Source: Candidatus Colwellbacteria bacterium (lineage in GTDB: Bacteria > Patescibacteriota > Minisyncoccia > UBA6257 > Colwellbacteraceae). From it: a DNA stretch of 25,384 nucleotides. This document shows, piece by piece, positions 1 through 25,384 of this stretch. Location of the stretch: NCBI GenBank assembly GCA_028711965.1, contig JAQTRD010000001.1:1-25384 (forward strand), written 5' to 3'. The position numbers and the translations under genes were made by a program. Within the stretch, counting starts at the first letter, position 1, and each line of letters starts with the position of its first letter. The notes beneath the pieces are model-generated. The model did no database searches. It was not told the DNA's origin and was given only the letters and a program-made list of their open reading frames with translations.

Positions 1-2
1 GA

Positions 3-185
3 TCAACGGTATTTATTGACGAGAGGCATCTGTGCTATCTTGATGATGAAGCGACAGCAATGTTTAAAGACTTGTCTCTTGATGAGATCTATTGTCTCGC
101 TGATTTGGAAGAAAAGTATGGAGAAGAACTCAGAAGCTTTTTAACACAATTATACGAGAGGAACATCTGGATAGATGTTGACTAG
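3..185 (+). CDS. 5'-truncated CDS; C-terminal PqqD/RiPP-recognition-element (RRE)-like domain
   Basis: Open frame from the window edge to TAG 183-185: STVFIDERHLCYLDDEATAMFKDLSLDEIYCLADLEEKYGEELRSFLTQLYERNIWIDVD. A strand followed by helices ending in FLxxLxxxxI resembles the PqqD wHTH pattern by eye. It sits 19 nt upstream of a Cys-rich peptide ORF. Confidence 0.55.
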   Translation, partial: STVFIDERHLCYLDDEATAMFKDLSLDEIYCLADLEEKYGEELRSFLTQLYERNIWIDVD

Positions 186-204
186 CGAGAAAGGAGGGAT
201 AACC

Positions 205-303
205 GTGAAACTGGTAAGTATCATCAAAGGAGAGGATGCTAAAAACTGCGCTCCTTGCGATTGTTACGACTGCGTTGCAGGCGACGGCGGGGACTGCCAG
301 TAG
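205..303 (+). CDS. 32-aa Cys/Asp-rich peptide, putative radical-SAM RiPP (ranthipeptide) precursor
   Basis: AAGGAGGG at 191-198, 6-nt spacer, GTG start, TAG 301-303. Translates to MKLVSIIKGEDAKNCAPCDCYDCVAGDGGDCQ with 5 Cys and three CX3D motifs. Too short for the ORF track. Confidence 0.75.
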   Translation: MKLVSIIKGEDAKNCAPCDCYDCVAGDGGDCQ

Positions 304-327
304 AATCCAATTCTAAAAAAGGACACT

Positions 328-1200
328 TTATAAGTGTCCTTTAATCTTCATTGGTTCGAAATATTCACTTATGGCAGATGGATTCTGATTCAATTTCAAT
401 CCATATTTATTCCAAATATCTTTTTTTAGAATAAGATCTTTATCTGCTGCTGATAGAATATTTATTAGAGAGAAAAGAACGTCTCCGAATTTCTCTTTAT
501 TGGCTATCTTATGCTCATGGTAGTAATCGCTTATAAAGCTTGTAAATCCAATCACTTTTCCATCAATAGAGAGATTTAATCCGTTAAGTTCCGGATTTCC
601 GGAATAGTTCTCTATTTTCAATATTTCTTTAAGCGGATTTTCGTTTAAAATCGCAACGGCGAGAGCTTCTTTCAGATAGTGTTCGCTTTCTTTAGAAAGC
701 GTATTTTGTATATCAGTCATTTTTTTAAGGGCATCGTAAAAGACAAAATGAGAGATTTCGTGGGCCGCGAAGAACAGAATATTCTTAGATGACCTACCTG
801 TTTTAATCTCTCCCAGTATAGAGTAAAAAAACGTATCGTTTTCAAACGGAGAAAAGGGGAGAATTGTGGGCACGGCATAAAAGACCTTATCCTGCGGCCA
901 ATCGGCATCCATAAGGGTCCTTAAGGCGCTAAGCACGTCATCGCCGCGAGCATCTAATAATTGCTCATCCTTAGTAATTATAAGTTTTATCTTTTCGCTG
1001 TTGCTTTGATAAAAATCGTTTATAAAATCACCAACAACTGACTCTTCCGATAAATCGGGATTATTTGTAATCTTTGATTGAAGTTCCGGGAAGGAGCTAA
1101 GAATTATATTTCTTTGCTGTTTATGAAAATCGTGATGCAGAAACTTTAGAAAAAGCTTCAACTCGCTTTCGGCGGAATTCATAACCTTGATCTTAGCCAT
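328..1200 (-). CDS. Hypothetical protein with HExxH zincin-like motif (putative Zn metalloprotease fold)
   Basis: 290-aa ORF with AHEISHF and a possible third-ligand Glu 27 residues after the second His (YLKEALA). Start is uncertain (1200 or Met7 at 1182). Confidence 0.6.
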   Translation of the reverse strand: MAKIKVMNSAESELKLFLKFLHHDFHKQQRNIILSSFPELQSKITNNPDLSEESVVGDFINDFYQSNSEKIKLIITKDEQLLDARGDDVLSALRTLMDADWPQDKVFYAVPTILPFSPFENDTFFYSILGEIKTGRSSKNILFFAAHEISHFVFYDALKKMTDIQNTLSKESEHYLKEALAVAILNENPLKEILKIENYSGNPELNGLNLSIDGKVIGFTSFISDYYHEHKIANKEKFGDVLFSLINILSAADKDLILKKDIWNKYGLKLNQNPSAISEYFEPMKIKGHL

Positions 1201-1202
1201 TG

Positions 1203-1273
1203 CTGCCGGACCTGGATTCGAACCAAGATACCATGCTCCAGAGGCATGTGTCCTACCATTAGACGATCCGGCA
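1203..1273 (-). tRNA. tRNA-Gln (anticodon CTG), CCA not encoded
   Basis: Minus strand TGCCGGA...TCCGGCA acceptor stem, D-loop AATGGTAG, anticodon stem CATGC/GCATG with loop CTCTGGA, T-arm CTTGG-TTCGAAT-CCAGG, discriminator G. Confidence 0.97.
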
Positions 1274-1399
1274 ATAAATGCCCCGCCTACCGCAGTTCAG
1301 ACACTCTCTAGAAAAGCCGATAATGGGTAAACGAGGCATCAATATAATATAATGATAGCTAAGGGATTTCAACCAAAAACTCCCTTATATAAAAAGAAA

Positions 1400-2002
1400 A
1401 TGCCTAAAGAATATATTGCGTCTCCGCTTAAAATAACGGCAGACATAGAAGGCCTTAGCCTTAAGTCCATATCGGAACACTATAAGCTCTACGAAGGATA
1501 TGTGAAAAAGGTAAAAGAGATAAGGGAAAAGATTGACGCTGCTGATAAGTCGGCGCCTAACGCGACATATAGCGAATTAGGGGAGCTTAAAAGGCAGGAA
1601 ACCTTTGCCGTAAATGGTGCGAAGCTCCACGAAGTGTTTTTTAAGTCCCTCGGCCCCACTTCGCAAGAGCTTCGCGGGGCAAGCGGAAAGGTTGCCGATA
1701 TGATTATTCGGGATTTTGGTTCGATGGAAAATTGGGTATCCGATATGACGGCGGCAGGACTCTCCTCCCGAGGGTGGGTGATAGCCGCTTACGACCTGAA
1801 CGAAGAAAGAATTAGAAACTACAGCGCGGATGCTCATAATCTGGGAGTCGTCTACGGATGCATTCCTTTAGTCGCTTTGGATGTCTACGAGCACGCTTAC
1901 TTTATGGATCACGGGACAAGCCGCAAAGCCTACATTGAAGCGTTTTTCAAGAATCTTAATTGGAAGGCGGTGGATGAAAACCTTATCTTAAGTGGAAGAT
2001 AA
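1400..2002 (+). CDS. sod: Fe/Mn superoxide dismutase family protein
   Basis: Metal ligands in SEHYKLY, KLHEVFF and DVYEHAY (variant of DxWEHAY). ORF track starts at 1352; Met at 1400 matches family length better. Confidence 0.9.
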   Translation: MPKEYIASPLKITADIEGLSLKSISEHYKLYEGYVKKVKEIREKIDAADKSAPNATYSELGELKRQETFAVNGAKLHEVFFKSLGPTSQELRGASGKVADMIIRDFGSMENWVSDMTAAGLSSRGWVIAAYDLNEERIRNYSADAHNLGVVYGCIPLVALDVYEHAYFMDHGTSRKAYIEAFFKNLNWKAVDENLILSGR

Positions 2003-2779
2003 TTTATCGAGCGCCTTATCAGCCGCGTCTTTTCCAGCCTCAATCGCTTTGCGATTATCAATCATTTTCAAGATTAGCCCTTTATCCGAGTTTTCCAGTC
2101 TCGGTCTTATTGCAATGTCAGCTTGAGACAAGCTGTTTTCCGCAAGGGCGCTTAGAGCGCTGAATCGGCATACGCGAGCCATCTCAATCGGCCTAATTCG
2201 TCTTTTATTCTTAGGATTATACGGAAATATTCCTTTGTATACGCTGACGCCGATAATTTTTTTGGCTCCCAACTGTCGAACAATGTCTACGGGCACGGGG
2301 TCGGTAAGTCCGCCGTCAACGAGAATTCTTTCTTCTTTAAAGACAGGGGAGAAGATAAAGGGAATTGATATACTGGCGCGAATGGCTTCTACTAGATCTC
2401 CTTTATCTAAAGGAATTGTTTCTCCTGAGATAATATCTGAAGTTACTGCGGCGTATTTGATATTTAGATCTTCAATCTGAATATTACCGAGATATCTTCT
2501 TAGAAATCTGATAAAAGCATTTCCTTTCACAAGTCCGGAGCGAGCTAGAGGATCGCTCAAGGCTCTGATAATGTCTCTGTACCGGATGTCTAAGACAATT
2601 TTTTCCGTCTCGTCTATGTCTCCCGTTGCCGCATATAGTCCGCCTATAAGCGCTCCCATACTGCTTCCGGCAATGCAGTAGGGGGCGATATTATGATCTA
2701 TCATAGACCGGATGACTCCGATATATGCGAGTCCTCGCCAGCCGCCGCTTCCCAGGGCCAATCCTATTTTCTCTTTCAT
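1988..2779 (-). CDS. Patatin-like phospholipase (RssA/NTE-like)
   Basis: GSGGWRG oxyanion motif, GSSMG nucleophile elbow, DGG catalytic Asp, and ASISIP motif. Confidence 0.92.
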   Translation of the reverse strand: MKEKIGLALGSGGWRGLAYIGVIRSMIDHNIAPYCIAGSSMGALIGGLYAATGDIDETEKIVLDIRYRDIIRALSDPLARSGLVKGNAFIRFLRRYLGNIQIEDLNIKYAAVTSDIISGETIPLDKGDLVEAIRASISIPFIFSPVFKEERILVDGGLTDPVPVDIVRQLGAKKIIGVSVYKGIFPYNPKNKRRIRPIEMARVCRFSALSALAENSLSQADIAIRPRLENSDKGLILKMIDNRKAIEAGKDAADKALDKLSST

Positions 2780-2807
2780 ACGAGAGAATTATAAGAGATT
2801 GGCGAAA

Positions 2808-2839
2808 CAATAAAAACAGCCGCTTTTTACGGCGGCTGT
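2808..2839 (-). terminator. Intrinsic terminator of 2827..3312
   Basis: ACAGCCGC/GCGGCTGT 8-bp stem (2816-2823/2832-2839) followed by TTTTTATT on the minus strand; overlaps the stop codon. Confidence 0.75.
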
Positions 2840-3312
2840 GATTCTTTTTTTCTCGCCATTTGCCATGGCAAGAAAAGGTAGATGTAGGAAGAAACAGTAA
2901 TGAGCTCTATTGCCGCGGCAATCGGAATAATTTTCCACTCAAAATCCTTGACGAAGAAGAGGGAAAACGTAACCAATCCGAATATCAGCGCCCAAACGGA
3001 TGATTTAGCGCACTCAACCAAATCCTTATGCGGAACATCCAGCTTTAGAGATTTGTTGATTGCATCTTCCTCTTTGGAAAATAGTTCTTTCAGCTGTCTT
3101 TGCGACAGAAACACCATTCTCGTGGATAACGAAGCATAGAAGGTCATATAGACCAAACCCAGATATCCGCCGAGAGTTCCCAATATGACGGCATTTACCA
3201 TTACAAAAACGGATAAGGCGTCATAAGGCGGTGTCGTTGAACTGACTATTATCGCCGATAGGACCGCAAGGAACAGCCAACAGGCAATAGCCCTAACTAT
3301 CAATTTCTTCAA
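2827..3312 (-). CDS. Small multi-pass membrane protein, paralog 1 of tandem array
   Basis: 161 aa with about 4 hydrophobic segments. TTG start with AAGGAGGG 5 nt upstream. Aligns by eye to 3434..3841. Confidence 0.75.
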   Translation of the reverse strand: MKKLIVRAIACWLFLAVLSAIIVSSTTPPYDALSVFVMVNAVILGTLGGYLGLVYMTFYASLSTRMVFLSQRQLKELFSKEEDAINKSLKLDVPHKDLVECAKSSVWALIFGLVTFSLFFVKDFEWKIIPIAAAIELITVSSYIYLFLPWQMARKKESQPP

Positions 3313-3345
3313 AATAACCCTCCTTTATTTTTAAAAGATATTTTC

Positions 3346-3374
3346 AACTTAATACTGCTTCTTATGATTGTCAA
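3346..3374 (-). promoter_or_regulatory. Sigma70-type promoter for 2827..3312
   Basis: TTGACA (3374-3369), 17 nt, TAAGTT (3351-3346). Confidence 0.6.
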
Positions 3375-3416
3375 TCTGCCTCATCGGCAGATTAATCCGC
3401 CGGAGAGGCGGATTAA
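3373..3416. repeat. Two abutting short palindromes with GNNRA pentaloops in opposite orientation
   Basis: AATCTGCC-TCATC-GGCAGATT (3373-3393; loop GATGA on minus) and TTAATCCGCC-GGAGA-GGCGGATTAA (3392-3416). Confidence 0.8.
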
Positions 3417-3421
3417 TAAAG

Positions 3422-3448
3422 AAAAAAGCCGCCTTATGGCAGCTTTTT
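3422..3448 (-). terminator. Intrinsic terminator of 3434..3841
   Basis: Minus strand AAAAAGCTGCC-ATAA-GGCGGCTTTTTT with a G-U pair only on the minus strand; contains the stop codon. Confidence 0.75.
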
Positions 3449-3841
3449 ATTGCGAGTCTTTTTTCGCGCTATCACTCTTGATAATGCCACGTAGGCGATA
3501 TAGGAAGCCAAAGTGATAAAAATGGTTGCTTCTCCGATAGCGATCTCAATCGGGGGATATTCCTGAGCGTCCATACAGACAGCGGCAAAAGACGCGATAA
3601 CCGCCCAGTAGACTAAGCTGATTAAAGCTATCTTTGCTGACGGAGCGGGACCTGTTAAAGAGGCAACGAACACAATGAACAAATATCCCGCAAGAGTGGC
3701 GAATATAATAGCGCCAAGAAGAAGCGAGTTAAACAGACAATCCATAGAGTCGTGCGAGGGTAGAAAGATACTCATTGCGATCATCGCCAAGAGAAGAAGA
3801 ATCAATCCACACATCATCGCTTTGGCAATCAATTCTTTCAT
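3434..3841 (-). CDS. Small multi-pass membrane protein, paralog 2 of tandem array
   Basis: 135 aa, hydrophobic, AGGAGG at 3857-3852. Shares MKxLIxxAxxCxL, TLxGYL...ASL and ITxxSYI...ARKK with paralog 1. Confidence 0.75.
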   Translation of the reverse strand: MKELIAKAMMCGLILLLLAMIAMSIFLPSHDSMDCLFNSLLLGAIIFATLAGYLFIVFVASLTGPAPSAKIALISLVYWAVIASFAAVCMDAQEYPPIEIAIGEATIFITLASYIAYVALSRVIARKKTRNKKLP

Positions 3842-3910
3842 TACTATAGTTCCTCCTATTTTCAGATTTTAATGATACTTTGTGATAACACTGGCTGATA
3901 AATTTGTCAA

Positions 3911-3934
3911 ATAAAAACCGCCATTTTGACGGTT
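3911..3934 (-). terminator. Intrinsic terminator of 3945..4325, abutting the -35 (TTGACA 3910-3905) of the next unit
   Basis: Minus strand AACCGTC-AAAAT-GGCGGTT-TTTATTTGACA. Confidence 0.65.
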
Positions 3935-3944
3935 ATTCAGGCTT

Positions 3945-4325
3945 TCACCTCCCTTTTTTCTTTGTCTTCGGTGGATCATCTCTTTTAAACCAAGCAGCAA
4001 TAAGAAAAGCGGTAAAACCGGCTGCAAGATAGCTTGCCGATTTCATAAACGTTTCGCCGACCAGAAACAGTCCCGACACGGCCGCCACGGTCACGTAAAC
4101 AATGATTGTGAGAATCATCAGCCTGTTTCCCGGATTCGGTTTAGAAAAAAGCTTTTTTGCCAACCGGACGGAGGTCAGAAGGATGGCAAATCCGATAAAA
4201 AGCACGATTGCCGCCGCCTTAAATACGTCAGGAGGCGCGGAATCTTTTATCGAAAGAGCTACAATCGAGTAAACAACTACCGCGATAACAATCAATCTTC
4301 TCATTATACCGGCATCTCCCTTCAT
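3945..4325 (-). CDS. Small multi-pass membrane protein, possible distant member of the array
   Basis: 126 aa (or 119 aa from Met at 4304, MRRLIVIAV) with about 4 hydrophobic segments and a basic C-terminal tail. Upstream TTTACA-17-TATGGT promoter at 4408-4380. Confidence 0.7.
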   Translation of the reverse strand: MKGDAGIMRRLIVIAVVVYSIVALSIKDSAPPDVFKAAAIVLFIGFAILLTSVRLAKKLFSKPNPGNRLMILTIIVYVTVAAVSGLFLVGETFMKSASYLAAGFTAFLIAAWFKRDDPPKTKKKGR

Positions 4326-4411
4326 ATTGATTGCGGATCAAAGCCTGTAAATATATGAAAATATCAAATTTCTGCCCCGACCATAACAGATGAGGGAGCA
4401 GTTGTAAACCC

Positions 4412-5227
4412 TTAAAAAACGAATCTAGTCACAAGCTGGTCGAATATTATAAGCCCTCCGAGAATAAAGACATAAAAAGCGAAAGCGGTAAGAGGTTTTT
4501 CCCTGAAAACTTTAAGCATATATCTGATGGTGAAGTATCCCGATATGGCCGCTGCTATTGCTCCGACAATAATTGGCGCGAGGGGAAGGGGCATCGGATT
4601 TTTAGCGGTACCTATTACGTCAAAAACAGCCGATCCGAGTATTGCCGGAATTGAGAGAAGAAAGGAGAAGCGAAGAGCCGAGTCTCGATCCAATCCGCGA
4701 AAGAGCGATCCGGCTATAGTGGCGCCTGAACGGGAGATGGCGGGGAGAATCGCAACCGATTGGGCGGCGCCGATTACTAGAGCGTCAAGCGCTCCCATTG
4801 ATGAAATATTTTTCGGAGCGCAAATCGCCTCATTCGATTCCATCTTTCCTCGGCAAGCGAATTTTTCAGCAATGAGAATAATAATCCCGGTAATGATGAA
4901 CTCTGCTCCGATGGTGGATCCGGAAGAAAAAAGATTTTCGAATATGTCTTTGAATGCGAACCCGACGACGACAGCCGGAATAGTGCCTATTACTAGAAGA
5001 AGGGGCAGCCTGCTAAATGGCCTCCTTATCATTTCAACGATGTCTTTCCAAAACACCGCAAAGATCGCCATTAATGTTCCCAAGTGAACGAATATATCGA
5101 AAGAGAGGGCACCCGATGCAATCCCGAAAATCTTTTGGAATAGAACTAAATGCCCGGAGCTTGATACGGGAAGAAATTCGGTAAGTCCTTGAATAACTCC
5201 CAGAAATGCGGATTGGATTATAGTCAT
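4412..5227 (-). CDS. uppP: Undecaprenyl-diphosphate phosphatase (BacA)
   Basis: QGLTEFLPVSSSGH, HLGT and PAISRSGATI motifs; polytopic membrane protein. Confidence 0.96.
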   Translation of the reverse strand: MTIIQSAFLGVIQGLTEFLPVSSSGHLVLFQKIFGIASGALSFDIFVHLGTLMAIFAVFWKDIVEMIRRPFSRLPLLLVIGTIPAVVVGFAFKDIFENLFSSGSTIGAEFIITGIIILIAEKFACRGKMESNEAICAPKNISSMGALDALVIGAAQSVAILPAISRSGATIAGSLFRGLDRDSALRFSFLLSIPAILGSAVFDVIGTAKNPMPLPLAPIIVGAIAAAISGYFTIRYMLKVFREKPLTAFAFYVFILGGLIIFDQLVTRFVF

Positions 5228-6072
5228 ATTATCTCGGCGGATGTCGGGTTTCTGCCTTCCTTCTGTATTATCTTTATCTTAAGAAGTCCTTTTTCTAACT
5301 TCGAATCAAGTATTTTTATCCGCATATTACTTTTCATAGTCCAGCACCCCGGCTCCGGATAAAGAGCGCGGATTTTTCGGTCGATGACGGAAGCCAGTTC
5401 TTTACTGTCGGTTTGCGCTTTCTGAATGTCTCTATATTCAATATATCCGTCGGAAGTGGCGAATTTTTTTGTATAAGTCGTTTCCGATTCGTCTTGCGGA
5501 ATAAGGGAAAGACTGTCTATATTCGGGAATATATCTCGGGAAAGCATATCGGCTCCCAGTCGGAACAATTTCTCAAGAAGAGATGGGGTATTGTCTTCCG
5601 GATCAATCTTGGCCTTGCAGCTGTGGAACATCGGGCCATGATCCATCTGCGCATCCAGTTTGAAAATCGTTACGCCTGTTTCCGTCTCGCCATTCAGTAT
5701 CGCGGAAGGAACGGGGGATGGCCCCCGGTATTTCGGCAGAAGCGAAGGATGGATATTTATGGCGCCGTATTTAGGAATGTCAAGAAGCGTCTGCGGAAGT
5801 ATTTTATTATATGAAGCGATTACGTAGATATCGGCTTTAACCTTTTTAAGTTTGTCTAAAAAGTCAGCTGTTATTTTCTCTGGCTGAAAAACAGGAGTGG
5901 CGGGGGATAGCTTGCTTATAAGCTGCTTAACCGCCGGAGCGGTCATTATTCTTTTTCTGCCTGCCGGCGCGTCTGGATTTGTTACGACCGCTGCGGGGAT
6001 ATATCCGCTTTTAATAAGCTCTTCTAGAGCGATTGCGGCGGGCGCCGGAGTACCGAAAAAAACATAGTCCAT
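5224..6072 (-). CDS. fmt: Methionyl-tRNA formyltransferase
   Basis: FFGTP N-terminus, INIHPSLLPKYRGPSP and DHGP motifs; downstream of def. Confidence 0.96.
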   Translation of the reverse strand: MDYVFFGTPAPAAIALEELIKSGYIPAAVVTNPDAPAGRKRIMTAPAVKQLISKLSPATPVFQPEKITADFLDKLKKVKADIYVIASYNKILPQTLLDIPKYGAINIHPSLLPKYRGPSPVPSAILNGETETGVTIFKLDAQMDHGPMFHSCKAKIDPEDNTPSLLEKLFRLGADMLSRDIFPNIDSLSLIPQDESETTYTKKFATSDGYIEYRDIQKAQTDSKELASVIDRKIRALYPEPGCWTMKSNMRIKILDSKLEKGLLKIKIIQKEGRNPTSAEII

Positions 6073-6124
6073 TCTTTTGGCATTATAACTTGAATGGCGA
6101 ATAGAGAATAGACAATTTTTTCGA

Positions 6125-6580
6125 CTACGCTTGGGACTTATGATCTGTTATCAGCTTTCCGTTCAGATGGTCTGTCTCATGCTGGAATACCCGCGAAAGG
6201 GGAGTCCCGGCTTTTATTTTCAGTTTTTTTCCATTCTGGTCTTGTCCTTCAAGAGTAACTCTTATCGGACGGTCAACAGGAACGTATATTTCGGGAAGGC
6301 TTAAACATCCTTCCTCAAGTTCTTCCACCGTTATGGATGTCTTTGTGATCTTCGGGTTGAATATTGCGTAAAACTCATCTTCAATCTCCGCGACAAAAAG
6401 CCTCCAATCAAGGCCGACCTGATTTCCCGAGAGGCCCACGCCTCCGGCGCGCTTCATTTCTTGGCGCATCTCCCGAATAACTCCCACGACTTCTTTCTTA
6501 TCGTGCGCGGAAAAATCGAAATCAGGCATTATCTGTCGGAGTATTTCGTTTTCTTTGTCGTTTATTGTTACTATTTTCAT
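6125..6580 (-). CDS. def: Peptide deformylase
   Basis: All three PDF motifs: GVGLSGNQ, EGCLS and QHETDHLNG. Confidence 0.97.
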   Translation of the reverse strand: MKIVTINDKENEILRQIMPDFDFSAHDKKEVVGVIREMRQEMKRAGGVGLSGNQVGLDWRLFVAEIEDEFYAIFNPKITKTSITVEELEEGCLSLPEIYVPVDRPIRVTLEGQDQNGKKLKIKAGTPLSRVFQHETDHLNGKLITDHKSQA

Positions 6581-6848
6581 TTCCCCTGTATTTATGCCAT
6601 AACGCCATAAAATAGGCGCCTTTGTTTTTTACTTTCTCGTTTTCCGCGACCGCTTTTGCCATCGCAAGCACGATGTCTCCGTCGGTTTTCGCGAGCTTCA
6701 TATAGAGGGATTTGTGTTCCCGGTCGCCGAGTATCTCGGCCGTTTCAAGTCCGATGTCCTGATGCTTGGAGTGGACCCTCTGACTTTTGGCGCGCTTTTT
6801 AAGTTCGTCTAAATATGCCGTAAAATCCTGATTTTTCTTCTCGGACAT
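6522..6848 (-). CDS. Hypothetical protein, 3' end overlaps def start by 59 nt
   Basis: Helical 108-aa protein with IGLETAEILGD...HKSLYMKLAK...KNKGAYFM. Start placed at MSEKK, 7 nt after TATAAT (ORF track 6854). Confidence 0.7.
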   Translation of the reverse strand: MSEKKNQDFTAYLDELKKRAKSQRVHSKHQDIGLETAEILGDREHKSLYMKLAKTDGDIVLAMAKAVAENEKVKNKGAYFMALWHKYRGNENSNNKRQRKRNTPTDNA

Positions 6849-6961
6849 CGCCATTATTATATCATTAACTTTCGAACTAGCGGCGACTGGCTTATTTCAC
6901 CATTATTATTGCTAATAGTCAAGCGGATTATTTTAGCGATACGAATTAAAAGTAGTATATA

Positions 6962-8230
6962 ATGAAATTTCAAATGCCAATGAATATCAAATCTGTATTG
7001 GAAAAATTAAAGAATAATAAGCTTTTTCTGGCTATAGGAGTTCTTATCTGCGTTCTTATTGCTTCCGGAGCCATTTTTTATGGCGGCTATCTTATAGGCC
7101 AGAAAGAAACAAAGGAGATAAAGATAGTTGGTGTGGCGGATATCACTCCCGGGAGCGAAGTAAGCGCCGATTTCAGCATCTTCTGGCAGGCATGGGATAA
7201 GATAAAAAGAGAATATTTGAGAAGCGGCGGCGTCAGTGAGAAAGATATGGTTTATGCCGCCATCAAGGGCCTCGCGGAAAATATCGGAGATCCCTATACC
7301 ACTTTCTTTTCTCCGGAAGACGCGAAAAAATTCAGCGAGGACGTCGACGGTCGCTTTGGCGGCATCGGAGCAGAGCTTGGCCAAAGTGACGGACAGGTAA
7401 TCGTAGTGGCGCCGCTCGAGAACACTCCTGCCGCGAGAGCCGGCATTCAGGCTAAAGATATAATCGTAAAAGCCGGCGACACGGATATGTACGGAAAGTC
7501 GGTTGAGGAAGCTGTAAAAATAATAAGAGGAGAGCCGGGAACGGAAATAAAGCTTGTAATCGTCCGAGAAGGCGCAGATGGCCCCATTGAGATAACCTTG
7601 AAGCGGGAGATAATCGAAGTGCCAAATATAAAATGGAGCATAAAGGAAGGCGATATCCTTTATCTCAAGCTGCAAAGCTTCAGTCAGACCGCGCCGGATT
7701 CTTTTTACAAAGCCGTGTTTGACGCTTCCAAAGAAAATCCAAGAGGGATGATTCTTGATTTAAGGAATGATCCCGGAGGATACCTTGAGACGGCTGTTAA
7801 TATTGCCGGATGGTTTATCGACCGCGGAGAAGTTGCCGTTATAGAGAGGTATTCTTCCGGAGAAGAAACCGTTTATCGGTCATATGGCAATGAAGTCCTT
7901 AAAGATTTTCCCGTTGTGGTTCTTGTGAATGGAGGCACGGCTTCGGCTTCGGAAATTCTTGCCGGCGCAATGAGAGACCATAATGGAACGAAACTTATCG
8001 GATCAAAGACGTTCGGCAAGGGAACGGTTCAGACTCTTGAAGACTTGAAAGACGGATCAATGCTTAAAATTACGGTGGCGAATTGGGTCACTCCGAAAGG
8101 CACCATTCTCGAAGGAGAAGGACTGGATGTGGATGTCGAAGTTAAAAATACGGCGGAAGATATCAAGGCCGGCAAAGACATTGAGCTTGAAAAAGCGATT
8201 GAGACATTGAGAGAAGAAATCAACAGATAA
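6962..8230 (+). CDS. ctpA: C-terminal processing protease, S41A family, with PDZ domain
   Basis: N-terminal TM helix, GIGAE PDZ segment, [16 protein letters not shown] (catalytic Ser) and FGKGTVQ (catalytic Lys). Confidence 0.95.
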
Positions 8231-8286
8231 ATTATCAATTTTTCATTGCCGCTAAAAAAAAGGAAATAAGACAAAAGCCTATACAA

Positions 8287-8715
8287 ATGAAAGTTATATT
8301 TTTACAGGATGTCCGCAATGTCGGACGCAAGGGAGAGATAAAGGAAGTCGCGGATGGCTACGCGAGAAACTTTCTTATCGCGAAAAGGCTGGCTTCTCCG
8401 GCAACGGCAAAGAACGTTAATGAAGCGGAAAAGAAAATAGACACCGCCGATAAAAGGGCTAATGAATTCAGAAATAAATTAGAATTGATAAATGAGGAGA
8501 AGATATCTCTTGCTTTGAGGACAGGAAAAAAGGGGGAGATATACGGCTCGATTACCAGAGAGGATATCGAAAAAGAACTCGATAAAAAGGGATTGAAAGG
8601 AGTCGAGATTAGGCTTCCCAAGCCGATAAGGGAGATAGGAGAACACAAGGTAGAATTGAGTATCGGAAAAGGCGTGACCGGCAAGATTAACATCTCCATC
8701 ACGCCAACGGAATAA
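8287..8715 (+). CDS. rplI: 50S ribosomal protein bL9
   Basis: MKVIFLQDV...[17 protein letters not shown] signature; C-terminal GEIYGSIT and PIREIGEH. Confidence 0.97.
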
Positions 8716-8781
8716 ACAGCCGGATTTTATGAAGTGTAACGACGAAATGAGTTAAAACATTAGAATAGAAGATTTGTAATC

Positions 8782-8807
8782 AAAAATCCGCCTTACGGCG
8801 GACTTTT
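8782..8807. terminator. Bidirectional terminator between rplI and the minus-strand small RNA
   Basis: AAAAATCCGCC-TTAC-GGCGGACTTTT; GUAA (GNRA) loop and a G-U pair on the minus strand; T-runs on both sides. Confidence 0.75.
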
Positions 8808-8878
8808 GAAAATGGTCTTCGGGATGAAACATTCCTCGGTCATTGCTTTCGCAAAGTCGGAGACTGTTCCATTCGCTC
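8782..8878 (-). ncRNA. Candidate ~95-nt standalone structured small RNA (unclassified)
   Basis: Own promoter upstream, terminator downstream, no substantial ORF. Hand fold gives an 8-bp basal stem, a kink-turn-like motif and a GAAA tetraloop. Confidence 0.5.
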
Positions 8879-8883
8879 CGCGC

Positions 8884-8912
8884 ATAGTAGCATACTGTCT
8901 ATTAAAAGTCAA
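8884..8912 (-). promoter_or_regulatory. Sigma70-type promoter with extended -10 for the candidate sRNA
   Basis: TTGACT (8912-8907), 17 nt, TG-C-TACTAT (8889-8884). Confidence 0.7.
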
Positions 8913-8913
8913 T

Positions 8914-8933
8914 GCCCCGCTGTAGAGCGGGGC
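8914..8933 (-). terminator. Terminator-like hairpin after 8941..9417
   Basis: GCCCCGC-6 nt-GCGGGGC 7-bp GC stem followed by an imperfect T-tract (ATTGACTTTT) that contains the next -35. Confidence 0.55.
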
Positions 8934-8940
8934 GTCAGAA

Positions 8941-9417
8941 CTAAAACTGGAGGCAAGAAGGAACTCCTAAAAGAGTTTCCCAACAAATCTTGAACACGGG
9001 ATGTTCATTTCCTATCTGCTTCAAAACGTCGCGTGCCTCATCGGTCCATCTGATATCGTATTCCTGGCGATTTTCCGCGTTGAAGCAATCATAAGCCTCA
9101 TCTTCGTTTGAAACCGAGAATAGCCCGAGAATGTCGCTTGTCATCCCTCTCCAGTTTTCGGGATCAACATATTCCAGATGCCGCCCGAGGCATGAAGGGT
9201 CTTCCGCGTCCGAAAAGCTATTGTCGGGAAAAAAGAAGATCAGCTGCCTGCCGATTGAAAGCAGAGGCGCCCGATGTTTTTCATTAAGGCTTTCACCTAC
9301 GGCAATCCTACTCGGACTTCCTTCTCTCCCTTTCAGCTTATTGGCATAAGGAATACCATCGATGGTTTGAACCAGATAAATCGAGTTCTTTGTTACAGCA
9401 ACGAATTCTTCTAACAC
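8941..9417 (-). CDS. Hypothetical protein
   Basis: 158-aa ORF, GTG start with G-rich SD, own promoter TTGACT-17-(TG)TACTTT at 9484-9456, and a downstream hairpin. Confidence 0.7.
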   Translation of the reverse strand: MLEEFVAVTKNSIYLVQTIDGIPYANKLKGREGSPSRIAVGESLNEKHRAPLLSIGRQLIFFFPDNSFSDAEDPSCLGRHLEYVDPENWRGMTSDILGLFSVSNEDEAYDCFNAENRQEYDIRWTDEARDVLKQIGNEHPVFKICWETLLGVPSCLQF

Positions 9418-9503
9418 CTGTGTTCCCCCCTTAATTATTAATTTGGTCTGGGCTTAAAGTAACATTTTAAGCGCTATGAGTCAAATTAGTCGATCGATTC
9501 CCT

Positions 9504-9532
9504 TTGACAATCAAGTGTATTTATAATACTAT
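9504..9532 (+). promoter_or_regulatory. rpmA promoter
   Basis: TTGACA (9504-9509), 17 nt, TACTAT (9527-9532). Confidence 0.7.
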
Positions 9533-9577
9533 TCACCCTGCTAATTCAGCATAAATCCAATTTTTATAAAGTAACAA

Positions 9578-9862
9578 ATGGCACATACAAAGGCACTAGG
9601 ATCGACAAAAAACGGAAGAGATTCCGCCGCGCAACGGCTGGGTGTTAAACGCAACCACGGCCAATTTGTGGGAGCTGGAGAAATAATCGTCCGTCAGAGA
9701 GGAACCCGCTATTCTCCGGGAAAGAACGTCGGTAGAGGTAAAGACGACACACTTTTCGCGCTAAAGCCCGGAACGGTCAATTTTTCCGAAAAAAGGAAGA
9801 TCTGCTATAACACCAAGCCACGCCGTGTGATGTGTGTGGATATCGTTCCGCAAAAAGCGTAA
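9578..9862 (+). CDS. rpmA: 50S ribosomal protein bL27
   Basis: [22 protein letters not shown]...[10 protein letters not shown]...[16 protein letters not shown]. Confidence 0.98.
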
Positions 9863-9984
9863 AATCCTTAATTTTAACGCGATTCGTTGTCGCGTTATCG
9901 AAAAATAAAACTCGCCGTACGTTCCAGTACGGCTTGTCTTATTTTTCTCACGCTCCTAGACTCGCATTCAAAATTAAGGATTTT
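9861..9984. mobile_element. MITE-like palindromic element, copy 1 (124 bp)
   Basis: Perfect 15-bp terminal inverted repeats AAAATCCTTAATTTT / AAAATTAAGGATTTT, internal hairpins (AACGCGA/TCGCGTT, GCCGTAC/GTACGGC), and a core shared with 17153-17277. Confidence 0.6.
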
Positions 9985-10109
9985 GCAACTTTGTCGTATT
10001 TAAATTTCATATACTAATTATAGCTATCACTTCTAACGTTTTTCCCATTCCACCGTCCAGCGGATCCAGTATCTCCCATAATTTACTAATTTCGCGTTAT
10101 AATCATTTT

Positions 10110-11168
10110 ATGACAGCCATTGTGAGGGTGAACCTCGATGTGTCGGACAAAGAGATTGCAAAATCTATTCGCATCATTCGGGCGGTGGATTCTCTGAAAA
10201 CGCTTCAGAAAAAATATTCTAAAATCGTAATCTTAAGCCATAGAGGCAGACCGAAAGGGATAAACCAGAAGTTAAGCCTTAGACCGGTTGGAACGGCACT
10301 TTCAAAGCGATTAAAAAAGAAAGTTATTTTTATTGATAACCATGATTTAAATAAAGCGCGCTCCATTATAGAAAAAGGAGACAAAGGGGTATATCTATTG
10401 GAAAACGTTCGCTTTCTTGAAGGAGAAGAAAAGAATGAATCTTCTCTCTCGAAATCACTTGCCGGACTTGGGGACATCTTTATTAATGACGACTTTGCCA
10501 CCGCTCACAGGCAATCTTCTTCCGTTGCCGGCATTACTTCTTTTATTAAATCAATTCCTGGGCCGATTATGAAAGCGGAAGTTGCGGCTCTCACAAAGGT
10601 GATGAGAAATCCGAAGCGCCCTCTCGTGCTTATTATCGGCGGAGCAAAAGTGTCGGACAAAATGGCAGTCGTCAAGAATCTTCTTCCTAAATGCGATTCG
10701 GTTCTTCTTGGAGGGGGAGCGGGGAATACGGCAATGATGGCCTCTGGAATAGATATAGGAGACTCTCTTTTTGACGAGGCGTTCTTGAAAGAAGCTGGCA
10801 GACTGATTAAAAACAAGAAAGTGGTTTATCCTGTTGACTTCAGGGTTATGGGTAAGAACATATTGGACATCGGCCCAAATACGGAGCGGCTCTATGTCGA
10901 TCTAATCAAAAAGGCCGGGACTATTGTCTGGGCCGGACCTCTCGGTAATTTTGAAAAGAAAGAATTTTCCAGAGGGTCGGTAGCTATAGCTAAAGCTATC
11001 GCGTCTTCGCGCGCTTTCTCTGTCGCGGGAGGTGGTGAGACGACGTCCCTTATAACCGGACTTGGATTGGAAAAGAAAATAAGCTTCCTCTCAACTGGCG
11101 GAAGCGCGATGCTTGATTTTCTTGCCGGAAAAAAGCTTCCGGCACTCAAGGCGCTCGGAATAAAATAA
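10110..11168 (+). CDS. pgk: Phosphoglycerate kinase (short, divergent)
   Basis: SHRGRP, LLENVRF, DDFATAHR, GGAKVSDK, DIGPNT, GGGET and STGGSAML motifs. Confidence 0.93.
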   Translation: MTAIVRVNLDVSDKEIAKSIRIIRAVDSLKTLQKKYSKIVILSHRGRPKGINQKLSLRPVGTALSKRLKKKVIFIDNHDLNKARSIIEKGDKGVYLLENVRFLEGEEKNESSLSKSLAGLGDIFINDDFATAHRQSSSVAGITSFIKSIPGPIMKAEVAALTKVMRNPKRPLVLIIGGAKVSDKMAVVKNLLPKCDSVLLGGGAGNTAMMASGIDIGDSLFDEAFLKEAGRLIKNKKVVYPVDFRVMGKNILDIGPNTERLYVDLIKKAGTIVWAGPLGNFEKKEFSRGSVAIAKAIASSRAFSVAGGGETTSLITGLGLEKKISFLSTGGSAMLDFLAGKKLPALKALGIK

Positions 11169-11271
11169 AGATGTGGGAATTGTGCTAATTGCGGGAGATG
11201 TTGGAACTGTAAAATGAAGACGGAGGAAGAAAACGTTTTCTTGTTTTAGGATTTTACTGTATCCTCTCTAT

Positions 11272-12111
11272 ATGCCTTCTCCGAAAAAAATCGTTATTTA
11301 TCACAAGAGTTGTATGGATGGCTTTAGCGCCGCTTGGGTCGCCCATAAGAAATTCGGCAAGAAAGCGACTTATTTTCCGGCCGTGCACCAAACGCCTTAT
11401 CCCGCGAGCGTCAAGGGTAATGAGGTGTATATGGTCGACATATGCTATCCGGAAGAAGTTATGCGGAAAATGAAGAGAGACGCCTCGCGTGTCGTTGTTA
11501 TAGATCACCATATCAGCCAGAAAAAAGCCGTGAAAATATCGGATGACCGGCTTTTCGATATAAAGCACTCCGGCTCAGTTCTTGCTTGGAAATATTTTTT
11601 CCCCAAGAAAAAAGTACCTAAGCTGCTGCAATACGTTGAAGACGTGGACATATGGAAGCTTTCTATGCCCCGCACCAAAGAAATGGCCGCTGCGCTGGAT
11701 TCCGTGAAATTCAGTTTTAAAAATTGGGATAAGCTTTACTCCGAACTTGAAACAGCAAGAGGAAGAAAAAAGCATTTGGATAAAGGAAAGGCGGTTATGG
11801 ATTTTATGAACAATATGATCGACGACATTGTATCGGGAGCCGAGGAAGTTAAAATTGGAAGCCATAAGGCGTTTGCCGTCAACTCTCCGGTTCTTGTTTC
11901 TGATGTGGGCCATATACTTGCCACCAAAGCGAAAGGAGTTGGTATTATCTGGGTCAAAAAGAGCGACAGGCTAAAGGTATCCCTCCGATCAACGGGGAAA
12001 GTGGACGTTTCAAAAATAGCCCAGAGATATGGCGGGGGAGGGCATAAAGCGGCTGCCGCTTTTTCTCTGCCTCTAAAAAAAGACGGAGGAATCACGTTCC
12101 CTTGGAAGTAA
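11272..12111 (+). CDS. DHH/DHHA1 family phosphoesterase (NrnB-like)
   Basis: YHKSCMDG, MVD, IDHH, EDVDIW and C-terminal GGGGHKAAAAF motifs. Confidence 0.88.
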   Translation: MPSPKKIVIYHKSCMDGFSAAWVAHKKFGKKATYFPAVHQTPYPASVKGNEVYMVDICYPEEVMRKMKRDASRVVVIDHHISQKKAVKISDDRLFDIKHSGSVLAWKYFFPKKKVPKLLQYVEDVDIWKLSMPRTKEMAAALDSVKFSFKNWDKLYSELETARGRKKHLDKGKAVMDFMNNMIDDIVSGAEEVKIGSHKAFAVNSPVLVSDVGHILATKAKGVGIIWVKKSDRLKVSLRSTGKVDVSKIAQRYGGGGHKAAAAFSLPLKKDGGITFPWK

Positions 12112-12155
12112 TATTTTTACTTGACAAGCGACAATTAATATTGCTTAATACATTA

Positions 12156-12502
12156 AGCAGTCTATGTGATAGCGTTTCGCGCTTTTAGCGCGGGATGAGG
12201 AAAGTCCGGACACCATTCGCCGTTGAGGCGAAAAAATTCAGCAGTTAAAAGCTGCCCTCCGCCGATGAGGCGGAGCGAGGTGCGAACAGTGACGTCCTAA
12301 GCGAAAGCGAGGGAAGACCCGATCCCATCGAAGAAGGTCTAATTCCGCAATAGGGATAAGAAAGCGGAAGTGAAACGGCTAAATCCTTGTTGGGTGCAAG
12401 ACCGCGTTCGCCGATAAGGCGAAAGAGTTGCTTGAGTCCGAGAGCGATCGAGGACCTAGATAAATTATCACATACATACAGAATCCGGCTTATTGGACTG
12501 CT
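12156..12502 (+). ncRNA. rnpB: RNase P RNA (bacterial)
   Basis: Conserved GAGGAAAGTCCGG near the 5' end and ACAGAATCCGGCTTA near the 3' end; terminal helix AGCAGTC/GACTGCT; TTGACA at 12121; terminator directly downstream. Confidence 0.96.
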
Positions 12503-12505
12503 AAG

Positions 12506-12531
12506 AACCCGCCTTTACGGCGGGTTTTTTT
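12506..12531 (+). terminator. rnpB terminator
   Basis: AACCCGCC-TTTAC-GGCGGGTT followed by a T-run. Confidence 0.85.
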
Positions 12532-12612
12532 GCGTGCCTAGACTTGTTTAAAGTAAGCGATTTTTTTATTTAAACGCCGGCTTTTATATCCCTGTGCTAA
12601 TTATATTATCTA

Positions 12613-12641
12613 TTGACAAAATGATGTAAATATGTTACAAT
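12613..12641 (+). promoter_or_regulatory. Consensus-like promoter for 12677..13378
   Basis: TTGACA, 17 nt, TG-T-TACAAT; AAGGAGGG at 12661-12668. Confidence 0.75.
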
Positions 12642-12676
12642 CTCAACCAGATATTTAAGAAAGGAGGGCTATTATT

Positions 12677-13378
12677 ATGGCCCCTAAAATAAGAAATCTC
12701 ATCATACTGGTAGTTGTTTTCATCCTCATATTGCTTGCGCTTTATGTTTTTATTTCAGCCGTTACATTAATTGAAAAGCGTAACGTCGAAATAGAAAAAG
12801 CGCTCGAGCTTATACCGACAGCGTCCTATCCATCAGAAACCGCGATCCAGACACCTCTTGCAACTCCGCAGATAACAACGGAATCAAATGAATCGGAGTT
12901 ACCGGTCATTGTTGATCTGGCATACTGGGAAAGCGCCAGATATGCAATACCGGAAGACGGATCTCCGAACATAGATCACGTAATGATTTATCTCGATGTG
13001 GAATCCAGTACCGCGATTTCATTTCCGTCTGACGGCGCCGTAAGAAAGACCGTCTGGGGAGATGAAGACGAAGGCGCTTATGAAGAGTCCATCGAATTTT
13101 TAAGCAGAGACGGAAGAATCAATATTATTGTAACGTCCGTCAAGATAGTGACTATCTATGGATTGGAAGGAAGCGCGGAATACAACGAACCGGGAGAATG
13201 GATTCTGACTGAATCTGGAGAAGTAGTTGGTTTAACCGTATATGAAGAATTGGTCTCTTATGAAGGGACGCATTCAAATTGCGGTAATATGCTGATAGAA
13301 ATTCCAAAAGAGGAAAACAATCCAGAAAAAGACCCGCTTGATTTCATTAATGAATATATCGCGGGCAGAGAATCATAA
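12677..13378 (+). CDS. Membrane-anchored acidic extracellular protein, possibly a degenerate M23/LytM-like fold
   Basis: N-terminal TM helix and Pro/Thr linker; segments AISFPSDGAV, GEVVG and DPLDFI resemble M23 strand patterns by eye; no HxxxD/HxH Zn ligands. Confidence 0.6.
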   Translation: MAPKIRNLIILVVVFILILLALYVFISAVTLIEKRNVEIEKALELIPTASYPSETAIQTPLATPQITTESNESELPVIVDLAYWESARYAIPEDGSPNIDHVMIYLDVESSTAISFPSDGAVRKTVWGDEDEGAYEESIEFLSRDGRINIIVTSVKIVTIYGLEGSAEYNEPGEWILTESGEVVGLTVYEELVSYEGTHSNCGNMLIEIPKEENNPEKDPLDFINEYIAGRES

Positions 13379-13409
13379 AGATCCTTTCATAAAGAAAGGA
13401 TCTTTTTTT
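13377..13409 (+). terminator. Intrinsic terminator between convergent genes
   Basis: Perfect 12-bp stem AAAGATCCTTTC/GAAAGGATCTTT, 5-nt loop, T-run. Confidence 0.8.
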
Positions 13410-13418
13410 ATAAGCAAA

Positions 13419-14939
13419 CTATTCTATCCTGAAGAGCGCGTATCCTTCTTCTTCGTTCGGTATTTCGGATAAGTCTTTGATATAGACAATATTCTTTATC
13501 GAGCGATGTTCCGGAATAAAAGAGTCGGTTAAGAACATCACGGTTTGTGTCGGCATTGGCCATCCGCGAACATCAGCTCCTCCTGCCGTTACGAGAATAT
13601 ATTTTTTAGTCGAATTAGGCAGAGAATTTATTTCTTGCGCTATATCGACAAAGTTCTGGTTATAGGCTCCCGAAACATTCGGATTGCTTCCCCATCTCAC
13701 GAAGTATAGGAAATATCCCTCGACTACGACAAAAACGGCAAGCAGCATAGCAAAGATCATGCTTATTTTCTTTGATCGGCGGCCGATTTTTTCAAGAAGC
13801 CAGTCAGCCCCGATCCCTGCAAGAATGAAGGCGGGCGGAATTGTGATTATCGCGCGCAACGCATGAGGTATTCCCTCGCTTGAAGCGACAACGGGAAGCA
13901 GAGAGACGGCAAATGAAGAGAAGAGAACAACAAACGGAAACCGGTCTCCGCCATCGGAACCACTCTTTCTTCTGAATAATAAGACTAATCCAGTCGATAT
14001 GCCGATTATAAACAGCGCGCCAACAATGGAAGAGAGAACGGGGTCTCCCGAATAGTTATGTCTCCAATTGAAGTCTCCCATTATATTAAACGATCCGAGT
14101 GTCTTTGCCGTGTTGATAAGTAATGTCAGAACGGGAGATTTGTCTGATATTACCGAAACTTGGGCGGTTCTTCCCAAAAAATCGGACGGGTGGGATATGA
14201 AGTAAGCGGCAAGAGGGGAAAATACCACAATTGAAGCGACAGTGAATGCGGCAAAAACCGAGATGAATTTTCCCGCATATTTTTCTTTTACTGCCTGAAA
14301 AATCTTTGCGAAAAAAATGATGGCTATTATGATTGGTGTCGCGCGATAGGCGATATAGGAATGCATACCCAGCCCGAATACGACTCCCGCTGTCACAGCT
14401 AAGATCATTGCCTTGCCGAAACGCTCCTTAATTAAAGGAAGAGATTTAACTAAGAAGAATAACGACCAAACAAGGAAACAGGGAGCCATATTTGCCCGGA
14501 AACCGATACGGGAAAGGAGAACTGCCCATATCCCGGTTGCCGCGAAAAGAGCGGAGAAAAAAGCTATTCTGACAGATCTTTCTCCTTTGTTTTTAAACAA
14601 CTCCCTAGCGAGGAAGAAAATGCCTATGACGGTAAGAACTCCGAAGAGGGCAGAGGCGGATCTTAAGGCGACGGGAGTGTCGCCGAAGACTTTAGTGAAT
14701 AAGGCTTGGATGTTGATGAATAGCCCTTCCCGGCCGTTGTTTTCGGGATAAAAAACTTTGAACGATCCGGTTGCAAGCGCCTCTTGCGCGTTCGATCCGT
14801 TCATCGCTTCATCGGGGTAGAGACCGGGAGGGAGCGTTTCTAAATTGTAGAAACGAAAGAACGCGGCTATAATTAAAACAATAAGGGCGGCTCGTCTCGC
14901 CGAGGGCTCGCTAAGGCGGACCCAAATACTTTTTGTCAT
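13419..14939 (-). CDS. Lipid-linked-donor glycosyltransferase (ArnT/PMT, GT-C fold)
   Basis: 506-aa polytopic protein with PPGLYPDEA acidic motif in the first loop, LRSASALFG and PHALR. Confidence 0.85.
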   Translation of the reverse strand: MTKSIWVRLSEPSARRAALIVLIIAAFFRFYNLETLPPGLYPDEAMNGSNAQEALATGSFKVFYPENNGREGLFINIQALFTKVFGDTPVALRSASALFGVLTVIGIFFLARELFKNKGERSVRIAFFSALFAATGIWAVLLSRIGFRANMAPCFLVWSLFFLVKSLPLIKERFGKAMILAVTAGVVFGLGMHSYIAYRATPIIIAIIFFAKIFQAVKEKYAGKFISVFAAFTVASIVVFSPLAAYFISHPSDFLGRTAQVSVISDKSPVLTLLINTAKTLGSFNIMGDFNWRHNYSGDPVLSSIVGALFIIGISTGLVLLFRRKSGSDGGDRFPFVVLFSSFAVSLLPVVASSEGIPHALRAIITIPPAFILAGIGADWLLEKIGRRSKKISMIFAMLLAVFVVVEGYFLYFVRWGSNPNVSGAYNQNFVDIAQEINSLPNSTKKYILVTAGGADVRGWPMPTQTVMFLTDSFIPEHRSIKNIVYIKDLSEIPNEEEGYALFRIE

Positions 14940-14954
14940 TGATATAATTTTATT

Positions 14955-15608
14955 ATGGATAACGAGACTTTGCTACTGGTTGCCATTACTATTGCCGCTT
15001 TCGCTGTAATAATCGCCGTTGCCGCGCGGTATTTGATTCGCAGTTTTAAAAAGGCCAGAAGGGATGCCGTTGTCTTTTCGATCAATCTTAACGACAAAGA
15101 AGAGGAAAGGGCGGCGGAATTCTTAAAAAAGGTTTCTTTTCCTATCGCTTTCGACGTGGTAGTTCAGCATCTTGGGAAAGAGAGGGAGAATTATTTTATT
15201 GTTTCCCGGAAATACGCCGAAAGAGCGGAAAGAGAACTGAAAGATCATTGGCCTGGTGTCTCGATATCCATGTCTCATGATTATCTCATATTCCATCACG
15301 GCGGATTTTATGACGCCTTCAGAGTCGCGATACCGGAACACGAATTCGGAGGACACGACATATCGGCCGTGGACCTCTCGAAAATAAATGAAATAGGAGA
15401 AGGAGCGCTTATCCGTTTCTTCCGCGATCCGGGAGATAAATCGGCCGACATTAAAGTGCTGGGAATGTTTTCCGCTCCGAGCGAGAGGCAGCTTATGGAG
15501 GTTGAAAGCGTCGTTAAAAAGTCTTTTGAAGGAAGGAAAATACTAAAGCCGAGAAATAAGGACGAAGTATTCGAAGCGTTTAACTCTACGGAGGAAATAG
15601 CTGTTTAA
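14955..15608 (+). CDS. Hypothetical membrane-anchored protein
   Basis: 217 aa with an N-terminal TM helix. FDVVV.HLGKE..NYFIVSRKY...WPG...DYLIF and LSKINEIGEGA segments resemble the N-terminal region of CPR VirD4-like proteins, from recollection only. Confidence 0.6.
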   Translation: MDNETLLLVAITIAAFAVIIAVAARYLIRSFKKARRDAVVFSINLNDKEEERAAEFLKKVSFPIAFDVVVQHLGKERENYFIVSRKYAERAERELKDHWPGVSISMSHDYLIFHHGGFYDAFRVAIPEHEFGGHDISAVDLSKINEIGEGALIRFFRDPGDKSADIKVLGMFSAPSERQLMEVESVVKKSFEGRKILKPRNKDEVFEAFNSTEEIAV

Positions 15609-15703
15609 ATTTCCAATTTCTCCCCTTTCGGGGATCTCCCGCAGGGAGACAAATCTCAATTTCCAAAAGGCTGACATTGTGTTATATTTTCCTTGGACGG
15701 CGG

Positions 15704-15772
15704 ATGCGCACTCGCAAAACACAAATGGTTATTCGGGGTCACCACTGCCGTCCACTCAAGATCCGTCGATGA
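15704..15772 (+). CDS. Candidate 22-aa basic micropeptide MRTRKTQMVIRGHHCRPLKIRR (or coding-like part of an sRNA)
   Basis: ATG 15704 to TGA 15772, inside a unit bounded by an extended -10 (TG-T-TATATT, 15680-15688) and a hairpin (15758-15782). Confidence 0.4.
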   Translation: MRTRKTQMVIRGHHCRPLKIRR

Positions 15773-15782
15773 GACGGATTTT
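15758..15782 (+). terminator. Terminator-like hairpin with GATGA pentaloop
   Basis: AAGATCCGTC-GATGA-GACGGATTTT; the T-tract is short. Confidence 0.5.
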
Positions 15783-15823
15783 GCGTCTCAAGGTGGTATT
15801 ATATACATATATAAGGAAGTCAT

Positions 15824-16768
15824 ATGCAGAAATCAGTTTGGCTCAAAGAACATACTACTTATAAAATCGGCGGACCGGCCGCTTATTTCGTCGAGGTCAA
15901 GGATGTACGCGATATAGAAAAAGCGGTCAGTGAATGGAAAAGCATTGGCGGTGACGTGCGTGACATTTTTATTCTTGGCGGAGGGGCCAACGTTCTCTTG
16001 CCCGACAGCGGTTTTTCAGGCCTGATTCTTAAAATATCGATTGCGGGCATTGACCTAACGGAAAAGGGACTGATAGAAGCGGGAGCGGGGACACTGCTTA
16101 AAGATATCGTTGAATTTGCGGCTGACAAAGAATTGTCGGGGATGGAATGGGCTGCCGGACTTCCCGGATCTTTTGCCGGTGCCATAAGAGGGAATGCGGG
16201 TGCTTTTGGAGGAGAAATGAAAGACGTTATTATTGAAGTTAAGAGTGTAGAGCTTTCCTCTCCGGATAAAATAATCATCAGGCGAAACAAAGACTGCGAA
16301 TTTGACTACCGCACAAGCAGATACAAGAAAGAAGGAGGAGAAGTGATAATCTCGGCAATAGTTAAGCTTTCTCCGGGTGAGGAAAAGAATATACGCGACA
16401 GGATGGATGAATACGTTAAATATCGGGAAGACCACCAACCCCTTGAGTATCCGAGCGCCGGAAGCACCTTTAAGAACATAGATGTAAAATACATCACGAG
16501 TAAGCAGAAAAAAGAATGGGCAACGGTGATAAAAAACGATCCTTTTCCTGTTGTTCCTGTAGCGTTTCTCTTAAGCGAAGCGGGACTTAAGGGAAAAAGA
16601 ATTGGAGGAGCGGTTATATCAGAGAAACATCCAAACTTTTTTATTAATTATGACAATGCAACCGCGGACGATGTTAAAAAATTAATTTCTCTCGCGCAGA
16701 AAGAAGTAAAAAATAAATTTAACATCGATATCGAACCAGAAATACAAATTATTGATCGTGAAATTTAA
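15824..16768 (+). CDS. murB: UDP-N-acetylenolpyruvoylglucosamine reductase
   Basis: HTTYKIGGPA, LGGGANVL, GAIRGNAGAFG, PSAGSTFKN, SEKHPNFFIN and IEPE motifs. Confidence 0.97.
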   Translation: MQKSVWLKEHTTYKIGGPAAYFVEVKDVRDIEKAVSEWKSIGGDVRDIFILGGGANVLLPDSGFSGLILKISIAGIDLTEKGLIEAGAGTLLKDIVEFAADKELSGMEWAAGLPGSFAGAIRGNAGAFGGEMKDVIIEVKSVELSSPDKIIIRRNKDCEFDYRTSRYKKEGGEVIISAIVKLSPGEEKNIRDRMDEYVKYREDHQPLEYPSAGSTFKNIDVKYITSKQKKEWATVIKNDPFPVVPVAFLLSEAGLKGKRIGGAVISEKHPNFFINYDNATADDVKKLISLAQKEVKNKFNIDIEPEIQIIDREI

Positions 16769-16946
16769 ATCAAAAATGGTGAAATGAAAAAATATTTTTG
16801 CGATTTAAGTTTTAAGATTTAAAATTTATGAATTTAAAAGTTATCCACATATCAAAAAATATTTATTTGTTCTAAAATTAAGTCAGAAGTTGATGAAAAT
16901 GATTGGTCGGCATTTTCTTAACTTAAATAAAAAAATAAAAAATAAA

Positions 16947-17102
16947 ATGGCTGCAAAAAAGAAAGCTACTAAGAAGAAGGTTACCGCAAAGAAGCCTGCT
17001 AAGAGAAAGGCTGCGAAAAAGACTGTAAAGAAGGCCGTAAAGAAGACCACCAAGAAGACTACTAAAAAAGCTGCTAAGAGGAAGACCTCTAAGAGAAAAT
17101 AA
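16947..17102 (+). CDS. Histone H1-like Lys/Ala/Thr-rich basic protein (51 aa)
   Basis: MAAKKKATKKKVTAKKPAKRKAAKK...; 24 Lys + 3 Arg of 51 residues and no acidic residue; followed by a terminator. The ORF-track start (16890) adds an unlikely AT-rich extension. Confidence 0.8.
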   Translation: MAAKKKATKKKVTAKKPAKRKAAKKTVKKAVKKTTKKTTKKAAKRKTSKRK

Positions 17103-17122
17103 ACCGGCCAAAGCTTTTTCTG

Positions 17123-17154
17123 TCCCGCCCCCTAAAAGGGCGGGATTCTTGTTT
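17123..17154 (+). terminator. Intrinsic terminator after the H1-like gene
   Basis: TCCCGCCC/GGGCGGGA 8-bp stem followed by TTCTTGTTT. Confidence 0.7.
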
Positions 17155-17277
17155 AAATCTTTGATTTTAGGGCGTCTCGTCGTTATATCGCGAAAAATAC
17201 AACTCGTTGTACATCCAGCACAGCTCGTCGTATTTTCCACGATATGCCTAAATCCGCGTCTAAAATAAAAGATTTAA
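17153..17277. mobile_element. MITE-like palindromic element, copy 2 (125 bp)
   Basis: 18-bp terminal inverted repeats with one mismatch (TTAAATCTTTGATTTTAG / CTAAAATAAAAGATTTAA); internal core homologous to 9861-9984. Confidence 0.6.
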
Positions 17278-17313
17278 TTCACTAAGGAATTAAAAAAAGT
17301 TATAATGGTAATT

Positions 17314-17628
17314 ATGAAAGTAAACATCAAAACCAAAAATTTTGAGCTCACGGAAGCCTTAAGGGATTATATCCAAGAGAAGATGGACTATCTCGACAGA
17401 CTCGTCTCCGAATGGGAAAAAGAGGGAGGAGTAGAAATGGATTTTGAAGCGGCGAAAGACACGATGCACCATAATAAAGGAAAAGTTTATTATGCGGAGG
17501 CGAACCTTTCTGTTCCGGGTAAAGTCATCCGCGCGTCAAAAAACGGGGAGAATCTCCACTCGGCGATTGATGAGGTAAAAGAAGTCCTTGCGGGCGAAAT
17601 AAAGAAGTATAAGGAGAGGGTAAAATAG
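17314..17628 (+). CDS. hpf: Ribosome hibernation promoting factor (short HPF/RaiA)
   Basis: IKTKNFELTEALRDYIQEK...AEANLSVPGKVIRA...LHSAIDEV. Start placed at MKVNIK, 7 nt after TATAAT (ORF track 17305). Confidence 0.9.
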   Translation: MKVNIKTKNFELTEALRDYIQEKMDYLDRLVSEWEKEGGVEMDFEAAKDTMHHNKGKVYYAEANLSVPGKVIRASKNGENLHSAIDEVKEVLAGEIKKYKERVK

Positions 17629-17704
17629 TTCGTTTGCCGGAGTTTCTCCATATCTGTTACGCAACTTGCGAAACGGCCTTTAAAATAGGATAATTGGCTC
17701 ACGA

Positions 17705-20197
17705 ATGATTCTTAAATCTATTTTCGGAAACCCGCAAGAGAAGAAATCAAAGGCTATTCTGGAAAGAATAAACGCCTTAGAATCTTCCCTTATTGACTTA
17801 AAAGACGACGAGCTCAAAAAGAAGTCATCCGACATAAAGGATAGGGTGTCTTCGGGAGAGTCTTTAGATGATGTTTTGCCTGAAAGCTTTGCCCTCGTGA
17901 GGGAAGCGGCTAAGCGAACGCTTGGTCAAAGGCATTTTGATACCCAGCTTATGGGCGCCATCAATCTGCATAACGGATCGATAGTCGAGATGATGACTGG
18001 AGAAGGAAAGACATTAGCCGTCACTCCGGCGGTTTATTTGAATGCTCTTTCCGGCAAGGGGGTTCATATAATAACGGTTAACGATTACCTTGCAAGTCGC
18101 GATGCCGTTTGGATGGGGCAGATCTATTGGTTTTTAGGGCTAAAAGTAAGCTGCCTTGTCCATAACGGGGCCTATATTTATGACCCCGATTTTAGTGTGA
18201 GCGACGAAGAAGAGAAAGAAGCTGACAAAAGACGAGATGAGACCGGATCGTTTCTTGTTCAGCACAAATTTTTGCGTCCAGTTTCTCGCAAAGAAGCGTA
18301 TTTGGCGGACGTCGTTCACGGAACCAATCACGAATTCGGATTCGATTATCTTCGAGACAATCTTTCTCGCTCCAAAAGCGAGCAAGCCCAGAGAGAACAC
18401 AACTTTGCCGTCATAGACGAGGTTGACTCCATCCTTATAGATGAAGCGAGGACGCCTCTTATAATTTCCGCTCCTGACAGGGAATCAAGCGAACAGTACA
18501 AGATAATGACCAGAGCCGTTTCCCGGCTTGTTAGAGACGAAGATTATACTCTTGATGAAAAGATGCGATCCGTGGAAATCACCCAAGCCGGAATAGACAA
18601 AGTTGAAAAAGCAACCGGCGTATCGGAACTGTATTCTCCGGAAAATCTGCAGCTTGTCCACTATCTCGATGAATGCCTTAAAGCCAAAGCGCTTTTCGAG
18701 CGGGATCGCGATTATGTCGTCAAAGACGGAGAGGTGATAATAGTCGATCAGTTTACCGGCCGGATGATGTACGGCAGGCGGTATTCCGGCGGACTTCATC
18801 AAGCGATAGAAGCGAAAGAGGGTGTTGCCGTCCAAGAAGAATCTAAGACATACGCGCAGATAACCATTCAGAATTATTTCCGCCTGTACTCTAAGCTTTC
18901 CGGAATGACGGGTACGGCCCAGACGTCGGCCGAAGAGTTCCATAAGGTATATAACTTGGAGACCGTTACAATTCCCACAAACAAGCCAATAGCGAGAAAG
19001 GATATGCCGGACTTGGTTTATAAGACGACGGACGCCAAGTACAAAGCTGTTGTCGAAGAGATAAGGGAAAAATTCGATAAAGGACAGCCGGTTCTTATAG
19101 GAACGGTATCAATAGAAAAAAACGAGACCTTGGCTGGTTATCTTAATAAGGCAGGCCTTCCTTACGAAGTGCTAAATGCCAAGAATCATGAGAGAGAAGG
19201 ATCTATTATCGCTCAGGCTGGAAGGAAAGGCGCTATAACGGTCGCAACCAATATGGCCGGACGCGGAGTTGATATAATTCTCGGCGGGAGCCCATATGAA
19301 AAGGAGAATGCGGACGAAGTGCGTTCTCTCGGAGGACTCCATGTCATAGGCACGGAGCGCCACGAGGCAAGGCGCATAGACAATCAGCTAAGAGGAAGAT
19401 CTGGAAGGCAGGGAGATCCCGGTTCATCGCGATTTTTCCTTTCTCTTGAGGATGATTTGATGCGGATATTCGGCGGAGAGCGCCTGAAATCGCTTATGCA
19501 GTCGCTGAATATTCCTGATAATATGCCGATTGAATCAAGGCTTGTCTCGAGATCCATTATTGAGGCCCAAAGAAAAATAGAAGGATTCCATTTCGATTCC
19601 AGAAAACATCTTCTTGAATATGACGATGTATTGAACAAGCAGAGGCTGGCTATATATAAGAAGAGGCAAGAGATACTCGAAGCGGACAAGGAAGACTTCT
19701 TAGGAATAATCGGAGAGTCCATAGACGCCCGCGCCGAAAAACTCTCGGAAGAAGAATTGGCAAAAAACAATCCGGGAGACATTAAGAAGAAAATATCCGA
19801 TTTGGAAGGAATAGAGTGGATGAAAGGGCCTGTTCTGGGAACGCTTGATATGCTTTGGATGAATCATTTGGAAGACTTGGAAGCCTTAAACGAATCGGTG
19901 CGTATCAGAGCGTACGGACAGCACGATCCGCTTGTGGAATACAGGCGCGAGAGTCATACCCTCTATAACGACTTATTGGATAATTTCAACGCGCTTATTT
20001 TCGATAATATGTCGAAGATCCAGTCGATCGAAGTCAAAAAAGGGGAAGCGCCGACGTCGCAGCAGAGAAGTGATTTGCCTCCGTTGGATATGTCTCCCGA
20101 AAAACTGGCTAAAATAGGCAGAAACGACCCTTGCCCATGCGGAGCGAAAAAGCCAGACGGGACGCCGATTAAGTTCAAGCACTGTCATGGAAGATAA
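17705..20197 (+). CDS. secA: Preprotein translocase subunit SecA
   Basis: MMTGEGKT Walker A, VIDEVDSILIDEARTPLIIS, ATNMAGRGVDI and RIDNQLRGRSGRQGDPG; C-terminal SEC-C GRNDPCPCG...KFKHCHG. Confidence 0.99.
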   Translation: MILKSIFGNPQEKKSKAILERINALESSLIDLKDDELKKKSSDIKDRVSSGESLDDVLPESFALVREAAKRTLGQRHFDTQLMGAINLHNGSIVEMMTGEGKTLAVTPAVYLNALSGKGVHIITVNDYLASRDAVWMGQIYWFLGLKVSCLVHNGAYIYDPDFSVSDEEEKEADKRRDETGSFLVQHKFLRPVSRKEAYLADVVHGTNHEFGFDYLRDNLSRSKSEQAQREHNFAVIDEVDSILIDEARTPLIISAPDRESSEQYKIMTRAVSRLVRDEDYTLDEKMRSVEITQAGIDKVEKATGVSELYSPENLQLVHYLDECLKAKALFERDRDYVVKDGEVIIVDQFTGRMMYGRRYSGGLHQAIEAKEGVAVQEESKTYAQITIQNYFRLYSKLSGMTGTAQTSAEEFHKVYNLETVTIPTNKPIARKDMPDLVYKTTDAKYKAVVEEIREKFDKGQPVLIGTVSIEKNETLAGYLNKAGLPYEVLNAKNHEREGSIIAQAGRKGAITVATNMAGRGVDIILGGSPYEKENADEVRSLGGLHVIGTERHEARRIDNQLRGRSGRQGDPGSSRFFLSLEDDLMRIFGGERLKSLMQSLNIPDNMPIESRLVSRSIIEAQRKIEGFHFDSRKHLLEYDDVLNKQRLAIYKKRQEILEADKEDFLGIIGESIDARAEKLSEEELAKNNPGDIKKKISDLEGIEWMKGPVLGTLDMLWMNHLEDLEALNESVRIRAYGQHDPLVEYRRESHTLYNDLLDNFNALIFDNMSKIQSIEVKKGEAPTSQQRSDLPPLDMSPEKLAKIGRNDPCPCGAKKPDGTPIKFKHCHGR

Positions 20198-20204
20198 TCA
20201 TATT

Positions 20205-20291
20205 ATGCAAAATAACGAGCGAAGTCCTGCCGAAGTTTTAACGAAGGCGTACGGAAGCGGAAAAAAATTCAAGAAATGCCACGGGGCGTAG
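20205..20291 (+). pseudogene. Orphan SEC-C tail fragment / 28-aa mini-ORF
   Basis: Reads MQNNERSPAEVLTKAYGSGKKFKKCHGA; the last 12 residues are a canonical SecA terminus half-motif. In a different frame from secA. Confidence 0.55.
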
Positions 20292-20295
20292 GAGT

Positions 20296-20700
20296 ATGAA
20301 GAATCACGCAGCTATTGTATTGCATGACGGTGATAAAATTCTTTTTATTAAACGGGCGGCAACTAAGAAGTCTTTGCCGAATATTTGGGCGTTTCCGTCC
20401 GGAACTATGGAAGACGGAGAAACTATCAAAGAGACTGCGATTAGGGAAGCGAGAGAAGAGTTAGGTGTAGATGTCATCATTGAAAGAGAGATAGGTAGTG
20501 TTGAATTGCCAGAATTGGAATCAATCCTTCATTTTGTTATCTGTAAAAAAAGTTACGGCGACATTATCTTTAATGAAGGAGAAATCCAGAAAATAAGATG
20601 GATGACGTTTGATGAATTTTTTAATGAATATTCTGACGATCAAATAGGCCATGGGCTCATATATTTGAGGAAAAATCCTCAGATATGGCAAAGCATATGA
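20296..20700 (+). CDS. Nudix hydrolase
   Basis: Canonical Nudix box GTMEDGETIKETAIREAREELGV. Confidence 0.93.
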   Translation: MKNHAAIVLHDGDKILFIKRAATKKSLPNIWAFPSGTMEDGETIKETAIREAREELGVDVIIEREIGSVELPELESILHFVICKKSYGDIIFNEGEIQKIRWMTFDEFFNEYSDDQIGHGLIYLRKNPQIWQSI

Positions 20701-20720
20701 AAATTAATAAAGAGTAGGAG

Positions 20721-21113
20721 ATGAGGATATATATTACATCGTCACTCGGAGACGAAAAGGAAGAAATTGAGAGACTGTGTTCCATTGTGAGATCGGCCGG
20801 TCTTGAAGACTTTAATTTTATCAGAGACTATCCGGAACCTTTTGATGACCCGAGATATCTTATGGAAAAATCAAAAGAAGAAATTAAGAAATCGGATGTC
20901 TTGCTGATAGATGTAACTAACAAGCCGACCGGACGGGCAATTGAAGCGGGAATGGCCTATTCATTGGGTAAAAAAATTATCGTGATTATGAAGAGAGGAA
21001 CGGAGATCAAGGACACGACAAGAGGAATCGCCAATAAGATAATAGAGTACGATGTTATTGAGGATATCATTCCCGAATTGGAAGAGTTTTTAGATAATGG
21101 CAACGGTCAATAG
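20721..21113 (+). CDS. Nucleoside 2-deoxyribosyltransferase-like protein (NDT/Rcl-type)
   Basis: IYITSS N-terminal strand, IKKSDVLLID and GRAIEAGMAYSLGKKII with the catalytic-type Glu. Confidence 0.8.
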   Translation: MRIYITSSLGDEKEEIERLCSIVRSAGLEDFNFIRDYPEPFDDPRYLMEKSKEEIKKSDVLLIDVTNKPTGRAIEAGMAYSLGKKIIVIMKRGTEIKDTTRGIANKIIEYDVIEDIIPELEEFLDNGNGQ

Positions 21114-21558
21114 ATTCGAGGACCTCATTTGCTTTCAAAAAGCGCGAGAGCTGACTAAAAAGGTTTACGGCGCCTTTAATGGCTGCCGAGATAGCGGATT
21201 TAAGGATCAAATACAGCGAGCTTCCGTATCGGTAATGAGTAATATTGCCGAAGGATTCGAGAGCGGCACCAGAAGCGAATTCATTAACTATCTCTTCATA
21301 GCCAAAGCATCAGCGGGGGAAGTTCGCGCGCAATTGTATGCGGCTGCGGATATAGGATATTTAAATATAGAAACATTTAAATGTTTAAACGCTTTGGCTT
21401 CGGAATGCTCAAAATTGATAAGTAGTTTCATTACCAGAGTTAAGGAAGGAGCCAGAGGAGGAACGCAGCTTAAACATATAGTAAGAAAAAATCCGGCAGA
21501 AGAGATAATCAAGGAATTCGCCCCGGAAGTTTACGAAAGGTTTCATCCAAAAAGATGA
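21097..21558 (+). CDS. Four-helix-bundle protein (23S rRNA IVP-like family)
   Basis: FEDLICFQKA...DQIQRASVSVMSNIAEGF...YLFIAKASAGEVRAQL...DIGYL. Confidence 0.92.
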   Translation: MATVNRFEDLICFQKARELTKKVYGAFNGCRDSGFKDQIQRASVSVMSNIAEGFESGTRSEFINYLFIAKASAGEVRAQLYAAADIGYLNIETFKCLNALASECSKLISSFITRVKEGARGGTQLKHIVRKNPAEEIIKEFAPEVYERFHPKR

Positions 21559-21559
21559 T

Positions 21560-21994
21560 ATGGACCATATAGCCATAATGAAGAAATCTTGGGGGCTAAT
21601 TCCTAAGATTTTAGACGGTCGAAAAAAGATTGAATCCCGGTGGTATTCAATGAGGTACAGGCCGTGGAACGGCATAAAATCGGGAGATACGGTTTATTTC
21701 AAAAATTCCGGCGAACCGGTAACGGTAAAGGCTGAAGTCGCCAAAGTAACGCAATTCTCCGACCTCAATCCGATAATGGTTAAAAAAATTTTAAACAACT
21801 ATGGAGAAGAAGACGGATTGGATAAAAACAAACTGCCTTCATTTTTCAATCTTTTTAAGGAAAAGAAATACTGCATACTAGTGCATTTGAAGAACGCGGA
21901 AAATATAGAGCCATTCGTGATAGATAAAAAAGGCTTCGGCTCTATGAGCGCGTGGATCACAGTGGATGATATATCTCGAATAACCCTGAAATAG
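21560..21994 (+). CDS. ASCH/PUA-like domain protein
   Basis: KILDGRKKIESR (GxKxxExR) and IKSGDTVYFK. Confidence 0.8.
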   Translation: MDHIAIMKKSWGLIPKILDGRKKIESRWYSMRYRPWNGIKSGDTVYFKNSGEPVTVKAEVAKVTQFSDLNPIMVKKILNNYGEEDGLDKNKLPSFFNLFKEKKYCILVHLKNAENIEPFVIDKKGFGSMSAWITVDDISRITLK

Positions 21995-22159
21995 GGGACT
22001 TGAATAATCGCTTGCGTCCCGGTACGCACTTGTGTTACAAGACTACCAAAACACAGGGAGGATGTTTTGCCGCCGGCGACGATGGCAGCGAAATCCTTAG
22101 AGATTCTCCAGCCTTCTCCGCCGGCGTCAAGATATTGTCCCTATGTTATAATTGTCCCA

Positions 22160-22903
22160 ATGAATAAAAGAGGACTGGTTTTAATTATCTTATTGACAGC
22201 CTTAGTCGCTGCCGCCCTGTTTGCTTCATATATGTGGTGGAGTCAATCGGTAAAAACAGAAGAAACGGAACAGGTTTCTCAATTAATAACCGTTCAAGGC
22301 GAAATAGTCTGCCTTCCTCACCGCGATACAAGCGGTCCCCAGACATTGGAATGCGCCATCGGGCTTAAAGCGGATAGCGGCTCTTACTATAAGATAGAGA
22401 CAGACGGTGATATCTATTCTTTTTCGACCGGCAGCCGCGTATCAGTTACGGGAAATATCAAATCTCCGGAAGAAGGGGACATATACAATATAGAGGGAAT
22501 ATTAGAAAGTTCTTCTGTTAAATTGTTGGATAATGATGAATCGGAGACAACGGAAAAAGAAGACAATTTCTGCGGCGTATCCTCTTATGGCAGTTGCGTC
22601 ACGGAGAGCGATTGCGTAAAAGGAGGATGTTCTGGCCAGATCTGCGGGTCGCGCAATGACGAGCCCCTGATGACAACTTGCGAGTACAAGGAGTGCTATG
22701 ATGCCGTGAAATACGAGAAAAATTGCGGATGTGTCAGCGGAAAGTGCCAATGGTCTCCGGCAGCAAAAATCATTGAGAACGATATTCGTCCCATTGGAGG
22801 AGATAGGGATGAGCATGGTTGTCTCCCCGCAGCGGGGTACAGTTGGTGCGACGCGAAACAAAAGTGTTTGAGAGTTTGGGAAGAAAGTTGTCCGGGATTG
22901 TGA
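22160..22903 (+). CDS. Membrane-anchored/secreted multi-domain Cys-rich protein
   Basis: Start placed at MNKRGLV, 7 nt after TG-T-TATAAT (ORF track 22067). TM helix, CLPH...ECAIG domain, 10-Cys cluster FCGVSS...GCSGQIC...TTCEY...CGCVSGKCQW, and C-terminal GGDRDEHGC...GYSWC...KCLRVWEESC; 16 Cys in total. Confidence 0.85.
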   Translation: MNKRGLVLIILLTALVAAALFASYMWWSQSVKTEETEQVSQLITVQGEIVCLPHRDTSGPQTLECAIGLKADSGSYYKIETDGDIYSFSTGSRVSVTGNIKSPEEGDIYNIEGILESSSVKLLDNDESETTEKEDNFCGVSSYGSCVTESDCVKGGCSGQICGSRNDEPLMTTCEYKECYDAVKYEKNCGCVSGKCQWSPAAKIIENDIRPIGGDRDEHGCLPAAGYSWCDAKQKCLRVWEESCPGL

Positions 22904-22979
22904 TAATTATCCACAGCTAAGAAATAAGAGGCGTGTTATAGTTAGTAGCACCAGATAGATAGAGGCTCCGGAAGCTCGC

Positions 22980-23014
22980 AGTCTGCATTTTTATTCAGCG
23001 AATAAGGACAGACT
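22980..23014 (+). promoter_or_regulatory. 5'-UTR hairpin covering the putative SD of the Zn-ribbon/PAS gene
   Basis: AGTCTG-CA-TTT-TTATTC-AGC-GAATAA-GGA-CAGACT forms about 15 bp with a 2-nt bulge and ends 7 nt before ATG 23022. Extended -10 TG-T-TATAGT at 22934-22942. Confidence 0.5.
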
Positions 23015-23021
23015 TTATTAA

Positions 23022-23471
23022 ATGGAGCCAATAAGTCTCAAAGAATATCGTTGTGTTTGCGGAAAGCTTCTCTTTAAAGGACTTCTATCCGCGTCAGTTG
23101 TGGAAATAAAGTGCAAGCGTTGCGCGAGAATTATGGTTTTTAAGGACGCCGAACCACCTTCGACGCCTGCTTCTTTTACCCTTACCATAAATCAGGAAGG
23201 GGTAATTATTGATGCGTGCCGCGGAGCGGAAGTCGTTTTGTGTTATTCCAGAAAGGAACTGATAGGAATGCCGGTTTCGGCTGTTTGTCCGGCCATAAAT
23301 GAACCGGTAAATGACAATATGGGCCTACTTCTCTCCAAAGAAGACGCCCCTTATAGGATTAAATCAAATATGTTTCTATCAAAGAGAGGAAAGAAAATAG
23401 ATGGAGACGGTTACTTCATTAAGGCGGATGAAGCGGACTCGATATATAGAATGTTCGGTTATATAGAGTGA
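23022..23471 (+). CDS. Com-like zinc-ribbon protein fused to a PAS-like domain
   Basis: YRCVCGKLL...EIKCKRC (4-Cys ribbon), then TINQEGVIIDAC..AEVVLCYSRKELIGMPVS (PAS N-terminal pattern). Confidence 0.75.
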   Translation: MEPISLKEYRCVCGKLLFKGLLSASVVEIKCKRCARIMVFKDAEPPSTPASFTLTINQEGVIIDACRGAEVVLCYSRKELIGMPVSAVCPAINEPVNDNMGLLLSKEDAPYRIKSNMFLSKRGKKIDGDGYFIKADEADSIYRMFGYIE

Positions 23472-23545
23472 TATTTAGCCCTATTTTCACACTGTTATTT
23501 AAGTATCGCCTTGCGGCTGGTATAATATTTTCATAAATAAAAAAT

Positions 23546-24061
23546 ATGAAAGCCGAAAAAATAAGCATTGATAATGCGAAGAAGGACAAACTATTCTATT
23601 TTGTCGCTAACGTTCTTATTTACCGCGAAAGCGACGGAAAGTGCTTGATCCTAAAACGCGATCCGCGAGAGAAGGTCCATCCGGGACGGTGGGGAACGCC
23701 TGGAGGAAAGTTGGAGTGGAACGACCTTGATATATCGAATCCCACAAGGATGAACGGCGATGTAATTGATTTTGAGAATGCTGTAGAGGGACTTCTTCGC
23801 CGTGAAGCGAAAGAAGAAGCGGGAGTGGAGATAGGCAACGACTTTAAATATATCAACAGCAATGCGTTCATCCGCCCCGACGAAACTCCAGTTGTTCTTA
23901 TCAAGCTCGCCGCCAAATACGTTAGCGGAGAAGTGATTCCGGAGCCGGGCGGCTTTACTGATTTTGCTTGGGTAGACGCAGAAGAAGTAAAAAATTACGA
24001 ATGTATTGACGGCGTTCCTGAAGAAGTCTCAAAAGCGATAAATCTTTTTAAAACAAATTAA
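23546..24061 (+). CDS. Nudix hydrolase with an insertion in the Nudix box
   Basis: PGGKLE...RREAKEEAGV, separated by an 18-residue insertion relative to GX5EX7REUXEEXGU. Confidence 0.88.
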   Translation: MKAEKISIDNAKKDKLFYFVANVLIYRESDGKCLILKRDPREKVHPGRWGTPGGKLEWNDLDISNPTRMNGDVIDFENAVEGLLRREAKEEAGVEIGNDFKYINSNAFIRPDETPVVLIKLAAKYVSGEVIPEPGGFTDFAWVDAEEVKNYECIDGVPEEVSKAINLFKTN

Positions 24062-24062
24062 A

Positions 24063-24545
24063 ATGGAAAGCCAATATCTCCACGAGGTAGCCATAACGGC
24101 CATAATAATTAAAGACGGTAAATATCTGATAACCCGCCGTTCTTCCAATAAAAAGCGTTTTCCCGGAAAATGGACTGTCCCCGGAGGAAAAATGGAAACA
24201 AACGACTATCTCGCTTTGCCTAAAGACACGGAGTTTTACTGGTACAACGTATTGGAGAGAACTTTAAAGAGGGAAGTAAAAGAAGAGGCGGGCTTGGATA
24301 TCGGAAACATAGAGTACATAACAAGTTTGGCGACCGTTCACGAAGACGGGGATCCCTCTCTTGTTATTTCCTGCGCCGCCGATTATTTAGGCGGAGAAGT
24401 TAAGCTTCAAGAAGGAGAGACCGATGATTTTGCGTGGGTTTCTCTTGAAGAATCCAAGAACTACGACTTACTCGACGGCATATATGAAGAGTTTGCAATG
24501 ACCGAGAAGAAAAGAAAGGGGGAAAAAAGCGAGTGGTCAAGATAA
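24063..24545 (+). CDS. Nudix hydrolase with an insertion in the Nudix box
   Basis: PGGKME...KREVKEEAGL, separated by a 14-residue insertion. Confidence 0.88.
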   Translation: MESQYLHEVAITAIIIKDGKYLITRRSSNKKRFPGKWTVPGGKMETNDYLALPKDTEFYWYNVLERTLKREVKEEAGLDIGNIEYITSLATVHEDGDPSLVISCAADYLGGEVKLQEGETDDFAWVSLEESKNYDLLDGIYEEFAMTEKKRKGEKSEWSR

Positions 24546-24556
24546 AATAATTTTTA

Positions 24557-24584
24557 AAAAACCGCTTGTCAAAAAGCGGTTTTT
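24557..24584. terminator. Bidirectional terminator after the Nudix pair
   Basis: AAAAACCGCTT/AAGCGGTTTTT stem; the loop region carries TTGTCA, a possible -35 for the next gene. Confidence 0.7.
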
Positions 24585-24640
24585 GTTGTATAAAGCAGCC
24601 AGACAGCCACAAGCTGATTTAAAAATAAGGAGGGGATTTT

Positions 24641-25372
24641 ATGAAACCGAGATTCTCTATTGGAACAATCGCCGTATTTCTTGTTCTTGCTCTGATTTTT
24701 TCTTGTTTTCCGCTATCCGCTTCAGCTGCGTCTGTAACGACAATTAACCAGACGGCAGCTCTGAGATCGATACCGGAATCAGGTATGATGTGCCTGACAT
24801 TCGATGACGGATACGGACCGACGAATATCAAGCGAGTCCTGGATTCGCTCCGTGAAGAGGGAATATGCTGCACATTTTTTGTGATTGGAAAATGCCTTAA
24901 ATCTTATCCAGATTTATGGAAGCAAGCGGTAGCGGACGGGCACGAGATTGCTTATCACAGTATGCGCCATTATTCGATGGGCCGATGGAGCAACAAGAAG
25001 ATACTTGCCGATATTGAAGCGTGGAACAAAGTCGCAAAAGAAGTCTTGGGAGAAGATTATGTAATTCCCAAGATCGCGAGGCTTCCTGGCGGATCGGGTC
25101 ATAGAAACAGCCGAATTCTAAAACTGTTCAATGGCCTTGGCTATACAGTGATTGGATGGAATGCTGATACTCTCACGGGAGTCAAGAAACCGAGAACCGC
25201 AAAAAAAGTGGCTTCATATGTATTGCGTCACGCCAAAGTGGGGACCATATGTCTTCAACACTTCAATAGCGTTGACAGCAAATCGGTATCCCTTTATCTC
25301 AAAAAGCTTAAAGAAAAAGGGATCCCTCTCGGTCGAATTTCGGACGCACTAGCGGCCGCAAATATTGGCTGA
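24641..25372 (+). CDS. Secreted polysaccharide deacetylase (CE4/NodB family)
   Basis: Signal peptide, LTFDDG, HEIAYHSMRH, RLPGG and CLQHF motifs; AAGGAGGGG RBS. Confidence 0.92.
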   Translation: MKPRFSIGTIAVFLVLALIFSCFPLSASAASVTTINQTAALRSIPESGMMCLTFDDGYGPTNIKRVLDSLREEGICCTFFVIGKCLKSYPDLWKQAVADGHEIAYHSMRHYSMGRWSNKKILADIEAWNKVAKEVLGEDYVIPKIARLPGGSGHRNSRILKLFNGLGYTVIGWNADTLTGVKKPRTAKKVASYVLRHAKVGTICLQHFNSVDSKSVSLYLKKLKEKGIPLGRISDALAAANIG

Positions 25373-25384
25373 ATCGTAAGAGGC

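Follow-up and report, generated by a model that had tools for sequence, protein, structure and literature searches.

Maturation of peptides by radical SAM/SPASM enzymes under the guidance of a leader is a known kind of system, and among the described examples that lie closest to the locus analysed here is PapA/PapB, the freyrasin (ranthipeptide) system represented by the NF047865 model, which combines a radical SAM/SPASM enzyme and a RiPP recognition element (RRE) with a Cys- and Asp-rich peptide made up of a leader and a core. Enzymes of the PapB type carry their RRE at the N-terminus. The maturases of the SCIFF/CteB and QhpD types are likewise SPASM enzymes and, in substrates rich in Cys, attach its sulfur to a non-alpha carbon of a Thr, Asp or Glu residue. 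PapB forms thioethers between Cys-S and Asp-C-beta, links Cys to Asp or Glu in nested arrangements as well, and accepts CXnD spacings with n = 0-6 in vitro (PMC9413430). The RREs of such systems are PqqD-like wHTH domains, including those of TbiB1, PbtF, LynD, MccB and TigE, and several of them have been solved with a bound leader.

Secondary metabolism is usually said to be almost absent from the CPR/Patescibacteria. In keeping with this view, one study found no biosynthetic gene clusters in the Patescibacteria genomes that it covered (PMC11613949). The first-pass annotation of the DNA studied here had regarded a RiPP pathway as unexpected in a CPR cell. Here we describe a locus at the left end of a contig of Candidatus Colwellbacteria (C65), the whole of which, 25,384 bp, is referred to as the window; the genome amounts to 539 kb in 94 contigs and is 89% complete. 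Very probably, positions 205-303 encode the precursor of a peptide-maturation cassette that comprises three genes and is typical of Patescibacteria.

Results

A short Cys/Asp-rich reading frame with its own ribosome binding site

The frame at 205-303 on the forward strand was read directly from the DNA. It starts with GTG at 205, comprises 32 codons for 32 amino acids and ends with TAG at 301-303, and it is preceded at 190-198 on the same strand by the Shine-Dalgarno site AAAGGAGGG, which ends 6 nt before the GTG; start, stop, strong ribosome binding site and all 32 translated residues agree with the first-pass annotation. The predicted leader, residues 1-14 (205-246), is devoid of Cys and has a hydrophobic motif, LVSII, near its N-terminus at residues 3-7. 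The core, residues 15-32 plus the stop codon (247-303), was assigned by anchored alignment and HMM match, and its 18 residues hold five Cys (C15, C18, C20, C23 and C31) and four Asp (D19, D22, D27 and D30), and include the family motif CDCYDC. As noted previously, the leader lacks Cys, and in the core the CX3D spacing occurs three times, with an arrangement CxxCDxxD.

The authenticity of so short a frame was assessed with a profile made from the 14 closest precursors of related loci, from which the window sequence was excluded, and the whole genome served as the target. The window frame ranked first among 15,565 stop-to-stop frames (E 1.2e-4), the next-best frame of the same genome having an E value of 0.08. 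The motif CDC[YFHW]DC was found only in the frame at 205-303 when all frames of the genome were scanned. Its position is also that of its relatives: 19 nt separate the GTG at 205 from the stop codon of the upstream frame (3-185), the corresponding gap in related loci being mostly about -30 to +110 nt, and the Shine-Dalgarno arrangement of the relatives (scores of 5-9) is as in the window. Profile test, motif uniqueness and conserved gene order disfavour a chance ORF, and judged by these sequence criteria the 32 codons constitute a genuine gene that encodes a small Cys/Asp-rich peptide. The window peptide matches no curated model in Pfam or NCBIfam, nor was a match to a curated precursor model obtained with relatives' peptides, four of which were compared with Pfam and one with NCBIfam.

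The upstream frame is probably the 3' end of a radical SAM/SPASM maturase gene

The maturase had been expected to lie to the left of the window. A probable radical SAM/SPASM gene does indeed enter from the left edge, but its last 60 amino acids fall inside the window, where the final 60 codons and a TAG stop codon occupy positions 3-185 of the forward strand before the gene is cut by the contig end. This frame aligns colinearly and without gaps (alignment A2) to residues ~376-436 of family members, and the 60-aa fragment finds its best matches in P0050 and P0062 of the family, to which it is 36-38% identical (small set, E 4e-11). A HMMER search of the fragment against 1.8 billion representatives returned the fragment itself and three weak unrelated matches, a yield that reflects a query too short for a database of this size. 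When relatives were searched in six frames with the same 60 residues, a genome of the same family (G008) proved to encode a 436-aa radical SAM/SPASM protein with a similar tail, and its gene is followed directly by a 54-aa ORF (51 aa from the best-supported start) with a Cys/Asp-rich end.

Homologs of this 436-aa protein (n=349) bear labels that go no further than 'radical SAM protein' or generic automatic ones. A full-length relative, P0032, reached the cut-off of no curated radical SAM equivalog in NCBIfam; it scored 65.2 bits against NF047865, the PapB model, for which the cut-off is 340. The best NCBIfam matches of the relative's enzyme include the cofactor maturases PqqE, MftC and AhbD, all far below their cut-offs, and the best match to a quinohemoprotein maturase (E 7e-12) is likewise far below its own. 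The colinear alignment indicates that the gene directly upstream of the peptide is a member of a large radical SAM/SPASM family, as judged from its 60 surviving C-terminal codons.

An overlap with the left end of the window was found in no contig of the bin, and the N-terminal part of the enzyme, with the radical SAM and SPASM parts, is encoded on none of them. Since frame 3-185 matches the C-termini of the family colinearly and without a gap, the maturase gene is taken to be the one cut by the contig edge. The sole SPASM enzyme otherwise present in the genome is on contig C68, where the gene is also cut at a contig end. Joining C68 to the left end of the window was rejected, as the two do not overlap, full-length homologs of the C68 enzyme end in another tail (...NPFCP...RLY/RIY), unlike frame 3-185, and they always have a ~140-aa Cys-rich precursor of their own upstream.

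Chimerism of the contig end had been raised as a concern. Logan contigs from three metagenomes of different studies are identical to the window over 83-365 (X1, landfill), 189-554 (X2, groundwater) and 94-262 (X3, a second landfill study), and they contain the ORF at 205-303 whole, except that in X3 only its first 58 nt are covered. Overall, Logan contigs of four runs tile positions 83-1229, including a 473-1229 piece, and none extends to the left of about position 48. The tiling of the cassette by these contigs gave no sign of a chimeric end, and the depth of the region, ~3x, accounts for the broken assembly.

Two side observations concern this end of the contig. In the landfill run X1, a 757-nt contig over 473-1229, covering most of the gene that lies convergent to the peptide gene, has 27 differences from the window, and a 210-nt contig over 473-682 is identical to it, so that two strains with the cassette coexist in that sample. 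The GC content of positions 1-1000, which hold the cassette, is 0.383, as against 0.41-0.47 for most of the contig. The low GC of this first kilobase is consistent with an accessory and possibly acquired cassette.

The C-terminal domain of the maturase family is predicted to have an RRE fold

The C-terminal domain of the family was modelled with AF2 as residues 352-435 of P0062 from alignment A2, which includes the window fragment (pLDDT 92.5). The model consists of three to four strands followed by three helices, of which strands 2-3 and every helix are represented in frame 3-185. In Foldseek, the domain's best matches in the PDB are nearly all RREs, namely those of TigE, TbiB1 (with leader), PbtF, LynD, MccB and a lasso B1 protein, and the comparison with RRE structures gave TMq values of 0.60-0.71 at a probability of ~1. 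No sequence match was obtained for the domain in Pfam, PqqD (PF05402) included, or for its profile among PDB chain sequences. Its likeness to known RREs is therefore one of predicted fold, without a match in sequence, and the domain differs from them in being fused C-terminally to a SPASM enzyme. On the strength of the model, the C-terminal domain of the enzyme family has the fold of a RiPP recognition element. The proposal that the precursor belongs with an RRE-bearing radical SAM/SPASM enzyme is borne out to this extent, the window fragment matching the family and the RRE fold being a modelled one.

A convergent gene encodes a putative leader peptidase

On the reverse strand, positions 328-1200 encode a 290-aa protein with an HExxH motif (HEISH, 748-762), which is a conserved partner of the peptide. 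A hairpin of 11 pairs at 318-342, detected in a scan for terminator-like elements, lies between the convergent genes and is likely to be a bidirectional terminator. Homologs of the HExxH protein were found in 22/80 related loci (defined below), and in the 14 closest loci the convergent neighbours share 31-42% identity with it. The HEISH motif, a Glu ~27 residues downstream (E178) and the string LPFSP are invariant in 15 aligned sequences.

The protein belongs to no Pfam family, and its exact sequence is not on record in public assemblies. An AF2 model of high confidence (pLDDT 94) had no significant match in the PDB by Foldseek, the best being to the M1 family (E 1.4, probability 0.12), and its near neighbours in the ESM Atlas are only unnamed clusters, with M1, M61 and Peptidase_MA_2 at TM 0.42-0.49. 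The MA-clan (gluzincin) metallopeptidases are defined by HExxH plus a downstream Glu ligand on a zincin fold; HEISH and E178 make the protein a candidate for this clan, to which its structural likeness is weak and falls short of a significant fold match. From its motif and position, the HExxH protein is a putative leader peptidase.

Across loci L027-L091, at least four sequence clusters can be distinguished among the HExxH neighbours of the enzyme, with members in 31, 17, 14 and 6 loci. The neighbours range from 207 to 340 aa in length, and the motif stands at different positions; this diversity indicates either an old partnership or one put together on more than one occasion.

A tRNA-Gln (CTG) at 1202-1273 abuts the start of the HExxH gene. 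In 18 relatives' loci no tRNA adjoins the cassette, the sole one being ~2.7 kb away in L029, and for this reason we reject integration beside a tRNA and regard the tRNA-Gln as incidental. Its huge depth in metagenomes comes from the tRNAs of other organisms.

The cassette recurs across the Patescibacteria

A search of species-representative genomes gave 241 confirmed stretches, and the best 79 loci were fetched and, together with that of G008, make up a set of 80. Record titles carry Patescibacteria/CPR names for 51 of the best 79 loci, so the expectation that a CPR cell would lack such a pathway does not hold for this cassette. A Cys-rich small ORF with its own Shine-Dalgarno site directly follows the enzyme stop codon in 57/80 loci. 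An adjacent HExxH protein, assigned to one of four sequence clusters, is present in 62/80, and the two features occur together in 50/80. The 14 closest loci have the layout of the window, enzyme, peptide and convergent HExxH gene; the P0062 locus is arranged in the same way, down to a convergent homolog of the window HExxH protein.

A full-length enzyme of the family is encoded by 4/52 other genomes of the window genome's own family, and this patchy spread marks the cassette as an accessory trait. A genome of the same genus (G001; L093:418-3155) has a 453-aa enzyme that falls in a different subgroup of the family and lacks a Cys-rich ORF after its gene; the next two proteins there are one of 280 aa and, beyond it, one of 191 aa with an HELCH motif. 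This copy is for that reason no guide to the missing part of the window's enzyme.

We found no transporter within the cassette, nor an exporter or immunity gene beside it in the window or among the recurrent neighbour clusters. Neither Pfam nor NCBIfam has a model that represents the peptide, the HExxH protein or the docking domain, and literature searches for ranthipeptides or RiPPs made by radical SAM enzymes in Patescibacteria, CPR or Saccharibacteria yielded no description of the cassette. The enzyme family, its C-terminal RRE, the Cys-Asp grammar of the cores and the HExxH partner are undescribed and widespread in CPR, and comparison of sequences and gene order indicates that the locus around 205-303 is a member of this unnamed patescibacterial cassette, represented by a truncated copy with a divergent peptide.

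Adjacent Cys-Asp pairs dominate the core pattern

Near the N-terminus, 33/57 family precursors have a leader motif of the form [FILVMY]-x-[S/T/..]-hydrophobic-hydrophobic, of which FETIL, FESLL, FVSLV and IVSLL are examples, and it is present in nearly all precursors with a C[YFHW]DC core. That unit occurs in 19/57 precursors, the longer CDC[YFHW]DC in 12/57 and CDCYDC itself in 9/57. At 32 aa, the window peptide is the shortest seen, the minimum among its relatives being 36, and it diverges after CDCYDC, its continuation being VAGDGGDCQ in place of the D(Y/F)NCEECD of close relatives.

It had been proposed that the peptide carries three PapB-type CX3D links, and conservation of the spacing in homologs was examined in an alignment of 19 relatives anchored on C[YFHW]DC. 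The pair C18-D22 (anchored positions -2,+2) recurs in 12/19 relatives, and C15-D19 (-5,-1) and C23-D27 (+3,+7) in 2/19 each, all three being present in the window. Two further pairs are common among the relatives: the (0,+4) pair, found in 10/19, is Cys-Val in the window, and the (+7,+11) pair, Cys...Asp in 12/19, is represented in the window by D27..C31 (283-297) with the order reversed, a single case. Only one of the three proposed pairs is therefore conserved, and the signal of the family lies elsewhere. In 56 family cores, Asp directly after Cys (+1) is the dominant feature, at 43% against 20% in shuffled sequences, and Asp at +4 is weakly enriched, at 27% against 20%; Cys-Cys neighbours are avoided. 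The z-scores of this offset test overstate significance because the sequences are related, and it is the contrast between offsets that stands. With the 65 bits of the enzyme relative set against a PapB cut-off of 340, the claim of three PapB-type links is not sustained.

Discussion

The cassette shares with PapA/PapB a radical SAM/SPASM enzyme, an RRE and a Cys- and Asp-rich peptide with leader and core, and departs from it in several respects. The RRE is C-terminal and the precursor gene lies downstream of the enzyme gene; the conserved core consists of adjacent Cys-Asp and C[YFHW]DC in place of CX3D; an HExxH partner without a Pfam family is present; and the enzyme relative scores far below the PapB cut-off. 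Compared with SCIFF/CteB and QhpD, the peptide matches no curated model, nor does the enzyme among its top 25 families, and the leader motif and gene order differ.

A model of how the product may be made can be drawn by analogy with these systems. The leader strand LVSII would dock on the C-terminal RRE of the enzyme, whose radical SAM activity would then cross-link core Cys residues to nearby residues, and the HExxH protein would remove the leader. The likeliest product would contain a thioether from Cys sulfur to Asp carbon, as in PapB and QhpD, with the register set by Cys-Asp neighbours and not by CX3D. That PapB joins Cys to Asp or Glu, also in nested fashion and at spacings of 0-6 in vitro, makes a Cys-Asp thioether the best guess, and by this analogy it is the most plausible chemistry for the cassette. 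More tentatively, and with less than even expectation on our part, the cassette may make a peptide class with an undescribed crosslink pattern, for instance one centred on adjacent Cys-Asp pairs and the C-aromatic-D-C unit, or with a metal-dependent structure, for which a SPASM enzyme with a C-terminal RRE and trimming by a new zincin-like family would be used and which CPR might employ in dealings with hosts or competitors.

Of the other readings considered, the one that survives best is that the product is an intracellular metal-binding or cofactor-type molecule, such as a metallothionein-like peptide, an Fe-S or redox carrier or a precursor in the style of PQQ or mycofactocin, and not a secreted cross-linked peptide, the radical SAM enzyme performing some other modification. 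CxC and CxxC motifs with acidic neighbours do resemble metal-binding peptides, the PqqE, MftC and AhbD models are among the best matches of the enzyme despite their distance from the cut-offs, and such a product would fit a cassette flanked by neither an exporter nor an immunity gene in the window or among the recurrent neighbour clusters. Nevertheless, the combination of leader, RRE and protease-like partner follows the usual logic of leader-guided maturation with later removal of the leader. Moreover, core length and pattern are hypervariable between relatives, as is commoner among natural products than among cofactors, and the presence of the enzyme in so few genomes of the same family speaks against a core metabolic cofactor. 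We consider this reading improbable.

Somewhat more doubtful still is a strict ranthipeptide of the PapA/PapB kind, in which an enzyme of the PapB family would form three CX3D beta-thioethers, C15-D19, C18-D22 and C23-D27. The three spacings are there in the window peptide, links of this type, nested ones included, are formed by PapB (PMC9413430), and Asp at +4 is slightly enriched in the family. This enrichment can, however, stem from the periodicity of CDxCD; of the three pairs C18-D22 alone is conserved, and the relatives have CX3D pairs of their own, at (0,+4) and (+7,+11), which are missing in the window. The score of P0032 against NF047865 and the C-terminal position of the RRE also separate the enzyme from the PapB family. 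That the frame is a chance ORF, that the contig end is chimeric, or that the peptide's enzyme is encoded by the bin's second radical SAM gene we regard as very improbable indeed: the frame has only 32 codons at a contig edge with coverage of ~3x, the first 1 kb has a GC of 0.38 against about 0.44 elsewhere and C68 does end within a radical SAM/SPASM gene, but the profile test, the uniqueness of the motif and the conserved gene order tell against chance, independent contigs tile 83-1229 without breaks, and the tail and upstream precursor of the C68 enzyme's homologs set that gene apart.

If the window locus is, as we favour, part of a leader-guided maturation cassette, then a recurrent combination of enzyme, peptide and protease without a curated family would be among the few dedicated specialised peptide pathways in CPR cells, and would offer new radical SAM chemistry as well. 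To this set the window adds a short, divergent member whose sequence is identical in landfill and groundwater samples.

Outside the window, the bin contains a second, unrelated RiPP-like pair on C68 (C68:3805-5551 in G000; loci L001/L005). Its first gene encodes a 139-aa protein (P0002) with a long leader and a ~75-aa Cys-rich tail, and its second a radical SAM/SPASM enzyme (P0001, cut at the contig end) with ~150 residues ahead of the radical SAM cluster motif. Homologs, in Pontiellaceae and others, always have a ~141-146-aa gene upstream. The GC content of C68 is 35.6%, against about 44% for the bin, and the contig carries other ORFs, from which we suggest that C68 is possibly a mobile element or has been mis-binned.

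Follow-up and report, generated by a model that had tools for sequence, protein, structure and literature searches.

What could a short RNA do that is transcribed towards the 3´ end of rplI and has no gene of its own to lead? This question is raised by an intergenic gap in the genome of Candidatus Colwellbacteria bacterium (GCA_028711965.1, 89% complete; the source genome). The window, the whole stretch of DNA analysed here, comprises positions 1–25,384 (25,384 nucleotides) of contig JAQTRD010000001.1. An earlier note, made from the letters of this window, had read the gap as encoding a stand-alone RNA about 95 nt long, which was given a kink-turn, a GNRA-capped hairpin and two mutually exclusive folds. 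The comparison of genomes leads to a different answer, which involves a second RNA. RNA A, as the RNA of the gap is termed here, and this partner, RNA B, appear to form an RNA–RNA pair that is new to description; a literature search on either RNA, their motifs and small RNAs of Patescibacteria returned nothing relevant.

Results

RNA A is a predicted transcription unit with conserved ends

RNA A is placed between the end of rplI (8715, forward strand) and the end of an unannotated 158-codon frame on the reverse strand (8941–9417). It is convergent on rplI and has no downstream gene. The TTGACT-17-TGnTACTAT promoter of the earlier note is present as described, and so is the terminator about 95 nt further on; the predicted start is near A8877 and the body between the promoter and the terminator measures about 70 nt (Table 1). 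rplI, on the opposite strand, could also use the terminator hairpin. The region contains 5 promoter-like sites compared with 2.4 ± 1.8 in shuffled sequences, promoter-like and terminator-like sites reach only about twice the shuffled expectation, and the folding z of the body without the terminator is −1.25, no better than shuffles. As features of a single copy, the predicted promoter, terminator and fold are not beyond chance, and it is the comparison that carries the evidence.

Table 1. Predicted features of RNA A and RNA B in the window.
Feature	Position	Strand	Remarks
−35 box of RNA A, TTGACT	8907–8912	−	read in the sequence; same hexamer in homologues
Extended −10 box of RNA A, TGcTACTAT	8884–8892	−	17-nt spacer to the −35 box
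RNA A, ~97 nt, predicted start to end of U-run	8781–8877	−	conservation with G001 spans start to terminator
H1a, 5´ tail GCGAAUG of RNA A	8870–8876	−	pairs with CACUCGC of RNA B; one A.C mismatch in the source genome
Long irregular hairpin of RNA A	8824–8872	−	P1 8 bp; P2 UCU/GGA, C.A mismatch, CG/CG; P3 4 bp with GAAA loop
10-codon frame MEQSPTLRKQ	8840–8872	−	judged non-coding
H2a, single-stranded linker CCC-GAA-GACCAUUUU of RNA A	8809–8823	−	pairs with AAAUGGUU and GGGG of RNA B
Intrinsic terminator of RNA A, stem AAAAGUCCGCC / GGCGGAUUUUU, loop GUAA, then U-run	8782–8807	−	stem sequence differs, pairing kept in homologues
Extended −10 box of RNA B, TGtTATATT	15680–15688	+	predicted start G15695
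RNA B	15695–15784	+	closing stem covaries; single copy in the source genome
Closing stem of RNA B	15695–15703 with 15745–15753	+	covarying
H1b, CACUCGC of RNA B	15709–15715	+	complement of the RNA A family 5´ end GCGAGUG
H2b, AAAUGGUU and GGGG of RNA B	15723–15730 and 15735–15738	+	complement of the RNA A linker
UCACC of RNA B	15739–15743	+	fixed in the search pattern
Terminator of RNA B	15761–15784	+	RNA B is a free RNA in the source genome

RNA A has a counterpart in a genome of the same genus (G001), and its 78% identity is confined to the stretch from the start site to the terminator. The two promoter hexamers are retained in G001, and the spacer and the segment from the −10 box to the start have diverged. 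The TTGACT hexamer, 17 nt from the −10 box, recurs in G001, G027, G073 and the metagenome homologues, and the TGnTAnnnT form of the −10 box is kept across homologues over a diverged spacer. A stand-alone RNA of about 95 nt is supported by the promoter, the terminator and this conservation from end to end. RNA A has no conserved open reading frame; it is predicted to be non-coding and independently transcribed, with predicted start and end positions, and there is little doubt in our judgement that it represents a real small-RNA gene.

Two further observations concern the surroundings. The 158-codon frame, which matches no Pfam family, has its own terminator-like hairpin (8933–8914) and parts RNA A from rpmA and pgk in the source genome only. 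A 40-nt stretch just past the rplI stop (8718–8757) has a 95% identical copy on a different contig of the source genome (C71:1915–1954, L007) and may be a small repeat.

RNA A homologues share one irregular hairpin

Clear copies in another genus, which score 58 and 54 bits, were retrieved with a covariance model of RNA A; the first model had included the terminator, and its matches were mostly unrelated terminators. A pattern scan of metagenome contigs yielded seven more distinct copies, all of which have a promoter of the same type and a terminator, and the close-homologue alignment contains 11 sequences. When a looser pattern was applied to 401 genomes of the order, 18 matches were obtained compared with 4 for a reversed control. 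Roughly 11 of these matches possess a promoter and a terminator and are real members. Distant members bear a different apical element, RCGAYGAUAUCGRY. This form was found by a scan of all reference genomes in about 31 Patescibacteria (labelled Harrisonbacteria, Colwellbacteria, Wolfebacteria, Jorgensenbacteria, Paceibacter and similar). Each copy has a promoter and a terminator of its own. A further 12 or so matches in unrelated phyla are attributed to chance. In genus g25, where a protein-coding gene precedes RNA B, the pattern search found no RNA A. These searches point to an undescribed family that is spread over one order of Patescibacteria.

The G-U pairs and the orientation of the promoter and terminator fix the strand of RNA A. 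The consensus fold of the 11 sequences is one hairpin, which starts with the 8-bp helix P1 (AUGGAACA/UGUUUCAU, 8872–8865 with 8831–8824), continues through a position that is mismatched in the source genome and A-U in most sequences, UCU/GGA, a C.A mismatch, CGR/YCG and an internal loop, and ends in a 4-bp GNRA-capped stem, whose GAAA loop occupies 8850–8847 in the source genome. Over 19 pairs, 95.7% of the cells are paired, compared with 36–45% for slid partners. Changes on both sides are observed at 6 pairs, where slid controls show no more than 2 such pairs; the four apical pairs all covary. The helices of the 11 homologues are therefore kept with compensatory changes, which bears out the GNRA-capped hairpin that had been folded by hand from one sequence. 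RNA A is best described as one predicted irregular hairpin, with a single-stranded linker between it and the terminator. Since the apical loop varies among GNRA types (GAAA, GCAA), the triloops GAU, GAC and UAU, and one 30-nt insertion, it is not the conserved business end of the molecule. An intramolecular pseudoknot (GGUC/GACC) is not conserved and was discarded.

RNA B carries the complements of the unpaired segments of RNA A

Across lineages, RNA B consists of a covarying closing stem of 9–19 bp, a loop of about 40 nt and a variable 3´ end, formed by a U-run, another terminator or the beginning of the gene that follows. In the source genome its predicted start, G15695, is the first base of the closing stem. 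Within its loop, AAAUGGUU complements the conserved linker GACCAUUU of RNA A, and GGGG complements the CCC before the linker. RNA B lies upstream of murB in the source genome, G001, G073 and G035. The murB ATG of the source genome (15824) lies downstream of RNA B, and murB has its own promoter there, apart from RNA B. Several lineages have RNA B as the 5´ leader of murB or secA; in the family of the source genome it is a free RNA with a terminator. It is found once per genome in 187 of the 401 genomes of the order, where the reversed pattern gives about 8 matches; in other orders of the class, 3 matches among 146 genomes are at chance level. Because members were gathered by sequence patterns, the invariance of GUGAGUG, CACUC and GRGGUCACC is partly circular, whereas the G.G that precedes CACUC is conserved though it lies outside the search pattern. 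In one relative, the region from RNA A to murB (L146:1650–1910) contains a partial extra copy of the 5´ motif of RNA B (GACGCGCACUCACUUAACAC), and the string GGAGGUCACCAC is repeated directly before the murB ATG.

Two predicted intermolecular duplexes are supported by compensatory changes

The first predicted duplex, H1, joins the 5´ tail of RNA A to RNA B. In the source genome, G8876–G8870 lie opposite C15715–C15709, and the A.C mismatch leaves 4 + 2 bp. H1 covaries from GCGAGUG/CACUCGC in close relatives to GUGAGUG/CACUCAC in distant ones. Three bases of RNA A that flank H1 also change in step with RNA B (UAA/UUA, UUU/AAA, UGA/UCA and GU/GC). At these flanking positions, 47 of 72 cells are paired in 24 genomes compared with 35.0 ± 2.7 after permutation, a level that none of 5000 permutations reaches.

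The second predicted duplex, H2, is formed by the linker. G8817–U8810 pair with U15730–A15723, and of the four G's at 15735–15738, three are matched by C8823–C8821. The cognate H2 duplex of the source genome has an energy of −18.4 kcal/mol, compared with a median of −4.4 kcal/mol with non-cognate RNA B loops. The sequence of H2 is lineage-specific yet complementary, as in AGACCAUUU/AAAUGGUCU, UCUAUUUGUG/CACAAAUAGA, UUCCAGUUU/AAACUGGAG and UUCUGUUUG/CAAACAGAA. G073 shows a paired one-base deletion (GACCUUU/AAAGGUC), and at locus L182 an A-to-G change is met by a U-to-C change. Over 24 genomes, cognate partners have a mean H2 energy of −13.3 kcal/mol and non-cognate partners one of −8.6 kcal/mol (0 of 5000 permutations). 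The permutation tests ignore the kinship between genomes, but the explicit compensatory changes are independent of them; RNAcofold cannot represent a complex with two sites.

In distant lineages and most relatives, A and B are tandem adjacent genes, A before B, and precede murB, secA, hpf or rplC. In the source genome the two are separated by 6.9 kb and read from opposite strands, and in the relatives each forms a transcription unit by itself, so that the pairing must act in trans. The comparison shows support for both RNAs, for their predicted folds and for the two predicted intermolecular duplexes. That RNA A actually pairs with RNA B in vivo is a prediction, which we regard as probable.

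Discussion

Two possible roles: a two-site antisense partner or one half of a bipartite RNA

RNA A would act through RNA–RNA pairing with RNA B. Its first 7–10 bases (H1) and its linker (H2) would both anneal to the loop of RNA B. H1 overlaps the first three pairs of P1, so that binding would have to open the base of the hairpin. H1, H2, the closing stem of RNA B and the hairpin of RNA A would together form a four-way junction. Such an arrangement is topologically strained if the RNA A hairpin and the RNA B closing stem are both intact, and the two duplexes may arise one after the other, or may require partial melting first. RNA A could thereby serve as a dedicated antisense partner that masks or titrates RNA B, which would double as the murB or secA leader in some lineages. 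We lean towards this explanation overall, an independent small RNA with two-site pairing to RNA B, from which we infer an antisense or titration role. No single regulated gene can be named, since RNA B is followed by murB, secA, hpf-secA, rplC or a terminator depending on the lineage. Genes for Hfq and CsrA were not found in the source genome.

The same two duplexes would also be expected if A and B were the two subunits of a bipartite structured RNA and the assembled particle were the functional entity, be it a scaffold for proteins, a catalytic RNA or the like. In that case, the four-way junction would be built from the closing stem of RNA B, H1, the RNA A hairpin and H2, and the short linker of RNA B would join the far ends of H1 and H2 in the manner of the D and T arms at the elbow of tRNA. 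Both RNAs occur as single copies order-wide and are usually adjacent, with separate promoters and terminators, and RNA B is free with its own terminator in the family of the source genome. H1 and H2 occupy nearly the whole RNA B loop, and segments outside the duplexes are conserved as well (the G.G before CACUC in RNA B and the UCC/GGA core in the RNA A hairpin), which fits an assembly. However, the searches identified neither a protein partner nor a catalytic motif, and the apical part of RNA A varies freely from GAAA or GCAA to GAU/GAC/UAU and a 30-nt insertion. The restriction to one order suits a regulatory RNA better than a core machine, and RNA B is merely the 5´ leader of murB or secA in several lineages. 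We consider such a bipartite RNA possible but unlikely, although on the narrower point of whether the role of the pair is regulatory or antagonistic rather than a joint two-piece assembly, our judgement is evenly balanced.

The genomic neighbourhood raises a third reading, in which RNA A is a cis-acting leader (a riboswitch or attenuator) of pgk that was orphaned in the source genome by an inversion. In all close homologues except the source genome, RNA A is upstream of pgk on the same strand, at a distance of 43–177 nt in G001, G027, G073, the seven metagenome contigs and some distant members. A GtrA-like or SIMPL gene is often found upstream of RNA A in relatives. The neighbours vary more widely, however, and include pgk, murB, secA, hpf followed by secA, a gene of the Rce1-like type and the rpsJ/rplC gap, and members from other families are followed by murB, secA, hpf or rplC. 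The orientation of RNA A relative to pgk is inverted in the source genome, where pgk is 1.2 kb away on the other strand and yet the promoter, the fold and the terminator are kept; because RNA A has no downstream gene there either, action in cis is impossible in this genome. Neither a conserved alternation of terminator and antiterminator nor any other conserved alternative fold was found. Moreover, pgk appears to have its own extended −10 box right after the terminator in at least G001 and G035, and pairing with RNA B accounts for the conserved unpaired segments. A pgk leader is accordingly very unlikely, and with its convergence on rplI and its variable downstream gene RNA A does not behave as a riboswitch or cis leader. 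As a separate observation, the extended −10 boxes (TGnTATAAT) lie a few bases before the pgk ATG (L002:1660–1695 in G001 and L051:1585–1612 in G035), which suggests that the pgk messenger is leaderless or nearly so in these two genomes.

We hold it still less probable that RNA A is a kink-turn RNA that is bound by an L7Ae-type protein and toggles between two folds, as the earlier note had proposed. The string UCC-GA-CUUUGC / GCAAUG-ACC-GA-GGA is literally present in the source genome, where the copy fits the order of C-stem, 3-nt bulge, tandem sheared G.A/A.G pairs and NC-stem, and an alternative pairing of 5 plus 4 bp (AAUGG/CCAUU plus GUCU/AGAC) can be drawn. The pattern is, however, not conserved. 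The GA of the non-bulged strand reads GG in 6 of 11 close homologues, which replaces the 1n adenine by G, and the 1n position and the last base of the supposed bulge covary as standard pairs (G-U in 5 sequences, A-U in 4, G-C in 1), with A.C in the source genome only. In distant members, continuous Watson-Crick pairs run unbroken across this region. The alternative pairing is unconserved and already degraded in G001 of the same genus, and no gene of the L7Ae family (PF01248) was found in the source genome (89% complete), where the controls matched. A kink-turn with L7Ae was rejected on the covariation and on the failure to find the protein gene, and the case illustrates that a kink-turn read off one sequence can be a chance pattern.

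Least credible of all is a 10-residue peptide: the ATG-initiated frame MEQSPTLRKQ does exist with a GGAG nearby, but its start codon sits within helix P1, only 7 of its codons remain in G001 and G027 and 2 in G073, its substitutions show no bias towards third codon positions, and the source genome makes no use of Shine-Dalgarno sequences.

Translation initiation and housekeeping RNAs in the lineage

A GGAGG in RNA B could suggest that RNA A masks a Shine-Dalgarno site. In the 16S genes of three genomes (L183, L184 and L185 of G111, G018 and G073), helix 45 is followed by AAACAAUUAAA without the usual GGAUCACCUCCUUUCU/CCUCC tail. Since GGAUCACCUCCUUUCU is absent, the 16S rRNA of the order has no anti-Shine-Dalgarno sequence. 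A core Shine-Dalgarno 4-mer is present at −18 to −8 in 12% of 435 ORF starts of the source genome compared with 9% in a control window, which is no signal. With neither the tail nor the signal, GGAGG cannot be read as a ribosome-binding site, and this candidate was dropped. A mimic of the tRNA-Ile anticodon loop (GAU) was likewise dropped because the apical loop is GAU, GAC, UAU or GNRA and its closing pair covaries.

RNA A was also considered as a divergent SRP (4.5S) RNA and rejected, as RF00169 and RF01854 do not match it and Ffh and FtsY were not found in the lineage. The SRP RNA models have no real match in 41 genomes of the order. The M domain of Ffh (PF02978) was found in none of 31 relatives and none of 81 genomes across the phylum, and the SRP54 GTPase domain (PF00448), which is common to Ffh and FtsY, in none of six genomes, three of which are 98–100% complete; the control searches matched in 13–14 of 14 genomes. 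SecA is present despite these negative searches for the SRP machinery.

RNA A, or A and B together, is not a split tmRNA, 5S rRNA or RNase P RNA, all three of which are found as normal genes. The tmRNA gene is in one piece (C27:923–1269 of the source genome, tag peptide ATSKVRVPAFAFA). The RNase P RNA (bacterial class A) is located within the window at 12154–12508 on the forward strand; a default Rfam scan misses it because its 96.2 bits fall just under the gathering score of 100.

Relation to known RNA systems

The earlier note recognised no riboswitch or housekeeping RNA in RNA A, and a scan of Rfam 15 that included permissive thresholds agrees with it: the best score is 21.7 bits compared with a gathering score of 54, and all matches are driven by the terminator. 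The best Rfam score of RNA B is 14.9 bits, and the distant A/B loci have no match. As judged from sequence comparison, the pair probably belongs with the base-pairing small RNAs, because RNA A has conserved complementarity to RNA B with compensatory changes, and the cognate partner beats the permuted ones in 5000 of 5000 permutations. Known small RNAs that have an RNA partner or sponge of their own include RoxS/RosA in Bacillus subtilis and GcvB/SroC and the ChiX/chb decoy in enterobacteria. In common with such pairs, RNA A is a stand-alone non-coding gene with a sigma-70-type promoter and an intrinsic terminator, its single-stranded 5´ end and inter-hairpin linker are the segments that would pair, its partner RNA has the matching sites, and conservation extends to about the level of an order. 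In contrast to these pairs, two segments of RNA A would clamp a single loop of RNA B in a permuted arrangement (5´ to 5´ site, 3´ to 3´), the two genes are usually adjacent, Hfq and CsrA were not found, and there is no known messenger target. The literature searched contains no base-pairing small RNA from Patescibacteria.

In enterobacteria, GlmZ and GlmY control the glmS leader. The likeness is that a small RNA pairs with the structured 5´ leader of a gene for a cell-wall precursor, as RNA B is the murB leader in several lineages. The two systems differ in that they share no similarity of sequence or structure, and in the source genome RNA B is separate with a terminator and murB has its own promoter. 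A and B could not act via a Shine-Dalgarno site, because the lineage does not use such sites. The permuted two-piece tmRNA and the T-box leader with its tRNA are RNAs joined in two pieces or at two sites. RNA A and RNA B would similarly be held by two separate helices, with a closing stem contributed by one of them; the tmRNA of the source genome, however, is a normal one-piece gene, and a search for T-box motifs found none in A or B. Kt-7-type kink-turns, which are bound by L7Ae or YbxF, are resembled literally by the copy of the source genome alone; they differ from the family in its Watson-Crick covariation, its unconserved pattern and the L7Ae-family gene that was not found.

Implications

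RNA-based regulation is little known in Patescibacteria, the candidate phyla radiation. The A–B pair adjoins essential genes of the envelope and secretion (murB and secA) as well as hpf. It offers a concrete and testable case, in which the predicted interaction is backed by natural compensatory mutations across an order. The genomes also provide a natural experiment, since A and B are in tandem in most lineages and unlinked in the source genome. If the two RNAs were instead the subunits of one particle, they would represent a new class, a bacterial non-coding RNA split in two, and not a regulator with its target.
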